Virus record (IMG/VR): IMGVR_UViG_3300050821_018287
Coordinates: 28,258 to 92,257 of that record
From: a virus
Strand: one strand, 5' to 3'
Length of the DNA: 64,000 nucleotides
Of the stretch, positions 1-64,000 are shown one piece after another (position 1 is the first letter of the stretch; each line of letters starts with the position of its first letter). The notes under the pieces are model-generated. The model ran no database searches. It saw nothing but the letters and a program-made list of their open reading frames with translations, and was not told the origin of the DNA. The position numbers and the translations under genes were made by a program.

Positions 1-640
1 TCGCCGGCATGTAGCGGACCGCCTTCGCCACCGGCACCTGCGCCTGAACGAAGATGGAGGCGCGCCGGTAGCGCCGATCCACGTTCTCCTCGTCGTCCAG
101 GTACCGCATCCGCTCCATCGAGTAGGTGGCGCGCTCGTTGAAGTAGTGGGGGAGATCCAGCCGAAACCCGTACATGAAATCGACCGGGTTGAAAGCCGCC
201 TCGCACATCGCCATCAGCTCCCGGCGCATCGCCCGGTCCACCGCCCAGATGTCGACGATGATGGGGAGTGTGAACTCCGCCAGCTTCAGGAGGTAGGGGC
301 CGTCGATGTCGGTGCCGATCTTGTAGCGAGGATCCAGCGTCGGAGTGAAGCTGTGCGCGTCGTAGATGCCTTCCTCCTGGCTCCACACCGCCGCCGACGG
401 GTACTCCGCCTGGGACTCGGCGTCCGCCCACTCGGAGAAGACCTTGTTGAAGCGGACTTCGCGCCCACCCACCGCCACCGCCTTCAGCGTCAGGAGGTAC
501 TCGGCGAGCCCCCGCGTCAGCGCCGTCCGCGCGTCCGTCTCGCGGTTCAGCGTGTAGGCCACCGGCTTCGTGTCGGAGGTGACGAGGGTGGTGCCGGGGA
601 TCGGCGAGAGGTCCACGCCTTCCGAGGGGAGATCGCTCAA
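1..640 (-). CDS. putative tail terminator/completion protein (runs off the window edge)
   Basis: Not in the ORF track. Read by hand from TTG at 640 (TTGA overlap with the upstream stop): MSDLPSEGVDLSPIPG...YPSAAVW...VDIWAVDRAMRRELMAMCE..., open to position 1. Position after the neck genes and the YP.A.V / vDiw...r pattern fit tail terminators. Confidence 0.55.
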   Translation of the reverse strand, partial: MSDLPSEGVDLSPIPGTTLVTSDTKPVAYTLNRETDARTALTRGLAEYLLTLKAVAVGGREVRFNKVFSEWADAESQAEYPSAAVWSQEEGIYDAHSFTPTLDPRYKIGTDIDGPYLLKLAEFTLPIIVDIWAVDRAMRRELMAMCEAAFNPVDFMYGFRLDLPHYFNERATYSMERMRYLDDEENVDRRYRRASIFVQAQVPVAKAVRYMPA

Positions 641-1158
641 CGGATCACCCCCAACCCGGACATCGCGCGGTCCAACGCCCGGCGGATCTCCTCGTGAATG
701 AAGCGGGTGATCTCCTTCCGCGCGCCGGTGAGGACGCGCCGCGCGCGCAAGCCACGCTTCCCGATTGCCTTCGAGACGGGGAACGCCGCACCCTCCGCCT
801 CCGACTTCGAGAGCCCCGCGCGCCTCTGCAACCAATGAGCGATCGGGGCGAGCGGAGGCGGGCGCGCCCCGCGGCGCCGGCCGAACTCGATGACACCCGA
901 GTAGGGCATGAGGTTGAAGACGAGAGCGCCGGTGGGGGTGGGCTCCGACTTCCAGCCGCGAGCGTAGTCGCCGGTGTTGAAGGCGCCCACCTGTCCCTTC
1001 GGGCTGGCCGGCTTCGCTGTGCGGGCGCGGGTGTGGAGAAGCGGAAGCGCGCGCAGAGCGCCGGAGACGATGCCCTTTCGGGCCTCGTGTTTGAAGCTCT
1101 GGCCGAGCGCCTTGTAGTGCTTCTCCAGGCCCTTCAGGGAGATCTTGACCGTAATCAT
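637..1158 (-). CDS. HK97 gp10-like neck/tail-completion protein
   Basis: C-terminal part of ORF 637..1827 from ATG 1158 (MITVKISLKGL). Contains NTGDYARGW, PYSGVIEFGRR and AFPVSKAIGKRG motifs typical of gp10-like proteins. Confidence 0.7.
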   Translation of the reverse strand: MITVKISLKGLEKHYKALGQSFKHEARKGIVSGALRALPLLHTRARTAKPASPKGQVGAFNTGDYARGWKSEPTPTGALVFNLMPYSGVIEFGRRRGARPPPLAPIAHWLQRRAGLSKSEAEGAAFPVSKAIGKRGLRARRVLTGARKEITRFIHEEIRRALDRAMSGLGVIR

Positions 1159-1712
1159 CAGAAGCCCGGCTGCCCATCCCGCGCGCGATCCTCGTGCGCC
1201 TTCTCCAGCGTCACCTGCCACTGAAACTTGCCGGCGAAGAACTGCGGCGCGGCGCGAAGCTGAAAGCGGCGCTTCTGCCCCGAGAGGCCGTCCGAGCGAA
1301 GGAATTCCACCTCCCAGAAAATCTCCTGGTCGTTCGGAATGGGCGTGCCGTCGTCGTCGATCCCGCGGAGCTGCTCCTCCGTGAGCTGCCCGGAGATCTG
1401 CGTGACGAGAATGGAGCCCACTTCGTCGAGGCCCACCGGCTGGACGATCTCCTGGACCCCGGCGAGATCCGTCATCTTCGGCGTCGGCAGGAGGAGAAAC
1501 TCCGAGCCCGGGATGAGGTTGGGCATCCCGAGCCCGCGAGAGCCTCCGGACCACTGCACCCGAACGATCTTCACCGTGTACGGACGCATCCCGAATACGC
1601 TCAGCAAATCCCTCAGCTTGTCGGCGACAGGGAGCAACGTCCGCTGGAGCGTCTTCGCGAGCTGGAGCCCGGTGACCACCGTGAAGGGCCCGCCCTGTTG
1701 AGGAAGGGACAT
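1158..1712 (-). CDS. putative head closure / head-tail joining protein
   Basis: 184-aa beta-rich ORF between the adaptor and gp10-like genes; call rests on synteny. Confidence 0.5.
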   Translation of the reverse strand: MSLPQQGGPFTVVTGLQLAKTLQRTLLPVADKLRDLLSVFGMRPYTVKIVRVQWSGGSRGLGMPNLIPGSEFLLLPTPKMTDLAGVQEIVQPVGLDEVGSILVTQISGQLTEEQLRGIDDDGTPIPNDQEIFWEVEFLRSDGLSGQKRRFQLRAAPQFFAGKFQWQVTLEKAHEDRARDGQPGF

Positions 1713-2126
1713 TTACCCGTTCCTCGTGGGAATGGAGCCGGCGCGGCCCGGCCCGCCGACGGTGCGGTAGCGCATCGAATAGGCGTAGACGGGGACCCCG
1801 AGGATGTCCGCGAGGCGATACCCCCACCGGCGGTATTCGTCCTCCAGCCGCTCCAGCTCGTCCGAGCGCAGGGTCAGGTCGTCGAGCTTGTCCGCGGCGA
1901 GCCGATCCTGCCCGGCGATCAGCTTCGTCTCGATCCCGTCCATGATGTTGATGTAGCGGCGCACGCGATCCTCCGCGTACGGCACCAGCAACGTCACCGC
2001 CGACTCGAAGAGGAAGGCGGTTTGAATGGGCCGGGGGATGCCGAACTGGATTGACGCCGCCGGCTGCACCTCTGGGTAGCCGAGGTGGTACCGGCAGCGC
2101 TCAATCTCGGGCTGTGAAAGGGCCAT
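1713..2126 (-). CDS. putative head-tail adaptor (connector)
   Basis: 137 aa, helical, N-terminal EIERCRYHLGY; located downstream of the capsid gene. Confidence 0.55.
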   Translation of the reverse strand: MALSQPEIERCRYHLGYPEVQPAASIQFGIPRPIQTAFLFESAVTLLVPYAEDRVRRYINIMDGIETKLIAGQDRLAADKLDDLTLRSDELERLEDEYRRWGYRLADILGVPVYAYSMRYRTVGGPGRAGSIPTRNG

Positions 2127-2151
2127 TCCTACCGCTCACGTCGAGGAGCGG

Positions 2152-2442
2152 TTACCCCTCGATCGGCTCCATCTCCACCTTCGCCAGCTTCAGGTACTCG
2201 ACGTCGTGTGAGTGGCTCGTCACCACCTGGCCGGCGGCGAAGAAGTGGATCGCGCCGTTGTAGTTGATGTGGCGGCCGACCTTCACCCGGTACTTCTTCG
2301 GGCCCTCTTCCTTCTGCGGAGCGGCTTCCTCGGCAGGCTTGGACTCCGGCACGGCGACCGCGGACACCTCCACCTTCGCGTCGCCTTCCGCCGGGGCCGC
2401 CACTTCCGACTCGCCACCATCGATCTTCACGCGCTTGCCCAT
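2152..2442 (-). CDS. small capsid-associated hypothetical protein
   Basis: ATG 2442 preceded by GAGGAG; 96 aa with an acidic Ala/Pro linker and a short C-terminal beta domain. Confidence 0.65.
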   Translation of the reverse strand: MGKRVKIDGGESEVAAPAEGDAKVEVSAVAVPESKPAEEAAPQKEEGPKKYRVKVGRHINYNGAIHFFAAGQVVTSHSHDVEYLKLAKVEMEPIEG

Positions 2443-2464
2443 GTGAGCTTCTCCTCGGTCAAGG

Positions 2465-2885
2465 AAAGTGGAGGTGGAACGCTGAGGTGAACTCTCGGGA
2501 ATCCGGTCTGACCCGACCGTGGGGGGATGTCCGCGAGTACGATCCTCTTGTTCCGACCTCCGATGTGAAGCGGTTCCGTGGCAAAAGCCAGGGTTTGCTT
2601 CACGTGGGGACGTGTCGAAACCTGGGCAGCAAGCCCGAGGGCGCAGTGATTCGGTACGCAGATGACAGGCAGTGACCGACCGCCAGGCGTCGAGCGTACA
2701 GGCACAATGCTGGTGACGCGTCCGTGGACCACCTCGTTGGAGTAGCTCTCGATTGGGGAGAGCATCGTGGTGGTGGAGCCGTGGAGCGACACTCCATGTG
2801 CGCTTGGGGCCCCGTTGTAGGTTGGCACGAGGCCAACACATTCGACGACGGCGGGGGCGCCCGCGGGTGCTTCCACTCTGGCGCC
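2465..2885 (+). ncRNA. candidate large structured non-coding RNA, antisense to the late operon
   Basis: Dense hairpins whose G-U pairs work on the + strand, e.g. ATGTGAAGC/GCTTCACGT, GTGGAG/CTCCAT, CCGTTG/CGACGG, GTTGGC/GCCAAC, GCTCTC/GAGAGC. Long-range GGAGGTGGAA (~2470) / TTCCACTCT (~2871) pairing. The + strand is G-rich here, unlike the flanks. Confidence 0.45.
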
Positions 2886-2920
2886 GCTCTCCGTCAAAAG
2901 GATCTCCTTCTGTACTGCGA

Positions 2921-2960
2921 GGGGGGTGGCGCGAATCGCAGAAACCGCGCCACCTCCCCT
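2921..2960. terminator. GC-rich hairpin downstream of the capsid gene (terminator/stabiliser-like)
   Basis: GGGGGGTGGCGCG-N12-CGCGCCACCTCCC, a 13-bp stem with one G-T pair; no clear U-tract. Confidence 0.4.
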
Positions 2961-2974
2961 GGCCCTGGCAAGGC

Positions 2975-4360
2975 TTAGCCGTGCTCGATGGCGACGAAGC
3001 GCTTGTAGCGCGCGGCGTCGCCGGTGGTGGCGTCCGTCCGGATCGGCCAGTCACCCATGAACTTCCAGCTCGCGGACACCAAGTCCTGGAGCCGGTTCAG
3101 CGGCGAGCGGAGGAGGAGCTGGATGCGCTCGGTGTTCACCTCGATGCCGTTGTTGCTGATGCGCGGCTCGCCCACCTTCCCGGTGACACCGGCCTCGGTC
3201 AAGAGCAGCGCGAGGTCGATGTAGTACTCCATGATGCCGCCCTGGCCGGTGAACAGCGCCCGGTGGACCGGCACGGAGCTGGCGTTGAGCAGCTCTCCCG
3301 GGAACGGATCCGTGAGGATGTAGTTGCCGGACTTGTCGCCCACGGTCTCCTTCAGCGGCGACTCCGTGTTGCGGAAGAAGGCGACACCGAGGATGTAGCC
3401 GATGCCGAACTGCTTGTACATGAAGTAGTCCGGCAAGGACGTGTGGAGGCGCTGCCACTCGGGATCCGCGAAGATCTCCGACTCGGACGTCGGGTCCAGG
3501 TGGCAGTGGAAAGCGCCGTCGGTGTGCTCCGGGACGTTCTCCTGGCGCATGCGGGAGACCGCGGAGCGGACCGCCTGCATCGTGAGCAGCGAGCCCGCGT
3601 TGATCGAGTCGATCGAGTTGCCTCCGCCGACGCGCACTAGCACCGAGGCGTCGTTGGAGATGACCGGATCGCGGGAGGAGAACGTCTGCGCCACGTCGAG
3701 CGTCAGCGTTCCCGGCCCCACCTCATCCCCGGGGTTGGTCGAGGAGAAGCCGATCACGTTCACCGAGAGCGGCACGCCCGCGTGGATGATGTTGATGGGG
3801 AGGGGGTTGTTGCCGGTGACGACGCTGAACTGCACCGGGCTTCCCAGCGCCAGATCCGGCCGGCGGGAGCGGGTGAAGCCGTTCAGCCGGACCACCGGCA
3901 GCGACGTGGTGGCCGCGCCGGAGGCCGAAGCCACCGTGTTGCCCGACAGCGCCGCGTTGAACATCCTGTTGCGGACGATCCGGTTCAACGTCTGTCCCGC
4001 GGCGAGCCCGAGCTGCTGAGCGTTGCGCAGGAAGAGGTTGGCGATGGCGACGATGCTCGTCGGCATGTGGGTGTCGATCGTCTGCGCGTACTGCTGGACG
4101 ATCGCGTTCCACTGCTCCTCGGTGTACGTCTGAGGAATCGGGTCCTGGCCGGGGACGATGGGCTGTCCGTTCGGCGGGATGAGCCCGGTGCCGGTGAAGA
4201 ACATCGAATCACCGACGTTCCCCGGGAAGATGACGGGGGCTGCCTCGCCTCGGTACAACAAGCGGGGGAAGAGAGCATCATGGAACGCACGCTCCAGGAT
4301 TCCATCCTGCACCAGGGCGCGGATGTTGGGATCCTGGAGAATGACGGTAAAGTCGGCCAT
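2975..4360 (-). CDS. major capsid protein (HK97 fold)
   Basis: 461 aa, directly after the scaffold gene, with GAGGAG RBS. LTMQAVRSAVSRMRQENVP...FHCHLDP...IFADPEW...IGYILGVAF...PLNRLQ motifs resemble N4-gp56-like capsid proteins. Confidence 0.85.
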   Translation of the reverse strand: MADFTVILQDPNIRALVQDGILERAFHDALFPRLLYRGEAAPVIFPGNVGDSMFFTGTGLIPPNGQPIVPGQDPIPQTYTEEQWNAIVQQYAQTIDTHMPTSIVAIANLFLRNAQQLGLAAGQTLNRIVRNRMFNAALSGNTVASASGAATTSLPVVRLNGFTRSRRPDLALGSPVQFSVVTGNNPLPINIIHAGVPLSVNVIGFSSTNPGDEVGPGTLTLDVAQTFSSRDPVISNDASVLVRVGGGNSIDSINAGSLLTMQAVRSAVSRMRQENVPEHTDGAFHCHLDPTSESEIFADPEWQRLHTSLPDYFMYKQFGIGYILGVAFFRNTESPLKETVGDKSGNYILTDPFPGELLNASSVPVHRALFTGQGGIMEYYIDLALLLTEAGVTGKVGEPRISNNGIEVNTERIQLLLRSPLNRLQDLVSASWKFMGDWPIRTDATTGDAARYKRFVAIEHG

Positions 4361-4370
4361 CGGTTTGACT

Positions 4371-4455
4371 CCTCGTACGGTGGAAAAACGTGGTGCTACT
4401 ACCTCACATCCCAGGCCGTGAGGTCAACTGCTCCGCCGTGATTTCCACCGTCGAG
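4371..4455 (-). promoter_or_regulatory. long leader hairpin overlapping the capsid Shine-Dalgarno
   Basis: CCTCG/CGAGG, ACGGTGGAAA/TTTCCACCGT (10 bp perfect) and inner ACCTCAC/GTGAGGT (7 bp perfect). The 3' arm on the mRNA includes the GAGG of GAGGAG. Confidence 0.55.
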
Positions 4456-4466
4456 GGCCCTGCGAC

Positions 4467-5354
4467 CTAGGTCGGAACGGTCATCCCGCGCCTGCGGATT
4501 TCCGCTGCGAACTCAGGTCCCGACAGCTTCTTCACGTCAAGGCCGTTGCCCTTCCCGCCTCCGGCAATTTCCCCGGGCTTCGGAGGAGTCTGCTCTCCCC
4601 CCTTCGTCCCGGTTGTGGCGGGCTTCGTCACCTTTGGCGCTTCACCGAACAGGTACGGGCGATCCGTCTTGAGCTGTTCGAGCCACTTCGACTCGTCGAA
4701 CCCCTTCAGATCCTCCTCCGACTTCCCCTTCAACTCCGTGCGCAGGAGGAAGACGGCCACCGGAACATCCTTGACACCGGCCTTGTAGCAGGCGTCGCGG
4801 ATGGCCATTTCGGTCTCCGTACCTTCCTTCTCCCGCTCGGCCCGCTTCCGGGCTTCGGCCTCTTGTCGGGCCTTTCGAGCGAGTCCCTGACGCTCCTTGT
4901 CCCACTCCGCGCGGTCCCGCTGGTAGCGGGCCCAGGCCCGCCGGTCGTTCCGGCCTCCTGGGGGTGGCTTCGGCTCGCCGTTGGAGGTGGTGGTCTCCCG
5001 GGTCTCCCGGGTCTCCCGCCGCTCTCCGCCCTTCGGGGACGGAGCGGACAGCTTGGCCAGGACATCATCGAAGGACTGGAAGCCGGCCTTCTTGATCTTC
5101 TCCTGGAACTCCGCGAGCGCTTCCTTGCGTCCGCGGTCCTTGCTGTCGTCCAACCGCTTCTTCAGCGCCTTCGATGGGATGACGACGTTTTTCCCGTCGC
5201 CCACCACCGTATCGCCACCGGCTCCGGCAGCCTTCGCCGCCGCTGCCTTGTCTGCCGCTTCCTTCGCCGCCGCTTCGGCCGCTGCTGCTGCCGCTGCATC
5301 GGGTGGGGGAGGTGTACCTGCTCCTGGTCCTGCTCCGTCTTTCGCGTCCGGCAT
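4467..5354 (-). CDS. capsid scaffolding protein
   Basis: 295 aa charged coiled coil immediately upstream of the capsid gene. LEQLKTDRPYLF followed by a Gly/Pro/Lys tail is typical of phage scaffolds. Confidence 0.8.
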   Translation of the reverse strand: MPDAKDGAGPGAGTPPPPDAAAAAAAEAAAKEAADKAAAAKAAGAGGDTVVGDGKNVVIPSKALKKRLDDSKDRGRKEALAEFQEKIKKAGFQSFDDVLAKLSAPSPKGGERRETRETRETTTSNGEPKPPPGGRNDRRAWARYQRDRAEWDKERQGLARKARQEAEARKRAEREKEGTETEMAIRDACYKAGVKDVPVAVFLLRTELKGKSEEDLKGFDESKWLEQLKTDRPYLFGEAPKVTKPATTGTKGGEQTPPKPGEIAGGGKGNGLDVKKLSGPEFAAEIRRRGMTVPT

Positions 5355-5535
5355 CGCTTCCTCGTGGAAGCCCTCTGGGTTTACTCCGTCCGGTCATTCC
5401 GGCTGTTTACCGCCGCCGTCCGCGTGGACGACAGAGACAACTTGCCGGGCTGGCGAATGGCGATAGTCCCAGACGCTTTTGGCTATTCGCCGGAGGGCGC
5501 TCTGTCCCCCCGGGTACGTTGAACTGCCGCTCCTT

Positions 5536-6021
5536 CTAGAACTCGGCCTGAACCGAGGTCATGTTGACCGCGGGACGGGGGATGTACTCGATGACGAAGC
5601 CGGTGACGGCCGCCTCGAAGGTGAGGGTGGTGCCGTCGTCTGACAACACCGCCACGCCCGGGCCACCCGCGTCGCCCGCCAGCGGGGTTCCGCCGGAGTC
5701 CACCACGATGCGCGAGCCCGCGAAGGCGGCGCCCGCGGTGACGCGGAGGGAGGTGACCGAGAGGATTGCCGGGAGGAAGGTGGCCGGGGGCTCGACGTTG
5801 GTGTTGACGCCGGGGGTGGCAAAGGCGGCGGCGGCGATGGCCGCGGCGTTGTTCCCGAACACCTGCTGCGCCGCCGCCGAGGTCAGGCCCGAGAAGGTCT
5901 GCTTCTGGGGGGTGAGGTGCGTCCCGAGCTTCACCTGCCGCAGGAGGTCCGGCACGAGGTTCGGATCGGCGTTGTCGAGGAGGTTCTGCGGGGTCTCGGT
6001 GATGGTGCGGGTGGAAGCCAT
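5536..6021 (-). CDS. putative head decoration protein
   Basis: 161 aa Ala/Thr/Gly-rich, strong AAGGAG RBS, head-module position. Confidence 0.5.
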   Translation of the reverse strand: MASTRTITETPQNLLDNADPNLVPDLLRQVKLGTHLTPQKQTFSGLTSAAAQQVFGNNAAAIAAAAFATPGVNTNVEPPATFLPAILSVTSLRVTAGAAFAGSRIVVDSGGTPLAGDAGGPGVAVLSDDGTTLTFEAAVTGFVIEYIPRPAVNMTSVQAEF

Positions 6022-6050
6022 TGCGTCGTTGCTCCTTGTGAAGGCGGGAC

Positions 6051-6449
6051 CTACGCGGTCTGCCCGAGGAATACATCAACTGTGGTCACTTGACCAGCGA
6101 GTCGAGTGAGGCTCAGCGCCGTGTAGGGCACCGTGTGGGAAATGAGGGCCAGGAATCCGTCCACAGGAATCACCTGAGAAGTGCCGTCCGCGCTCGTCAG
6201 CACCGCGTCGATCTTTAGGGAGGGCGACTTGATGATGATGATGTTGGCACCGCCGGGGGTCACCGTCCCCACCGCGCCGAAGGGAACCGCCTGCGGGCTG
6301 TCCGCGTTGAGCTGGAGCCCGGAGACGAGCTGTTTGGCGAGGAGTTGGTACTCCTCGTCGATCGGCGCGACGAGATCCGCGATCGTGGAAGGCGCGCCGA
6401 CGTTGGGCGTCGTCGTGTAGCTTCCGGTGAGCGCGAAGTTGTCGGCCAT
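6051..6449 (-). CDS. putative virion structural protein
   Basis: 132 aa, beta-rich (Thr/Val/Gly), in the head module. Confidence 0.5.
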   Translation of the reverse strand: MADNFALTGSYTTTPNVGAPSTIADLVAPIDEEYQLLAKQLVSGLQLNADSPQAVPFGAVGTVTPGGANIIIIKSPSLKIDAVLTSADGTSQVIPVDGFLALISHTVPYTALSLTRLAGQVTTVDVFLGQTA

Positions 6450-6506
6450 GAAAGGAGTGGTCGGGCCGTCTCGAAAGAGCTACCGGCCCGACCGGGGCGT
6501 GATGGT

Positions 6507-6704
6507 TTACCGCCCGCTGGGCGTCATCGGCCCGACGGTGAAGGGGGAGGGATCCGTGCCCTTCGGCATCTGGCTCTCCTGGAGGAGATCCTTCTGCGGC
6601 ACCTTCGCCACGACATCCTCGTACTTCCCGTGCTTCTTGTCGTAGGTCTCCGCCGCGTTGGGCGTCTCGCCTTGCAGGAGATCTTGGTTGGGGGTGTCGC
6701 TCAT
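6507..6704 (-). CDS. small disordered protein, YDxKHGKY family
   Basis: 65 aa; contains QDLLQGETPNAAETYDKKHGKY and ends PSPFTVGPMTPSGR. Confidence 0.7.
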   Translation of the reverse strand: MSDTPNQDLLQGETPNAAETYDKKHGKYEDVVAKVPQKDLLQESQMPKGTDPSPFTVGPMTPSGR

Positions 6705-6729
6705 CTTCCTTCTCCGGGGTGGATGCGGG

Positions 6730-6894
6730 CTACTTCCCGCCCTTCATGCTCAACGGCTGGTGGGTCTCGGCGCTCTGCTTGACGGCCTTCGCCTTCGCGG
6801 TCATCACCTTCGAGCCGTCGTACTTCCCGTGCTTCGAGTCGTACGCCTCGTGAGCCTTCGGGAGATCTCCGCTGACCAGATCCTCATTGCACAT
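6730..6894 (-). CDS. small disordered protein, paralogue of 6507..6704
   Basis: Below the track cut-off; read by hand: MCNEDLVSGDLPKAHEAYDSKHGKYDGSKVMTAKAKAVKQSAETHQPLSMKGGK. Shares YDxKHGKY with its neighbour. Confidence 0.7.
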   Translation of the reverse strand: MCNEDLVSGDLPKAHEAYDSKHGKYDGSKVMTAKAKAVKQSAETHQPLSMKGGK

Positions 6895-6906
6895 GGTTCG
6901 CTCTCC

Positions 6907-7185
6907 CTACTTCACGGTGAACGGGGTGTCCAGGCCCCCGGTGGTGGGCTTCACGACGTTGCCCTTGGCAGCCAGCGCCTCGGACTCGTCGTAGTGTTGG
7001 GCGGTGACGCCGGGGAGATCCGTCCCCGCGACCGGCGAGCCGATCTGCGGGTCGATCGTCATCTGCGGTCCGGCGTTGAACATCTTGGAATCGGTGCCCT
7101 TCTCCAGGGCGCGCATCCGCGGAGAGCGCGGCGTGCTCACCGAGCCCGCGATGCCCTTGCCTGCAAACGGCCTCTCGCTCGCCAT
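6907..7185 (-). CDS. small disordered head-region protein
   Basis: 92 aa, AAAGGAG RBS, ends DTPFTVK. Confidence 0.7.
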   Translation of the reverse strand: MASERPFAGKGIAGSVSTPRSPRMRALEKGTDSKMFNAGPQMTIDPQIGSPVAGTDLPGVTAQHYDESEALAAKGNVVKPTTGGLDTPFTVK

Positions 7186-7196
7186 CGTCGTCTCCT

Positions 7197-7580
7197 TTAC
7201 TTCTTCACCGGCCGGGAGCCCAGAACGAAGGGCGCTGCCGGCGACTCGACTGAGTGCCGAGAGGGGAAATCGCGTTGGTAGTCCGCGCCCGCGAAGCCCA
7301 GGTCACCCTTCGCCCGGCGCTCGGTGTGCTCCCGGGGGACACCCTCGAAACCCAGCGCGTCGTTCGCGAAGGCGTGCTTGGCGCCGTCCCGAGTCTCCCA
7401 GTTCAACGGGCGCTCCGCCGGCCACTGCTGCTCCTGGAACGGCTCGTACCCGTACTCGTTCACCATCTTCGGCTCCTTGAAGACGGAGATGGGGCGCTCC
7501 TGCGGCGCGCGCTGCTCGTCCGGCACCATCACATGGAGCTTCTCGGGTGCTGGGGCCTTGGGGAGAGCCATGCGCGCCAT
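7197..7580 (-). CDS. small disordered head-region protein
   Basis: 127 aa (alternative start 7571), ends AAPFVLGSRPVKK. Confidence 0.65.
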   Translation of the reverse strand: MARMALPKAPAPEKLHVMVPDEQRAPQERPISVFKEPKMVNEYGYEPFQEQQWPAERPLNWETRDGAKHAFANDALGFEGVPREHTERRAKGDLGFAGADYQRDFPSRHSVESPAAPFVLGSRPVKK

Positions 7581-7608
7581 CGTACACGCCGCGCCGCGGC
7601 GTACGCAA
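7579..7608 (-). promoter_or_regulatory. sigma70-like promoter candidate
   Basis: TTGCGT-N18-TACGAT; the predicted +1 would fall at ATG 7571, giving a leaderless mRNA. Confidence 0.35.
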
Positions 7609-7611
7609 GAG

Positions 7612-8046
7612 CTACTCCTCTGCCGCGCTGCGCTGGCGCTTCGCTGCCGCGGCGGCGCGCTGGGGCGTGGCGATCTTCCCGTCCACTATGGCTTGGTAAA
7701 TGGAGGTAATCAGCGCGTCACGCCGATCGTCCCCCTCTTTGATGTTGCTGAGCGCCAACTCGTGCTCCTTCTCGTGGACAGCGATCTCCTCCTGGACGTC
7801 CTTGTGGAGCTGAGCGACGGCCTTGTTCGAGGAGGTGACGGTCCACCCGGCGATCCCCACGCCGATCATCAGCGCCACTCCGAGCGTCCCACCGAGGATG
7901 GTGAGGAGGCGCCCGTAGCTGACGAAGTGCTGGTCCAGCTTTTCGAGCCGCTTCAGGACATCGCGCACCGCAACGCGGACACGGGGATCCGTGTTCTGCT
8001 CCACGAGGTCCCGAGTGGGGTGCTCCTCGGAAGAGTCGATCGCCAT
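7612..8046 (-). CDS. single-pass membrane protein with coiled coil
   Basis: One hydrophobic segment, LLTILGGTLGVALMIGVGIAGWTV; GGAGG RBS. Confidence 0.65.
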   Translation of the reverse strand: MAIDSSEEHPTRDLVEQNTDPRVRVAVRDVLKRLEKLDQHFVSYGRLLTILGGTLGVALMIGVGIAGWTVTSSNKAVAQLHKDVQEEIAVHEKEHELALSNIKEGDDRRDALITSIYQAIVDGKIATPQRAAAAAKRQRSAAEE

Positions 8047-8070
8047 GCCCCTACCTCCGGATGCGCGTGC

Positions 8071-8601
8071 TCAGTCGTCGTCGCCTTCATCTCCGCCGTC
8101 GCCGCCGCCCTCACCACCGTCACCACCCTTACCGCCGCCTTTGAACTTTCCGCCGAGCTGCTTGTAGGCGTAAGCCACCACCGCCACCGGATCATCCAGC
8201 TCGTCCCACTTCGGCTCGACGGCATTCTTGGCCTTGTGCCACTTGCCCTCGTCCTGCACGAAGTCGGGGGGCTCGTCGCCGTCCCCGTCGTAGTCCTGGA
8301 GGTGGTGCTCGATCTCCTTGTCCGCGGCGTTCTCCGCGTCCTCGGTGGCCTGGTCGAGATCTACGTGATGCTCGCCTCCATCGTCACCACCATCGTCTCC
8401 CCCGTGGGGCTTGCCTTTGCCCTTTCCTCCATCACCGTCTCCCTTGCCCCCGCCGTGCTTACCCCCGTGGCCGCCCTCACCCTCATCCCCGTCATCTCCC
8501 CCGTCGCCATCGTCACCACCGTCGTGGTCCTCGTCGCGCTCATCCTCGTCGTCCTTGTCGTGGTCGGCGAAAGCCTTCAGCTTCTTCGGATGGATGGCCA
8601 T
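8071..8601 (-). CDS. acidic Gly/Asp-rich protein with a ChaB-like helical module
   Basis: Low-complexity D/G/E tracts flank DEGKWHKAKNAV...AVVAYAYKQLGGK, which resembles ChaB-like domains. Confidence 0.55.
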   Translation of the reverse strand: MAIHPKKLKAFADHDKDDEDERDEDHDGGDDGDGGDDGDEGEGGHGGKHGGGKGDGDGGKGKGKPHGGDDGGDDGGEHHVDLDQATEDAENAADKEIEHHLQDYDGDGDEPPDFVQDEGKWHKAKNAVEPKWDELDDPVAVVAYAYKQLGGKFKGGGKGGDGGEGGGDGGDEGDDD

Positions 8602-8624
8602 TTCGGGGGAGTCCTTTCGCGGGC

Positions 8625-8653
8625 AACGTACAGGCGCGCGGAATCTGCGTCAA
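8625..8653 (-). promoter_or_regulatory. sigma70-like promoter candidate
   Basis: TTGACG-N17-TACGTT upstream of the 8601 gene. Confidence 0.45.
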
Positions 8654-9069
8654 TCTTCCAGCTCGTAGCGGCGATTCGCCTTCGACCAGATCTCCACGGC
8701 CGCGCGACAAGACGGATCCTTCAGCACCTTCGCCGCGTCCAGCTCGACGCTCGGGTTGTACGCCTTGAAGTCGTCGCCGTGCCCGATGCGGATGTGGCAC
8801 TCCAGCGGACCCATGCAAAGCGTGATGAGGTTCCTCGGGTCCAGCTCCAGCGCCGGGTCCAGATGGAACGGCTTCATGTGGTGGACGTTCAGCCGCGCGG
8901 ATCCGCCGCACGCCGCGCACGTGGGGTGCAACGCGCGAAAGGCGTGCTCGACGCCCGGCCACTTCGAGGAACGCGGGGGCTCCCCCGTCAGCTTCTGGGC
9001 GAGCTTCGAGCCGCGCTTTGCTTGCTCACGAAGGGTGGAATGCGCAACGCGGAGGAGGTGGGAAAGCAT
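8650..9069 (-). CDS. HNH endonuclease
   Basis: CAACG...LNVHHMKPF...ELDPRNLITLC...CHIRIGH. Confidence 0.85.
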   Translation of the reverse strand: MLSHLLRVAHSTLREQAKRGSKLAQKLTGEPPRSSKWPGVEHAFRALHPTCAACGGSARLNVHHMKPFHLDPALELDPRNLITLCMGPLECHIRIGHGDDFKAYNPSVELDAAKVLKDPSCRAAVEIWSKANRRYELED

Positions 9070-9082
9070 CGTCCGAATCCTA

Positions 9083-9733
9083 TCACAGCCCCGGGCATTC
9101 GTGCCCGATGCGATCTTGGAGACCTACCAGCGCCGGGTGGAAGTGGTGCTTCAGGGCTTCGTTGAACGCGCGAGCGCACCCCCACCCGTTCCGTCGACGC
9201 CACTTGAAGATCTCGTAGCCGGTCCGATCCTGCCCGTGGGAGCAATGAATTCCCACCCCCATCGAGCGGTAGAGGCTGATCAGCTCCTGAATCCGCTCGT
9301 CTTGAGCGGAGGACGGGCCCTGGACGTCCTGCTGCACGTCCTGAACGATGTTGGTCCCGTCGAAGGGTGGGATGGGGAGCTTGATGAGGGAGATCCCCGC
9401 CTCCACCGCCAGCTCGTCGCTCCCCTCGTCGTCGGAGTTGAGCTTGACGATGACGTGGACGTTGTAGTTGTCGTGGAGGTACTTCCACGGCTCCAGGCCC
9501 GCCTTCGGATCCGGCTGACCGAAGCGGACCACCGCCGGCTTCCCCGCGTCGCCCCACTCCACGACGTCGAGGTTGGGAACGCCGTGCACGTAGCGCATCG
9601 GGGAGCACGCGCCCAGAACCATCGCCAGTACCGCCACCCACCCCGTCAACCAGCGCGGGTGGAGATTGAACTCCGAGAAGATGCGCGCGTTTTCCAGCAT
9701 GCTCAGCCCCAGTCGTCGATCCTTCGCCGTCAT
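9083..9733 (-). CDS. putative lipoprotein of the PTP/dual-specificity phosphatase family
   Basis: HCSHGQDRTG is a CX5R active-site loop; VPNL..V...RFGQP N-terminal motif; hydrophobic stretch ending in the lipobox-like LGAC. Confidence 0.75.
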   Translation of the reverse strand: MTAKDRRLGLSMLENARIFSEFNLHPRWLTGWVAVLAMVLGACSPMRYVHGVPNLDVVEWGDAGKPAVVRFGQPDPKAGLEPWKYLHDNYNVHVIVKLNSDDEGSDELAVEAGISLIKLPIPPFDGTNIVQDVQQDVQGPSSAQDERIQELISLYRSMGVGIHCSHGQDRTGYEIFKWRRRNGWGCARAFNEALKHHFHPALVGLQDRIGHECPGL

Positions 9734-10143
9734 CGCAAAGCCTCCAGGATGAACTTGAACCGCTCGGTGTCGTTGGGGAGGTTCTGGAGCCACTGGCGCA
9801 CCGCCTCCGCGGACATCGGCGCCTTCTTCCACAGAGTCAGCTCGCAGTAGTTGGAGAGCTGCTCCAACGACGCCCGCGCCGGCTCTCCTGCCACCGCCAC
9901 ACCGATCGACGTGAGCGAGCCGGCCATCTGCCCGTCCGTCTCGACGATCGCCTTGTACGCGTAGCCGAGCGTGTCGAGGCCGGCCTTGAACTTCAGCATC
10001 CGCTCCTTCGTGCCGACGAGGATGGTCGCGCGCTCGTCCTCGGTGGGACGCACAAAGGGTGCCTCTCGCGCCGCGTGGGCGAGCTGGGCCAAGAGCTGAC
10101 CCCCGTTCAACTTGTCCCGGAGCACCGCAAAGAAAAACGTCAC
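9730..10143 (-). CDS. peptidyl-tRNA hydrolase type 2 (Pth2)-like protein
   Basis: GTG 10143. VLRDKLNGGQLLAQLAHAA and IVETDG..AGSLTSIGV resemble the Pth2 motifs (GKxAAQxxHA; xTxxGI). Confidence 0.55.
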   Translation of the reverse strand: MTFFFAVLRDKLNGGQLLAQLAHAAREAPFVRPTEDERATILVGTKERMLKFKAGLDTLGYAYKAIVETDGQMAGSLTSIGVAVAGEPARASLEQLSNYCELTLWKKAPMSAEAVRQWLQNLPNDTERFKFILEALR

Positions 10144-11231
10144 AGGTCCACCTGCCTCCCCCCGCGCATCTCCCAGGCGGGAACTCCCCACCCCGGGCGC
10201 CAAGGCGCGAGAATGGCCCTATCATTGGGCCGGTTCGGGGGAAAAAGCCACTGCTTCCCCCACATCTTCGTGTCCACGTCCGGATCCCTCGGCATCGTGA
10301 ACGAGACGCCCGCCGGGACCGCCTGACCGTGCATGGCGATGGAGTCGGCCCCCACCCGGTCGTCGAGCGGAGCGTAGGTGGCGTCGTCCACGTGCTCGCT
10401 CCAGCGCGTACGCAAGTCCTCCAGCTCCTTCGCCGCCTCCACGAAACTGTCGTGATGCGATGCGTTGAAGGCCCAGGCCGTTTCCGTCCTGACGATGCGC
10501 TCCCCTTGCCACCACTCCGCCGCGGCCACCTCGGGGATCCGCGCGATGGCCTCTTCGGTGGTCTCCCCCGCCACCAGGGAGAGCGTGAGCTGATCGTGCA
10601 CGTCCTCGAAGAGGCGCGTCCCCCACCGGGCCATCGACTTCCTGTGCATGTCGTCCAGCTCGGGCCGGCGCTTCTGGACGAGCGTCTGGAGCTTCACGGC
10701 CTCGTCGATTCGAAGGGGGACGGCGGCGCCGGTGAAGGTCTTCTCCAGCTTCCGCAAGTCCTTCGCGAAGGCTTCGATGGCTTCCGTCTGCGCCTCACGG
10801 GAGATGTCCCCCAGCTCTCCGGAAAGCTTCCGCGCGAGGAGCACCTGGCCCTGTTTGATCTGCGCGAGCGCCACCTGGCGCTGGTAGGCGGTGAACGAAT
10901 CCTTCATCCCGCTTCGCAGGACGGCGCGCAGCCGCGCCTCCACCTCGCGGTACGCCTCGTCGTAGACCTTCTTCATCCGAGCCACCCCGCGGCGGTCCAC
11001 GAGGCGATCCAACCGCGCGCGGTGCTCGTCCAGGACAGCTTCGTACGCTTTCGGCGCGTGGCCTTTGGCCGGCTTCAGCGCAGCCGCTGCCAGTTCGACG
11101 ATCTGCCCGAGCCCGCCGCCCTGCGCGGCGCGGGTCTCGTCGATCCACTTCTCAGCCGACTTGCGCGACGGGTGGTGGGAGGTGATCCACCCACCCGCCT
11201 TGTTCGCTACGCGCGCTTCGTACTTGTCCAC
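10140..11231 (-). CDS. head morphogenesis protein (Mu gpF / SPP1 gp7 family)
   Basis: ERIVRTETAWAFN, DDRVGADSIAMHGQ and PPNRPNDRA motifs. Confidence 0.85.
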   Translation of the reverse strand: MDKYEARVANKAGGWITSHHPSRKSAEKWIDETRAAQGGGLGQIVELAAAALKPAKGHAPKAYEAVLDEHRARLDRLVDRRGVARMKKVYDEAYREVEARLRAVLRSGMKDSFTAYQRQVALAQIKQGQVLLARKLSGELGDISREAQTEAIEAFAKDLRKLEKTFTGAAVPLRIDEAVKLQTLVQKRRPELDDMHRKSMARWGTRLFEDVHDQLTLSLVAGETTEEAIARIPEVAAAEWWQGERIVRTETAWAFNASHHDSFVEAAKELEDLRTRWSEHVDDATYAPLDDRVGADSIAMHGQAVPAGVSFTMPRDPDVDTKMWGKQWLFPPNRPNDRAILAPWRPGWGVPAWEMRGGRQVDL

Positions 11232-11254
11232 GGCGGGCGACGGGGCGAGGCCAA

Positions 11255-11713
11255 CTACTCCTCGTCTTCGTCCTCACCCTCGTCGCCGCCCTCCTCGGAG
11301 CCTTCCTCCGAGTCTGGTTTGGTTTCCTCTTCCTCGTCACCCTCGCCGTCGAGGTCGCTGAACGCTTCCCACTCGTCCGGCGGAGTCGCTTCGCCGTCCT
11401 TCGGATCGAAGAGGTTGCAGCACCCCTTCTTCTCCGAGACGTAGGACTGGACCGCGGTGTTGGCGCAGTAGGCGCCCTCGATGAGGAAGCGGCAGTTGCC
11501 GCAGGAGAAGCCTTTCCCCTTCGCGCTCTCGATCTCCATGTACCCCACGTGGGGCTCCTGGAGCCGGTGCTGCATCGCCTCGCGCGAGAGGTTGTCGGGC
11601 ATGTCCAGCCCGGCGTCGCCCGCCGAACCTTCACCCTGCTCCGCGGGAGCGTCGAAGGCTTCCTGGCCCTCGCTCTCCGCGAAGTTTTGCAGCGCCAAAG
11701 GATTCAGTCCCAT
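11255..11713 (-). CDS. acidic protein with a Cys cluster (HiPIP-like spacing)
   Basis: CGNCRF...YC...GCCNLF followed by a long Glu/Asp tail. Confidence 0.6.
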   Translation of the reverse strand: MGLNPLALQNFAESEGQEAFDAPAEQGEGSAGDAGLDMPDNLSREAMQHRLQEPHVGYMEIESAKGKGFSCGNCRFLIEGAYCANTAVQSYVSEKKGCCNLFDPKDGEATPPDEWEAFSDLDGEGDEEEETKPDSEEGSEEGGDEGEDEDEE

Positions 11714-11725
11714 GCTGCCTCCGGC

Positions 11726-12568
11726 TTACGGGAAGTTGATGACGTCCCAGTCCACGGTCGAGGTGTCCGCGCCGGAGGAGCTGGTGATGATGAAGGAGCC
11801 GTTGCCCGAGCCGGGGGTGCGCGACGCAGCCGCGGCCTTCAGGTTGCCCTGGGTGCCTCCCACCGTGTTGGTGGTGAGGCCGATCACCGCGCCGGCCGCG
11901 AGCCACTGGTTGCTGATGGTGATGGACCCCGCGGTCATCGCCGCCGACGTCCCCTTCACCGCCGCCGGCATGAAGGCCATCGACGTGGTGCCGATCACCA
12001 TCGCGCCGTTGGTGGTGATGACCCAACGGCTCTTGTTCCAGAGAGTGCCTTCCGAAACGCGGATCTCGCTGGCACCGTGGATGAAACCGGTGGCCCAGTC
12101 GATCGCGCGCTGGAGCTGCCACGGAGTGGAAGCGGAGCCGAGCGAGAGGACGTTGTAGACGCCGTTGTCCACGCCCGCCGCGCCGACCGCGAGGAGGACA
12201 CGATCCCCCACCGCCAACGTCACGCCGTCCTGCGCCGCCAGGGCGCCGTTCGCGTTCGCCGTCAGCAACCCCAGCACCCCCAACAGGCCGTTGTTGGTGT
12301 AGGCGGGGAGGGCGGTGGCGATGGCCGCGCGGACGCCGAGCGCCGTGCTCGCCGCGCCGCCCGCCACCGGGAAGATGACTCCGGGCTCGAAGTCGGGGAC
12401 CTGGCTCAGCTCCAGGAAAGTCGAGGGCGGGTTGCCCAGGGCCGCCTGAACGTTCGCGAGCAAGTCCTGGACGATGACGCTGCCACCCGGCTGAAGGGTC
12501 GGGTTGGGGCCGTAGATGTCGGGGATGCCAACGGGGAAGCCAGTGTGGTTGCGGACGAGCACGGCCAT
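11726..12568 (-). CDS. virion fibre/decoration protein
   Basis: DGVTLAVGDRVLL....DNGVYNV...WQLQRAIDW, a motif common in phage head/tail fibre domains. Confidence 0.65.
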   Translation of the reverse strand: MAVLVRNHTGFPVGIPDIYGPNPTLQPGGSVIVQDLLANVQAALGNPPSTFLELSQVPDFEPGVIFPVAGGAASTALGVRAAIATALPAYTNNGLLGVLGLLTANANGALAAQDGVTLAVGDRVLLAVGAAGVDNGVYNVLSLGSASTPWQLQRAIDWATGFIHGASEIRVSEGTLWNKSRWVITTNGAMVIGTTSMAFMPAAVKGTSAAMTAGSITISNQWLAAGAVIGLTTNTVGGTQGNLKAAAASRTPGSGNGSFIITSSSGADTSTVDWDVINFP

Positions 12569-12598
12569 GAGTTTGGTCTCCGGGAGAGGGTGCGAGCT

Positions 12599-13021
12599 TC
12601 AGCGCTGATCCGACTGCTTATCACCTTCGGGCTTGACTTGGGAAGAGTCATCCCCATCCTCGCGCGCCTCTTCGTGGATGTCGTCGTGGCACTTGTCGCA
12701 GATGACGGCGATGTTGTTGGGGTCGTTGGAGTGGCCCTTCTTGGAGAGCCACTTCGACTTCACGATCCCGCCCTTGTGGTGGAGGGAGAGGTTTTCCCGC
12801 AGGCCGCAGCGCTTGCACCGGTACTCGTCCCGCCGGAACACCCCCAGGACGAGCGACGAGGGCAGCCCACCCTTCCCCTCGTTCGCCAGCGTCGCGCCGT
12901 GCTCCTCCGCCTCCGCGAGGAGCTTCTTGTACGCGCGCTGCTCCCCCGGGCCGTCTTCCTTCTCCTTCTTCTTCTCGGGCTTCTCGGTGGACTTCATCCA
13001 CCGGTGGGTCAGCTCGCTCAC
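12599..13021 (-). CDS. HNH-domain protein
   Basis: VFRRDEYRCKRCG...LHH...NDPNNIAVICDKCHDDIH. Confidence 0.8.
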   Translation of the reverse strand: MSELTHRWMKSTEKPEKKKEKEDGPGEQRAYKKLLAEAEEHGATLANEGKGGLPSSLVLGVFRRDEYRCKRCGLRENLSLHHKGGIVKSKWLSKKGHSNDPNNIAVICDKCHDDIHEEAREDGDDSSQVKPEGDKQSDQR

Positions 13022-13401
13022 GTACCCACCTTGTCCTGCGTCCCGTCCCAGACGAATTCCCCCTCAGCTCCGACGGGGAAATGGGCGTGGCACCCGACAC
13101 AGAAGGTGGAGCCGTAAAACTGCGGATTTCGGGCGTACGTCTCGGCGATGGCCTGTCCCATCCGCGTCACCACCCCGCACTTCGTGTGGATGTAGCTGTT
13201 GCGCACGGGACGGACGAAACCCTTCGCGCGCTCCTCCTCGGAGAGGATGTAGTACGCCTCGTGCTGTCCGTCCGGGCGCGCGGGCGCGGGCACGCCCTTG
13301 TCCTCGAAGCCGGGGCGCGGAGGGAGCCCGTCCGTCGTCGCCCGACCGACGAGCCGCTGTCTCGCGTCTTCCGCCTTCCGTTTCGCGTCGTCTTCCACCA
13401 T
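13018..13401 (-). CDS. hypothetical Zn-binding phage protein
   Basis: GGAGG then ATG 13401; HTKC...FCVGC. Confidence 0.65.
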   Translation of the reverse strand: MVEDDAKRKAEDARQRLVGRATTDGLPPRPGFEDKGVPAPARPDGQHEAYYILSEEERAKGFVRPVRNSYIHTKCGVVTRMGQAIAETYARNPQFYGSTFCVGCHAHFPVGAEGEFVWDGTQDKVGT

Positions 13402-13421
13402 CCGCCTCCAGCGCTCGCGGC

Positions 13422-13826
13422 TCACGCGAGTTGTGAATTGATGGGCACTTGCGACACGGGACTCATCTTCGGGGGCCCGCGATCGATGTCGACGAGAACC
13501 CAACTCGGTCCTTTCGCCGCCTGCTTTTCGGCGGTCACCTTGCACCGGTCGCAGGCGTAGATGTTGGAGATCAACAGCATCTCCCCGTTGACGGTTTTCA
13601 CCGTCGGGAGGAAGGGCCCATTGGGGTTCATCGCCATCAGCCGCGCCACCAGGCCCGGGTTCCTCTTCACCATCTCGTCGACCGGAGCGAAAGTCTTGAT
13701 GCGGATGGCCGGGGGGCCTCCGCACCCGAGACACTTCCCGCCCGCGAAGGCAAGGCGCCGGTGCATCTCTTCGGGCGTCTCCTTCCCGTCAGCGAATTTC
13801 TTGATGTGGTGGACTTTCTGTTTCAC
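13422..13826 (-). CDS. hypothetical Zn-finger protein
   Basis: GTG 13826; CLGC...ACDRC. Confidence 0.6.
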   Translation of the reverse strand: MKQKVHHIKKFADGKETPEEMHRRLAFAGGKCLGCGGPPAIRIKTFAPVDEMVKRNPGLVARLMAMNPNGPFLPTVKTVNGEMLLISNIYACDRCKVTAEKQAAKGPSWVLVDIDRGPPKMSPVSQVPINSQLA

Positions 13827-14284
13827 GCGCTGCCCCCTGTCGCCCCTAGGTATACCCGCTCGCCGAAAGCCCGTCCAATCTCCTCCCAGTTCATCGCCGT
13901 CGGGCCGCTTCCGCAGCGCAGCGCCTTGTCGTCGATGAAGAGATCCAGGCCGCTCTTGTCTGCCGTAACGGCGGAGAAAACGCCCGGCACCTCCCGGTGT
14001 ACGAAGTCGAGCATCTGGAGATAGCGGATGATGTGAAGCTCGTACTCGTCGTCCTCCGGGTACCAGGGCTCGAAGTCGTCGCGCAGGGTGAGGGTGTAGG
14101 TGTTCTCCCCGGTGAGGAGCCGCTTCGAGGCGCGGGAGCTGAAGAGGACGAGCACGTGTCCCGCGGCGGCGAGCGACAGGAGGCCGTCCTTGGCGTCGGG
14201 GAGCCACTCCAGCGGAGTCGTCACGTCCTCGTAGGCCGTGTCCTGCCTGACGAGCGTCTTGTCGAAATCAACCCCGATCCGCAT
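13823..14284 (-). CDS. HAD-superfamily phosphatase-like protein
   Basis: IGVDFDKTL (motif I), LFSSR (motif II), DLFIDDK (motif IV). Confidence 0.75.
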   Translation of the reverse strand: MRIGVDFDKTLVRQDTAYEDVTTPLEWLPDAKDGLLSLAAAGHVLVLFSSRASKRLLTGENTYTLTLRDDFEPWYPEDDEYELHIIRYLQMLDFVHREVPGVFSAVTADKSGLDLFIDDKALRCGSGPTAMNWEEIGRAFGERVYLGATGGSA

Positions 14285-14441
14285 TCGCCTTTTCCATCCG
14301 CTCCAGCTCGTGCCTCAGCCACTTCGAAACCGTCTCGGGATCCTTCCCCGTCTTCTCCTCCAGCGTCTTCAACGTCCGGTGCAGGGTACGAATGAGCGCG
14401 CCCCGGAGCCCGTAGAGCTGGACGAGCGATTCACCTTCCAC
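14268..14441 (-). CDS. small hypothetical protein
   Basis: Hand-read 57-aa ORF (VEGESLVQLYGLRG...ANADRG) that fills the gap between its neighbours. Confidence 0.4.
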   Translation of the reverse strand: MEGESLVQLYGLRGALIRTLHRTLKTLEEKTGKDPETVSKWLRHELERMEKANADRG

Positions 14442-14445
14442 CGAG

Positions 14446-14820
14446 CTACTGCCTCCGAACGATGGCCTTCACCCTCCACTTTACTTGAACCGTCGGAAAG
14501 CCGGGACTCGCGGTGTGGGCGGAGAGGCGCCAGTAGCTGGCGAGCGGATTGGGCCCAATCTCGAAGGAGCACTGGGAGAGCGGCGGCGCGGTGGCTGTCT
14601 GGGTCTTCCCAGTCACCGGATCCGAGTCGGGCGAAACCCCGTCCTCGCTCCGGTCCAGGATGACCGTCAGGGGATTCGCCGCGTCGAGGTTGACCACCGC
14701 AAAGAGGAGCCCGCCGGTGTGCGGCCAGCTCGTGAAAGGGAGGAGCGCCGTCAACACCGACACGCTCACCGGCGCGGAGAAGTCGATGAGGATGTCGGTG
14801 TCGCTGTAGGGGAGCGTCAC
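14446..14820 (-). CDS. hypothetical beta-rich, possibly virion, protein
   Basis: GTGA-coupled start at 14820. Confidence 0.55.
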   Translation of the reverse strand: MTLPYSDTDILIDFSAPVSVSVLTALLPFTSWPHTGGLLFAVVNLDAANPLTVILDRSEDGVSPDSDPVTGKTQTATAPPLSQCSFEIGPNPLASYWRLSAHTASPGFPTVQVKWRVKAIVRRQ

Positions 14821-15053
14821 GCGAGGAGCTTCCTCATCATCTCCCGGAAGCCCCAAGGCTCGGGCCGGTGGGCCTGGAAGAGGGCGCGCTGGACGCGCTG
14901 GAAGATGGCGGTGCGCCGCTGGTCCATGTCGTAGCGGCGCGGACGGAAGCCTTTGCTGGTGGGCTTCTCGTCGAGGAGGGCCAGCTCATGGCGGATCTGC
15001 TCCTGGGCCTGCCGCAGGACAATCCCCAGGAGCGGCTTTCGGATGAAGATCAC
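14817..15053 (-). CDS. hypothetical protein
   Basis: GTGA-coupled at both ends. Confidence 0.45.
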   Translation of the reverse strand: MIFIRKPLLGIVLRQAQEQIRHELALLDEKPTSKGFRPRRYDMDQRRTAIFQRVQRALFQAHRPEPWGFREMMRKLLA

Positions 15054-15325
15054 GGGGTGACTGTCGTCACCTTGAACTTCATTCCGGCGATGTCGCTCTT
15101 GAAATCCGTCTCCATGTACACACCGGTCACGACGCAGTACACCCACCCGTTGCCGGTGTTGAAGGCGAAGTTGACCACCGCACCGAGCAACACCTGATAG
15201 AGGACGGTGATTGCGCCTCCGGCCGCGGTGAAGATTGCCTCCGCCTCCGCCTTGGAGGTGGTGATGGTGCTGGCGTGGACCGAAAGCGAGAACAGCAACG
15301 CTGCAAGCAGGAAAAACCGTTTCAT
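15050..15325 (-). CDS. small exported protein with a Sec signal peptide
   Basis: MKRFFLLAALLFSLSVHA-S; GGAGG RBS. Confidence 0.7.
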   Translation of the reverse strand: MKRFFLLAALLFSLSVHASTITTSKAEAEAIFTAAGGAITVLYQVLLGAVVNFAFNTGNGWVYCVVTGVYMETDFKSDIAGMKFKVTTVTP

Positions 15326-15339
15326 TGAGAACCTCCAGT

Positions 15340-15798
15340 TTACGGCGCGCAGTAGTAGCAGGCGGAGAGGTTGAAGGAGACGGAGGCGATCGCCGCGTTG
15401 CTCACGATCGTCGTCGCCAGGGCGTTGCTCACGGCCTTGATTGGGGTGGCCGGGATGCGCGAGTTGTTGGCGATGATTCCGGCGGTCGCGGTGACGGCCG
15501 ACTGGAGCGCGAGCCCGTTCAGGTTGGTGGTGGTGGTGGTCGCGAGCCCCGCGGTCGGCGCGGCGGAGGTGGCCACGTCGGACCAGATCCCCGTGATGTA
15601 GGCGTACTGGCCGCCGGGGCAGATTGGGATGGTGATGGTCTGCTGGGTGGTGCCCTGCGCGTTGAGGCAGATCGCCGCGTCGTTGCGCGTGGACGACTGC
15701 GCCACGAGAGTCGCGCCCGGAGGGAGGATGTCGCCACGCGCGAGCATCGGCAGAGCGAGGAGGGAGATGAGGATCGCGTAACGCTTCCAGTTCTTCAT
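15340..15798 (-). CDS. exported protein with a Sec signal peptide, fibre-tip-like
   Basis: MKNWKRYAILISLLALPMLARG-D; Thr/Ala-rich with 4 Cys; AAGGAG RBS. Confidence 0.7.
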   Translation of the reverse strand: MKNWKRYAILISLLALPMLARGDILPPGATLVAQSSTRNDAAICLNAQGTTQQTITIPICPGGQYAYITGIWSDVATSAAPTAGLATTTTTNLNGLALQSAVTATAGIIANNSRIPATPIKAVSNALATTIVSNAAIASVSFNLSACYYCAP

Positions 15799-15809
15799 GT
15801 GCTTCTCCT

Positions 15810-18131
15810 TCAGGGTTGGCAGTTGGAGCGGCGGACAGCATTACACCGCTGGAGCAGCGGATTCAAAGGCTGAAGGACGACGTTGGTTACGCCGCTCCAC
15901 GGTAGGGAATTGGACGCCTGGCTCGGGAGGAACGGGTCCAAGCCCGTAGCCACGACGAGCCCGCCGCGCTGCGCGGATTGCGCCTGGGCCACTTGTCCCG
16001 GGGAGAGCGACGGCTGAGGAACGTTGTAGACGCCCGCCACTAGCGCCGGGTACGCCTGGGCTTGAAGCTCGATGGCTGCGGTCTGGAGGAATGTGTCGGA
16101 GCCGTTGGTGCCGATGGTGAGGGTACCGGAAGTTGTCGAGGCGACGGTTGAGTGCGCCGTCCCGAAGGAGTTGCCGTTGCCGACGTCCTGAGAGGTGACG
16201 TCGAAGGTGGTGGTGGAGAGCGTCGTCCCCGGGAGGCCCACACCGGTATTACCGTCCACGAAGGCTGCGATGACCCAGGAGCCGGCCTGGACGCTGAGCG
16301 CAGTCGAGTCCACCGGAAGCGCCGCCCCGGACACCCAACTGCGCCCGCCCTTCGCGCCGACGGTCTGGCTCGCGTTCGCGAAGGAGTAGATGCTGAACTC
16401 CCCGGAGAGCAGGACGGTGGCGGAGTTGGTGGCGGTGATGGTGTCGTTGATGAGGGTGCTGGCGGAGTACGCGGTCCAGACGGCCGCGCCCGCGGCGTTG
16501 GGAGACTCGATGTTCTCCACCTGCTTCGTCCAGGTCAGGCCCGCCGCGTCGGAGATGGTGACGGGGTAGACCGTCGTCCCAGCGGCGGCGAAAGTGACCG
16601 CCACCACCAATACTCGTCCCGCGCCTCCCGTCGAGAAGGCGGCGGAAGTGAGCGTCCGGGTGTTGACCCGGTTGAGCGTTGCGTTGACGGGAAAACCGGT
16701 ATCAAGCGTCGGTGAGGGCGCAGTGCCCGAGGAGACGGGCCCACCCACGATGAACGGCCCCATCCCCGCATTCGCCGTCACCGTCCCCGTCACCGAAGCC
16801 GTTCCGCCGTCGAGCGTCACCGCGTGTGGCTGGACGGGGATGGCCTGGGAGATGTGGTCAACATCCGTGGCCACGCGCCCGTCGAGCCCTTTTGGGAGCT
16901 TCGTGGAAGCGGAGAGCGCGGCGAGCTGATTCTGGACCGCGGCGAGCTGCGCCTGAAGCTGCGCCAGGCTCACCCCCGCGTCGAAGTCCTGCGTGGCCTG
17001 GACCGCGGGGAAGGAGTCTGACGACACGGTGACGCGCGGCACTCCCGCTCCGCTCGCTCCCGTCCCAGTAACCACAGGGTTTCCCCCGAATTGAGTGACG
17101 TTGGTGCTGGCGTTGGCGGGCGGTGACGTCGTGACGGTCCCGGAGACCGGGACGGGCTGCCCGCCGGAAACCCCCTGAATCGTCTCCACAGTCGTGGACG
17201 GGCTCCCAGCCGTGCCTTGGACCGCGGTCTGGTTGGCGGCGGTGGCCGCGCCGGTGGGCAGAGGAAGGGAGGACGCGGAGATTGGCTGAGTCGTCGTCCC
17301 CGTCGGGTCCACACGTACTGGGTGCGCCGCCGTCCCAAGCACATTCGTCCCGTCGGTCACCTCGACCGGCCAGGAGTTGGCCGCGGTGTTGGGGGTGCCT
17401 TGGTTCGCCGTTACCGTCCCACTCACTGGCTGAGTCCCGGGGAAGTTGGACACCGAGACGGATCCGAGCGCATTCGAGCCGGCTGGGAGGGGTGAGTTGG
17501 GGCTGAGACCCACGACGAGCGCCGGATCCGCGGCTGCCGCGGCCGTGCTCGCCGCCTTCACTGCCACCGGCCCGTTGGTCCCGTCGGTGAGTTTCTGGGG
17601 CCAGGCATTCGCGAGGGTGTTGGGGGAGCCCTGGTTGTCCGTCACGGTCCAGGAGCCACTCTGGGAGACGCTCCAGGGCGGAGTGCCCTGCTGGACTGTC
17701 CACGTCCCGGATTGCGTCACACTCCAGGCGCCTCCGCCCTGAAGGACGGTGAGCCGGCCGGAGGCGTCGATGGAGAGCTGATTCGTGCCGCCGGAGTCGA
17801 GGAGCTTGACGCTCCAGGTGCCCGACTGGAGTGACGCCACCGGGAGCGGGTTGGCAGCGGACACCCCCACGAGGTTCCCGCCGGAATTGAAGCCGGTGTA
17901 GTTGGCGTCAGCCGGCACTGCCGCGCCCGTTGCGCTGGAGGCGTTGTCTCCGCCACCCCCTCCACCGCCCGCGCTCGTCTTCAGCGTACCGTCCGCGGCG
18001 ACCGAGGCGCACTGCGGGGGGCTCGCCGTCGCGTCGCAGATCTTCGTGAGCTGGATCTGCGGTTGCTGCGCGAGCGCGGCCAGGCCCAGGAGCAGACTAA
18101 GGGCGGCGAGACGTGAGGCGCAGCTCATCAT
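15810..18131 (-). CDS. large fibre-like protein with a Sec signal peptide
   Basis: MMSCASRLAALSLLLGLAALA-QQ; repeated QPVSGTVT / QSGTWxV / WPxxxTDGTN units; terminal Cys pairs. Confidence 0.7.
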   Translation of the reverse strand: MMSCASRLAALSLLLGLAALAQQPQIQLTKICDATASPPQCASVAADGTLKTSAGGGGGGGDNASSATGAAVPADANYTGFNSGGNLVGVSAANPLPVASLQSGTWSVKLLDSGGTNQLSIDASGRLTVLQGGGAWSVTQSGTWTVQQGTPPWSVSQSGSWTVTDNQGSPNTLANAWPQKLTDGTNGPVAVKAASTAAAAADPALVVGLSPNSPLPAGSNALGSVSVSNFPGTQPVSGTVTANQGTPNTAANSWPVEVTDGTNVLGTAAHPVRVDPTGTTTQPISASSLPLPTGAATAANQTAVQGTAGSPSTTVETIQGVSGGQPVPVSGTVTTSPPANASTNVTQFGGNPVVTGTGASGAGVPRVTVSSDSFPAVQATQDFDAGVSLAQLQAQLAAVQNQLAALSASTKLPKGLDGRVATDVDHISQAIPVQPHAVTLDGGTASVTGTVTANAGMGPFIVGGPVSSGTAPSPTLDTGFPVNATLNRVNTRTLTSAAFSTGGAGRVLVVAVTFAAAGTTVYPVTISDAAGLTWTKQVENIESPNAAGAAVWTAYSASTLINDTITATNSATVLLSGEFSIYSFANASQTVGAKGGRSWVSGAALPVDSTALSVQAGSWVIAAFVDGNTGVGLPGTTLSTTTFDVTSQDVGNGNSFGTAHSTVASTTSGTLTIGTNGSDTFLQTAAIELQAQAYPALVAGVYNVPQPSLSPGQVAQAQSAQRGGLVVATGLDPFLPSQASNSLPWSGVTNVVLQPLNPLLQRCNAVRRSNCQP

Positions 18132-18345
18132 CCCGACTTTCGTACCACGTCTGGAGAGCGTGCGCACGACGGTCCAACGGTACAACCTGCGTCTGTAGGA
18201 GATCCACATCCACCCTCAGCCGAGCATTCTCATCCCGCTTCGACTGGATCTCCTCTTGACGCGCTGCGTCCCGCCCGAGGATGAAGCCGCCAAAGCCCGC
18301 GGCGCCGGCCAACGCGAAGGCCACCAGCACCCCCCAGCCATTCAT
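18097..18345 (-). CDS. small membrane-anchored coiled-coil protein
   Basis: N-terminal hydrophobic segment (WGVLVAFALAGAAGFGGFILG); ATGA-coupled to the portal gene. Confidence 0.6.
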   Translation of the reverse strand: MNGWGVLVAFALAGAAGFGGFILGRDAARQEEIQSKRDENARLRVDVDLLQTQVVPLDRRAHALQTWYESRDDELRLTSRRP

Positions 18346-20069
18346 TTCCAGTCCTTGTCCGAGATGGGTTTGTCGAAGGACATCCCGCCTCCGCCGCCCT
18401 TCCCACCACCTCCGCCGCCACCCTTGCCCCCGCCACCCATCATCAGCGCGTCCATCTCCTCCTGGCGCTCTTTCGTCTCCTTCTTGATCCGCTCCAGGAG
18501 GCTCGACACATCCTCCACCCGGAAGAAGGGCGCGACAAACTTCGAGGCGTGCTCGTCGTCGATGAGTGCGCCGGCCTTGGCCTGGACCGCGGCGGTGACG
18601 GACTGAACCACGTCGGAGATGACCGGCTCGAAGTAGGGGGGCCACTGGAGCTTCAGCTCGGCGTCGAGCGCGTTCGGCCCCATCACCAGCTCCTCCATCG
18701 TCGTCTTGTCCCCCTTCTTCACCGCCTTCTTCGGGAGGAGGAGGCCCTTGGACACGGAAGTCTCGTTGCCCTCCTCGTCCGTCTCCGTCTCCGGCTGGGC
18801 CAGCTTCGCCGCAGCTTTCAACATCATCCGCAGGAGCGGCTTGACGCCCTTCTCGCCGTACTGCTCACGGAGGATGTCCGCCTTCGCCAGCATCGAGCTG
18901 AACACGCGGTCAATCTCCGTCGCGGTCCGGTTCGCCATCTGCGGGTGTTCCAGGACGCACTGTGCCACTTCGAGCGCGAAGGCGCGGAGCTTGTCCACCA
19001 TCTCCAGCGCCGCCTTCGAGCCCGAGCCGGTCATCTCCATGTACCCGGCCGAGCCGCCCACCGGCACCTTCAGGGTCCAAGAGCTGCCCTTCTTCACCTC
19101 GGGGAGATCCGCGTTGGTCTCCACCATCAGCGTCGGATCGCAGTTGGCCAGGGTGCCCTTGTGCGCCTGGGCGATGAGCTGATCCATCCCCTCCATGATC
19201 TCGAAGATGCCCTGGCAGTCGGGATCCCCGTCCACGTCATCCACCACCGGGAGATTCTGGACCCACACCACGGGGCAGAAGCCCAGCCCGTGCGTCACCG
19301 CGTCCTCCACCTCCCAGTGGGGCTCCTCCTCGGTGACGATGGCGGGCTTGAAGAGGATGTCCTGCTGGTCGGTGATGATCCGCCGGTACCAGAATTTCAC
19401 CTCAACGTAGAGCCCGGTCTTCGGGTCCTTGATCTCCCTGGGGTACTGGTAGCGCTTCTCGATGCCCTTGAGGGTGAGAGTCGTCCGGTCCGCCCACTCC
19501 GCGTGGGTCCAGCGCGCGTCGTGGATCTCGATGAGGGGCTTGCCGTCGATGAACTTGAAGCCAATGGCCACTGTCCCCTGGCCGCCGCCGAAAGCCCGCG
19601 CCTGGATCATCGCCGCCCAGAGCCGCGCCGCCTCCGCGAGCGCGCGCACGTACTCCTCCGTCTCGGGATCTCCCTCCACGCGGATTTGGGGGTGGTGGCG
19701 CTCGGAGAAGAGGAGGCCCGTGAAGCGGTCCACGATGACCTTGCACAGGTTGTACGGGGCGCTCGGCCGCCGAAACTTCAGAGGCATCGTCTGGGCCCCG
19801 GCGTCTACGAAGCCGGGTGGGATCTGCTGGCCGGTGGCGATGGCCTCGTGGTCCAGAGCGTCAGCGTGCTCCGAGCCGTCCCAGTTGAACTTGCAGGGCT
19901 CGTAGTGGGCGCACTTGTACCAGCTCCACAGCCAGTTCAAGAGCTGCTGGCGCGGCGTCATCCCGAGCCGGCGGATCTTCTCCATCGCGTCGTCAGGGAT
20001 GATCTGCCCGCCGGTGCCGGCGATGACGGAGCGGCCTGCGTCGGCCTCGACGACGGTAGCGCTGGACAT
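18342..20069 (-). CDS. portal protein
   Basis: 575 aa downstream of TerL; YNLCKVIVDRFTGLLF and HGLGFCPVVWVQN match SPP1 gp6-like portal motifs. Confidence 0.9.
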   Translation of the reverse strand: MSSATVVEADAGRSVIAGTGGQIIPDDAMEKIRRLGMTPRQQLLNWLWSWYKCAHYEPCKFNWDGSEHADALDHEAIATGQQIPPGFVDAGAQTMPLKFRRPSAPYNLCKVIVDRFTGLLFSERHHPQIRVEGDPETEEYVRALAEAARLWAAMIQARAFGGGQGTVAIGFKFIDGKPLIEIHDARWTHAEWADRTTLTLKGIEKRYQYPREIKDPKTGLYVEVKFWYRRIITDQQDILFKPAIVTEEEPHWEVEDAVTHGLGFCPVVWVQNLPVVDDVDGDPDCQGIFEIMEGMDQLIAQAHKGTLANCDPTLMVETNADLPEVKKGSSWTLKVPVGGSAGYMEMTGSGSKAALEMVDKLRAFALEVAQCVLEHPQMANRTATEIDRVFSSMLAKADILREQYGEKGVKPLLRMMLKAAAKLAQPETETDEEGNETSVSKGLLLPKKAVKKGDKTTMEELVMGPNALDAELKLQWPPYFEPVISDVVQSVTAAVQAKAGALIDDEHASKFVAPFFRVEDVSSLLERIKKETKERQEEMDALMMGGGGKGGGGGGGKGGGGGMSFDKPISDKDWK

Positions 20070-20072
20070 TGG

Positions 20073-20396
20073 CTAGTGGCTCTCGCCCGAGGTGCTGGTG
20101 GAGATGATGTAGGTGCCGCCCGGCGCGAGGAACGGATTGGGCGCAGTGGCCGGCCCCGGAGGCACGATGCCGATCGGCGCGGCCCCCGGCAGCGCCGGCC
20201 CTGGGACGAAGCCGGGGATGCCCCACGGGATCGGCGCAGCACCAACCCCGCCAATCATCCAGTTGGCCGGGACATCCCCGATGAGAGCCGAGCGCGCGAG
20301 ATCCGCCTTCAGCTCGGAAAGCTCCTCGCGCAGAGCTTTCACCTTCTTCTTCAGGGTGCGGTAGCGCTTGACCAACTTTCGGAGGAGCGGGATCAC
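20073..20396 (-). CDS. hypothetical protein (basic coiled coil with Pro/Gly tail)
   Basis: ORF track; coupled start. Confidence 0.55.
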   Translation of the reverse strand: MIPLLRKLVKRYRTLKKKVKALREELSELKADLARSALIGDVPANWMIGGVGAAPIPWGIPGFVPGPALPGAAPIGIVPPGPATAPNPFLAPGGTYIISTSTSGESH

Positions 20397-20725
20397 GGCT
20401 CCAGCTTACCCCGCGGCGCGTCCGAAAACATCGCCGACGCTTCCGGCCGGCGCAAGCCCGGGAAGACGCGGGGCACGTACACCTCGCTCCCGCTCAACGT
20501 CTGGCCCGGGTTGAACTGCGTCTTCGTTTGCATCCGCAGGTTCAGCTTCCCGTGGAACAGGATGCGCAGCCGGTCCAGGAAGGACACCCTCACCTCGACT
20601 CGGGTGTGGATGGCGTTCGTCCACAGGACACCCCCGAGCGCCTCCGCGGCCAGCGACGCGCGGTTGTGCGGGGTGTCCGCCACCCCCGACAACCCACCGG
20701 CTTCCTCTTTCGGGAGAGCATTCAC
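20393..20725 (-). CDS. hypothetical protein
   Basis: GTGA-coupled; contains SFLDRLRILFHGKL. Confidence 0.55.
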   Translation of the reverse strand: MNALPKEEAGGLSGVADTPHNRASLAAEALGGVLWTNAIHTRVEVRVSFLDRLRILFHGKLNLRMQTKTQFNPGQTLSGSEVYVPRVFPGLRRPEASAMFSDAPRGKLEP

Positions 20726-20907
20726 CGATCCTTCTCCACTACGTCCTGAAGATGAGGATCCCCCATCGAGCCCTGGACGAGAGGCCCGTTGATCTTCCCC
20801 AGGACTTTGACGATCGTGTCCAGCACCCATTCCGTAAGGCGACCAATACGCGTGTCTACCCGGACCTCGATGAACCAGCTCGCCACCGGCACCCGGACGA
20901 CCCTCAC
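20722..20907 (-). CDS. hypothetical protein
   Basis: GTGA-coupled at both ends. Confidence 0.45.
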   Translation of the reverse strand: MRVVRVPVASWFIEVRVDTRIGRLTEWVLDTIVKVLGKINGPLVQGSMGDPHLQDVVEKDR

Positions 20908-21557
20908 GGCTGCCTCTTGTAGAAGGAGTCCCGCCAAGCCTCCGCGGCCTTCTTCCACGTCGGGTCCGCGTTGTCCCAGCTTCCCCCGTGAGCGTTGGAG
21001 AGAAGCCCCCAAGCCACGTCCAGCGCGTGCTGATCCGGCGCGGGTGTCCGCGCCACCGCCCGGTCGCCAAGCCGATCCGCCTCAACGGCGAAACCGAGCG
21101 CCTTGCCGATGGCCTCGATGTTCCGGAGCGTCGTCGCCGTGTCCAGGCCCTTTCCCTTCGAGATGGCCACGGCGCCAGCGGCGAGGATGTCCTGGGCCGC
21201 CTTGAGCAGGCCCGCCGCCACCAGCTTCGCCAGGGCTGCCTGCTGCGTCTCCAGCCCCGCCAGCATCTTCGCCTGAAGCTCGGGGCTCAGCTCAGTCCCC
21301 GCTTGCGACGTCGGGCTCGGCTGGGCGGGGTGGACTGGGCTCACCTCCGCCTCCGGGTGCTCCGGGCAGCTCTCCCCGGACGACAGCTTCCGGCCGCAGT
21401 GCTTGCAGTACCGCGCCGTCACCGCCTCCGGCCCCGTCGGCGTTCCCCCGTACAGGGACGTCGGATCCCCCGTCACCCGGCGGTCCGGCATGCTCGCCTC
21501 CACTTTCTTTCGCTTCGCGTCGTCCGCCAGCGCCCTCTCCAGCTCCGTGCCTTCCAT
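20904..21557 (-). CDS. hypothetical protein with a zinc ribbon
   Basis: GGAGGAG then ATG 21557; YCKHCG...CPEH. Confidence 0.6.
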   Translation of the reverse strand: MEGTELERALADDAKRKKVEASMPDRRVTGDPTSLYGGTPTGPEAVTARYCKHCGRKLSSGESCPEHPEAEVSPVHPAQPSPTSQAGTELSPELQAKMLAGLETQQAALAKLVAAGLLKAAQDILAAGAVAISKGKGLDTATTLRNIEAIGKALGFAVEADRLGDRAVARTPAPDQHALDVAWGLLSNAHGGSWDNADPTWKKAAEAWRDSFYKRQP

Positions 21558-21766
21558 TCGACTCCTCCGCTTTGGTGCAGGCCTCACACCAGAGAATGAA
21601 CGTCTCGTGCGCAGCTTCCTTCCTCCGGTACGCCTGGAGGGCATCGGGAAAGACCTCCTGCCCGCAGGCGGTGAAGCCGTTGGGAAGGATGATGTGACCG
21701 CTCGCGTCTTCGACCACCGTACACCCCCTGAAGGGAATACCCCTACCACCGAGCCGGCCTCCCGCG

Positions 21767-23287
21767 CTACCTCACCGTCAAGTTGCCGGGGAGCACCGAC
21801 ACCTTCTCCGCGCCCATTCGGATGCCCTCGCGCGCGAACCACGCCGCCATCATCCGGTCCGGCGTGTGGCCGTCGGGCTTGTAGAACAGCATGTCCTGGA
21901 TCCACACCGCCACTTCCTTCTCCACCTTCCCCTGCCCCAGCACGTTCGGCGGCGGGCACATGATGGGGCCGGTGGAGGGGATGGCCCATTTCCCCTGGCT
22001 CATCTCCGCGGCGATGGACTCGATGCCGAATTCCGGGTGCGCCTTGTTCCGGCCGGTGGTGTGGGCCCGGAGCGGAAGCGCGGCCTGGTTGCGGGTGAAC
22101 TGGAGGATGAAGTCCTGGGCGGCGTTGTTCTCCACGACGACGAAGGAGAAGAAGCGCCGGTTGACGTCGATGATGCGATCCACAATCTCCGGCCCGGTCC
22201 ACTTCCCCGCGAGGATCTCCAGCGGCACCCGCGTCTGGTCCGGCAAGAGGAGGAGCGTGAAGAACACGGTCCAGTCCGCCGCCGCGTGCTGCTGAACCGC
22301 GAGGTCCACCCCCGTGTACGTCTTACACCCGGGGGGCATCGTCTGGAGCCCGTAGCACTGGAGCCCATTCCACAGGGCGAAATTCTTGAACTTCACGGGC
22401 GCGTCCGCCCCCGCGGCGATGCACCGGTCAATCCACTCACGCTTGAAGCGGGCCTCGGCGTCGTCCCGCGCCAGGCACAGAAACTGCCGCGCGAATTCGA
22501 TCGGCGGCATGATGGCCTTCTTCGCCGCAATCCGCTCCTCCGGCCAGGCCGCCTTCCACCGCGGCTTCCCCTCGTTGTCCACGACGGGGTACCGGAAGCT
22601 GGACCAGCCCGGCGACTTCGCCAGCCGGTGCATCAAGTCTTCCGGATGGAAGGCGGTGCCGACGAAGATGATTCGGGCGTCCTTCGTGAGCCGGCCTTCG
22701 AGGGTGGCGTGGAACCAGTCGTACAAGTCCTGCATCGCCGTGGCGGTCCGGCAATTCTCGAAGTCGAGGATGTCGTCGAGGATGAGCCTGTCAATACGGG
22801 CGCCGAGGATGGTGCCGTGGACGCCCACCGCCTGGACGCTGGGATCCTTCGAGCGGTTCCCCACCACGTAGAGCTGCTGGTTGGTCCAGGGCGTGGCCGG
22901 GCGCAGCTCCGGGAAAACCTCGTGCAGCTCCGGGCTCGTCTCGATGTACTGCCCCACCATCCTCACCAGCTTCTCCGACTGCTTGTAGGCGTTGGAGACG
23001 ATGGCGCAGCGCAACGTCGGGTCTTTCCCCAACTCGTGCAGCGTCCGGGCGATGGAGAGCTGAGTGGTCTTCCCGTGCTCGACCGCGCTCCAGAGGATGA
23101 GGCGGTTGTTCTTGTCCGCCAGCTCGTGCCACGCCTGGTGCACCGGGGCCTGACGCAAGGGTCGCCCCGTCTTCTCGTCGCGCATGACGGCGGTGACGAA
23201 GGAGTTGATGTCGGTCCGCGCGTGGCGGAAGACGAGCGCGCGCGGGCTTCGGTCCAGCGGTGTCGTGAGGAGCGGGGAGAAGCTCAT
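21767..23287 (-). CDS. terL: terminase large subunit
   Basis: AVEHGKT (Walker A variant), GARIDRLILDD (Walker B), TGVDLA, VVENN and PDRMMA (RNase H-like nuclease). Confidence 0.92.
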   Translation of the reverse strand: MSFSPLLTTPLDRSPRALVFRHARTDINSFVTAVMRDEKTGRPLRQAPVHQAWHELADKNNRLILWSAVEHGKTTQLSIARTLHELGKDPTLRCAIVSNAYKQSEKLVRMVGQYIETSPELHEVFPELRPATPWTNQQLYVVGNRSKDPSVQAVGVHGTILGARIDRLILDDILDFENCRTATAMQDLYDWFHATLEGRLTKDARIIFVGTAFHPEDLMHRLAKSPGWSSFRYPVVDNEGKPRWKAAWPEERIAAKKAIMPPIEFARQFLCLARDDAEARFKREWIDRCIAAGADAPVKFKNFALWNGLQCYGLQTMPPGCKTYTGVDLAVQQHAAADWTVFFTLLLLPDQTRVPLEILAGKWTGPEIVDRIIDVNRRFFSFVVVENNAAQDFILQFTRNQAALPLRAHTTGRNKAHPEFGIESIAAEMSQGKWAIPSTGPIMCPPPNVLGQGKVEKEVAVWIQDMLFYKPDGHTPDRMMAAWFAREGIRMGAEKVSVLPGNLTVR

Positions 23288-23556
23288 TCCAGCGAGCCCA
23301 CCGTGGGGAGCCGCGGGGAGCACGCCCAACGACGACACAGCGACAGCCTCCCCGCCAACGCGTGGGTGTGAGGGATGGCGCCGATGGGGTTGACGTCGGT
23401 GTGACGGGAGACGAGGTGGCGAAGGAGATCGTCCGCGTCCTCCCGCGTCATCTTCATCTCGTTCAGCTTCCCCTCGATCGGCTCCCACCCGCTCATCATC
23501 AGGAGCGCATCCAGCTCGTCGAGGAGCGGCGCCGCGAGGACAGGGTGAAAGCTCAC
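23284..23556 (-). CDS. hypothetical protein
   Basis: ORF coupled to the TerL start. Confidence 0.5.
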   Translation of the reverse strand: MSFHPVLAAPLLDELDALLMMSGWEPIEGKLNEMKMTREDADDLLRHLVSRHTDVNPIGAIPHTHALAGRLSLCRRWACSPRLPTVGSLE

Positions 23557-23557
23557 G

Positions 23558-24232
23558 TCACCCCTCACAGAGCAAGTAGCGATCCGTCTCCGGACGATCC
23601 GCGAAGCCCGAGTCAGCGCGCTCCGCGCGGACGTGAACGTGAAGCTCCTCGCTCACCAAGCCCTTCCGATGCAGAGCCCAGATCGCCCCGCGTACCTCTT
23701 CGGCGGTGAACGTCCCGGCGTTGAGCGCCCGCTCCAACACCGCATTCGGCGCGCCCAACCGCGCCAAAGCCTCCAGCTCCAGAACGAGCGGGACGCTGGC
23801 GCCGGTGGAGCAGAAGACTTTGCCCATGACCTTCTCGAAACCCTTCGCTCGCTTCGCTACAGCCACTCCCGCCGCCGCCGCCTCGTCACAGCATACGCGG
23901 GCATTCTTCCCTGGATCGAACGGAGCCGCGGGCCGAACGAGCGGGTGGATTCCGGATACGAATCCCCAGCCGGTGCCGGTGGGGAGCTTCGTGTAGCCTG
24001 TCTGCTTACACCAATCGGGAACGTGGAACGTGGGTGCTGGAGCCTCACCGCGGGCGACCCGCCCCAGGTTCGCCTGGTAGACCGGAACGTCCCCCGAGCC
24101 CACTACCTTCCAGCCGGCCGCCTTCTCCAGCGCAGCTTTGAGTGTCCGGATCTTCGAAACCGTGAGGGGCCCAACCCTCAGTTCCAAGTCAGTGGACGGC
24201 CCCATTGCCGGTACTTTGAACTGGTACGCCAT
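23558..24232 (-). CDS. hypothetical protein
   Basis: 224-aa ORF in the track. Confidence 0.55.
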   Translation of the reverse strand: MAYQFKVPAMGPSTDLELRVGPLTVSKIRTLKAALEKAAGWKVVGSGDVPVYQANLGRVARGEAPAPTFHVPDWCKQTGYTKLPTGTGWGFVSGIHPLVRPAAPFDPGKNARVCCDEAAAAGVAVAKRAKGFEKVMGKVFCSTGASVPLVLELEALARLGAPNAVLERALNAGTFTAEEVRGAIWALHRKGLVSEELHVHVRAERADSGFADRPETDRYLLCEG

Positions 24233-25181
24233 CGCTTTCCGCCCCTGCGCCTTCGCGCTCCTTCTTTTCCCTCGCCCGCCGCACGGAGTCTAGCGCCGCC
24301 TCCGCCCAAGTCTCCTCCTCCTCCAGCGTCGCCTCCTCCACCATCGACAACCCCGCCACCTCGGTCGGCTCCCCCACCCTGAGACGTTCCACCTGAAGCG
24401 CGAGCATGACGCTGCGCTCCGCGGCCATCGCGAAGTGGCCCAGCTCCCGCAAGCATCGGACGATCTGGAGCGGCGTCAAAACCGTCGCCTTGTCCTCGAT
24501 GAGCGTCTTCAGCCGCGCGGCCAGGGCGCGCCCCTGCTGGAGCGTCTCCGTGGCCACCGCCACCGCAGTCACCGCTACCTTCCGCCCGAGCTTCGCCCCC
24601 ACCGCCTCGTCCGCCATCGTCTCCGCGGCGTCCACCTTCGCCTTGTCGAGCAAGTCCGCCATCCGCCGCTTCGCGTCCTGCTCTGCCTGGGCCAGGCGCG
24701 CCGTCGCGGCAGTCTCAGCCTCGGCCGCCTTCTGGAGCGCGAGCGCCTCCGCCTCCTTCAGCTTCAGCTCCGCGCCGGAGAGCTTCCCCTCGGCGTCAGC
24801 CAGGCCCGACTCAGCCAAGGCGCGCAGCTCGGCCGCTTCCTTCGCCGCGGCGACCCGGAGCGCCTCCGCTTCCGCCTCCGCCTTCTCGCGGATGGCGGTG
24901 GCCTCCAGCGCGGCCTCGGAGGTGGCCTTGGCGATGATGCTCTCACGCAGCCCTTCCGCGGTCAGCTCCTGGCGCGCGGCGCGGAGCGCCAGGTGCTCGT
25001 CCTTCAGGACTTGCTCAATGGCGGAGAAGCCGTGTTGGGCCCACCCCCGCGCCCAGCCCCGGCGCGCTGTCTCGAAGGCGCAGCCGGCGGCCACCGCGGC
25101 GTAGCGATGCTGACCGGGCGCCTCCCGGTACGCCTTCAGGAGCGCCTCGTAGAATTCTTTCGTGATGGGACGGCGAGCCAC
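24189..25181 (-). CDS. putative terminase small subunit
   Basis: N-terminal HTH-like segment (YAAVAAGCAFETARRGW), long coiled coil, ERLRVGEPTE motif; first gene of the packaging block. Confidence 0.6.
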   Translation of the reverse strand: MARRPITKEFYEALLKAYREAPGQHRYAAVAAGCAFETARRGWARGWAQHGFSAIEQVLKDEHLALRAARQELTAEGLRESIIAKATSEAALEATAIREKAEAEAEALRVAAAKEAAELRALAESGLADAEGKLSGAELKLKEAEALALQKAAEAETAATARLAQAEQDAKRRMADLLDKAKVDAAETMADEAVGAKLGRKVAVTAVAVATETLQQGRALAARLKTLIEDKATVLTPLQIVRCLRELGHFAMAAERSVMLALQVERLRVGEPTEVAGLSMVEEATLEEEETWAEAALDSVRRAREKKEREGAGAESDGVPVQSTGNGAVH

Positions 25182-25252
25182 GGAGCCTTTCCAGCCTCCC
25201 GCATCTTACAGGACGGGTCAAGCTCCCCGCCAATTCGGAAGAATGCAAGCCC

Positions 25253-25567
25253 CTAGGAACGCTTGAGAACCAGCATCACCGCCGCCGCCTTCACCGCCTC
25301 CACCAACCCATTCATCGTCATGTGGTACTGCACTTCCCGCTCCTCCACTTCGAGCCGCCACGGTCTCCACGCCACCCGGGACACCACCAGCAAGCACTCC
25401 CCCGTCTTGGTCTCAAAAGTTATGTAAAATTTCCCCAGGCGTTGCCGCCGCTGCGACTTCCGGGCTGGAACCACTTCCCATCCGCCCGGTGGATACGCGG
25501 CGGTGGACACGAGGCCCGTCTCCGCCTTCAGGAGGCCCATCACGCGATTTGCTTCATTCTCGGACAA
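25253..25567 (-). CDS. small array protein 15
   Basis: TTG 25567; ends EAVKAAAVMLVLKRS. Confidence 0.55.
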   Translation of the reverse strand: MSENEANRVMGLLKAETGLVSTAAYPPGGWEVVPARKSQRRQRLGKFYITFETKTGECLLVVSRVAWRPWRLEVEEREVQYHMTMNGLVEAVKAAAVMLVLKRS

Positions 25568-25568
25568 G

Positions 25569-25919
25569 CTACTGGCTCCCTCGGAGCCAAGCCCGCGCAA
25601 TTCTTACCTTCATCTCCCAGACGACATCCCGGAGCGTCGCATGCTTCGAGTCGGGCTCATTCCGGTAGACGAGGGAGATGCTCAGCACCCACCGCGCCTT
25701 GTCCCGGTAGAGCCAGCCCTCGTGGATGGGGGGAGGCTCCATGTGGGTGATGCGGATCCACGCAATCGGCCCCACCGTCCCGAAGGTGAAGACGACCGCC
25801 CGTGCACCTTTCACTCCTGGCGTCCCAGAGGTTCCAATAACCTCCGACTGCCAGAAGGTGCCCCGCTCGAACTAAGCCTTCACCGCCTTCAGGACTCTCC
25901 CCGCCGAGGTCAGCTTCAT
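25569..25919 (-). pseudogene. small array protein 14, interrupted by an in-frame TAG (25872-25874)
   Basis: MKLTSAGRVLKAVKA*FERGTF...EMKVRIARAWLRGSQ aligns with the neighbour MTPSSARRVIRVVLARFEPGTF...EMKAQMARRAL. Confidence 0.65.
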
Positions 25920-26326
25920 CCCACCTCCAGGGCCCGCCGCGCCATCTGCGCTTTCATTTCTTGTACAACTTCTGAAAGCCGACGGTGGTAGGTGCTGGGA
26001 CCGTCCACTACCACCGATCTCTCCCCCATCCCAGCGTCCGGGTTGCGTTTGAGCCCGGAGAGGTTCCACCCCTTCAAGAAGCCCACCGGGCTCTCCCACG
26101 TCACGAAGCTCCCCATTCTCCCCTTTGGATCCAGCCGGTTGAGAAGGAAGCGCGCCCACCCATCCCAGGACGGGAGGGTGAAGGAGATCGCCCGCGGAGA
26201 AGCCTCTCCCCCACCCTTCGACTGGCGCTCCCGAAGCGGGGGAACCACCTGCCCATGCCGGAAGGTCCCCGGCTCGAAGCGGGCCAGCACCACCCGAATG
26301 ACGCGGCGCGCCGAGGAGGGTGTCAT
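25916..26326 (-). CDS. small array protein 13
   Basis: ATGA-coupled; ends EMKAQMARRALEVG. Confidence 0.6.
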   Translation of the reverse strand: MTPSSARRVIRVVLARFEPGTFRHGQVVPPLRERQSKGGGEASPRAISFTLPSWDGWARFLLNRLDPKGRMGSFVTWESPVGFLKGWNLSGLKRNPDAGMGERSVVVDGPSTYHRRLSEVVQEMKAQMARRALEVG

Positions 26327-26622
26327 AGGCCCGACAGTGCCCGGTACGCGAGGTGGGCCTGAATCGCCTGGACAGCCTCCAGAAGCGTCCGAACGGGGAT
26401 GTTGGGCTCCGCGTACCGGAACGCGCTCACAATCCAACAGCGGCCCGCCAAGAGCTTCTGGCGCTGCAACGTGTAGACGACCTCCCCGCTCGTCCCGGCC
26501 ACCGGAAATTCGAGCGTCTCCCCCGCCCGGTTCGCCCACCACCGCACGCTCGGGTGCGCGAAGGCTCCCGAGAGCCGCCTCTGCACCGCGTACACCACCC
26601 GCCAGGCCGAAGCGTGGGTCAC
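26323..26622 (-). CDS. small array protein 12
   Basis: GTGA-coupled; ends IQAHLAYRALSGL. Confidence 0.6.
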   Translation of the reverse strand: MTHASAWRVVYAVQRRLSGAFAHPSVRWWANRAGETLEFPVAGTSGEVVYTLQRQKLLAGRCWIVSAFRYAEPNIPVRTLLEAVQAIQAHLAYRALSGL

Positions 26623-26957
26623 GGCCTCTCCAAGCACATCCGCGCCAGCTCCGCCTGGACGAGCCCGACGACCTGGGAGAGGTTCAAAATCCAGCCCGTC
26701 GGATCCTCCGAGGTCCAATGGAGCTGTCGGACGGAGTGGCGCACCTGCCACACCCGGCGGTACTTCGGGCTGTTGGAGGGAAAGAGCTGGGGGAAGATGT
26801 GCCTCGGGAGCCGAATGCGCCGAAGGATGAAGACGCAGGGATCCCCCGGAGCCTGGACGTGCACGGTCAAGTCGTGCCAGTCCGAGCTGGACAAGACGCA
26901 CCGAAAGCCCGGCCCGAGGGCACGGTTCAGCACCTCCATCACCAACCGCTCCGTCAC
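26619..26957 (-). CDS. small array protein 11
   Basis: GTGA-coupled; ends VQAELARMCLERP. Confidence 0.6.
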   Translation of the reverse strand: MTERLVMEVLNRALGPGFRCVLSSSDWHDLTVHVQAPGDPCVFILRRIRLPRHIFPQLFPSNSPKYRRVWQVRHSVRQLHWTSEDPTGWILNLSQVVGLVQAELARMCLERP

Positions 26958-27331
26958 GACAGCCTCAGAACGTGCTCGGCCACGCGTGCCTGAAGCTCGC
27001 AGTGCAGCTCCCGAAGGTGCTCGAACCGCCAAGGTACGAGCCGCCGTCCTTTCCCGAAGGGACCTTCATCCACGTACAGCCACCAAGAGGTGCCCCGCTC
27101 CTTGTCCACTCCGGGCCGGAAGGGGCGCCGATGGATCTCGAAGCGCTGCTCGGGCGTCCGGAATTCCACCGCAGGACGGATGATGCCAGTGCCGGGGATC
27201 GTCGAGTGGAGCTGGACCTGGACACACACCGTCCCGTCGTTGCGCTGCTCCACCCCAGCCCACCCCGCGTCGGAGGAGCCGAGAAGCTTGAGGACGAGCT
27301 GCATCGTTCGGTGGGCGCAACGCAGTGTCAT
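26954..27331 (-). CDS. small array protein 10
   Basis: ATGA-coupled; ends LQARVAEHVLRLS. Confidence 0.6.
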   Translation of the reverse strand: MTLRCAHRTMQLVLKLLGSSDAGWAGVEQRNDGTVCVQVQLHSTIPGTGIIRPAVEFRTPEQRFEIHRRPFRPGVDKERGTSWWLYVDEGPFGKGRRLVPWRFEHLRELHCELQARVAEHVLRLS

Positions 27332-27612
27332 TCCCCGCGCCTCAGCGCCCGATGCGCCTGATCCGCCTGAATCAGCTCGACCGCGGTGCGGAGACTCCGA
27401 GCGAAGTCGGCCAACCAAGGTGCCAACGTTCCCGTCTGCTGCTCCACCATCCACCCCCGGTGGCCCCGAACGATGGCCTTGTACAAGAGAAACTTCACCT
27501 TGGAGACGTACAGGATGAAACGCCCGTACCCGTCCGAGTGGACCAGCTCCCCGCGAAGCTTGTCCGACATCAGGTGCACGCACCGAGCCTGCCTCGCGCG
27601 GGTCCAGCTCAA
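27328..27612 (-). CDS. small array protein 9
   Basis: TTGA-coupled; ends IQADQAHRALRRGE. Confidence 0.55.
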   Translation of the reverse strand: MSWTRARQARCVHLMSDKLRGELVHSDGYGRFILYVSKVKFLLYKAIVRGHRGWMVEQQTGTLAPWLADFARSLRTAVELIQADQAHRALRRGE

Positions 27613-27920
27613 TCCAGCACCGTCGGATGCAAGTCGTGATTCTTCAGCACCCTCAGCGCCTCCGCCGCGCGCACCCGACGCTCCGCCCACTTCTTCGCCG
27701 CCTCCCGCGTCTTGTAGCGGCGCGCTGGTGGAATCGGCCATCCCCACCTCCAACCCTGCCGCTGGAAAAGGACGAGGAAGCGCCCCGTCACGAAATGGTA
27801 GGTGGACTCGTAGATGGTAGCGATGGCCCGCCAGGGCTCGAACGGTCGCTCTCCGCGATCCCCGTCCAACAGGTACTCCTTGCCGCCGACCTCGCCCAAG
27901 CTGTTCCACTGAAGGTTCAC
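27609..27920 (-). CDS. small array protein 8
   Basis: GTGA-coupled; contains YKTREAAKKWAERRVRAAEALRVL. Confidence 0.6.
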   Translation of the reverse strand: MNLQWNSLGEVGGKEYLLDGDRGERPFEPWRAIATIYESTYHFVTGRFLVLFQRQGWRWGWPIPPARRYKTREAAKKWAERRVRAAEALRVLKNHDLHPTVLD

Positions 27921-28234
27921 CGCTCCGACTCCAACGCGTGTCGAACCTCCGCGGCCATCTTCCCGTGGATCCGCCTCAGCCAGACCGCTCTCCACTTCTT
28001 CCAGCTCTCCGGCGATTCGACCGCGTAGTACACCCCGCCCTTTGGACCCATCGGCGCACCGAGAAGCGCGCCGAAGGTGTGGGCCGATCGCATCATGCTC
28101 GGAGAGAGCCGAGCGTAGTGGATGGGTCCTTTGAAAACGCCGCGGATCTCCAGCCACCAATCGAGCGGCATGTAGCAGCCGGACGGCGCAGGGGGCTTCG
28201 CCGGCACCCGAAGGGACGCGCTCCAGTCCGTCAA
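27917..28234 (-). CDS. small array protein 7
   Basis: TTGA-coupled; ends KMAAEVRHALESER. Confidence 0.55.
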   Translation of the reverse strand: MTDWSASLRVPAKPPAPSGCYMPLDWWLEIRGVFKGPIHYARLSPSMMRSAHTFGALLGAPMGPKGGVYYAVESPESWKKWRAVWLRRIHGKMAAEVRHALESER

Positions 28235-28599
28235 GGCGCGTACCCCACTGCGCTCGCCTTGATCCGCGCGCGGAAGTCGTCGTCCGACTCCCCCGGCAAC
28301 CGAGACATCCCGTACAGGATGCCCGCGACGTTGAGCGCGTCCCCGGTCGTCGTCGGGGACAGAATGTCGTCGTCCCCGTCCTTGAGCCGCGCCTCCGCGT
28401 CTTCGGCAAGGATCTGCCGGTCCACCTCCGCGCGAGCCTCTTCGGGCGTGGCGAAGGTCTCGCCTGTGTCCACCACCACCCAGTTGTCGCCGATCTGGAA
28501 GACCGCGCGGAGCGGCTTCGGATCGTCTTGCCGGCGCCACCCACCCATCGCGAGTGACACCCACTTCCCGATCCGCTGTTGGTTGAAGAAGTACATCAC
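28231..28599 (-). CDS. small array protein 6 with a C-terminal baseplate-wedge-like fragment
   Basis: FATPEEARAEVDRQILAEDAEARL followed by TTGDALNVAGILYGMSRLPGESDDDFRARIK. Confidence 0.65.
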   Translation of the reverse strand: MMYFFNQQRIGKWVSLAMGGWRRQDDPKPLRAVFQIGDNWVVVDTGETFATPEEARAEVDRQILAEDAEARLKDGDDDILSPTTTGDALNVAGILYGMSRLPGESDDDFRARIKASAVGYAP

Positions 28600-28877
28600 A
28601 CGCCTCGCTGGAGAAGGATCCGCGCCATGTGGGCGCGCACGCTATCCTCCAGGTACTTCTGCGCCGCCTGCATCGTCGAGAAGACCGACGAAACTTCGAT
28701 GTCCGGCTTCGCGTCCTCACCGACGAACACGTGAGCCACGTACGTCCCGACCTTCGCGATGTCGATCCGCCCGAAGCGCACCCCCACCGTCGAGGGTGGG
28801 ATGTTGAAGAAGAGGAGGTAGCGCTGCGTGCCCCCCGAGCGATCGTAGCGGTACTCCAACATGAACGGGTCATCCAT
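28596..28877 (-). CDS. small array protein 5
   Basis: Contains FSTMQAAQKYLEDSVRAHMARILL. Confidence 0.65.
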   Translation of the reverse strand: MDDPFMLEYRYDRSGGTQRYLLFFNIPPSTVGVRFGRIDIAKVGTYVAHVFVGEDAKPDIEVSSVFSTMQAAQKYLEDSVRAHMARILLQRGV

Positions 28878-29217
28878 CCTCGGGCCCCTTCATTTTGCGA
28901 AGCGCCGCCTCGGCCATCCTCGCCAGCTTCTCCTTCTCCACCTCCTCCTTCGCCTTGTCGAGGCTCTGGAAGTAGCCGATGCGACACTCGGCGCTGAGGG
29001 CTCCCTGGAACACGAAGCCCGCCCAGCCGAAGGAGGCGATGCTGCTCATGTGGTGCGCGCGGAAGCAGGAAGGGTAGACCACCCCGTCGTAGGCGGGACG
29101 ACCGCCCAACCCGAGCGTCGCCCGGTGCATCTCCCCTGTGCGGGCCACTCCGAGGCGGTCCACCAGCTTCTCCTGCATGTTGTAGGCTGCCGACTCCCAG
29201 TTGAAGGTCACGGCCAC
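28870..29217 (-). CDS. small array protein 4
   Basis: Contains FQSLDKAKEEVEKEKLARMAEAAL; start could be GTG 29211. Confidence 0.65.
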   Translation of the reverse strand: MAVTFNWESAAYNMQEKLVDRLGVARTGEMHRATLGLGGRPAYDGVVYPSCFRAHHMSSIASFGWAGFVFQGALSAECRIGYFQSLDKAKEEVEKEKLARMAEAALRKMKGPEDG

Positions 29218-29600
29218 ACCAGCGGACCGTTCAGATTCTCCCCCAACGCCGCTCGCGCGAGCCGGGAGAGGACTTCCGCCTCAGCCGCATCCTGCGCGAT
29301 TTTGGAGGTGCTGTAGCCGGAGCCGATGATCTGGAGGTCCCCGATGTTGACCCCGTGGAGTCTCTGGATCCACTCCCCGTCGTCGTTCTTGTAGGAGTCG
29401 AAGCGCTCTCCCGCGCCCCAAAGCCCGAACGCCGCCCAATACCCGCCACCCTGCTCTGCGATGACCGCGAGCCCCCGCCAAAGCGCCCGATGCTTTTCGT
29501 CCTCTGGGCGCTCCTGCCCACCGATGAAAACGAAGCCGCCCGAAAGCCCGTAGTGCTCCGGCGAGCCGTACAACCGCGTTTCGAGCCATTCGAGCGCCAT
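29208..29600 (-). CDS. small array protein 3
   Basis: Starts MALEW; contains YSTSKIAQDAAEAEVLSRLARAAL. Confidence 0.65.
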   Translation of the reverse strand: MALEWLETRLYGSPEHYGLSGGFVFIGGQERPEDEKHRALWRGLAVIAEQGGGYWAAFGLWGAGERFDSYKNDDGEWIQRLHGVNIGDLQIIGSGYSTSKIAQDAAEAEVLSRLARAALGENLNGPLVWP

Positions 29601-29893
29601 CAGTCCACCGATGGATCCCCAAGCCGCCACCGCGCGCTCATGATGGCGTCCTCCCGCTCCCGCTCCTTCGTTTCCTCCTCCACCCAATCCATTGCCGCTT
29701 CGACTGTGGTGAAGAGGCGCCGAGACGGCTCCCGACGCAAAGAAGGGTGCAGCCGGCCCTCGAAGCGCGGCATGCGCAGAAGCGACTTCGGATCCGAAAC
29801 AGGCCAGACCGAGCCGACCGAGCCCGAGTATTGCACCGTCTCCGAAGCGACGAGGTAGCGCGCCTCCGGGTTGATCTGCCACTCCAGCTTCAT
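29600..29893 (-). CDS. small array protein 2
   Basis: Starts MKLEW; contains FTTVEAAMDWVEE...IMSARWRLG. Confidence 0.65.
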   Translation of the reverse strand: MKLEWQINPEARYLVASETVQYSGSVGSVWPVSDPKSLLRMPRFEGRLHPSLRREPSRRLFTTVEAAMDWVEEETKEREREDAIMSARWRLGDPSVD

Positions 29894-30162
29894 GTTGGTG
29901 CCCCCAAGCGATCCCTCGCGTCCTCTGCCTTGATGACCAGCTCCGCCTCCGCCCGCGCCTCTTCGATCGTCTCGTACTCCTCGTCGAACATCCTCACCCG
30001 CCGAAGCCGGCCGCTGAGACAAAGCTTCCACTTCCCCTCCTGCGTCTTGAAGAAAGCGACGTTGAGGTCATGCCCGTTAACCTGCACTGGCCGGTCCGTC
30101 GGAAGGTACCAGCCCTGAAAGTACAACTCATCCTCCCCGAGGTAGACGAGCCCCGACGACAC
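29890..30162 (-). CDS. small array protein 1
   Basis: Contains YETIEEARAEAELVIKAEDARDRLG. Confidence 0.65.
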   Translation of the reverse strand: MSSGLVYLGEDELYFQGWYLPTDRPVQVNGHDLNVAFFKTQEGKWKLCLSGRLRRVRMFDEEYETIEEARAEAELVIKAEDARDRLGAPT

Positions 30163-30180
30163 AAGGGAGCCTTGTTCGGG

Positions 30181-30714
30181 CTAGGGGGAAACGCCCCGCC
30201 AGATGACGTGGACGTTGGGGAAGGTGGCACAGTCGCGACCCACCCCCAACGGGTTCCCCGGCGCCCCATGTGTAACGCGCCCCTTCAGGAATCGGAGCTG
30301 AGGCCCTCCGGCCAGCTCCCGGTAGGGCTCGATGTACTTGTGCCACCAGGCGCGATCCGTCCAGGAGGGGAGGTGCGCGACGACGAGCTTGCACCCGAGG
30401 CTCAGCTCGCGCATCGCCTTCTCCAACCACTCGCCGATGTTGGAGTAGGGCGGGTTGAGGAAAACGCGGTGGCCAACCCACGACTGGACGAGCCCGTTGT
30501 CCGCCTCTCCGTACCACCGTCCGATGAGCTGCGCACTGAAGCACTCCGCCGAGGCGCACGGGTCCAACGTGAAGCGAAACTCGTCGTGGAGGGGAATGAG
30601 CACCTCGCGCGGAGTGAATTGGTAGTCGAGATCCGTCACCAACGGGATCGCCGGCTCCAGGAGCGAGAGCTGCTCCCCCTTCAGGATCGGGCCAGGGTTT
30701 GCTGTGTCACCCAC
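30181..30714 (-). CDS. phage amino-methyltransferase (Dam-like, N6-adenine type)
   Basis: TP...FTLDPCAS...NGLVQSW..RVFLNPPYS...TDRAWWH...FLKGR. Confidence 0.85.
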   Translation of the reverse strand: MGDTANPGPILKGEQLSLLEPAIPLVTDLDYQFTPREVLIPLHDEFRFTLDPCASAECFSAQLIGRWYGEADNGLVQSWVGHRVFLNPPYSNIGEWLEKAMRELSLGCKLVVAHLPSWTDRAWWHKYIEPYRELAGGPQLRFLKGRVTHGAPGNPLGVGRDCATFPNVHVIWRGVSP

Positions 30715-30911
30715 GCGACTGCCTCCTCAACAACGTCCTTCCGGTAGAGGATCTCCCTCGTCCCGTCATTCCCCCGGCGCGTCATCCTCATCGCCGACAG
30801 CTCCTCCGGGCTCATCCACGACTGCCGATACAACGCCGCTCGCAACGAGAAGACGCTGACCTCGTACACCGCCGCTGCAACCGCCAGCGTCATCCACTCG
30901 ATTTCAGCCAT
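30681..30911 (-). CDS. small HTH-like protein
   Basis: Starts MAEIEWMTLAVAAAVYEVSVFSLR. Confidence 0.45.
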   Translation of the reverse strand: MAEIEWMTLAVAAAVYEVSVFSLRAALYRQSWMSPEELSAMRMTRRGNDGTREILYRKDVVEEAVAWVTQQTLARS

Positions 30912-31432
30912 GGCCTGACGATCGCCAAGAGGTCTTCCGGACTTTGGCCCGCGTTCAGCTCCAGCCGCCTCTCGAAAGTCTCGGCGAAGCGCGCGGATTT
31001 CGTCTTGCGGCCCTTCACCCAGGACGGATTCTGATTGCTGCCCCGACGCAACCGGCGCCGGTGCACCTCCTCCTCGTCCGCGAAAAGGAGTACGCACCTC
31101 AAGACCGTCGGTGGGCAGCTCAGCAGAACGTTGCGATTGTCGAAGTAGCGGACCACCTTCGCGTTGGAGAAGCGATCCCCGTCGAAGATGGTGAGCGTGC
31201 AACGCTGCGCGAGAAACTCCGACCAGAAGTCCAGCGCCTTCCCGACTCCGTTGTAGGGTACGGTGTCCGCGCCGTCGAAAGTCGCGCCCGTGTAATGGCC
31301 TCCGGCACAGACCGTAGGACCCACCGTCCACTTCGGCTTAGAGACGATCGTCGAGTTGGACTCCAGGAGTCCCTTCACCAGCGTCGTCTTCCCCACGCCC
31401 GGCTCACCCACCACCCAGAGGATCTGGTTCAC
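30890..31432 (-). CDS. P-loop nucleotide/base kinase of DNA-modification clusters
   Basis: VGEPGVGKTT, GHY...FDGAD, IFDGDRF, RRLRRGSNQN. Confidence 0.7.
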   Translation of the reverse strand: MNQILWVVGEPGVGKTTLVKGLLESNSTIVSKPKWTVGPTVCAGGHYTGATFDGADTVPYNGVGKALDFWSEFLAQRCTLTIFDGDRFSNAKVVRYFDNRNVLLSCPPTVLRCVLLFADEEEVHRRRLRRGSNQNPSWVKGRKTKSARFAETFERRLELNAGQSPEDLLAIVRPWLKSSG

Positions 31433-31854
31433 GGTTGCCTCCGCCGGGAGTCGAAGCCCTGTTTGAAAGGAGACTTTCTACGTTCGTCCGGACCCGCCTT
31501 GAACGCTCCCGGCGACGCCTGCCGGCCACGATTTGCCGCCGAGATCTTAGCCCGCGCCTCTGGTGAATGCTTTCGCCCGCGCTGCGCTGTGCTCATCCGC
31601 AGCCGCGTCTCCGGTCGAATGACCTTCCCCCGATGGTGGTGACTCTGGTGGCAAGACCGGTGGCACAAAGCCCAATTGTTCGGCGTGTCGTTGTCGTGGT
31701 TGTGGTCCTTGTGGTGAACGACGGGCTCCAACGGATCGCGAAAGGGCGGGCCTACCTCCACGACTCCGCCGCAAAAGAAACAGACCCAAGGACCGAAGCC
31801 CATCGTTCGAAAGAACAGCCACCAACCCGAGAACGTATGCCGCTTACCGGACAA
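31429..31854 (-). CDS. HNH homing endonuclease with NUMOD3-like repeats
   Basis: AAAGGAG then TTG 31854; CFFC...VHHKDHNHDND..NN..CHRSCH; GRKHSPEARAKIS. Confidence 0.8.
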   Translation of the reverse strand: MSGKRHTFSGWWLFFRTMGFGPWVCFFCGGVVEVGPPFRDPLEPVVHHKDHNHDNDTPNNWALCHRSCHQSHHHRGKVIRPETRLRMSTAQRGRKHSPEARAKISAANRGRQASPGAFKAGPDERRKSPFKQGFDSRRRQP

Positions 31855-32773
31855 GGAGGGCTCCTTTGTCTCGGTAGACCTTGAGACGCTCAGAATCGAC
31901 CCCTGACCAACCACCCAGCTCTCCGAGATAGTCCACAGGAAACGATTCGAGCCGAGCCTGCTGCATACGGTCGCCACACTCAGCGACGTGGCTCATTTGG
32001 AGATCGATGTCCGTCCCGGAATAGTAATGCCCGCGACAGAGAGAGTTGAAGTCGCAAAGCGCGGTCTCGAATTGGTCGAGCCCGGAGAAGAGAACCGCCT
32101 TCAGCGCCTCAGCGTAAGCTTGCTTCTGGATGTCAGGATTCGCAAGACACTCCTGGATGGAAAGCCCGCACACCCGCGCGAGCCCCGCGTAAGGCCCCGT
32201 CTCCTCCCCACCGCGCGGTTCCCCAATGTCCGGAGCGACGATGAGCGCGCCGTGAACGTTTTTAAGAAGGTCCGACCACTTGTAGCTAGCCCAGCCCCCG
32301 TTGCCCGGGATCTGCTGAAAAGCGAAGCGCGCTCGGTCCCAACCCTGAGTGCTCGAAACGCTGTCGCAACAAGCCTCCACCCACCGATCGAATTGTCCGC
32401 CTCGGGTGAAGTGGAAGGCGTAGTTGATGTGGAGGCGCGCCTTGTCGTTGCCGCGGAAGCCGCGCCGCTCCACTCCCGTCGGGAGACCCAAAAGTGGCTC
32501 GTGGATCTCCGTCGGCTCCGGATACTTCGTCCAAACGATCTCCGCCGAACGGAGGTTGTAGAAGGTGACGTAGAGGAACGTCCTCCACAGCGCGGTGTTC
32601 AGCGGAAGCTTCTCCAGTTCGTAGAGCCGGCGCAGCACCGGATACGTCGGGTCCAAGTCGCCTGACCAGAGCTGCGTCTTGGAGAAAGTGCAGAAGTCGA
32701 CCCACAAATGCTCACGCGTGATCGCTCGCTCGCCGAAGAAGACAAACTGCTTCCCCTTGTCGGCCATCGGCAT
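31844..32773 (-). CDS. amino acid:DNA transferase-like protein (aGPT-Pplase2 family)
   Basis: GDLDPTY, LPTGVERRGFRG, HhH-like IPGNGGWASYKWSD, ETALCDF...GHYYSGTDID; lies between the oxygenase and kinase genes. Confidence 0.7.
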   Translation of the reverse strand: MPMADKGKQFVFFGERAITREHLWVDFCTFSKTQLWSGDLDPTYPVLRRLYELEKLPLNTALWRTFLYVTFYNLRSAEIVWTKYPEPTEIHEPLLGLPTGVERRGFRGNDKARLHINYAFHFTRGGQFDRWVEACCDSVSSTQGWDRARFAFQQIPGNGGWASYKWSDLLKNVHGALIVAPDIGEPRGGEETGPYAGLARVCGLSIQECLANPDIQKQAYAEALKAVLFSGLDQFETALCDFNSLCRGHYYSGTDIDLQMSHVAECGDRMQQARLESFPVDYLGELGGWSGVDSERLKVYRDKGALLVR

Positions 32774-33585
32774 CACGGCTTCTTGCCTCGCTTCTCGGAG
32801 CGGATCGTACCCAGTCTCCGCGCCCGGTCCAACTCCTCGGCCGGCGACTGGCAATGGCACATCCCCCGAAGCGAGTAGAAAACGACGGTGTAACGGTAGG
32901 AGCGCGGGGAGAGACTCCGGATGGGTGTCACCCCGTGGAGGAGGGAAGACCCGTCGAAGAGGATGAGCGAGCCGGGAATGAACTTGAAACCAATGCCGAG
33001 CTGAGGCACCGCGAGGTGCCCGCCGTCAATGTCCTTCGTGAAGGCAAACATCGCACTCCAGAAGCCCGGGAAGTTGCCCGCGTCGCGGTGGTAATAGAGC
33101 TGGTTGTTCCAGTTTGCGATCCCCGAGGTGTAGATGCTCCCCGGTAGCACCCACCCCGGCTGCACCTTCTCCCAAATGAGCTGGGCCTGCGCCACGTACT
33201 GCTCCGGCACCTCCTTCTCAAAGTACCGGGAGGCGAGCGACGCGAGAGAGCAGATCTTCGCATGCGCCTCCGGGTTCTCCATCGCCACCACCGAGCAATA
33301 GCAGTAGTCCTGGCGCAGAGGATTGCGGGGCATGAAGCCCACGGTCCTGTCCTGGTGTCGCAGACCCGACGTCCGGTAGGCGCGGTGGTAGCGAAGCGCT
33401 TGAAACGCCTCCACCATCCCCGAAAGGTTTTCTTCCGGCTGGAGGTAGGCGATGCGGAGGGTGTTCTCCTCGTAGATGAGGGTGGGCTTGTCGATGAGCA
33501 CCGCGAAGTCTTGCTCATGCGCGGGGACCTTCCGCGCGAGCGCCTTCACGTCGACTTCAATTCGCTGGAGTCGTACGTGTTGCAT
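32773..33585 (-). CDS. TET/JBP-family 2OG-Fe(II) dioxygenase
   Basis: YTSGIAN.N..L.YHRDAGN (HxD), GGHL.VP, LLHGVTP (H), RYTVVFY (R). Confidence 0.8.
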   Translation of the reverse strand: MQHVRLQRIEVDVKALARKVPAHEQDFAVLIDKPTLIYEENTLRIAYLQPEENLSGMVEAFQALRYHRAYRTSGLRHQDRTVGFMPRNPLRQDYCYCSVVAMENPEAHAKICSLASLASRYFEKEVPEQYVAQAQLIWEKVQPGWVLPGSIYTSGIANWNNQLYYHRDAGNFPGFWSAMFAFTKDIDGGHLAVPQLGIGFKFIPGSLILFDGSSLLHGVTPIRSLSPRSYRYTVVFYSLRGMCHCQSPAEELDRARRLGTIRSEKRGKKP

Positions 33586-34216
33586 CGAACAAGTCCAGCA
33601 GCTTGAGGACGGCCTCGGTATGGCTCTGGACCCCATGGGCTTCCATCACCGCTTTCAGCCGCGCCAACGCCACGTCATAGGCCGCACCCTCGAAGTAGAG
33701 GACGACTTGCTTGATGTTGGCGGAGAGAAAACCCGGGAGAAGCTCCGCCGGAGTCGCCCCCACCTCCGTCTTCGGAGGCTCCACCGAGCGGAGGAGCGCG
33801 TCCACATCCGTCGGCTCGTAGCCAGTGCCAGCGAGGAGATCCCCCGTGTTGAGCCGGCCCAGCATCTCCGCCAGCGCCTTCTCGTCCCACCCGCCGACCT
33901 CGGTGAGCCGGTTGGAGGCGATGACATACGCTTCGGCCTCGGTGTCGTCCTTCGAAGCCCACCCGGTCAGGACTGGAACGAACCACCGGCCGTCCCTCAC
34001 CTCCACCCCCGCTGGCACCTCACCCCGCTTCTTCAGCTCCAGAAGCGCCTCCCGCCGGCCGTGCCCCGCCACCATCCGCCCCGTCCGCTGGTCCACCACG
34101 ATCGGCTCGGTAAAGCCGAAGCGGCGAATGGAAGCCTGGATGTCGGCCTGTGCGTGAGTCTTCGGGTTGCGCTCGGCCGTCTTGAGCGAATCCAAGTCTG
34201 TCGCGACGATCTTCAT
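33557..34216 (-). CDS. ParB/Srx-domain protein
   Basis: RNPKTH...SIRRFGFTEPIVVD...MVAGHGR...ASNRLTE..GWD. Confidence 0.85.
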   Translation of the reverse strand: MKIVATDLDSLKTAERNPKTHAQADIQASIRRFGFTEPIVVDQRTGRMVAGHGRREALLELKKRGEVPAGVEVRDGRWFVPVLTGWASKDDTEAEAYVIASNRLTEVGGWDEKALAEMLGRLNTGDLLAGTGYEPTDVDALLRSVEPPKTEVGATPAELLPGFLSANIKQVVLYFEGAAYDVALARLKAVMEAHGVQSHTEAVLKLLDLFDATRTTPAN

Positions 34217-35931
34217 GCTGCCCCCTGAAGTTGTCCGCCTTCAATCCTCCACTTCACAGTGGGCCCGAGCTGGAGGCGGCCGGCAATGTAGTCGGAGTGG
34301 GTGATGACTACCACCGCCCGCTCCTTTGCGAGGTCCACCAGGACCGCCGCCAGAGCGTCCTGCCCGTCCACGTAGAGCGAGTCAAACACCTCGTCGAAGA
34401 AGAGGGTGCCAGCGCCCAGGCCACCGGAGAGTGCGCCGAGAGCGAAGAGGAGCGCCACATCAATCCGCCGCCGCTCCCCCGCTGACGCGCCACGGTAGCC
34501 CTCCCCGCCGCCAGCACCCTCCACCTCCAAACTGATTGCATCCGTCACCCCACCCGTCTTCTTCTCGGTGTAGGACTTGAGGCGGACCGAGAGCGCCGGG
34601 ACGGGGCCCGCCGCCGTGACGCGCGGGGCACCGGAGATCCGCGCGAGCCAGCCGTTGGCCGCCGCCTCGACTGCGCCGAGCGCCCTCCCGAGGATGTGTG
34701 CGCGCACCCCCTTCGTCCCCAAGACAACCTCCACCGCCCCCAACTCCTGCAACGTCTTCTCCAGAGTACCCGCCTCGGTGTCCGCGTCAGCAAATTGCTG
34801 CTTTGTCTTTTTCAGATCCGCTTCGGCCTGGGCCAGAGCCCGGTACGCGCGGTCCAGCTCACCCTTCCGGCGAGCGTGCGCAGCCACCCCCGCCTCCGCG
34901 GAACGAATCCGCTCACGCAACTTCGCATGGCGCTCGTTGAGCGCGGCGAGAATCCCGTCCAGCTCCTTGAGCTGTTCGTCGATCTCCAGGACAGCCTCGA
35001 CGCTCTTGGCCTGGGTCGCCTCAGCCTCCTTCTTCAGCTTCCCGATCGCCTGGACCAGATTCCCCCTGAGTTTCGCGGGAATCTCCTGCCCGCAGGCGGA
35101 ACACGTGCCTGTGTCCCCAAGCTTCTGGAGCTGACGCTTGAGCGCGTCCATGTTGGCCTGAACGCCGCCGTCCGAGCTGCGCAGGTTCATCGCCTTCGAG
35201 TACTCCGCGCGCCGGCTCGCCTCCGTTTTGTCGATGGCCTTCTTCACCTCCGTCGCCTGCGTCTGAAGCGCGAGAGGAGATTCCGTCTCCTCATCCCCGA
35301 AACTAAGCGGCGGAACCGAGGCCCCGGTGACCGTCTCCGTGCACTGAAGCACCGACCGCGCCGCACCCTTCACCCGCTCGTCGAGGATTGCGGCCTGACG
35401 CCGGCACTCGTCCCACTGTCGCGTCGCCGCCTTCAGATCTGTCCTACACTTCTCCAAGGCCACATCGAAGCGCCCGAGCTGGAGGAGCCCCTCCAGAAAA
35501 CGCTTCCGCTCCGAGTCGGTGGCCTCAGTGAAGCGTGCCGCATCCGACGAGCTGAACACGTGCCTCCAGCGCCAAGTCTCGAAGGAGCCGATCCGCTCCT
35601 CCAGGGCTTCCTGCGCCTTGGAGTTGGTTTCGTACTCCGCCGAGGGCCCGTCATTCGTCGACCAGTCCAGCGCGGATCTCCCGCCCGCAGTCCTCGTCCG
35701 CGTCACCCCCAACCCCTCCGCGAGGAGCCGGAGCATTCCCGCCTTCTCCTTCACCCACGGGCTCGTCCCGCGGAGCGTCTCGCCGAAACCTCCGTAGGCC
35801 ACTCCCTCGATAACGCTGGACTTCCCTCCGCCGTTGGGTCCAGTGACGAGGACGATGCCGCGCTCCGGGAAAACAAATTCGGAGTGCTCGTGGACGGTGA
35901 AGTTGTTGAGGACGAGACGTTGGACATTCAT
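34213..35931 (-). CDS. sbcC: SbcC/Rad50-like ATPase
   Basis: GPNGGGKS (Walker A), CSAC zinc hook within a coiled coil, SAGE signature, FFDE (Walker B), ITH. Confidence 0.85.
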   Translation of the reverse strand: MNVQRLVLNNFTVHEHSEFVFPERGIVLVTGPNGGGKSSVIEGVAYGGFGETLRGTSPWVKEKAGMLRLLAEGLGVTRTRTAGGRSALDWSTNDGPSAEYETNSKAQEALEERIGSFETWRWRHVFSSSDAARFTEATDSERKRFLEGLLQLGRFDVALEKCRTDLKAATRQWDECRRQAAILDERVKGAARSVLQCTETVTGASVPPLSFGDEETESPLALQTQATEVKKAIDKTEASRRAEYSKAMNLRSSDGGVQANMDALKRQLQKLGDTGTCSACGQEIPAKLRGNLVQAIGKLKKEAEATQAKSVEAVLEIDEQLKELDGILAALNERHAKLRERIRSAEAGVAAHARRKGELDRAYRALAQAEADLKKTKQQFADADTEAGTLEKTLQELGAVEVVLGTKGVRAHILGRALGAVEAAANGWLARISGAPRVTAAGPVPALSVRLKSYTEKKTGGVTDAISLEVEGAGGGEGYRGASAGERRRIDVALLFALGALSGGLGAGTLFFDEVFDSLYVDGQDALAAVLVDLAKERAVVVITHSDYIAGRLQLGPTVKWRIEGGQLQGAA

Positions 35932-35948
35932 CGCTTCAGTTCCATTCG

Positions 35949-36920
35949 CTACTCCTTCGACTTGTCTGAGGTGGGGGAGGGCTTACGTGGATCGCGGTAC
36001 TCGGCCCAGGAGCAAGCGCGGTACAGGCCGGTTATCGCCCAGCGCTGAAAGGCCTTGAGGTCGCCACGCGACTGGTCGAACGCCATCGGGTAGGGCTCGC
36101 ATCCGAGCGCGACCATTTCGTTGAAGCGGTAGAGGATTTGCTCCCAGGTCTCGCCTTTGGCGAAGCCGATCAGCATGTAGACGCGGAGGTGTTTCGGCGG
36201 GACGCCAGCGGCCTTGAGGTCGGCTACGCCCCGCTTGAAGGCCCTCTCGTCGCCAAGGTTGTCCCAGGCCGTATAGAGCACGCGGCGGCGGAATTCGTTG
36301 TCGCGGTACTCGACTGAGGCGATCGCCGCGGCCGACTCCTCGTTCACGACGCGGATGTTGATGCCCTGGCTGAAGCAGACGTGAAAGCCGCCGGCCCGGA
36401 TCTCCGCAACGCGCGCGCGCCAAGCTTCCGGCTCCTGCCCAAAGAAGTCGTTATCGAGCAGCAGCAGATTTCGCGGCCATGGTTCGCCACGCCACAAGTC
36501 CGCAATCGACCGGACAGATCTAGCCGGGCCCTCTTTCTTCGGCACGACGCAAAATGAGCACTTGAGACGACAACCGCGCTGCGTAAAGCCGATGCTCCTG
36601 CGCTCGTCTGGGTAGAGCGAATAGTCGGGGGCAAGCGCTTCCCAGTCGACTGACGAGTCAACTTCCGAGAGCGCGGACTCGACGCGGACGCCAGTACCGC
36701 CCCAGCGGATGTCTCCCCACTCGGCCTCAATGCGAGCCCGAAGCTTGGCCGAGAAACCGAAGATGCTTGAGCCGTACACTTCCCCCGGCGGGTCCCAGAG
36801 CTGCCGCTGCCCGGCCCCACGCACCAATCGGACAGATTCACCGCGTCCACGGAAGTACGCGCCCAGCTTCATCAGGGCCAGGTTCGGCAGCGCGCCATCC
36901 GCGTGGACGAGATATTTCAT
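35949..36920 (-). CDS. radical SAM protein (phage PNLALMK-type)
   Basis: LPNLALMKL N-terminus; RGCRLKCSFC is a CX3CX2C motif; LLDNDF. Confidence 0.85.
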   Translation of the reverse strand: MKYLVHADGALPNLALMKLGAYFRGRGESVRLVRGAGQRQLWDPPGEVYGSSIFGFSAKLRARIEAEWGDIRWGGTGVRVESALSEVDSSVDWEALAPDYSLYPDERRSIGFTQRGCRLKCSFCVVPKKEGPARSVRSIADLWRGEPWPRNLLLLDNDFFGQEPEAWRARVAEIRAGGFHVCFSQGINIRVVNEESAAAIASVEYRDNEFRRRVLYTAWDNLGDERAFKRGVADLKAAGVPPKHLRVYMLIGFAKGETWEQILYRFNEMVALGCEPYPMAFDQSRGDLKAFQRWAITGLYRACSWAEYRDPRKPSPTSDKSKE

Positions 36921-37585
36921 CCCTCCGGATCCCCGTTGACGTTCTTGATGGGGGGCGCGCCGGGGAAACCCTCCCGCTGCACCCAAGTGATGAGAATACC
37001 GCGCCCGAAGAGAGCGCCGAGGAAGTAGGGGATCGCCTCCCACTTCGCCACGTACCAAAGACTGAGGGGCTTCCCTGTCCACGTCCCAATGTTTCGAAAG
37101 GCGACGAGACGCTCCGCCTGGCTCAAGGACTTCTTGATGATCTCCTTCAGCGGAAACGGGCTCCGGATAGCCAGGACAGGCCGCTCCATCCCAGTCACGA
37201 CAGCCCAAAAGGCGACCGCGCCGTTGGTGGTCCGAGGCTGGTTCTGCGGGATGGAATCAGCGGTGTCCCCACCACCGAGGCGCAACGCCGCGTCGTAGGA
37301 GCGGTTGCGCGCCGTCTCCATCCTCAGCATCGCAAAGCAGTCCCGGTAGAGCCGCCGCCCTTCCATCGGGGAGATCTCGTGGTCCGACTCGACGACGAAA
37401 CGGGCGACGTGGGTGAGTCGAATGCCGCGGTTCTCCGTGCTGTCCCGCCGGACGACGAAGGGGTAGTTGGTGCCGGCGAACGCCTGAACCCCGCGCCAAC
37501 GCTGCGCGTCCAGGGGCACCCGATAGAGCGGGGTATCCTCCTCCCAGGCCCCAATCTCAGGGTTGTCTTTGTCGGCTTCCCTCAT
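36917..37585 (-). CDS. hypothetical protein
   Basis: 222-aa ORF coupled at both ends. Confidence 0.6.
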   Translation of the reverse strand: MREADKDNPEIGAWEEDTPLYRVPLDAQRWRGVQAFAGTNYPFVVRRDSTENRGIRLTHVARFVVESDHEISPMEGRRLYRDCFAMLRMETARNRSYDAALRLGGGDTADSIPQNQPRTTNGAVAFWAVVTGMERPVLAIRSPFPLKEIIKKSLSQAERLVAFRNIGTWTGKPLSLWYVAKWEAIPYFLGALFGRGILITWVQREGFPGAPPIKNVNGDPEG

Positions 37586-37791
37586 TCCCCCAGAGCCTTG
37601 TTCGCCAACAACTCAATCTCCTCCAGCGCCCCGGTCGCCCCCTGAAAACCGCCCTCCCGGCAGCTTCGGGCCTGCTTTCGGATGAGACGAAGGAACATCC
37701 GAATCCGCTCTCGCTGGTGGAGGAAGTGTTCGGCTTGGACCTCGGTGCTGACCCGGACGATGCGCGCCCGAAGCAACTCCTCATCTGACAA
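37582..37791 (-). CDS. small hypothetical protein
   Basis: TTG 37791; LSDEELL...LLANKALGE. Confidence 0.45.
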   Translation of the reverse strand: MSDEELLRARIVRVSTEVQAEHFLHQRERIRMFLRLIRKQARSCREGGFQGATGALEEIELLANKALGE

Positions 37792-38452
37792 GGCACGCCT
37801 CGGACTCCGTGGAGGAACGGAACGCCGACAGCACCGCCCGGTGGACCTCCTCGTTGGGCGCCCGCGCATCCACCACCACCCACCGCCCCGGATGCTCATG
37901 AGCCATCCGCTTCCACAACGCCGCGTAGCGGCAAATGACATCGTCGAGGTAGCTCTTGTGCTCCTCGTACCTATCTCGCGGAGCCTTCCACCGCTCCAAG
38001 CGTTGCTGAATGGTGGCGGAGTCCGAATCGAGGAGGAGGAAGAGATCCGGTTGGGGAAGCCATCGGTGAAGGTCCACCAAGTAATCCGGGTCCAACCCGT
38101 CGTTGCCGCCGTAGACAACTCCCGAGGGCCAGTAGCGGTCCAGGATGACATTCCCGCCGCTCGCCGCTTCGAGGATCTCCGGCGCCAGCTCCATCCGGTT
38201 GGCGGACTGGAGCGACTGGAAAGTCATTGCGTCGAGGAGCCGCGCCTCATCCACTGTCCCGCTCCAGGGGCGCGGATCCCCGTAGATGGTGCGCCACTCC
38301 CGCTTCAGGTGCTTGTCGATCAGCTTCCCCATCGGCGTCGTCCGGTCCGGAAACTTGAACGTGCGCCCGCCGATCTCCTGCCCCAAGAGCCACGCCTGGG
38401 TCGTCTTCCCCACCCCGTCCACACCCTCGATTGCGATGATACTCATGCTCAA
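37781..38452 (-). CDS. tmk: thymidylate kinase
   Basis: IEGVDGVGKTTQ, FPDRTT, ANR.E, ILDRY..SG.VY, PQPDL. Confidence 0.9.
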   Translation of the reverse strand: MSMSIIAIEGVDGVGKTTQAWLLGQEIGGRTFKFPDRTTPMGKLIDKHLKREWRTIYGDPRPWSGTVDEARLLDAMTFQSLQSANRMELAPEILEAASGGNVILDRYWPSGVVYGGNDGLDPDYLVDLHRWLPQPDLFLLLDSDSATIQQRLERWKAPRDRYEEHKSYLDDVICRYAALWKRMAHEHPGRWVVVDARAPNEEVHRAVLSAFRSSTESEACLVR

Positions 38453-38736
38453 CCCCCAGTAGGTACGACTCCGTTCGGCTTCACGGGTGAGGTGCGCACC
38501 TGCTTCCGCATCTCCTCTTCGAGTCTGTCGATCCGCTTCCGCTCCCCGGCGAGGGCGTTGGTGAACTCCCGGGCGAGGGTGGCGATAGATCCCTCGATCG
38601 CCTTGAAGCGCTCCTCCGACGGAGGAGGCGCACCCTTCGGCGGTTCACCCCCGGCGTGGTGGGTGTGTTCGAAGTCGATGGTGCAGGGTCGGAGACCCTG
38701 AGGGGTTTGGAGCAGCCATCCGCATTTGTCGGGCAT
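38449..38736 (-). CDS. hypothetical protein
   Basis: ORF track. Confidence 0.5.
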   Translation of the reverse strand: MPDKCGWLLQTPQGLRPCTIDFEHTHHAGGEPPKGAPPPSEERFKAIEGSIATLAREFTNALAGERKRIDRLEEEMRKQVRTSPVKPNGVVPTGG

Positions 38737-38748
38737 TCCGTTTTCCTA

Positions 38749-39078
38749 TCACGCCATCCGGCGCGCTCGCCAAACCGCAATCGGTGCAGCATGCCGTGAC
38801 TTCTGCGTCGTGGGGGTGTAGGCGCCGGTCTTCTCTATGAGACCCAACTTGGCCATCATCGACATCACCGCCCCGAGCGCCCGCGGCTCCGGAGGCCGCT
38901 CCAACCCCACGGCCCAAACGTCGTCCGAAGTGAAGTTGCCCGTGTCCCGTGCCACCTGCGACACGGCGCGGATCGCCTTCTCAATCCACCCCGGTGGAGA
39001 TCCCAACGCAACCTTCTTCAGCGCCTTCTCCTTCAAGGCTTTCCCCGCCGCACCGTCGAAGAGAGTGAGCTGGCTCAA
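38749..39078 (-). CDS. hypothetical winged-helix-like protein
   Basis: TTG 39078; QLTLF, FTSDDVW, RALGAVM...GLIEKTG. Confidence 0.6.
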   Translation of the reverse strand: MSQLTLFDGAAGKALKEKALKKVALGSPPGWIEKAIRAVSQVARDTGNFTSDDVWAVGLERPPEPRALGAVMSMMAKLGLIEKTGAYTPTTQKSRHAAPIAVWRARRMA

Positions 39079-39482
39079 AAGTACCTCCCGCACTTGTCGC
39101 AACGTTGCGCCGGCAACACCGGCTCGCGTTTGAAACCGGCGAGTAAAAGCGCCACCCGCGCCGCGGTCAGCTCGTCGTTCATAACTTTGTTCTGAAGCTT
39201 GTAGAAGTTGGCGACCCGCTGCGCCTCCAAAAGCTCGTGCACCCATCGGTAGAACGGCGCGCTTTTCCACTTCGCGACGAGCGCGGCGAAGATGGGCTCC
39301 ACGCGGTCCGGAGGCACCGCAAAGACCTTCGACTCCCCGGTTACCGGATCCCGCTTGTAGAACACGAAGGCATCCGCCAGGCACTCCGGCGCAATCTCCG
39401 CGTTCCGCACCGCGTCCACCATCGCCGTAACGGTGGCCTTCAGGTACTCGTTCGCCGCGCGGAGACGCTTCAGCTCAGTCAC
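39075..39482 (-). CDS. hypothetical protein with a portal-like internal motif and C-terminal CxxC
   Basis: GGAGGAG then GTG 39482; DAFVFYKRDPVTGESKVFAVPPDRVEP; CDKCG. Confidence 0.55.
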   Translation of the reverse strand: MTELKRLRAANEYLKATVTAMVDAVRNAEIAPECLADAFVFYKRDPVTGESKVFAVPPDRVEPIFAALVAKWKSAPFYRWVHELLEAQRVANFYKLQNKVMNDELTAARVALLLAGFKREPVLPAQRCDKCGRYF

Positions 39483-39676
39483 GTCTCCTCCCGAAACTGC
39501 CGCCGAAGTCGCCGAAGAATGTTGTAGACCGCCCCTGCCAAGGTCCCCGCCCTGCGAAACGATGTGATGAGATGAACTTTCTTCTGCCGGGCGGTGTCGG
39601 TGAGAAAATCGTCCACAACGTACACCATCGCGCTCCACGCACGGTCTTCACCTGAAATCTCGATTTGAAGCCTCAC
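39479..39676 (-). CDS. small hypothetical protein
   Basis: Coupled ORF in the track. Confidence 0.5.
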   Translation of the reverse strand: MRLQIEISGEDRAWSAMVYVVDDFLTDTARQKKVHLITSFRRAGTLAGAVYNILRRLRRQFREET

Positions 39677-40785
39677 GATCCCCCCAGGTACCCCTTCGCG
39701 CGGGAGAGGACCGCCGCGCGGTCGACACCCTCCGGGAGAGGCATCGCCTTCACGAATCCGTCGAGACTCTCCGCGAGCGTCTCCGCAGAGCGAGCGACGG
39801 TGGCCGCGGTCCGCGTCGCAACGTTCAGCTCGGCCGCATCGGGAAGCACCTCACCGTCGAGAATGATCCCCCCGTCCTTAGCGCTCTCCACCCACTTCTT
39901 CGCCGCGTCCAGGTGCTCCTGCTTCATCGTAATCTCCACGAAGAAGCTGTTGCCGGGCTTTCGCGTCAGGTCCGCCGCCTCGCTCACCGTCGAGCACTTC
40001 AGGAAGCGCGGGCCGGGAATCTCCTTCCAGCTCAGCCGCTTCAGCTCCGAGTCGTAGAAGGCGAGCCCTCCGACGTCTTCAAGACCGGGGTTGTCGAAGC
40101 CGGTGGGACAGAGCGTCCCGCACTGGACGATGTACGGAACACCGCCAAGCTGGGGGTGAGCCGTAGGCGCGAAGAACACCTCGCGCGTATGCCAGTTGCC
40201 CGCGAAGGCGGCTTCAATCCCGTGCTTCCGACAGACCTCCAAGACGAGCGAGGCGGGCACCGAGTCGTGCGAGTCCTTCAGCCACGGTGGGGTGTCCTCG
40301 TCGGAGATCCCGAGGTGGAAGCAGAGCACCCTCACCTTCTTCACCGAGGCCGCGGCCAGCGCGTCCACCGCCTTCGGGAACCAATCCGCTGCGCGCCCCG
40401 GGCGGAAGGGAACGAACCAGACCTCTCCCTCACCCACCGGAGCGATCGTCGGTTGCTCGATGACGTTGGAGATGGGCTTGAGCGGGCCGAGCGCGTTGTC
40501 CCCCGGCAGCTCCGAGTCGGTGTCGTGGTTTCCCCGGAGCGTGGTGCTGGAGCGCACGCCCATGAGCGCTTCCTGGACGGCGGTGATGAGCTGGGGCTCG
40601 GGGCGAGAGGTGTCGAAGAGATCCCCCAAGACGATGAACTCCGCGTTGGCCTTGTCCGCTTCCGCCTTCGCCCGCTTCAGGACGTCCACCGTCATCCGGG
40701 CCCGGCGGTTGAGCCCGGCTTCGATCGGCCCACCCATCCGCCGGTGGTTCCCCGTGTGCGGGTCTGCGCAGAGGGCGAGCTTCAC
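39673..40785 (-). CDS. sbcD: SbcD/Mre11-like metallophosphoesterase nuclease
   Basis: ADPH, LGDLFD, GNHD, FH, GNWH motifs. Confidence 0.85.
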   Translation of the reverse strand: MKLALCADPHTGNHRRMGGPIEAGLNRRARMTVDVLKRAKAEADKANAEFIVLGDLFDTSRPEPQLITAVQEALMGVRSSTTLRGNHDTDSELPGDNALGPLKPISNVIEQPTIAPVGEGEVWFVPFRPGRAADWFPKAVDALAAASVKKVRVLCFHLGISDEDTPPWLKDSHDSVPASLVLEVCRKHGIEAAFAGNWHTREVFFAPTAHPQLGGVPYIVQCGTLCPTGFDNPGLEDVGGLAFYDSELKRLSWKEIPGPRFLKCSTVSEAADLTRKPGNSFFVEITMKQEHLDAAKKWVESAKDGGIILDGEVLPDAAELNVATRTAATVARSAETLAESLDGFVKAMPLPEGVDRAAVLSRAKGYLGGS

Positions 40786-40997
40786 TTCCGCACCCGGGCG
40801 TCGAGCTGAGCACGTAGCTCCTGATTCTCGTCCTCGGCACGCTTGAGCATGCGACCCAGAAAGTGGCGCTTCTGACCCATCTTCTCGACCTGGGTGAGAG
40901 CGTCCGTCCAGTGCTTCCGGGCGAGCGCGTTGGCCTTCCGCAGCGCCTTGTTCTCGGCTTCGAGCGCGTCGATCCGCTCTGCGTCAGTCAGAGGCAC
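40782..40997 (-). CDS. small coiled-coil protein
   Basis: GAGGAG RBS; ORF track. Confidence 0.55.
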   Translation of the reverse strand: MPLTDAERIDALEAENKALRKANALARKHWTDALTQVEKMGQKRHFLGRMLKRAEDENQELRAQLDARVRK

Positions 40998-41006
40998 GGG
41001 CTCCTC

Positions 41007-41987
41007 CTAGAGCGCTTGGACGGAGCGGGTACCGGTCTGGTGGTGGGCCCAAGCCGGCCCAGGCAGGCGCGGCTTCTTCCCCGTCTCCATCTCGATCCGC
41101 TTCGCGAAGAGAGCCTTGATGCGACCGTAGGCCGGGGAGCGATCCCGCTCGGAGAGGTGCCGGCCCAGGAGGTAGTCCAGGTACGGCGAAGACGTTGAGA
41201 GGGACAGGAGGCGCTTCCCGAAGAGATCCTTGTTCAGCCGGGTCGTGTTCGGGCTGAACTGTGAGAGAACCGTTCGCCGGTAGAGCCACATGCAAAGGAC
41301 GAGGTTGAGGTTGGACCAGAGGCGCGCGTACTCCGGATCCCTCCCCCACGCCTTCACAGCAATCTTCAGGAAGTCCACCAGCGCCTCCGCATCGGTCATC
41401 TGCATGTCCCGAGCGCGGATCGCCGCCGGAGTTGTGGAAGCCGCGGGGACGTCCGTCCCGCTTCCGAACCAGCTCCGAAGAAGCGCGGACATCGAGAGGA
41501 TCGGCGAGCGCTCGTTGCGACGGATCTGGTCATACCCCACGAAGGAGCACTCACTGCGGATGTACGTGAGGGTGGGGATGGTTCCCTCCAGGCCACGCAT
41601 GATGTCGTCGGGGCGGAGGCGGACGAGCTGAGAGTTGAGGTTGACAAACTCCTCCCCCATCTCGCTCATGTCGTCGAAGAAGCGCTTGCGGACGTCGGCG
41701 TAGCCGGTGGCGCACTCGCTCAGGTAGAACGCCTCGCGCCGGTGCTGCCCATCCAAGAGGTACTCCTCCCGGCCGATGATGCCGATGGTGATGACGCCGG
41801 GGAGCACCCCACCGTCTTCCTTGATCTGCTGGGCGAGGTTGCGGACCTTCTCGTTGATTCGAAGGGGCCGCTGGAAGGGGGGCGACTTCCACGCCTTCGA
41901 CTTCTCCACCGAGAATTCGATTGTGTCGATGGTGGTGTGGGTGGCCCGCTTCGCTTCGGTGTTGAGGAGGCGGATGTTGGTAGTCAT
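41007..41987 (-). CDS. DGQHR-motif ParB-superfamily protein
   Basis: FQRPL...LLDGQHRREA...FVNLN. Confidence 0.75.
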   Translation of the reverse strand: MTTNIRLLNTEAKRATHTTIDTIEFSVEKSKAWKSPPFQRPLRINEKVRNLAQQIKEDGGVLPGVITIGIIGREEYLLDGQHRREAFYLSECATGYADVRKRFFDDMSEMGEEFVNLNSQLVRLRPDDIMRGLEGTIPTLTYIRSECSFVGYDQIRRNERSPILSMSALLRSWFGSGTDVPAASTTPAAIRARDMQMTDAEALVDFLKIAVKAWGRDPEYARLWSNLNLVLCMWLYRRTVLSQFSPNTTRLNKDLFGKRLLSLSTSSPYLDYLLGRHLSERDRSPAYGRIKALFAKRIEMETGKKPRLPGPAWAHHQTGTRSVQAL

Positions 41988-42071
41988 GGTCGGTCTCCGA
42001 GGACAGCCTTGTTCGAGCGGCGGAAAACCGCCCCCGAGTCGACGAAGACCCGAGGGCGGTCTGACCAGCCC

Positions 42072-42851
42072 CTAGAACGGAGCGTCATCATCCTCGATGT
42101 CGTCCTGCGCGCGGCGTGAAGGCGCGCCGCGGGAAGCTGCGGGGGACGCGCCACCGCCCACCTCCCGCTCCGCCGGAGCCGCCTCCTCCGCCTCATTGCC
42201 TTGAGCCTCAGCGATCATCTTGCGGATCTCGTCGTTGGACGGGATCTTCTCGATGGCCTCCAGGTTGAACATCTGCGACAGCCACTCCATGTTGCCGAGA
42301 GGGGTCGTCTTCCGAGCCGGGATGCACTTGTACTCGGTGTCGTTTTTCGTCTTCCCCGTGCGGTGGATGACGATATCGAAGCCTTCCTCCGGGTGAGAGA
42401 AGTCGCCGCCCACCTCGGGGTTGGCGCGGATCTCCGCCAACTGCTCGTGGATGGTTTGTCCGAAAGCGGCGACCTGGACCCCCTTCTCCGGATCGTTCCG
42501 GTCGATGACGTTCGCGAAGACCCGGCGCCGCGCAAACAGGTTCTTCGCCTTCTCGAAATCCTTCTTGTTGCCGGTCGCCTTCAGCTCGTCCGCCCTCCGG
42601 CAGACCATGCAGGGCTGACTCGCATTCTGCCGGGGGCAAGCGAAACGGACCTGCTTCCCGCCGGGGAAGTCGATGTAGTGCTGCCAGCACGTGTGAAAGG
42701 GGGACTTCTTCCCGGCCGGCGGAGGGAGGATCCGGATGTACGTGTCCCCCTCCTTCAGCTCCAGAAACTTCCGGTTGGCCTTGGCCAGATCCTCCTTCTC
42801 CTTCACCGCCTCTTCCGCGTCGTAGGTTCCGTACTGCACGATGTTCGACAT
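42072..42851 (-). CDS. single-stranded DNA-binding protein (gp32-like)
   Basis: IRILPP...H...CP...CMVC, FANVIDR, GFDIVI.RTG...TEY; acidic tail DDIEDDDAPF. Confidence 0.8.
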   Translation of the reverse strand: MSNIVQYGTYDAEEAVKEKEDLAKANRKFLELKEGDTYIRILPPPAGKKSPFHTCWQHYIDFPGGKQVRFACPRQNASQPCMVCRRADELKATGNKKDFEKAKNLFARRRVFANVIDRNDPEKGVQVAAFGQTIHEQLAEIRANPEVGGDFSHPEEGFDIVIHRTGKTKNDTEYKCIPARKTTPLGNMEWLSQMFNLEAIEKIPSNDEIRKMIAEAQGNEAEEAAPAEREVGGGASPAASRGAPSRRAQDDIEDDDAPF

Positions 42852-42910
42852 TTCGATTTTCCGTTGTCTCGTCTTCGTTGTGGGGCTGTCGTCCGCCGCC
42901 CCTTTCGCGG

Positions 42911-43375
42911 TCAAAAGTTGGCGTCGGTCCGCCGCGCGGCGAGGCGCGAGCGGATGACCGGATCGTTCTCCATCTCCTGTCGAATGGTGGCGCCGAGGGA
43001 AACGAGCATCTCCCGCTTCGTGCGAATGGACTCCAGGACGGTCCGCAGTCGATCCTTCTCCGCCTCCGCTTCGAGCCGCGCGAGGTAGGCGGCCTGGACC
43101 GCTGGGTCTGCCTCCACCGTCGCGTCCACCGCCGCCTCGGTCGCCTTCTGTCCCTCGCCAACCATCTTCGCTCGCAGCACCAGCCACTGCTTCGCGCGCA
43201 CCGTCTTCTCCTCGCGCTCGGCGAGAAGGAAGGCGCGCGAGGCCCGCGAGTAGCGCTCGCCCCAGTAGGCGAAGTCCCCGGGGAGCCGGGTGAACTCCGC
43301 CTCCATCTGGAGTGGCTCGATGTACACGCACTCTTTGAGGTAGTCGTCCACCTCGATGTCGTGAAGGGTAGCCAT
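42911..43375 (-). CDS. UvsY-like recombination mediator
   Basis: Coiled coil with KATEAAVDATV..DP and KREMLVSLGA..R.EM; next to the SSB gene. Confidence 0.55.
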   Translation of the reverse strand: MATLHDIEVDDYLKECVYIEPLQMEAEFTRLPGDFAYWGERYSRASRAFLLAEREEKTVRAKQWLVLRAKMVGEGQKATEAAVDATVEADPAVQAAYLARLEAEAEKDRLRTVLESIRTKREMLVSLGATIRQEMENDPVIRSRLAARRTDANF

Positions 43376-43495
43376 CTACTTCCGCCCCCAGTTGGCCAGC
43401 GCCTCCGCGATGCTGATGAGGGCGATCGCGAAGATGCAGATCCAGACCGTGACGAACCACGGGTGCGCGTCGAGGAATTGCCAAAAGGTCGTCAT
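43376..43495 (-). CDS. small membrane peptide
   Basis: MTTFWQFLDAHPWFVTVWICIFAIALISIAEAL. Confidence 0.5.
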   Translation of the reverse strand: MTTFWQFLDAHPWFVTVWICIFAIALISIAEALANWGRK

Positions 43496-43500
43496 CCTGC

Positions 43501-43647
43501 TCAGCCTTGTTCGGTCCGCGTCAATCCGCCGCCCCGCTTCTTCCACACCTTCCCGCATCGGAGGCAAGGCAACCCATTCAGGTTCCCGTCCTTGTCGTAG
43601 GCGCGGAAGCCCTCCCCGAGGCACAACGTACACTTCTCGTCCGACAT
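43501..43647 (-). CDS. small Zn-finger protein
   Basis: CTLCLGEG...PCLRCG. Confidence 0.5.
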   Translation of the reverse strand: MSDEKCTLCLGEGFRAYDKDGNLNGLPCLRCGKVWKKRGGGLTRTEQG

Positions 43648-43928
43648 CAGCGCCGCGAGCGGTAGAACCGCGCCTTCACCCTCTCGCTGGCGGTGAAGGC
43701 GAGGGTGGAATGCGGTGGAGACCTCCGCCATTCCCCGTCCGGAGACAGGACCCGCTTCGCCTTCCGCGTGGAGCGGCGAAACACCCCGAAGTCGGGGACG
43801 GCGAAACGCCCGTACACGCGCGCCGACGACTCGATGCGGATGAAGACCCGCTTCAGGACCCTCTTCGTCACCTTCAGCTCCAACCGCGACTCCTCCGCAA
43901 TCAACCTCACGAACCAGTCCCACGTCAT
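43647..43928 (-). CDS. HU/IHF-like DNA-binding protein
   Basis: IAEESRL...VPDFGVF...RKAK...FTASERVK. Confidence 0.75.
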   Translation of the reverse strand: MTWDWFVRLIAEESRLELKVTKRVLKRVFIRIESSARVYGRFAVPDFGVFRRSTRKAKRVLSPDGEWRRSPPHSTLAFTASERVKARFYRSRR

Positions 43929-43930
43929 CG

Positions 43931-46480
43931 TCACGCCTCCAGGTGTTCGAGACTGCCCCACCGCTCTCCCACTTCGATGTCCACTTCGAGGAGATCTCCA
44001 CAGCCCTTGAACGAGGTCATCTCGTGCTTCGCGCGGGCGGCGATCTCCCGGACGAAGGGCTTGGGCACGACGAACAGGAGCGCGTCGTGGATAGGGAGGA
44101 CCAGCTCCGCGGGGAGCTTCTCCTCGACGATTGCGTGGACAATCTTCCCCAGCGAGGCCGTGCAGAACTCCGCCGCGGAGCCCTGGACGGCGGTGTTGAA
44201 AGCGCCGTTCTCCGCCTTCGAGCGGTTGTAGTTGTCCTCGTCGGCGATCCGCCACATCGGCCGACACCGCGCCGGCTCGCCTTCCCAGTACGTCCAAGCC
44301 ACGCCGTCCTTGCGCGCGATCTCCTTGCAGCGCTCGATGTAGAGGGGGAGCTTTTTGTACGCGCCGTAGATCGCCTGGCGCACCTTCCGCGCCTCCTCCA
44401 CCGAGCACTTCAGGAGATCCGCCAGCGTCTCGTCCGTCATCCCGAAGCCCACGGCGAAGTTGACCGTCTTGGCGATGGAGCGGTGGGGCTTCTTCACGTC
44501 CCCCGGTTCAATCCCCCACATCTGGCGCGAGATGAGCTGGGCGGTGGCTAGGTGGAAGTCCACCCCCGAGCGGATCACCTTCAGCATCTCCTCGTCGCCC
44601 GAAAGCCACCCCATCATCCGGTACTCGATTTGCTTGTAGTCGAGCATCAGAAACAGGGTGCCCGGCGGCGCCACGAAGCAGTCCCGGGCCATCTTCGTCT
44701 CCGGGTGATCCGGATCCGGCCGGACGATAGACTGGAGGTTGGGATCCGACGAGGAGGCCCGCCCGGTCCGCGCGCCGTCGAGGTTGATGCTGGTGTGGAT
44801 CCTCCCGTCGTCCCGGATGTTCCGGAGCCACTCGTCACACCGGCCCCGGAGCGTCTCGAAGCGCGAATGCTCCAGGAGCACCGGCACCGCCGGGTGCTTG
44901 TCTCGGAGCTGCTCCAACGCATCCGCCTCCGTCGTCGGCTTCCCGCCCTTCGTCTGCCAAGGCGAGGTGAGGCCGAGCTTGTTGTAGAGGAGATCCGCCA
45001 CCTGGGGATCCGAAGAGGGGGAGAAGTCGCCCCACTGCTTCAGCGTCGCCCGAAGCTTCCCCAACTGGAGATCCATGTACTGGGCGTAGAGGTTGACCGC
45101 GCCTCGGTCCACCGGCATCCCCCAGGCCTCGACTTGACGAATGGCGCGCGCCGCCGGCAGCACCACCGCCTCCCAGATCCTCCTCTGCGGCTTCTTCCTC
45201 GACAGCTCGATCCCCTTCAGCGCGGAGAGCTTCGAGGTGACGAGCGTGTCCCGCCCGTTGTACCGAAGGAGGACGTCCCGAGGCAGGTACCCGTAAGCGT
45301 ACGCCTCCGCATCCGCCCCCTCGGGGATTGGGTTGTACCCGAGCCGGGCGAGCGTCTCCGTCGCGAACATGAGCGTCTGGGTCTTCTCGGTCTCGCTCCG
45401 AGCCCGCGCCTTCGCTCGGGCGCGGTTGAGCCCTTTCACGATCTCGTCGATCTGCGCGCGGGCCTCTTGCTTGTGCCCGCCCATCCCCACCAGCTCCGCC
45501 ATGTCGTCGAGGTAGCCCGAACCCTCCGGCTCCAGGAGCTTCCGCTGAAGCCGGACGTCGAAGACGATGCCCTTCACCACGCAGTCCAAAGCCCAAGCGA
45601 AAGCATTCTCATCGTACTTCACGCCGGAGCCGCCCTTGGCCACGTCCGGATCCGTGAGGATCCGCCGGAAGGGCTCGAACACCTCCCGGTTCTTCAGCGT
45701 CTCCTCCTCCAACATCCACACCGTCTCGCGCCCGAGCGCGGCGAAGCTGGCGCAGAGGATCCGGTAGTCCCGGTTGAAAAGCTGCCCCGACGCTTCGACG
45801 TCGAAGCTGAACCAGTCGGTGGAGAGCAAGTCCTCCACCGCCTCCTCCGCATCCTCCCGCGTCGCCACCACCTTCGCCTCCGCGCTCCAAGGCGGCGGCG
45901 GGAGCTGCGCGGTGAGCGCCCACTCCAAGTCCTCCTCGAAGTAGCGGCGCAAGAAGCGGTTGCGCTCCCCCGCGGCGGGGTGGATGAGGAAGAAGATGGG
46001 GATGGGCTTCCCGTCGTTGTAGAGCCAGGCGTACCCGCGCCGCGTCCGCAACGGCGGGACGTTCCGCCCGAGGAGGGACTGGATTGCCCTGTCCCCCAAC
46101 GCCAACACCCGCGTCGGCTTCGCCTCCTTCAACGTCTGGGCGAGGAAGGGCCGGCACTTCGCGACGGCATCTGCCGGAGGCTCGCCCGCCCCGAAGCACC
46201 GGTAGGCGTTGTCCATGACGACCTTCCCGCGCCACCGGTGCATGAGCTGGTCGCGAAGGTACTGCCCGGACTTCCCGATGTTGGGGCGCCCTTCCGCGTC
46301 TTCGTGCCGGCCGGGTCCCTGGCCCACGACGAGGAGCCCGCCGGCCTCCCCCTCCGCCGTCACCACCGTCTTCCGGCCGGCGGCGAGCGCGCATCGGCCA
46401 CAGTTGAAGTCCAGCTCCGACGGGGCGATCGTCTCGATCAGCGCCTTCGGCGGAGTGGGGTAGAGGGGAATCCGCTCCAT
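43931..46480 (-). CDS. polA: family A DNA polymerase with an N-terminal uracil-DNA-glycosylase-like domain
   Basis: UDG-like VGQGPGRHE..GRP..G.SG...HPAA; exonuclease FDVE; RTGRASSSDPNLQ, DYKQIEYR, R..AKTVNF...FG, VQGSAAE, IHD. Confidence 0.92.
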   Translation of the reverse strand: MERIPLYPTPPKALIETIAPSELDFNCGRCALAAGRKTVVTAEGEAGGLLVVGQGPGRHEDAEGRPNIGKSGQYLRDQLMHRWRGKVVMDNAYRCFGAGEPPADAVAKCRPFLAQTLKEAKPTRVLALGDRAIQSLLGRNVPPLRTRRGYAWLYNDGKPIPIFFLIHPAAGERNRFLRRYFEEDLEWALTAQLPPPPWSAEAKVVATREDAEEAVEDLLSTDWFSFDVEASGQLFNRDYRILCASFAALGRETVWMLEEETLKNREVFEPFRRILTDPDVAKGGSGVKYDENAFAWALDCVVKGIVFDVRLQRKLLEPEGSGYLDDMAELVGMGGHKQEARAQIDEIVKGLNRARAKARARSETEKTQTLMFATETLARLGYNPIPEGADAEAYAYGYLPRDVLLRYNGRDTLVTSKLSALKGIELSRKKPQRRIWEAVVLPAARAIRQVEAWGMPVDRGAVNLYAQYMDLQLGKLRATLKQWGDFSPSSDPQVADLLYNKLGLTSPWQTKGGKPTTEADALEQLRDKHPAVPVLLEHSRFETLRGRCDEWLRNIRDDGRIHTSINLDGARTGRASSSDPNLQSIVRPDPDHPETKMARDCFVAPPGTLFLMLDYKQIEYRMMGWLSGDEEMLKVIRSGVDFHLATAQLISRQMWGIEPGDVKKPHRSIAKTVNFAVGFGMTDETLADLLKCSVEEARKVRQAIYGAYKKLPLYIERCKEIARKDGVAWTYWEGEPARCRPMWRIADEDNYNRSKAENGAFNTAVQGSAAEFCTASLGKIVHAIVEEKLPAELVLPIHDALLFVVPKPFVREIAARAKHEMTSFKGCGDLLEVDIEVGERWGSLEHLEA

Positions 46481-46481
46481 C

Positions 46482-46664
46482 TCACTCCACGGTCTCCAGC
46501 TTCGGGGCCTGCTGATAGCGCCCCGCCAACGCCCTCACCACCGTCGTCCGGGTACAGTCGAAGCGCTCGGCGAGGTCCGTGTAGGAGAGATCTGGGTCCA
46601 CCGCCTTGGCCCGGCGGATCCGCTCAGCGCGGTCCGCCGCCACCTCGCGCGTCGCCCGCCTCAC
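46482..46664 (-). CDS. small HTH protein
   Basis: LSYTDLAERFDCTRTTVVRAL. Confidence 0.65.
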   Translation of the reverse strand: MRRATREVAADRAERIRRAKAVDPDLSYTDLAERFDCTRTTVVRALAGRYQQAPKLETVE

Positions 46665-47425
46665 TTCGCCGCTCCGCCCAGCTCCTTAAAAGCGAGGAGG
46701 GTGGACTTGACCCGATCCTTCATGTCCGGGGTGCGGGCCAACACCGGGATCTCCGGCCGAAGCCGCTCGCACTCCGCGACGATCGCCACCTCCTCCGTGA
46801 TGCCGCGGGTGGCGAGCCAATCCACCACCTCCAACATCCGCTTCGCCTTCTTCACTCCCTCGGGAATGTCCGCCGCCCCGTTCCCCGCGGGCGGGGTCTC
46901 CGCAGCCTTGGCGGGCACGGGAGCCTCTTTCGGAGGGGTGGGGGTGGTTCCGGCTGGGGGAGGCGCCTCGGAAGCCGCCTGCGCCCCGGCAGTGGGCTCC
47001 GCAACGTCCTTGATGGGGGTGAGCTTCCTGGCCCGCTTCCCGGCTTTCTCGTCCTCTTTCGGAGCCTCCGGTGTAGGTGGGGGTGTGGGCTTCGGCTCCT
47101 CGCCCACCTTCGTCCCGGTCGCCTCCGCCTTCCCGAGCGCCAACCCCGTCGCCACCCCTTGGGCGTAGACGTCTTTCACCGTCGCTTCGTCCTTCGGAGG
47201 GCGGTCCGCTGCGGAGCCGGGCGCCGGCTTCGCCGTGAGCGACGAAGGCTTGACGGTGTAGATCCGATCCGTCTTGAGCGCGTCGAGAATGGCCTCCGCC
47301 ATCTCCAGCGACACGTTGTTGATCGTGAAACCCCCGACCCCTTGGTGGCTGTCCCACTCGACCCGAACCAACTCGCCCATCACCACCGCTTCGCCTTCGA
47401 AAGCCGTCAACTTCGTCAAGCCCAT
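46661..47425 (-). CDS. hypothetical protein with a Pro/Ala/Lys-rich linker
   Basis: GGAGGAGG then ATG 47425. Confidence 0.65.
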   Translation of the reverse strand: MGLTKLTAFEGEAVVMGELVRVEWDSHQGVGGFTINNVSLEMAEAILDALKTDRIYTVKPSSLTAKPAPGSAADRPPKDEATVKDVYAQGVATGLALGKAEATGTKVGEEPKPTPPPTPEAPKEDEKAGKRARKLTPIKDVAEPTAGAQAASEAPPPAGTTPTPPKEAPVPAKAAETPPAGNGAADIPEGVKKAKRMLEVVDWLATRGITEEVAIVAECERLRPEIPVLARTPDMKDRVKSTLLAFKELGGAAK

Positions 47426-47475
47426 TGTGTGTTGCCTCCTCCCGGTGTCTTGTTCGCGCGGAGCGCAATCCGCCC

Positions 47476-47676
47476 CTACGTCAGGCCCTTCTGCGTCGCG
47501 ATCCACTCGGAGATCGTGATGGTGCCCTTGTCCCCCTCCACCTTCACATCCGTCTCCTCCCAGTTGACCTCCGACTTCGGCACCCACACCTCGTTGTCGT
47601 AGATGTCGACCAGGAGCGCCTTCTCCGTCTCCTTCAACACCTCCGCGTCGTGGTACTGGATGAAGCGCCGGGGCAT
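47476..47676 (-). CDS. small hypothetical phage protein
   Basis: ETEKALLV...VWVPKS...ISEWIA. Confidence 0.65.
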   Translation of the reverse strand: MPRRFIQYHDAEVLKETEKALLVDIYDNEVWVPKSEVNWEETDVKVEGDKGTITISEWIATQKGLT

Positions 47677-47909
47677 TACTTCAGGTACCTCTTCTCAAGG
47701 TTCGCCGCTGCGTCGAGCACCGCGGCGATGGTGTCCCGGTGAACTCCTCCCGGAACCGAGTCCTGAATCAGGAGGATGATCGCGCGCCGCGTCAAAGGTC
47801 CCTCCAGGATCTTCTGAGCCGCCGCCGCGATGTCGACAATGGACCGCTCGAAGACTTCCAACGGCACCGGGTTGTCCTCTTCCTTCTTCACCACTACCTC
47901 ACGAGGCAT
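47676..47909 (-). CDS. small hypothetical protein
   Basis: ORF track; coupled. Confidence 0.6.
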   Translation of the reverse strand: MPREVVVKKEEDNPVPLEVFERSIVDIAAAAQKILEGPLTRRAIILLIQDSVPGGVHRDTIAAVLDAAANLEKRYLK

Positions 47910-48760
47910 GCGCGTCCCTCCGCTCTCAGCCAGCCTTGTTCGACTTCATCCGGATCCACCCTCGGCTCCAGCTTCACCGAGCCCGCACGCTGCCCTTCCA
48001 GGCGCAACCGCATCCCGAGCGCCCAGCCCTCTCGCCAGGCGTCCCCGTCGAGCGTCACGGCGATCGGCCGGCTCGCCGCGGCCAGGGCAAAGATCTGCTC
48101 CTCGCTCGGCTTCCCGAGGAGCGCCACCCCGTCCGGCCAGAGTGCCAGCGCGTCGAAGACCCCCTCCACCGCGAACGCGGGCTCATCCGTCGAGACGAGA
48201 AGCGCGGCGGAGTTGTAGAGGATCTCCCGCCGCTTCATCCCCATCGGGTACGTGTAGGCGCGCTCCAGCGCCTTCGTCCACGCGCGTCCGACCCACCCCA
48301 ACCAGGAGCCGTCCGGCGCGAGCACCGGGACGATGATGCGCCCCTCGTACTTTCCGTCGAGGCAGGCGCCAATCTGCGCCGCTTTCCAGATGCTCCGGGG
48401 GATGCCCCGCTTCGTAAGGTACCGGCGAGCGTCCCCCGCGCACAGCGCCGTCAACCCGTCCCCCTCCCAAAGCGGGGTGTAGCCCTCCGGAGGCCGGTGC
48501 GCGGCAGCCTCCACCGCGTCCAGCTCGGCCGCCGGCCGCTCCTCCACGTCCGGCTCCCACCCGTCGAGCCGCCCGCGGACGCTGCACTTGAAGCAGTGGT
48601 ACCAGCCCGTGCGGTGGTTGAAGCCGAAGCTCTGGCGGTGGTCCGCCTTCCCCGTCCGCAGGATGCAGAAGGGGCAATCCACCCGACCCCACTGACCCGA
48701 GCCCGCCGGAGCCGAAGCACAAGCCTCCGCCGCCAGGGCGCGCTTCTCGTCCCGGGTCAT
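47894..48760 (-). CDS. DNA primase (Zn finger plus TOPRIM)
   Basis: CPFC...HCFKC; YLTKRGI; RIIVP; VEGVFDAL; LDGD. Confidence 0.88.
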   Translation of the reverse strand: MTRDEKRALAAEACASAPAGSGQWGRVDCPFCILRTGKADHRQSFGFNHRTGWYHCFKCSVRGRLDGWEPDVEERPAAELDAVEAAAHRPPEGYTPLWEGDGLTALCAGDARRYLTKRGIPRSIWKAAQIGACLDGKYEGRIIVPVLAPDGSWLGWVGRAWTKALERAYTYPMGMKRREILYNSAALLVSTDEPAFAVEGVFDALALWPDGVALLGKPSEEQIFALAAASRPIAVTLDGDAWREGWALGMRLRLEGQRAGSVKLEPRVDPDEVEQGWLRAEGRACLVR

Positions 48761-50151
48761 CCGTCGGACCCCGGCTCGGGCAACGCCAGCGCCATCGCCG
48801 CCTGCCAAGCCAACGTACCGCGCTGCACCCACTCCGCGTGGCGCGGATCCCTCTCGATGGGGGCAATCTGCCCGGTGGCGAAGTAGGCGGGAAGCGGGCC
48901 AATCATCTTCCGCGAGTCGCCGAAGCGGTGCTTGGCGTTGAAGATCCCCATCTCATTCGTCTCGTCGTTGTAGTTGAACGTCAAGACGACATCCGCCACC
49001 CGGGGCTTGTGCATCGAATCCGCGGTGTGCTCCATGTCCACCTTCTTCCCCTTCCGCTCCTCGCGGCCTTTGCTCTGGGAGCCGGTCCACCCGCGCTTCT
49101 TCCGCTCCTTGATGAAGGTGTGAAACTCCCACATCGAGTCACCCTGCTCGGTGTAGCTGCTGCCCTTCGAGTCCTTCGACTTGGTGCACAGGTCGATGTA
49201 GTCGAGGGCCACGAAGTCGATCGGCCGACCGTCCTCCTCCTCGCACCGCTCCACCCACGCGACGAGATCCCCCACCGTCGTCCCCTTCGCCGTGAAGTCC
49301 ATGACGTGGAAGTTGCCCAGCGGCATCTCCCCCATGATGTAGGCCGCCCGATCCATCCCCCCGCTGCGGATCTGCTTCGTGGGGATGCCGGTGAGGAAGG
49401 CGCCCACCCGGGAGAGCACCTCCGCCCGCGACAGCTCCAGCGTCGCGTAGGCGACGTTCTGCCCGAGGAGAAGCGCGTTGCCCGAGAAATGCGTCAGCCC
49501 CATCGACTTCGCGCCGCCCGGGCCCGCGATGATGAGGCCGACCGTTCCGATCGGCAGCCCCCCATCGAGGGACGTGTCCACCTCCCCAATGCCCGTGGGC
49601 AACCGCTCCATCCCCTTCAGCGTCGCAATCTCCGCCGCCGCGCCGCGCAGCGTCGTCCCGGTGCCCTGGTCATTGACTCCGAGCGCCTTGGCCTTGGAGA
49701 TGAGAGTTTCCACCTCCTTGAAGCCGTTGCCCTTGCCGTAGGCGTCCAGGCCCGCCTTCGCCACCTCATGGGCGATGCGCCCTTGGAGGACGGGGACAAG
49801 CTGCCCCTCCACGTCCCCCTCGGTGGGGAGCCCGTCCATCAGCGCCGAGTCGAAGAGATCCAACACCGCGCGGATCTGCGCCGAGGTAATCTTCCCCTCG
49901 TCGCTTTGGCGCTGGAGCCGTTGCAGCACCACCGACATCGCCGAGGGGCCGCGCCCCGTCTCCTTCCAGATGAGCTGAGCCGCGTGCATCGCCTGACGCG
50001 CGGGCTCCTCCGCGAGGAGATCCGCGTCCACCGAGCTGCCCACCTTCGCCATGAAGCGCGGGCGGGTGCACGCCGTCACCACCACCGCTCTCTCGAATGC
50101 AGCCGGCAACCTGTACGGCTCAGCCGCCTTGCCACCCTTTGCTGTCACCAC
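48757..50151 (-). CDS. dnaB: DnaB-like replicative helicase
   Basis: LPTGI..VD..LDGGL, AGPGGAKS (Walker A variant), TLEL, LDYID, SQ, ADS..K..VAD, KHRFG. Confidence 0.8.
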   Translation of the reverse strand: MVTAKGGKAAEPYRLPAAFERAVVVTACTRPRFMAKVGSSVDADLLAEEPARQAMHAAQLIWKETGRGPSAMSVVLQRLQRQSDEGKITSAQIRAVLDLFDSALMDGLPTEGDVEGQLVPVLQGRIAHEVAKAGLDAYGKGNGFKEVETLISKAKALGVNDQGTGTTLRGAAAEIATLKGMERLPTGIGEVDTSLDGGLPIGTVGLIIAGPGGAKSMGLTHFSGNALLLGQNVAYATLELSRAEVLSRVGAFLTGIPTKQIRSGGMDRAAYIMGEMPLGNFHVMDFTAKGTTVGDLVAWVERCEEEDGRPIDFVALDYIDLCTKSKDSKGSSYTEQGDSMWEFHTFIKERKKRGWTGSQSKGREERKGKKVDMEHTADSMHKPRVADVVLTFNYNDETNEMGIFNAKHRFGDSRKMIGPLPAYFATGQIAPIERDPRHAEWVQRGTLAWQAAMALALPEPGSDG

Positions 50152-50181
50152 CCGCTCCCGAGCCTACGAAAAAGGAAAGTC

Positions 50182-51627
50182 TTACCGCCGCGCCCCCCAC
50201 AACCACTCGCCCCGCCGCGCGAGATCTCGGAGCCTTGTTCGGGTCTCCTCGTTCTCCGCGCGCGCTTCGGCGCACCGCGCCTCGAAAGAGCCGCTGGGGA
50301 AGTAGCGCTCCACCACGGCTTGGATGTTCTTCCGCGTCGGATCCGGGAGCGTGCGGATCTCCCGGTCCATCGCAAAGTAGGCCGCCAGGATCGGCTTCGA
50401 CTTAGGGCCGAAGACGGTGCGCGTGACGGAATAGGTCAGCTCCTCCGAGTGGTACCAGCCGTGCTTCTCCAGGAGCCGCTTCGTGCTCCACACCCAATTC
50501 ATCCGCGGTGGGCTCGCCGCAGCGCGACTCGGTTGGTACTCCTTCCACTTGTCACAGGAGAAAGCGGCCCATCCCGCGGGAGCGATGTCGTAGCGCTCCA
50601 GAAGCTCCGCCGCGTCGAGGAGAGCCCGACCGGTGGAGGAGGTTGCGTTGACTCGGTACGGAACGTCCTTCGCGTCGAAGCGGCTTTGGACCGCGCCCCG
50701 GTAGCACCGAACGAGGATCGCCAAAGTCTCCTCCTCGGTTCGCTCCGGGGGAAGCTTCGCTGGGCGGGGGGTGTCGACCGGATTCAGATCGGGTAGTGGG
50801 AGGCGACCGCACTGGCCAGGAAGGGGGACGGGACGGACCCTCGGAGGATGCTTCTTTCCGCCGAATGCCTTTTCAAGAATTGAACAAATGGCGGCGTCGG
50901 ACGGCGAGCTTTGCGAGCCGGCGACTGCCGCATCGTTCCTATCTTCCGAGCGAAGCGAGGAAGTAGGAACGATCCTTGGAGGAGGTATGATCGTAATAGC
51001 AGTTACGTCCCCCCCTATAGTCCCCCCGACGGTCTCTTGAGACACACAAGAGACCGCGGTCTGTTGAACGTTTTTGGCGATCTCTTGAGGCGGCGCGGTC
51101 TCTTGAGGACCGTTGGCGACCTTCAAGAGACCGTCGTTTGCTTCAAGTGACCGCGCGGTCTTTTGCGGTTGGACGGCCTCTTGAGCGCGTCCGAACGCGC
51201 CCGCGCGCATCCCGCCGTGGTGGTTCATGCTTCCGAGTCTCATCCAAGATGCGGGTGGGATGGACACCGACCCGTCCTCTTCCCGCTCCCCGAGAAGCCG
51301 ATCAGCTTTGTCGAGGAGCCCGGCCGAGCGCAACCGATCCGTCACACGGCGCACGGAGTCCACCGTGGAGCCCGCTACGCGCGCCACCGCGCCGCGATCG
51401 ACCGGAACCCTACCGTAGCCGTCACGGTAGTACAGGAGGGCTGCCCAGGCCGCGGAGCACGCCTTGCCGAGGCGCCGGGTGAACTCCTCCCAAGGGACTT
51501 TGACGACTCCGCCGGAGAGGGAAGCGCTCACGGCTGGTGGGCTCCACGAAAGCGCCCTGGGGCAGTAGCGTTCCCGGGAGGGAGTACCAAGGACCCAAGA
51601 CGCTTCCAGCGCGCCTTCGCGCAGCAC
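50182..51627 (-). CDS. putative replication initiator (N-terminal wHTH, internal iterons)
   Basis: VDRGAVARVAGSTVDSVRRVTDRLRSAGLL resembles a wHTH; upstream of the helicase and primase genes; carries an internal DNA repeat cluster. Start is uncertain. Confidence 0.6.
   Translation of the reverse strand: MLREGALEASWVLGTPSRERYCPRALSWSPPAVSASLSGGVVKVPWEEFTRRLGKACSAAWAALLYYRDGYGRVPVDRGAVARVAGSTVDSVRRVTDRLRSAGLLDKADRLLGEREEDGSVSIPPASWMRLGSMNHHGGMRAGAFGRAQEAVQPQKTARSLEANDGLLKVANGPQETAPPQEIAKNVQQTAVSCVSQETVGGTIGGDVTAITIIPPPRIVPTSSLRSEDRNDAAVAGSQSSPSDAAICSILEKAFGGKKHPPRVRPVPLPGQCGRLPLPDLNPVDTPRPAKLPPERTEEETLAILVRCYRGAVQSRFDAKDVPYRVNATSSTGRALLDAAELLERYDIAPAGWAAFSCDKWKEYQPSRAAASPPRMNWVWSTKRLLEKHGWYHSEELTYSVTRTVFGPKSKPILAAYFAMDREIRTLPDPTRKNIQAVVERYFPSGSFEARCAEARAENEETRTRLRDLARRGEWLWGARR
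51030..51185. repeat. iteron-like cluster, putative replication origin
   Basis: About 9 variants of CGGTCTCTTGAG in both orientations (e.g. 51030, 51057, 51078, 51096, 51156 and 51175 forward; ~51047, 51122 and 51142 inverted), next to a less GC-rich stretch at ~50980-51020. Confidence 0.7.
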
Positions 51628-51784
51628 ACCATCGATACTCTCCTCGCTCCGTTGTCGAGAGAGCTGCCCACCCTCGCGACGGCTGACAGCTTATGCCGGA
51701 GCTTCTGGAAAAAGGAAAGGGTCCCGACGAAAAAACCGTGCTTGGATTTCTACAAGGAAAAGTCGAGGGTTGCGGCGCACGGTT

Positions 51785-52075
51785 TCAACGCTCCCCGATC
51801 AACGCCGCCCGCGCCCAGTGCGCCCGCACGCGCTGTTCCACTTCGCGCTTCGCCGTGGCGAGGCTCCGGAAAACGTTGTTGTGCAGTTCCGGCTCCCCCA
51901 ACACGAGCCCCAATGCGCGCCACCTACCGCCCTTCACCGGATCGAGCCAGGCGAGCGACACCCATTCCCCGGCGGAGTGGGGGGTGTCGCCGCGCTTCTG
52001 GAACACCCACGAGGTCAGCGCATCGTCGGCGTCCTTGGGACCCTTGTCCTGCGTCCAGCGCGTCTCAGGGCTCAT
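51785..52075 (-). CDS. small protein related to the array family
   Basis: Contains FRSLATAKREVEQRVRAHWARAAL. Confidence 0.65.
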   Translation of the reverse strand: MSPETRWTQDKGPKDADDALTSWVFQKRGDTPHSAGEWVSLAWLDPVKGGRWRALGLVLGEPELHNNVFRSLATAKREVEQRVRAHWARAALIGER

Positions 52076-52320
52076 GGGATGTCGCTCTCTTCTGAGGCAT
52101 CCCAATTCAGCGCCCAGCGGTCCTCATCCTGGGCCAGCCGCTCCGCCGTGTTTCGAGCGATTGCCGCGAGGCACGCCTTGCACGTTACCTTGGAAACGTC
52201 CGCTGTCTTCAAGGCCCGCTTGCGGTCCTCGGACGTAATCGCGTCGAGCCAGTTGCGCGCGATCAACCCGCACATCATCGTGATGCCGGGTGGGTAGAGA
52301 GGGAAGTGGACCTTCTTCAT
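52072..52320 (-). CDS. small Zn-binding protein
   Basis: VH...CG...VTCKACLAAIARNTAERL. Confidence 0.6.
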   Translation of the reverse strand: MKKVHFPLYPPGITMMCGLIARNWLDAITSEDRKRALKTADVSKVTCKACLAAIARNTAERLAQDEDRWALNWDASEESDIP

Positions 52321-52631
52321 TCGCAAAGCCTCCGGCGGGTGTCCTCTTCTGCCGCCCACACCAACTCTTGCATCTCGTCCCACCAGCGGCGACGCCGGTT
52401 GTTCTCCACCCACTCCTCGAAACGGACGACGAGAAGCGAGAAGGACGGGCGCTTGCGCGTGAAACGGTACAGGCAGTCGTTGCAGAACACCCGGTACACC
52501 TCACTGGGGGGCTGAAAGACGACCCAGCGCCCGTTGAAAGCGAAGATGTGCTCCGCGGCGCACCCCCAACAAAGCGACTCCGACGTAAGGTTGACCATCC
52601 CGGGGCCGGGATCGCTGAGAGTAAGGCTCAT
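52317..52631 (-). CDS. small Zn-finger protein
   Basis: CWGC...FCNDC. Confidence 0.6.
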   Translation of the reverse strand: MSLTLSDPGPGMVNLTSESLCWGCAAEHIFAFNGRWVVFQPPSEVYRVFCNDCLYRFTRKRPSFSLLVVRFEEWVENNRRRRWWDEMQELVWAAEEDTRRRLCE

Positions 52632-52846
52632 CCGCCGAGCCTCCGACGCGCGTCCGTTGCGGTGAGGAAAGCGTCAACCTCCTTCGCCCACTCCACCCAG
52701 TCTCGGTAGGACAGCTCGAACCCCATCGCCTCCGCGACAGCGCGGGCGCGGGACAAGCATCGATCGCAGAACATCGTCGTCTGCCCCGGCCAAAAGGCGA
52801 TCCACCGCGCGGTGTCACCACAGTCTTTCGAATCGCAGAGGTTCAT
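52628..52846 (-). CDS. small Zn-finger protein
   Basis: CDSKDC...FCDRC; ends ATDARRRLGG. Confidence 0.6.
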   Translation of the reverse strand: MNLCDSKDCGDTARWIAFWPGQTTMFCDRCLSRARAVAEAMGFELSYRDWVEWAKEVDAFLTATDARRRLGG

Positions 52847-53106
52847 CCGCCGAGCATCTTTCTCGCAGCCCAGGCCTTGGAGACCTCCTCACACCAGGCC
52901 ATGCCCTCCGCGAGGGTCTCAAAGCTCGCCTCGCGGATCTCATCCTCGAAGAAGCACGCGTGAAAGAGCGCGGATTGCCCGAGGTTCGGGTACTGGAGCA
53001 CCCAAGCGATGCGGTGGTCTCCGTAGGTGAAGTACCAGCGGTGATTATCGTCTCCGCCACGAACATCGTTGTCCCACCAGAGGCCTTCCGGCTCCGACAG
53101 CGGCAT
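52843..53106 (-). CDS. small protein related to the array family
   Basis: Contains FETLAEGMAWCEEVSKAWAARKMLGG. Confidence 0.6.
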   Translation of the reverse strand: MPLSEPEGLWWDNDVRGGDDNHRWYFTYGDHRIAWVLQYPNLGQSALFHACFFEDEIREASFETLAEGMAWCEEVSKAWAARKMLGG

Positions 53107-54575
53107 CACCCCTCCAGCGTGAAGCCCAGAGGCATCTGCTGTAGGTCCAGCACCTCGTGCCCCTCGGAGACGTACGCCTTGATGCGGGCGCGTCCGTGCT
53201 TCTCCAGCCACGGGTTGCCTTCGTCCCGGATGTCGTAGACCTCGAAGGAGGTTTTCCCCTCACTCACCCGCATCCCGCGGCCGATCCGCTGGAGGGCGGC
53301 GATGATGGACTTCCCTCCGCTCCCCACCACCACCGAGCGGAGCTGGGGGATGTCCACGCCCTCCTGAAAGATGACCGAGGAGATCAGCACCTCCGTGTGC
53401 CCGGAGACGAGCCGGGAGATGGCGCGCTGGCGCTCCTTCGTCGTGTCCGAGCCCCAGACGAATTCGGCTTTCAATCCCACCTCGCGCAGCTTCCGGTGGA
53501 GGAGCTTCCCGTGGTCAATCTCCTTCACGAAGACGAGGCAGGGCTTGGCCGCGCGCTTCGCCAAGTCCGCCAGCGTCCCGTTCCGCAGGGGGCTCTCCAC
53601 GACGCACTCCCGGTAGACCTTCTGCCAATCGCGCTCCGTCCACCAGGAGGCTTCCTGCTGCACGCGCACGAGGCGGATCCGCGGCTTCGACAGGACACCT
53701 TCCTTGATGAGCAGCTCGGGGCGGATCGAATAGATGACCGGCCCGAGCGCCCCGACGGCGAGGATGGAGCGCTGGTCGGTGCGGGCGAGCGGGGTGCCGG
53801 AGAGGCCGACCCGGTAGTAAGCCGGGCAGCTCATCGCCACCTTGTAGAAGCTGCCCGCCGGCAGCGTGTGGCACTCGTCCACGATGAGCCCTTCGGTTGC
53901 GCGGAGGAGATCTCCCGCCGGAGTCGGCCACACCGCCTCCGTGACGTGGGTCAGCCCGTCCCCGCGCTCAACGCGGACAATCCGGGCCTTCTTGCGCTTC
54001 CGTTCGCGCTCCAGCGCCGCGTAGAGCGTCTGGAACGTCGCGACGGTGAAGCGCTGAACGTCCCACTGCCCGTCGCCGATCCGCCCCGCCTTCTCGTTCA
54101 ACCGCTTCTCGAAGCGCTCTGCCGCCTGCTCCAGAAGGTTTCCCCGGTGGACGAGGAAAAGCCACCGGCACCAGAGCATGCTCGCGAGGCCCGTGGCGAT
54201 CTCCGTCTTCCCCGCGCCAGTGGGCGCCTTGACGATGCCGCGCTTCCGCGCGACGACCGCCAACACCGCGTCGAGCTGGTACTCCCGGAGCCAGTCCAGG
54301 TGGGAGTCCTTCGACGCCTTCGGGTTGCAGACGGGCTCCCGGTTGTCGCCCACCTCGATCGTGACTCCGGCCTCCTTCGCCGCCTTTTGGATGAGGGGGA
54401 GGAAGCCGGTGGGGAAGGTCTGCTCCACGAGGTGGAACAGGTGGATCTTCTCCCCGGCGCGCCCGCGGTGGTAGGCGGTGGCGTCGTCGAAGGCGAGGTA
54501 GTGCCGGAGCCAGGCCACCTCTTCGTCCGTCGCGCGGGTGACTTTCGTGTTGAGGTTACGAACGTCGAGCCACAT
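53106..54575 (-). CDS. superfamily 2 DNA helicase (UvsW-like)
   Basis: LREYQ, PTGAGKT, DECH, SGTP, EGVDIP, QRIGRGMR. Confidence 0.9.
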   Translation of the reverse strand: MWLDVRNLNTKVTRATDEEVAWLRHYLAFDDATAYHRGRAGEKIHLFHLVEQTFPTGFLPLIQKAAKEAGVTIEVGDNREPVCNPKASKDSHLDWLREYQLDAVLAVVARKRGIVKAPTGAGKTEIATGLASMLWCRWLFLVHRGNLLEQAAERFEKRLNEKAGRIGDGQWDVQRFTVATFQTLYAALERERKRKKARIVRVERGDGLTHVTEAVWPTPAGDLLRATEGLIVDECHTLPAGSFYKVAMSCPAYYRVGLSGTPLARTDQRSILAVGALGPVIYSIRPELLIKEGVLSKPRIRLVRVQQEASWWTERDWQKVYRECVVESPLRNGTLADLAKRAAKPCLVFVKEIDHGKLLHRKLREVGLKAEFVWGSDTTKERQRAISRLVSGHTEVLISSVIFQEGVDIPQLRSVVVGSGGKSIIAALQRIGRGMRVSEGKTSFEVYDIRDEGNPWLEKHGRARIKAYVSEGHEVLDLQQMPLGFTLEG

Positions 54576-54580
54576 TTGGG

Positions 54581-54817
54581 CTACCCCTTTTTGGGCTTGT
54601 ACGTCAGCGTCGGGAAGACCGAGGTGTGGAAGGCTTTCTCCAGGATGCCCTCCTGGACGACCTTCCGGATCGCCGGGTCGCTGAGGATGACGTTGAAATC
54701 GGGGCCGGAGCGCGGTTCCGCCTTGAGCGCTTCGAGTGCCTTCTGCGCCTGCTTCGCGAGGCGGCGGCGCCGAAGGAGCCGAGCGCGTTTCTGCGTCTGT
54801 CGGCGGGAGAGGCTCAC
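54581..54817 (-). CDS. small Arg-rich protein carrying a copy of the major capsid N-terminus
   Basis: GTGA-coupled start at 54817. DFNVILSDPAIRKVVQEGILEKAFHTSVFPTLTY versus capsid DFTVILQDPNIRALVQDGILERAFHDALFPRLLY: 22/34 identical, no gaps. Confidence 0.8.
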   Translation of the reverse strand: MSLSRRQTQKRARLLRRRRLAKQAQKALEALKAEPRSGPDFNVILSDPAIRKVVQEGILEKAFHTSVFPTLTYKPKKG

Positions 54818-55114
54818 TTTTCCGGTCTCAAAGTGAGGTCCATCGTGATGAAGTCGGCGGGAGCTGGCGTCCGAACGCGGGCGATCACATTCAACACGTC
54901 TCCCATGATCGACTCGATGGAGATCTTCGTTCCCGGAGGCAGCCGCTTCTCCAGCGACTTCGTGAGTGGCTCCAACGTCGAGCCCAAGACCTGATTCACG
55001 TAAACGCACCGTCGCGCCCGGATCCCCGAGCGCGAGGAGGGATTGTTCCCTCTGCTGACGCTTGCGCGCGTCGGGTGAGCGTCCTCGCCGCTTCTGGAGG
55101 CGCCGCCGGCTCAC
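54814..55114 (-). CDS. small protein, Arg-rich N-terminus and sheath-like C-terminus; apparent +1 frameshift near 55003
   Basis: GTG 55114 to TGA 54814 is 301 nt. Removing one T from CGTTTAC joins SRRRLQKRR...GATVR to YVNQVLG...VIARVRTPAPADFITMDLT. Confidence 0.45.
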
Positions 55115-55359
55115 AGCACCTCCGCCCACATATCCGCCCAGAAAGCCTTGCAGAGGCGCTCACAATCGCCGCAGAGGACGCGAAGCCGGTTCATCTTCTC
55201 GTCCACGTATGCCGTCTCCACCGGCACCTCGAAGCCGGGTTTTCCACACCGCTCCTCGAAACCTTCACACGGACCCGCGGGCAGTCGTCCCCCGAGCGCG
55301 ACGAGCGCCGTGTCAGCCATCGCGCGGCGGCGCCACGCTTTGGAGCGCTTCGACCTCAC
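55111..55359 (-). CDS. small Zn-binding protein with an Arg-rich leader
   Basis: RSKRSKAWRRRAMADTALVALGG...CEG...C...LCGDC. Confidence 0.6.
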   Translation of the reverse strand: MRSKRSKAWRRRAMADTALVALGGRLPAGPCEGFEERCGKPGFEVPVETAYVDEKMNRLRVLCGDCERLCKAFWADMWAEVL

Positions 55360-55613
55360 TTCTTCCTCGGGACCAGATCGACTTTGATGTGCAGGCCCAC
55401 CGCGTCGAGAACCTCCGCCACGGTGTAGATGGTGGGGTTCTTGCTTTGGAGAAGCTGGGCAACACCTTGTCGGGTGATCTGGAGCCGGCGCGCCAGCTCC
55501 GCCCGCGTCAAGCCCTGCGCCAACATCGCCTCCTTCACCATTGCGAAAACCTGCTCGGCGAGCCGCACCGCTTCCTTCTTCGCTTCCTCCTTCAGCTCCG
55601 CGCGCGCCCTCAA
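55356..55613 (-). CDS. XRE-family HTH regulator
   Basis: GLTRAELARRLQITRQGVAQLL...NPTIYTVAEVLDAVG. Confidence 0.8.
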   Translation of the reverse strand: MRARAELKEEAKKEAVRLAEQVFAMVKEAMLAQGLTRAELARRLQITRQGVAQLLQSKNPTIYTVAEVLDAVGLHIKVDLVPRKK

Positions 55614-55843
55614 GCGTCCAACCCCAGAAGCTTCACCGCCTCCGGATTCTGCTCCCGGAAGTAGCGGATGAGGGAGGCCCACTCCACGTACCACCGGCCG
55701 CCGACACGCACTCCGTGGACCTTCTTCTCGTCGATCCAGCTCCGGATCGTCGTGGTGGTGAGGCCCGTCTTCTCCGCGACTTGGGGCGTGGTGACGTAGC
55801 CCTTTTTCGCGAGGATGGCCTCTTGGTTAGGCTTCTCGTCCAT
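55610..55843 (-). CDS. excisionase/MerR-like HTH protein
   Basis: VTTPQVAEKTGLTTTTIRSWI....GVRVGGRWYV. Confidence 0.8.
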   Translation of the reverse strand: MDEKPNQEAILAKKGYVTTPQVAEKTGLTTTTIRSWIDEKKVHGVRVGGRWYVEWASLIRYFREQNPEAVKLLGLDA

Positions 55844-55864
55844 TGACCTTCTCCTTGTTCGATT

Positions 55865-56071
55865 TCATAGTGATTCCTCAAGCCGCCGCACCGTGTCCCG
55901 CGCGAGCGCCTCCAAACACCCGTTGCACGTCACCAGCGCGCGATCCTCGACGCACTGGATGCCCCGCTTCTGGGTGCGTTCATCCGCCTGGAAGCGGTTG
56001 AAGCACCACGTTATCTTCTCCCAGAGCGTCTGGGAGCGGAGGAGGTGGACGGGGAATTTGGCCTTGCGCAT
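55865..56071 (-). CDS. small Zn-binding protein, paralogue of 52072..52320
   Basis: VH...WC...VTCNGCLEALARDTVRRL. Confidence 0.6.
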   Translation of the reverse strand: MRKAKFPVHLLRSQTLWEKITWCFNRFQADERTQKRGIQCVEDRALVTCNGCLEALARDTVRRLEESL

Positions 56072-56074
56072 GGG

Positions 56075-56713
56075 TCAGGTCCCGTTCCACAGCTCGACGA
56101 GGAGCCGAAGCCCCGCGGCGAGGTTGCCTTTATTCCCGGCCTCCTTCGAAGCCTTCTTGAGCGCGGCGCGCATCAGCTTCATCTCCTCCTTCGAGGGGAA
56201 GGCGATCTCCAGCACTGCCGGCTCATTGGGCTCCGGATCCGGCTCGGGTGGCGACTCAATCGCTTCGGGCATGACGTCCTCGCCCGTGTGCGCGACCGCG
56301 GAGAGCAAGTCGGAGATCTCCCCCGGGGAGTAGCCGGTGATGGCGAGGTCCACCTTGTCCCAGCCCTCCTTCTCCAGATTCGCGAGGATGCGCGCGGCGG
56401 CGGAGAGGTCCAGCTCCCCCCGCAACCGGTTCATCCCCAACCGGAGCGCGGCGGCGGTCTGTGGGTCGAAGTTTTCCACGACACAGGGGATGGAGTCGTA
56501 GCCCAGCTCGATCGCCGCGCGAACCCGGTGGTGGCCGTCGATGATCTCGTAGCCGTCGCTGGGTGCGGCTGGATCCCTCGCCACAAGCACCGGCTGGAGG
56601 AAGCCCTCCTTGCGGATGTTCTCGACGAGCGCGGTGTAGGTGGCCTCCTCCATCCGGTTCGGGTTGTCCGGCGCGGTGTGGAGGAGAGCGGGGTTCAGGA
56701 TTTCAATAGACAT
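56075..56713 (-). CDS. ParB/Srx-domain protein
   Basis: NPNRM...LVENIRKEGFLQPVLV...YEIIDGHHR...MNRLRG. Confidence 0.85.
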   Translation of the reverse strand: MSIEILNPALLHTAPDNPNRMEEATYTALVENIRKEGFLQPVLVARDPAAPSDGYEIIDGHHRVRAAIELGYDSIPCVVENFDPQTAAALRLGMNRLRGELDLSAAARILANLEKEGWDKVDLAITGYSPGEISDLLSAVAHTGEDVMPEAIESPPEPDPEPNEPAVLEIAFPSKEEMKLMRAALKKASKEAGNKGNLAAGLRLLVELWNGT

Positions 56714-57035
56714 GGGTCTTTCCTAGTTCCCACCCCAGGACGACCTGTGTCCAGCGGCGGGTGACTTCCTTCTTCGCTCGGGACAGGGCCCGCTCGAAAG
56801 TGGCGTACCGGGCGACGATCCTCACCGACTCGTACGGCCAGTTGTTGACGATGAACGGGCGGGTAGCTCCTACCCAAGAGATCTGCCCGCGCCGCGGCCC
56901 CAGCTTCGCCTGGGACGGAGCCTTGAAGACGTAGATGGACTTGCACCGTGGGGCGGAGACGCGGAACCAGCCGCGCCCCGCGCCCCGCGGGTTTTTGCAC
57001 TGCGTCACGCGGACGGGTGGCTTACGCTCTCTCAT
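56703..57035 (-). CDS. hypothetical protein
   Basis: ATGA-coupled; contains YATFERALSRAKKEV. Confidence 0.55.
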   Translation of the reverse strand: MRERKPPVRVTQCKNPRGAGRGWFRVSAPRCKSIYVFKAPSQAKLGPRRGQISWVGATRPFIVNNWPYESVRIVARYATFERALSRAKKEVTRRWTQVVLGWELGKTHVY

Positions 57036-57400
57036 CGGGCGCGCTTTCTCCGCGGCTCCGGCAGAGCCCCGTTCTCCAGCCACTCGTCCGTGTCGTCGTA
57101 GACGAGATCGAAGGCATCCACGTCGAGCTGCGCTGGGTCGTACATCCCGAGCCGACTGGCGATCCGAAGCATCTGCGTTGAGGCCTCATTTTTCTCCATG
57201 AAGATGAGCGCTCCAGCGCAGTGAGCCTCCACCTTCTTCGGCCCGCCCTTGACGCCCGTCGTTTGGTGACAGGCGAACGTTCCTCCCGGGTTGCCCAAGA
57301 CTGTCTCCGAGATCTCCTCGATGCGCCCAGAGGTGAGCGGGATGCCTCCCTTCCGAAGAAAGGGGCAGTCCGCGCACGGCCGCTTCATTCCGTAGTTCAT
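57032..57400 (-). CDS. Cys-rich hypothetical phage protein
   Basis: PCADCPF...FACH.T...HCAGALIF. Confidence 0.65.
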   Translation of the reverse strand: MNYGMKRPCADCPFLRKGGIPLTSGRIEEISETVLGNPGGTFACHQTTGVKGGPKKVEAHCAGALIFMEKNEASTQMLRIASRLGMYDPAQLDVDAFDLVYDDTDEWLENGALPEPRRKRAR

Positions 57401-57948
57401 CGCTCCTCCCAAAGCCGCTTCAGCTCACCGTCCTTCCGGGCCCGCGCCCGGAGCTTCTCCACCGCCCGTTGCACCCGGCGCGCGGGCACCCGCGCCTCCT
57501 CCGCCACCTCCCGCGGCCAGCGATCCGACATCACCGCCTCCCGACCCAGGCCACTCCTGTCGTTCCCCCGGACCCAGGCCCTCACCCGGCCCTTCCAGCG
57601 CTCGTCGTGAAGACGCGCATCCGCTGGTGCCGCGGGCGCTCGGAGAAAGCCGGTGGCCGAGAGTGGGAGCCGGCGCACCTCTTCAAGCCGGTGACGCTCA
57701 CCGTGGGAGGAGTTGACCGGGGTCCCGTTCTGCCAGAGGTAGGAGCGGACCGCGTACATGGCGGCGTTCCCCGCGTAGGCGGCGAAGCGGACACCGCGCC
57801 CGGGGTCAAACGTCTTCGCCGCCCGGAGCACCGCCAGGACGGCCTCCTGGAAGAGGTCCGCCTTGTCGATGCCGTAGGAGCCGCGCCGGGCGTAACCGGC
57901 GGCGACGTCCCGGGCGATGCGCTGCACTTCGTCGATGTCCGGCTTCAT
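57397..57948 (-). CDS. sigma70-family RNA polymerase sigma factor
   Basis: Region 2 DLFQEAVLAVLRAAKTFDPGRGVRFAAYA; region 4-like REVAEEARVPARRV. Confidence 0.8.
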   Translation of the reverse strand: MKPDIDEVQRIARDVAAGYARRGSYGIDKADLFQEAVLAVLRAAKTFDPGRGVRFAAYAGNAAMYAVRSYLWQNGTPVNSSHGERHRLEEVRRLPLSATGFLRAPAAPADARLHDERWKGRVRAWVRGNDRSGLGREAVMSDRWPREVAEEARVPARRVQRAVEKLRARARKDGELKRLWEER

Positions 57949-58322
57949 GGCTTTTCTCCACGGGCCTTGGCCAAGAATTCCCTGGCCAGGTCCATCAGCC
58001 GCTTCGTGTTGGTCGGTGTTTCGAGGACAGCGACCGCGAGCGCGTAGCCCAACGGCGCCGCGGAGGCCAAGAGCGCGTCCGCGTCGCAGCTCGCGATCGT
58101 CCCGCTCTCGTTGAAGGTGATGTTGCGGGACATTGCTGAGCACGTTGCTGAGCACGTGCTGCCGTCAGCGGACACGTAGGTCCGGTCGTGGTCCCGCTCT
58201 CCGAGGTGGAGGTGCGGAAAGAGCCGGAAGGCGTGCCCACCCGGGCCCGTCGTCTTGGGGTTGACCGAGGGGTGATCCCCCACGCAAGCGAACCACGGTC
58301 CTGGAGTGAACTTAGGCTTCAT
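57945..58322 (-). CDS. hypothetical phage protein (TPGPW family)
   Basis: KFTPGPW...ADALLASAAP...AKARGE. Confidence 0.65.
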   Translation of the reverse strand: MKPKFTPGPWFACVGDHPSVNPKTTGPGGHAFRLFPHLHLGERDHDRTYVSADGSTCSATCSAMSRNITFNESGTIASCDADALLASAAPLGYALAVAVLETPTNTKRLMDLAREFLAKARGEKP

Positions 58323-58620
58323 GGCGAAGCTCCTTCAGCATGGCGTCCTTCTCGGCTTCGATCTTCTTCAGGTCGATCTCGAAGAAGCGCGCGAGGAGGC
58401 TCTGGATGGACTCGTTGTGGCTGTAGAGGACGTCCTTTGGCGTATCACAGTGCCAGCGGTGGGAGCGCCGGCAGGCTTCCGGGCACGCGCACGCGGCGGT
58501 GTGCTCGTGGTACGCCGCGAGCTGGATGCCCTGCTCCCCCAACCACTCGATGAACTCGCCGACCCGCTGAGCGAAGGGGAGGATCTTGGCCTGCTTCTCG
58601 TGCTCCGGGTAGGACTTCAA
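58312..58620 (-). CDS. hypothetical protein
   Basis: YPEHEK...GEFIEWL...LLARFFEID...EAEK. Confidence 0.6.
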   Translation of the reverse strand: MKSYPEHEKQAKILPFAQRVGEFIEWLGEQGIQLAAYHEHTAACACPEACRRSHRWHCDTPKDVLYSHNESIQSLLARFFEIDLKKIEAEKDAMLKELRHEA

Positions 58621-59147
58621 GGCGCACCTCCCACCTTGAGCAACGCCTCCGCGGCGTACGCTTTGCGGAGGACGGGGTTGTGCTTCGCGGCGCGGAGCTT
58701 CTTCGCGTCCGTGCCGATGTTGATGGCCCACTGTGGCGCCCAGATCTCCGCAGCCACCGTCATGTTGAACGAGTCGACGGAGCGACCGTTGAGGGTCTTC
58801 ACGCGGAGCCCGGCCTGGGTGAAGGCGACGAAGAGGAGGGATCTCGCCGAGGTTCCCGGGGCGTAGGGGATCGGCACCCACCCCCGCGCGCGCAGGCGAA
58901 GCTTCTGCGCCGCGAGACGCTGGCCCGGGGTGAGCCCTCGCGGACGCTCCTTCGCCTTCAGCGGCACCACCGGGTAGAGCGAATCGATGGTGTGGCGCAG
59001 GCCCTTCGCCGCGCGGAGGTACTTCCGGCGTGCGTTGGCGCGGGCGATGCGGCCCTGGTTGAGAGAGAGCGAGGCGAGTGCTTTGCGGAGGTCTTTCAGC
59101 CGGTGGATGACGTCCGGCACCTCCGACTCGAAACGGATTCGGTACAT
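58617..59147 (-). CDS. hypothetical basic protein
   Basis: AAAGGAG then ATG 59147. Confidence 0.65.
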   Translation of the reverse strand: MYRIRFESEVPDVIHRLKDLRKALASLSLNQGRIARANARRKYLRAAKGLRHTIDSLYPVVPLKAKERPRGLTPGQRLAAQKLRLRARGWVPIPYAPGTSARSLLFVAFTQAGLRVKTLNGRSVDSFNMTVAAEIWAPQWAINIGTDAKKLRAAKHNPVLRKAYAAEALLKVGGAP

Positions 59148-59213
59148 GGTGGTCTCCTTTGGGAGCGGGATCGCTCCATCGGGAGCCCGAGTCGTCCCGG
59201 GCTCCCTGTGCAA
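59148..59213 (-). repeat. structured intergenic repeat, copy A
   Basis: TTGCACA-GGGAGCCCGGG-ACGA-CTCGGGCTCCC-GAT-GGAGCG-ATCC-CGCTCC-CAAAGGAG. Confidence 0.8.
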
Positions 59214-59450
59214 CTACCCCGCCTTCTTCTCCGCGTTGGTCGGGCCGAGCTTCCCGATCCACTTGTCCAGCTTCCCTCGCAACGCCCTCAGCTCAGTCGT
59301 CGCCTGCGCGGCGGTCCAGTTGGCGTAGCGCTTGTGGCCGCACCCGGCGCAGGGGACCGGCACCCCCGCTTCCGCCTTCAACGCCCGGACAACCGTGTCC
59401 ACAACATCCCGGGCGTTCCTCAACTGGATCAGCATCTCCGGACGGGTCAT
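59214..59450 (-). CDS. small hypothetical protein (CxxC)
   Basis: ATGA-coupled; PCAGCG. Confidence 0.55.
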   Translation of the reverse strand: MTRPEMLIQLRNARDVVDTVVRALKAEAGVPVPCAGCGHKRYANWTAAQATTELRALRGKLDKWIGKLGPTNAEKKAG

Positions 59451-60316
59451 GACTCGCCACCAGCCGCCAGCGCCGCCGCGGCCAGGTTCGCCTTCAGCCC
59501 GTCGAGCCGGCCCCGGAGCGCGTCCAGCTTGACGTCCAGGAGCGCCTCGTACGCCAGCACCTTCTCCGTCACCTCCGCACATCGGGAGGCACGGGTCTTC
59601 AGCGCCCGCTCCCCCACCGCGTCGGGAGTGCCCAAGTCCTCCTCCAGGAGCGCCGCCTCCGCCTCCGCCTCGCGGGTGATGGCGTCAAGGATGGCAGCCA
59701 CCGCCTCCTCTGACTTCAGGGCCGGGACTTCCGCGAAGAAGTGGCCCGACACCGAACGGATCGCGGTGATGATCCGCTGCCAGCGGTCCACCGTCGCGTA
59801 GGGGATGAAGTAGATGCCGCCCATGTCCCGCAAGGAAACCGCGTTCACCTCCCGCACCAGCTTCGCCAGCCAGTTGGAGATGTCGGAGGAGTCCAGCTTG
59901 GAGAGCTGGGCGTTGAAGGACGCTTGGATCTCCGCGCCCGTCTTCTCCTCCGACTCGTTGCTGGCGATGGTGACTCCGCCGGTCTTCGCGCACTCCGCGC
60001 TCAGCACCTCGCGGAAGATGAGCTTGCCGTCCACTTCCTCGCGCCGGCACAGCGCGATCTCCCTCTCGTCCCCCTTCCGGGTGCGGACGATGGTGGACTT
60101 GTTCTCGTAGCCCTTCATGACGCGCCGGAGGATCCGGTAGTCCGAGGGCACCGGCGGAAGCGACTCCTCGGGGAGCCCCGCCAGCTTCCAGGCAACCGCG
60201 AGCTTGTCCTGGTCGACTTCCCCGGACAGCCTCCACCACGAAATGCACCCGGCGGTCGCCACCGCGTCCTGCACCGCCACCACTCCACCCACGACATTCG
60301 ACTTGACTGCGCCCAT
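59447..60316 (-). CDS. conserved-looking phage early protein
   Basis: AAGGAG then ATG 60316; GCISWWRLSG, VSLRDMGGIYFIP, C-terminal coiled coil. Confidence 0.7.
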   Translation of the reverse strand: MGAVKSNVVGGVVAVQDAVATAGCISWWRLSGEVDQDKLAVAWKLAGLPEESLPPVPSDYRILRRVMKGYENKSTIVRTRKGDEREIALCRREEVDGKLIFREVLSAECAKTGGVTIASNESEEKTGAEIQASFNAQLSKLDSSDISNWLAKLVREVNAVSLRDMGGIYFIPYATVDRWQRIITAIRSVSGHFFAEVPALKSEEAVAAILDAITREAEAEAALLEEDLGTPDAVGERALKTRASRCAEVTEKVLAYEALLDVKLDALRGRLDGLKANLAAAALAAGGES

Positions 60317-60390
60317 TTTCGTTTCTCCTTCTTTGGGAGCACCGTTGCTCCATCGAGGCGCCCGGGACTTCCCCGAGCGCCCCTGTGCAG
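60317..60390 (-). repeat. structured intergenic repeat, copy B
   Basis: CTGCACA-GGGGCGCTCGGG-GAAGT-CCCGGGCGCCTC-GAT-GGAGCA-ACGG-TGCTCC-CAAAGAAGGAG. Confidence 0.8.
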
Positions 60391-61683
60391 CTAGGTGCTT
60401 GTTGCTGGCCTGCGGTCCACCACGATCGCCTCGCCCCAAGGGGCCGGCGCCTGCGTCCCGCCGATGAGGACCCAGATGACCTTCATCCCCGCCGGGGGCT
60501 GAGCCGGCGCCGGGCCGTACCCATCCGTGCAGAAAACGAACACGGAAGGCCGCGGGGTGGTCCGCTCCACGGCTGCGAAGATGGGGCGGAAGTCGGTGCC
60601 TCCGCCCCCCTTCAACATCCCCAGGAGCTGTTTGTAATGGCGGACCTTCGCCTTGACATGGACCTCCGCGTCGCAGGCGAGGAAGTCCACCTGCGCGCCG
60701 ACCGCACTGAGGATGCCCTTCGACTCACGGAGCGCTTCCTCCAGCTCCGCCGTCCCCATCGAGCCCGAGGTGTCGATGCCGATGGCCACCTGGGGGATCG
60801 GCGCGCGAAGCGCCGGGAGGATGGGGAAGCCGGGCCCGTAGCCGAGGGCTGCTTGACGCCGGGACGGCTTCGAGTAGGAGTAGTCCACGGCACCGGCCTT
60901 GAAGGCGACCGCGGAACGGCAGGCCCGCGCCAGCTTCGTCTGCCAGGGGATGTGTGGGGGCCCCAACATCACCTCCGCCCACCGAGCCAGGCCCGCCGGG
61001 ACGGTGCCCCGGGACTTGCTCGCCTCCTCGCGAATGGCCTCCGCGGTCTGCTTCGCCACCCGCTTCTGCTCCACCTCCGAACGGCCCATGCCCGGCGGCA
61101 GATTCGCCTCCTCCGGGAGCGGGTTGCCGGCAACTCCGCCGCACTTCCCGTTTCCGGGACCCTTCGGCCCTTTCGTGCCGGAGATCTGCCCGGAGCCGTC
61201 TGCGTCGCCTTCACCACCTTCCCCGTCTCCGCTGCCCGACATCCGCACCTTCTGCGCGTGCTGTCGGATGGAGTGGTAGTACTCCTCGAACAGAAGCCCA
61301 TCCTTCATCGGGGGCTTCAGCTTCGAGGGGAGGCACGGATCTACGGGAAGCTTCCCCTTCGCATTGATGATGTCGTCGTTGATCTCACAGTCCTCGGCGA
61401 TGTTGGCGAGCTGCGGATCGAAGTTGTTGTCACGGCACCGTGCGTGGTGACCTCGGATGTAGTGGCTGACCTCGTGGATGATCGCCCACGCCGTCGCCTC
61501 CACCGTCCACTCCCGGTTGTTCACCAGCTCCGGGTCGTACATCATCACCGCCTTCTCGGAGACCGCGAACGTTCCCAGGCCCGGAGTCGGGTAGGGGATG
61601 AGCTGGAAGATGGCGGTGGTGAAGTAGGGAGCCTTCACAGTTGCCATCAGCCGCGCGGAGGCCAGCCAGTCTTTCGCGTTCAT
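60391..61683 (-). CDS. HExxH metallopeptidase-like plus vWA domain protein
   Basis: IIHEVSHYIRGH, NIAEDCEIN, PSRR, IDTSGSM (MIDAS), GGGGTDF, FCTDGY. Confidence 0.85.
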   Translation of the reverse strand: MNAKDWLASARLMATVKAPYFTTAIFQLIPYPTPGLGTFAVSEKAVMMYDPELVNNREWTVEATAWAIIHEVSHYIRGHHARCRDNNFDPQLANIAEDCEINDDIINAKGKLPVDPCLPSKLKPPMKDGLLFEEYYHSIRQHAQKVRMSGSGDGEGGEGDADGSGQISGTKGPKGPGNGKCGGVAGNPLPEEANLPPGMGRSEVEQKRVAKQTAEAIREEASKSRGTVPAGLARWAEVMLGPPHIPWQTKLARACRSAVAFKAGAVDYSYSKPSRRQAALGYGPGFPILPALRAPIPQVAIGIDTSGSMGTAELEEALRESKGILSAVGAQVDFLACDAEVHVKAKVRHYKQLLGMLKGGGGTDFRPIFAAVERTTPRPSVFVFCTDGYGPAPAQPPAGMKVIWVLIGGTQAPAPWGEAIVVDRRPATST

Positions 61684-61964
61684 GAAATCTCCTCGGGGGT
61701 GGGGAAGGGGAGCAGCTTGGGAACGAAGTTGGCGCGGACCACCGGCAACGGCTCCACCCGCTTCTGGTCGTCGAGGATGAACCCCACCAGCTCGGCCTGC
61801 TTCTTGATTTCGTCCCGCTTCTGCGTCAGCCGCAGGACGATCGTCGGGCTCGGCCTGGACATCAGCTTCGCCGTGGTGAGAGTGGTTTGGGCCTGGGCGA
61901 GCGCCACCTGGAGGTCTTCGAAAAGCCTCCCCAACGTCAGGTACTGCGGATTCGTCAGGTACAT
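61680..61964 (-). CDS. hypothetical protein
   Basis: AAAGGAG then ATG 61964. Confidence 0.6.
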   Translation of the reverse strand: MYLTNPQYLTLGRLFEDLQVALAQAQTTLTTAKLMSRPSPTIVLRLTQKRDEIKKQAELVGFILDDQKRVEPLPVVRANFVPKLLPFPTPEEIS

Positions 61965-62035
61965 GGTGTCTCCTTTGGGAGCGTGAGCGCTCCGGTGGAG
62001 CGCCCTCCGCGAAGAGGGCGCCCCGACCGCAATGC
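61965..62035 (-). repeat. structured intergenic repeat, copy C
   Basis: TTGCGGTC-GGGGCGCCCTC-TTCGCG-GAGGGCGCTCC-ACC-GGAGCG-CTCA-CGCTCC-CAAAGGAG. Confidence 0.75.
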
Positions 62036-63223
62036 TCAAGAAGCTTTGATTCCGGCGTTGTTGAGGATCGGCTGGAGCCGGACCAGCGCCGGCTGCGCCT
62101 CCTTCCCCACCGCCAACCCCGCTCGGGCCATGACGCGCCCCGCGGGCACCGCGACGTCCGCCGCCTCCTTCGAGACCTCATCAGTCAGGGTCCAGAAGAT
62201 GACCATGCGGCCCTTCTTCGCGTCCGGCTTCATCTTGTCCTTCTCCGCGACCATCAGCGCCGCGCAGGAGGAGAGGACCGCCGCCGTACGGTCCAGCCGC
62301 ATCGGATCGTGCTTGAACTTCACCTTCCCGTCGAGGACATCCCCCGGCTCGGGCAAGTCCTGCTTCGCGCGCCAGCCCATGAACTCGGCCGCCGCGCCGA
62401 CTCCGACGAAGGCGCCCAACAGCTCGTCTGCCACTGTCGCGTCCACCCCGTGCACTTCGCACGAAGCCAGCGCCCGCGCCGCGTACTCCCAGGTGCGGGG
62501 AGACGGCCACGCGCAGGAGGCTTCCGGCGAGCCGGCCGGCGGCATCTTCAAGAGCAGCTCCGGACGCGCCCGGACGAAGCCGGAGATGAGCCCCCGGGCA
62601 GCGGCCCACGGACCCGACCACGCCTCCATCACCCGCTCCTCCTCCTTCTCGGGGTTGATCACCTTTCCGTCCGGGGAGGTGCCGTTGCCCGAAGTCAGGA
62701 GCCAGTCACTCCACTCGGACGTGGAGGGAGTCCCCCACTTGATGTGGCCGAAGCGGTTGGCCAGCGGCATCGCCAAGTCCCACCCGCTCGCCGCCTCCTC
62801 GACAGAGTTTTGCGCCGCGCAGATCCGCACGGTGTCCGGCAGCTTCAAGTCCCCCACCACCGCGTCGGTGACGATGCGGAGGAAAGCGGCCTGCACCGCC
62901 GGGGGAGAGGTGTTCAGCTCGTCGGCGAAGATGAGCCCGTGCTTCGAAGCGGCGAGCCGCTCCGCCCACGGGGGAGCGAGCAAGGTGAGCTTCGTCCTGT
63001 CTCCGTCCTTCTTCTCGGGGACCTGGAGACCGCCGAAGTCGGAGGGCTCGCGGATGGAGGAGATCAGCACCTCCGCATCGAGGCTGCACAGCATCGCCTC
63101 CTGCTCCACGTTGGCCGTCTTGCCGGTGCCGGGGTGGCCTTCGAAGAGGAGGGGCAACCCCCAACGGTGTTTCGGGCCGGGGGTGAACCACGCGATTCGC
63201 AACAGCGTACGGATGAGGCTCAT
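62036..63223 (-). CDS. MoxR-like AAA+ ATPase
   Basis: GHPGTGKT, IFADELN, VQAAFL, AAQN, PLANRF, PSPRTWE. Confidence 0.88.
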   Translation of the reverse strand: MSLIRTLLRIAWFTPGPKHRWGLPLLFEGHPGTGKTANVEQEAMLCSLDAEVLISSIREPSDFGGLQVPEKKDGDRTKLTLLAPPWAERLAASKHGLIFADELNTSPPAVQAAFLRIVTDAVVGDLKLPDTVRICAAQNSVEEAASGWDLAMPLANRFGHIKWGTPSTSEWSDWLLTSGNGTSPDGKVINPEKEEERVMEAWSGPWAAARGLISGFVRARPELLLKMPPAGSPEASCAWPSPRTWEYAARALASCEVHGVDATVADELLGAFVGVGAAAEFMGWRAKQDLPEPGDVLDGKVKFKHDPMRLDRTAAVLSSCAALMVAEKDKMKPDAKKGRMVIFWTLTDEVSKEAADVAVPAGRVMARAGLAVGKEAQPALVRLQPILNNAGIKAS

Positions 63224-63301
63224 GGCGTTACCTTTCTTTCGTGGGAGCGGGATCGCTCCAGTGAGAGGCCGATTCGCTCGGCCCCTCGTGCAACCATCCC
63301 G
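63224..63301 (-). repeat. structured intergenic repeat, copy D
   Basis: TTGCAC-GAGGGGCCGA-GCGAA-TCGGCCTCTC-ACT-GGAGCG-ATCC-CGCTCC-CACGAAAGAAAGG. Confidence 0.8.
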
Positions 63302-64000
63302 CTACAACAGGTCCAGCACCTTCTGTGCGGTCGCGATCGTCAGCTCCCGGTTTGCGTCCGTCGTCTGCGTCGGGTTTCTCATCACAATGATGCACTCGCG
63401 GAGGGCGGAGTGGACCTGACCGATCGTTGCGTTGGTCCGGCGGAAGGTCTCGGAGCGCCCTTCAACGTGGATGCGCCCCGCGTCGCCGTGCGCCTCCTCG
63501 AAGCCGGGGGTGTGGATGGTCGTCAGTGCGTGCTTCAGAGCCGCGACGCGGAGCGCGTCGGTGGGCTGGGAGAGGGCCATGCTGCACGCGATGAGCTGCG
63601 CGCGCACCCCGCTCAACGTCTTCGTCATGTTAGTCACCTGCTCCCGGAGGGTGTCGATCTCGTTCATCATCCGGTCGCGCTCACCCGCCGCGGCTTCCGC
63701 CTCCTTCGAAGGAGCGTTGTAGCCGGGGACCTTCAGCTCAACCGCGCCCGGGGGCAGACCGCCTTCGACCTTCTGGAGGGTGAGCTGGATCCGTCCGTCG
63801 TACTTCTTCGCTTCGATCTCCGAGTCCACCTCATCGCGCCAGCTAGGGTGAGCCCGCTCGGTGTCGCCCAGGACCGCGTGACCGATCGGATGGGTGATCT
63901 TCCCATCAGCGACGACGCCCCAACGGTGGAGCGTCGCGAAGAGGTGCGCGTTGATGTCACTCCCGTGGACCGCGCCGATCCCGAGGGCTTCTTGCTGCCG
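63302..64000 (-). CDS. hypothetical protein, 5' end outside the window
   Basis: The frame of ORF 63302..63829 stays open to 64000 (RQQEALGIGAVHG...RDEVDSEIE). Confidence 0.55.
   Translation of the reverse strand, partial: RQQEALGIGAVHGSDINAHLFATLHRWGVVADGKITHPIGHAVLGDTERAHPSWRDEVDSEIEAKKYDGRIQLTLQKVEGGLPPGAVELKVPGYNAPSKEAEAAAGERDRMMNEIDTLREQVTNMTKTLSGVRAQLIACSMALSQPTDALRVAALKHALTTIHTPGFEEAHGDAGRIHVEGRSETFRRTNATIGQVHSALRECIIVMRNPTQTTDANRELTIATAQKVLDLL

Follow-up and report, generated by a model that had tools for sequence, protein, structure and literature searches.

Why would a phage keep a partial second copy of its major capsid protein, joined to foreign sequence and placed among genes for DNA replication? 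The question is raised by a 78-residue protein (P0001) encoded in the stretch of DNA analysed here, hereafter the window, which is 64,000 nucleotides long and corresponds to bases 28258 to 92257 of a 92,257-bp IMG/VR virus record rated complete by CheckV. An earlier note on this DNA had described P0001 as an Arg-rich helix followed by a selected copy of the capsid N terminus; we followed up that description and the possible roles of the copied segment.

Genomic context of the P0001 gene

The window has a GC content of 66%, and its coding-like open reading frames (ORFs) lie nearly all on the minus strand. In the order of transcription, a first block contains genes for a sigma factor, a ParB-like protein, several HTH proteins, an SF2 helicase, DnaB, a primase and a DNA polymerase, and is followed by terminase, portal, the scaffolding protein (4467-5354) and the major capsid protein (2975-4360). 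The P0001 gene thus lies, as the earlier note had it, about 50 kb from the capsid gene and among replication genes: the helicase gene adjoins it, and DnaB, primase, DNA polymerase, ParB and sigma factor belong to the same block. The features at the locus are the following.

53106..54575, minus strand: SF2 helicase gene (Pfam ResIII, 1.9e-21, and Helicase_C; phrog_16, 3e-74)
54581..54817, minus strand: P0001 gene, a 78-aa ORF encoding a basic helix and a C-terminal capsid N-arm-like module (GTG start; TAG stop at 54581-54583)
54584..54601, minus strand: family-specific tail Y-K-P-K-K-G (Y73, K74 and P75 invariant in the family alignment)
54596..54703, minus strand: module homologous to capsid residues 2-37, P0001 residues 39-74 (BLASTP, alignment, AF2)
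54719..54811, minus strand: long Arg/Lys-rich helix, P0001 residues 3-33 (AF2 model, pLDDT about 80-85)
54814..54999, minus strand: 61-aa ORF upstream of P0001 (third-position GC 0.79)
55356-55541: XRE HTH_3 gene (8.6e-08)
55610-55843: MerR/excisionase-like HTH gene
55865..56071, minus strand: 68-aa gene with a V-H...C...V-T-C-x-x-C module (weak match, E 0.004; motif list)

The third-position GC of the P0001 ORF is 0.87, compared to 0.93 for the capsid gene. Its GTG start overlaps the TGA stop of the upstream 61-aa ORF (GTGA), which suggests translational coupling, and is not preceded by a clear Shine-Dalgarno sequence. The choice of this start is supported by the homologue P0004 (described below), which starts at the equivalent position with a similar basic sequence, M-S-R-K-R-T-R-R-Q-R, where P0001 reads (V/M)-S-L-S-R-R-Q-T-Q-K-R. 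At the other end, the helicase gene begins 5 nucleotides after the P0001 stop (ATG at 54575), and the last P0001 codons, AAAAAGGGG (CCC AAA AAG GGG TAG, 54584-54598), lie at the presumed ribosome-binding (Shine-Dalgarno) site of the helicase, so that the basic tail may be doubly constrained; the Y-K-P tail is nonetheless also present in the P0001 homologues. Judged from gene position alone, P0001 would be expressed early. A second contig, 91,754 bp long and from other data, codes for a protein identical to P0001.

Neither P0001 nor its homologues matched a Pfam, PHROG, PADLOC or known anti-defence family; the upstream 61-aa ORF was likewise without a family match in Pfam, PHROG and PADLOC. The ESM Atlas gave no usable feature match for P0001, and its structural neighbours were generic helical proteins with TM-scores of 0.43 to 0.54. 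The AF2 model of P0001, obtained with a six-row family alignment (mean pLDDT 71), consists of a helix at residues 3-33, which corresponds to the Arg-rich helix of the earlier note and is a single one, a short helix at 41-44, a helix at 48-67 and an extended tail. In the module, the helix 48-67 is followed by F-P-x-L-x-Y-K.

Homology of the C-terminal module to the capsid N-arm

Two features of the head region are needed for the comparison.

2975..4360, minus strand: major capsid protein P0002, 461 aa (phrog_1357 "major head protein," 3.4e-13)
4250..4354, minus strand: capsid residues 3-37, the N-terminal arm (N-arm), source of the copied module (BLASTP)

In tblastn searches the capsid protein matched proteins annotated as capsid in Streptomyces phage Kromp and in phages of Ralstonia and Komagataeibacter, and a profile search of the PDB sequences returned no solved relative. 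AF2, given a 12-row alignment, yielded a model of the capsid protein that was of poor quality (pLDDT 45). Residues 40-74 of P0001 aligned by BLASTP with capsid residues 3-37 without gaps, with 22 of 35 positions identical and 28 of 35 positive (E 4e-14), which bears out the ungapped match with 22 identical residues originally noticed. P0001 is thus homologous to the N-terminal arm of an HK97-fold capsid of the phrog_1357 clade. It has a counterpart to capsid residues 3-37 only, with none of the rest of the full-length HK97 fold (A and P domains, E-loop and spine helix). Consistent with this, when the capsid was compared with the whole 92,257-bp record in six frames by tblastn, only its residues 3-37 recurred (E 1e-9), and nothing capsid-like was found beside the P0001 module. 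Against the N-arms of related capsids, P0001 showed 41 to 54% identity within the module by tblastn, falling to 32% when the match ran upstream of it.

The two coding sequences have diverged widely. The count of 12 different codons among the 22 identical residues given in the earlier note was exact: 10 codons are the same, a number not higher than the 13.6 +/- 2.1 expected from independent draws on the codon usage of the phage. Nucleotide identity is 64/108, and blastn-short found no significant similarity between the P0001 and capsid genes at the DNA level. Between module and capsid, the proportion of synonymous differences is 0.76, that is, saturated, and that of non-synonymous differences is 0.28. 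Since the synonymous sites are saturated and no similarity is left in the DNA, the likeness must be old and maintained at the protein level.

We also considered whether P0001 might be a junction fragment made of the 3' end of the scaffold gene and the 5' end of the capsid gene, and rejected it: the upstream tblastn extensions cross stop codons and are not significant. A comparison of P0001 with the scaffold region in its own capsid locus and in those of relatives gave nothing beyond chance-level basic runs. An all-against-all BLASTP of the GC3-filtered ORFs found no other pieces of virion proteins in small ORFs at E < 1e-3, a partial test in that the GC3 filter also removed the long upstream extension of the P0001 ORF.

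A family of small proteins sharing the C-terminal module

Four more small proteins, P0004 (65 aa), P0005 (106 aa), P0006 (128 aa) and P0008 (126 aa), with E-values of 4.8e-08 to 7.7e-04, emerged from a full HMMER scan of 1.84 billion cluster representatives, together with one capsid fragment (P0007). The scan also returned P0003 (4745 aa, 23 matched stretches, E 6.5e-33), which we discarded as an unrelated Ser/Gly/Ala-rich, silk-like repeat protein whose high score is inflated by its many weak repeat matches. The four homologues are encoded on short ENA or Logan contigs of 863 to 7558 bp. Such proteins are very rare: the 1.84 billion representatives contain five clusters of them. Word-indexed protein searches (near lengths, longer lengths and the family alignment) yielded no further members, and a strict DNA pattern for A-[FY]-H..F-P.L.Y-K-P had no match in viral, metagenome and genome collections; a looser pattern gave 1 + 24 matches, all of them chance occurrences in unrelated low-GC DNA.

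The homologues are 36 to 57% identical and keep the module intact. In all five members the module is placed at the C terminus, with the core A-[FY]-H-x-x-[VLM]-F-P-x-L, and the protein ends 1 to 5 residues past Y-K-P, a site at which capsids read [FY]-R-[GSA], mostly F-R-G-E-A. The residues invariant in the family alignment (A1) are A62, H64, F68, P69, L71, Y73, K74 and P75, plus R11, D47 and G57. Different from the module, the N-terminal parts vary: P0001 and P0004 carry a basic helix, P0005 and P0008 a V-H...C...V-T-C-x-x-C arrangement, and P0006 neither of these. P0001, P0004 and P0005 also seem to have in common a short A-[AK]-Q-x-x-x-A-[LV] helix that immediately precedes the module.

The saturation of synonymous sites, the 28% non-synonymous change and the intact module in four homologues indicate that purifying selection acts on the small proteins themselves, in line with the earlier suggestion of a selected copy and not a recent DNA duplication. 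Neutral decay of the homologues and a remnant of a second capsid gene had been named among the outcomes that would speak against such a copy. The homologues are diverged yet intact and share a new tail, which argues against both, and a remnant is further at odds with the recurrence of residues 3-37 only and with the end point shared by the five members. That the module would be a leftover of illegitimate recombination that happens to stay open, as the rarity of the family and the lack of the gene in relatives might suggest, is highly improbable in the face of saturated synonymous sites in a conserved protein, four intact and diverged homologues with the same new C-terminal tail, a coding-like third-position GC and a start that overlaps the upstream stop.

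A V-H[LF]...C...(20-26 aa)...[VA]-T-C-x-x-C-L-x-x-[LI]-A module closes at least five ORFs of this phage and is also the N-terminal part of P0005 and P0008. These ORFs include 55865-56071 and 52075-52500 of the window, both on the minus strand, and record bases about 1786-2710 on the plus strand, before the window. The profile matches among the genome's own ORFs are weak (E 7e-4 to 1.4e-2), and the module matched no Pfam or PHROG family. It may be a His/Cys3 zinc-binding unit, and its occurrence in P0005 and P0008 is an indirect hint that these proteins belong to phages carrying a related capsid type.

Origin of the module within the capsid lineage

The capsid N-arm ranks 46th in conservation among 427 windows of 35 residues in 16 capsids, and its motif is recognisable, in more diverged form, in capsids that are 27 to 31% identical overall (Streptomyces phage Kromp and Komagataeibacter phiKX1). 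The copy starts at capsid residue 2, reading G-P-D-F compared to M-P-D-F in relatives. Among 23 aligned capsid N-arms, all five small proteins are nearest to the arm of this phage (49 to 68% identity), and the combination D10, G20 and Y36 is common to the five small proteins and this arm and is not found in the other capsids. Since the modules nest inside a close capsid clade, the transfer went from capsid to small protein. The earlier claim that the phage copied its "own" capsid holds in that the P0001 module is closest to its own arm, but the same is true of all five members, so that the likeness marks a source capsid sub-lineage and not necessarily phage-by-phage tracking. Two readings fit these sequences: the family may have arisen in an otherwise unsampled capsid sub-lineage, or arm and module may co-evolve on a common partner, which the sharing of D10, G20 and Y36 with the host capsid sub-lineage would fit.

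The best-kept part of the small family corresponds to the core that varies little, if at all, among capsids, Q-x-G/N-I/L-L-E-R-A-F-H-D-x-L-F-P-x-L. Over the first eight arm residues (D-F-x-x-I-L) conservation in the small family is loose, and thus only part of the arm surface appears to be constrained. Two positions that vary among capsids, D47 and G57, are the same in every small protein, a hint of a constraint that is either specific to the partner or of another kind. Position by position, conservation in the small family and in the capsids was not significantly correlated (Spearman 0.21, p 0.23).

Distribution of the gene in related phages

We gathered sixteen capsid loci from IMG/VR records (56 to 64% identity) and two MAG contigs. 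No second N-arm copy was present in any of the eight whole related records searched, which comprise six phage records and the two MAGs. The helicase region could be read for comparison in one relative, of 89 kb (G001), where the excisionase-like HTH gene directly precedes the helicase (L003:3756-4010) and the P0001 gene is absent. In the phage studied here, about 1 kb is inserted between the HTH gene and the helicase (54581-55843), containing the XRE HTH_3 gene and three small ORFs of 82, 61 and 78 aa. With eight records lacking a second copy and the one readable helicase region lacking the gene, the P0001 gene is probably accessory, and the eight records also imply that assembly of such phages does not need P0001. 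At two junctions within the insertion, start and stop codons overlap as GTGA, and an Arg-rich N terminus follows each time.

Capsids 54 to 64% identical to that of this phage are encoded on contigs in an Acidimicrobiaceae MAG and an Armatimonadetes MAG (L049, CAYVOK010000047.1; L050, PMZA01000066.1; L053); the latter MAG also contains another capsid of this type, which is more divergent and has the arm end L-L-Y-R. As the two bins differ in host phylum, they are weak evidence about the host.

The scaffolding protein as a candidate partner

4467..5354, minus strand: scaffolding protein, 295 aa, candidate partner of the N-arm (phrog_194 head scaffolding protein, 2e-07)

We propose that P0001 could be a two-part adaptor, composed of the basic helix (residues 3-33) and the module (residues 39-78). 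The module descends from the HK97-type capsid N-arm of the phage's lineage, truncated at some 36 residues and extended by a new Y-K-P-K-K tail, and is portable, being found at the C terminus of unrelated small N-terminal parts in the four homologues. It might do the job that the capsid N-arm does in the procapsid, namely, that of a docking site for the C-terminal basic helix of the scaffold. P0001 would then be tethered to the scaffold or to the procapsid interior, or would compete with capsid subunits for the scaffold, with the consequence that its N-terminal part would be loaded into procapsids or that assembly would be tuned or blocked. The interpretation of the module as a portable N-arm tag binding the C-terminal helix of the scaffold is the one we tentatively favour, and it may well prove wrong.

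We favour it because the N-arm docks the scaffold in those solved procapsids that have a separate scaffold and because the scaffold of this phage has a basic C-terminal helix of its own. In the 80alpha procapsid, the helix-and-hook at the C terminus of the scaffold touches mainly the capsid N-arm helix, and the SaPI1 protein CpmB competes there (PMC5644958). In P22, the coat N-arm residues D14, E15 and E18 are the partners of R293 and K296 in the scaffold hook (PMC12005531). In the module studied here the acidic residues D40, D47, E56 and E60 are kept, and in the scaffold alignment (A4) the C-terminal element F-D-A-R-K...Q-E-F-Q-x-R-L-x-x-L-G-L, a short basic helix, is conserved. Furthermore, a module that is always C-terminal, joined to N-terminal parts that differ, has the layout of a docking tag. 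On the other side, the gene lies among replication and regulatory genes and not among head genes, and P0001 may be made when scaffold is absent, which counts against a scaffold-binding tag. A complex prediction of P0001 (A1) with the C-terminal 126 residues of the scaffold (A4) gave a score of 0.00 (mark 0.32), with an uncertain fold of the partner, and carries no weight in either direction. More specifically, the copy of the own-capsid N-arm could act as a portable address tag, by which the scaffold would carry small proteins into procapsids or hold them until assembly, something that we consider rather doubtful; if it were true, it would mean cargo loading, or an assembly-coupled release of small nucleic-acid-binding regulators.

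The scaffolds of the clade have in common a conserved middle domain (G-V-x-D-V-D-Y-A...G-K-S-E-E-E-L...R-P-Y-L-F-G), followed by a Pro/Thr-rich linker and a short C-terminal helix. In the scaffolds of Kromp and phiKX1, whose last 50 residues were inspected, there is only a basic C-terminal tail. PHROGs identified no prohead protease in the head module.

Alternative roles of the module

An unlikely alternative is that the module was recruited as a small helical unit for a job unrelated to the capsid, for instance, as a dimerisation or partner-binding hairpin of small regulators that would bind nucleic acid through their N-terminal parts, such as the basic helix or the His/Cys module. P0001 does lie in a run of small regulators (the XRE HTH_3 and MerR/excisionase-like HTH genes) just before the helicase, and the family has invariants of its own that are absent from capsids (D47, G57 and the Y-K-P tail), as well as a conservation profile uncorrelated with that of the capsids. 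However, such a recruitment would not be expected to leave the capsid-invariant core as the best-kept part of the small family, nor all five members nearest to one capsid sub-lineage, if the capsid context were irrelevant.

Two further roles appear improbable, and none of the results singles out one of the three functions suggested in the earlier note, a decoy, a poison for competing phages or a hold on premature assembly. Defence proteins triggered by major capsid proteins exist, and the module might imitate a capsid epitope, so as to soak up or blunt a host capsid sensor before the capsid accumulates, a decoy that the earlier note had placed among its possibilities. The faithful, selected copying of a capsid surface and the accessory, probably early location would suit such a function, and absence in relatives is typical of counter-defence genes. 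However, an early capsid-like trigger should fire the sensor sooner instead of blocking it, and the N-arm faces the interior in HK97-type shells; moreover, neither PADLOC nor the known anti-defence families gave a match, and the variable N-terminal parts would be left unexplained. No better placed is the proposal that the module pairs with capsid subunits, in the groove filled by the N-arm of a neighbour or arm to arm, and thereby caps or derails the shell growth of related superinfecting phages or delays assembly in its own phage. In its favour, the copied segment makes inter-subunit and scaffold contacts in HK97-type capsids, and neighbouring genes for ParB-like and excisionase-like proteins are compatible with a temperate or plasmid-prophage lifestyle, which often comes with exclusion genes. 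But the capsid that the module resembles most is that of the phage itself, which would thus be its own victim, and the hundreds of subunits in each head would call for high expression, yet the gene has a GTG start with no clear Shine-Dalgarno sequence.

Comparison with known systems

Returning to the reading of P0001 as a scaffold-binding tag, its nearest parallel is the SaPI1 protein CpmB acting on the 80alpha scaffold (PMC5644958), also a small accessory protein that copies one side of the scaffold-capsid interface. CpmB copies the helix-and-hook at the C terminus of the scaffold, by which it gains entry to the assembly pathway of the helper, and belongs to a satellite acting on that helper, whereas P0001 copies the capsid N-arm side, belongs to the phage itself and is encoded in the replication module. 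Thus, P0001 is not a scaffold-mimicking size-redirection protein of the CpmB type, whose C terminus is homologous to the capsid-binding helix of the scaffold; its likeness is to the capsid.

A second parallel is offered by the capsid-targeting sequence (CTS) of T4 internal proteins and by encapsulin cargo peptides, in which a short conserved peptide is borne by unrelated small proteins, an arrangement suited to delivery into HK97-fold shells. Such capsid-targeting or cargo-loading tags have about 10 to 15 residues and share no homology with the shell protein. Different from them, the P0001 module has about 36 residues and is homologous to the N-arm of the shell protein. The encapsulin tag is C-terminal, as in P0001. 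The T4-type CTS, in contrast, is an N-terminal stretch of about 10 residues that is removed by the prohead protease and whose protein is found in virions, compared to the C-terminal module of about 36 residues in P0001. Vertex or minor capsid paralogues, such as gp24 alongside gp23 in T4, likewise come from a second gene that a phage has obtained from its major capsid gene, but these are full-length proteins with the HK97 fold that are incorporated into the shell, while P0001 corresponds to residues 3-37 only and is fused to foreign sequence.

As for the N-terminal part, lambda N is likewise a small early phage protein with an Arg-rich N-terminal helix, but P0001 has no Pfam or PHROGs match; we take the Arg-rich helix of P0001 to resemble this antiterminator, with a loosely similar A-K-Q-A-Q stretch, and treat the resemblance as a lead only.

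Our literature search found no report of a phage-encoded free capsid N-arm. Satellites that exploit helper phages already provide examples of interface mimicry, the scaffold side being the one imitated; to our knowledge, a selected free copy of the capsid side, carried by small proteins with interchangeable N-terminal parts, has not been described. If the module binds scaffold or procapsids, it would provide a natural tag, simple in genetic terms, by which proteins could be brought into HK97-type shells, or else a new coupling of gene regulation or phage competition to head assembly; if it binds a host sensor, it would represent a new class of counter-defence. Either way, it offers a short, defined peptide with which the partner of the N-arm may be mapped in a capsid family without a solved structure.

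Other features of the record

Bases 1-98 of the record are identical to window positions 63482-63579, inside the ORF 63302-63829, of which the start of the record holds a partial copy. This second copy of the repeat lies about 420 bases before the end of the record; not being at the very end, it does not represent a simple terminal repeat or wrap-around. In the head module, two adjoining small ORFs on the minus strand, 6507-6704 and 6730-6894 (65 and 54 aa), are paralogues with 58% identity over 24 aa (E 1.7e-07).
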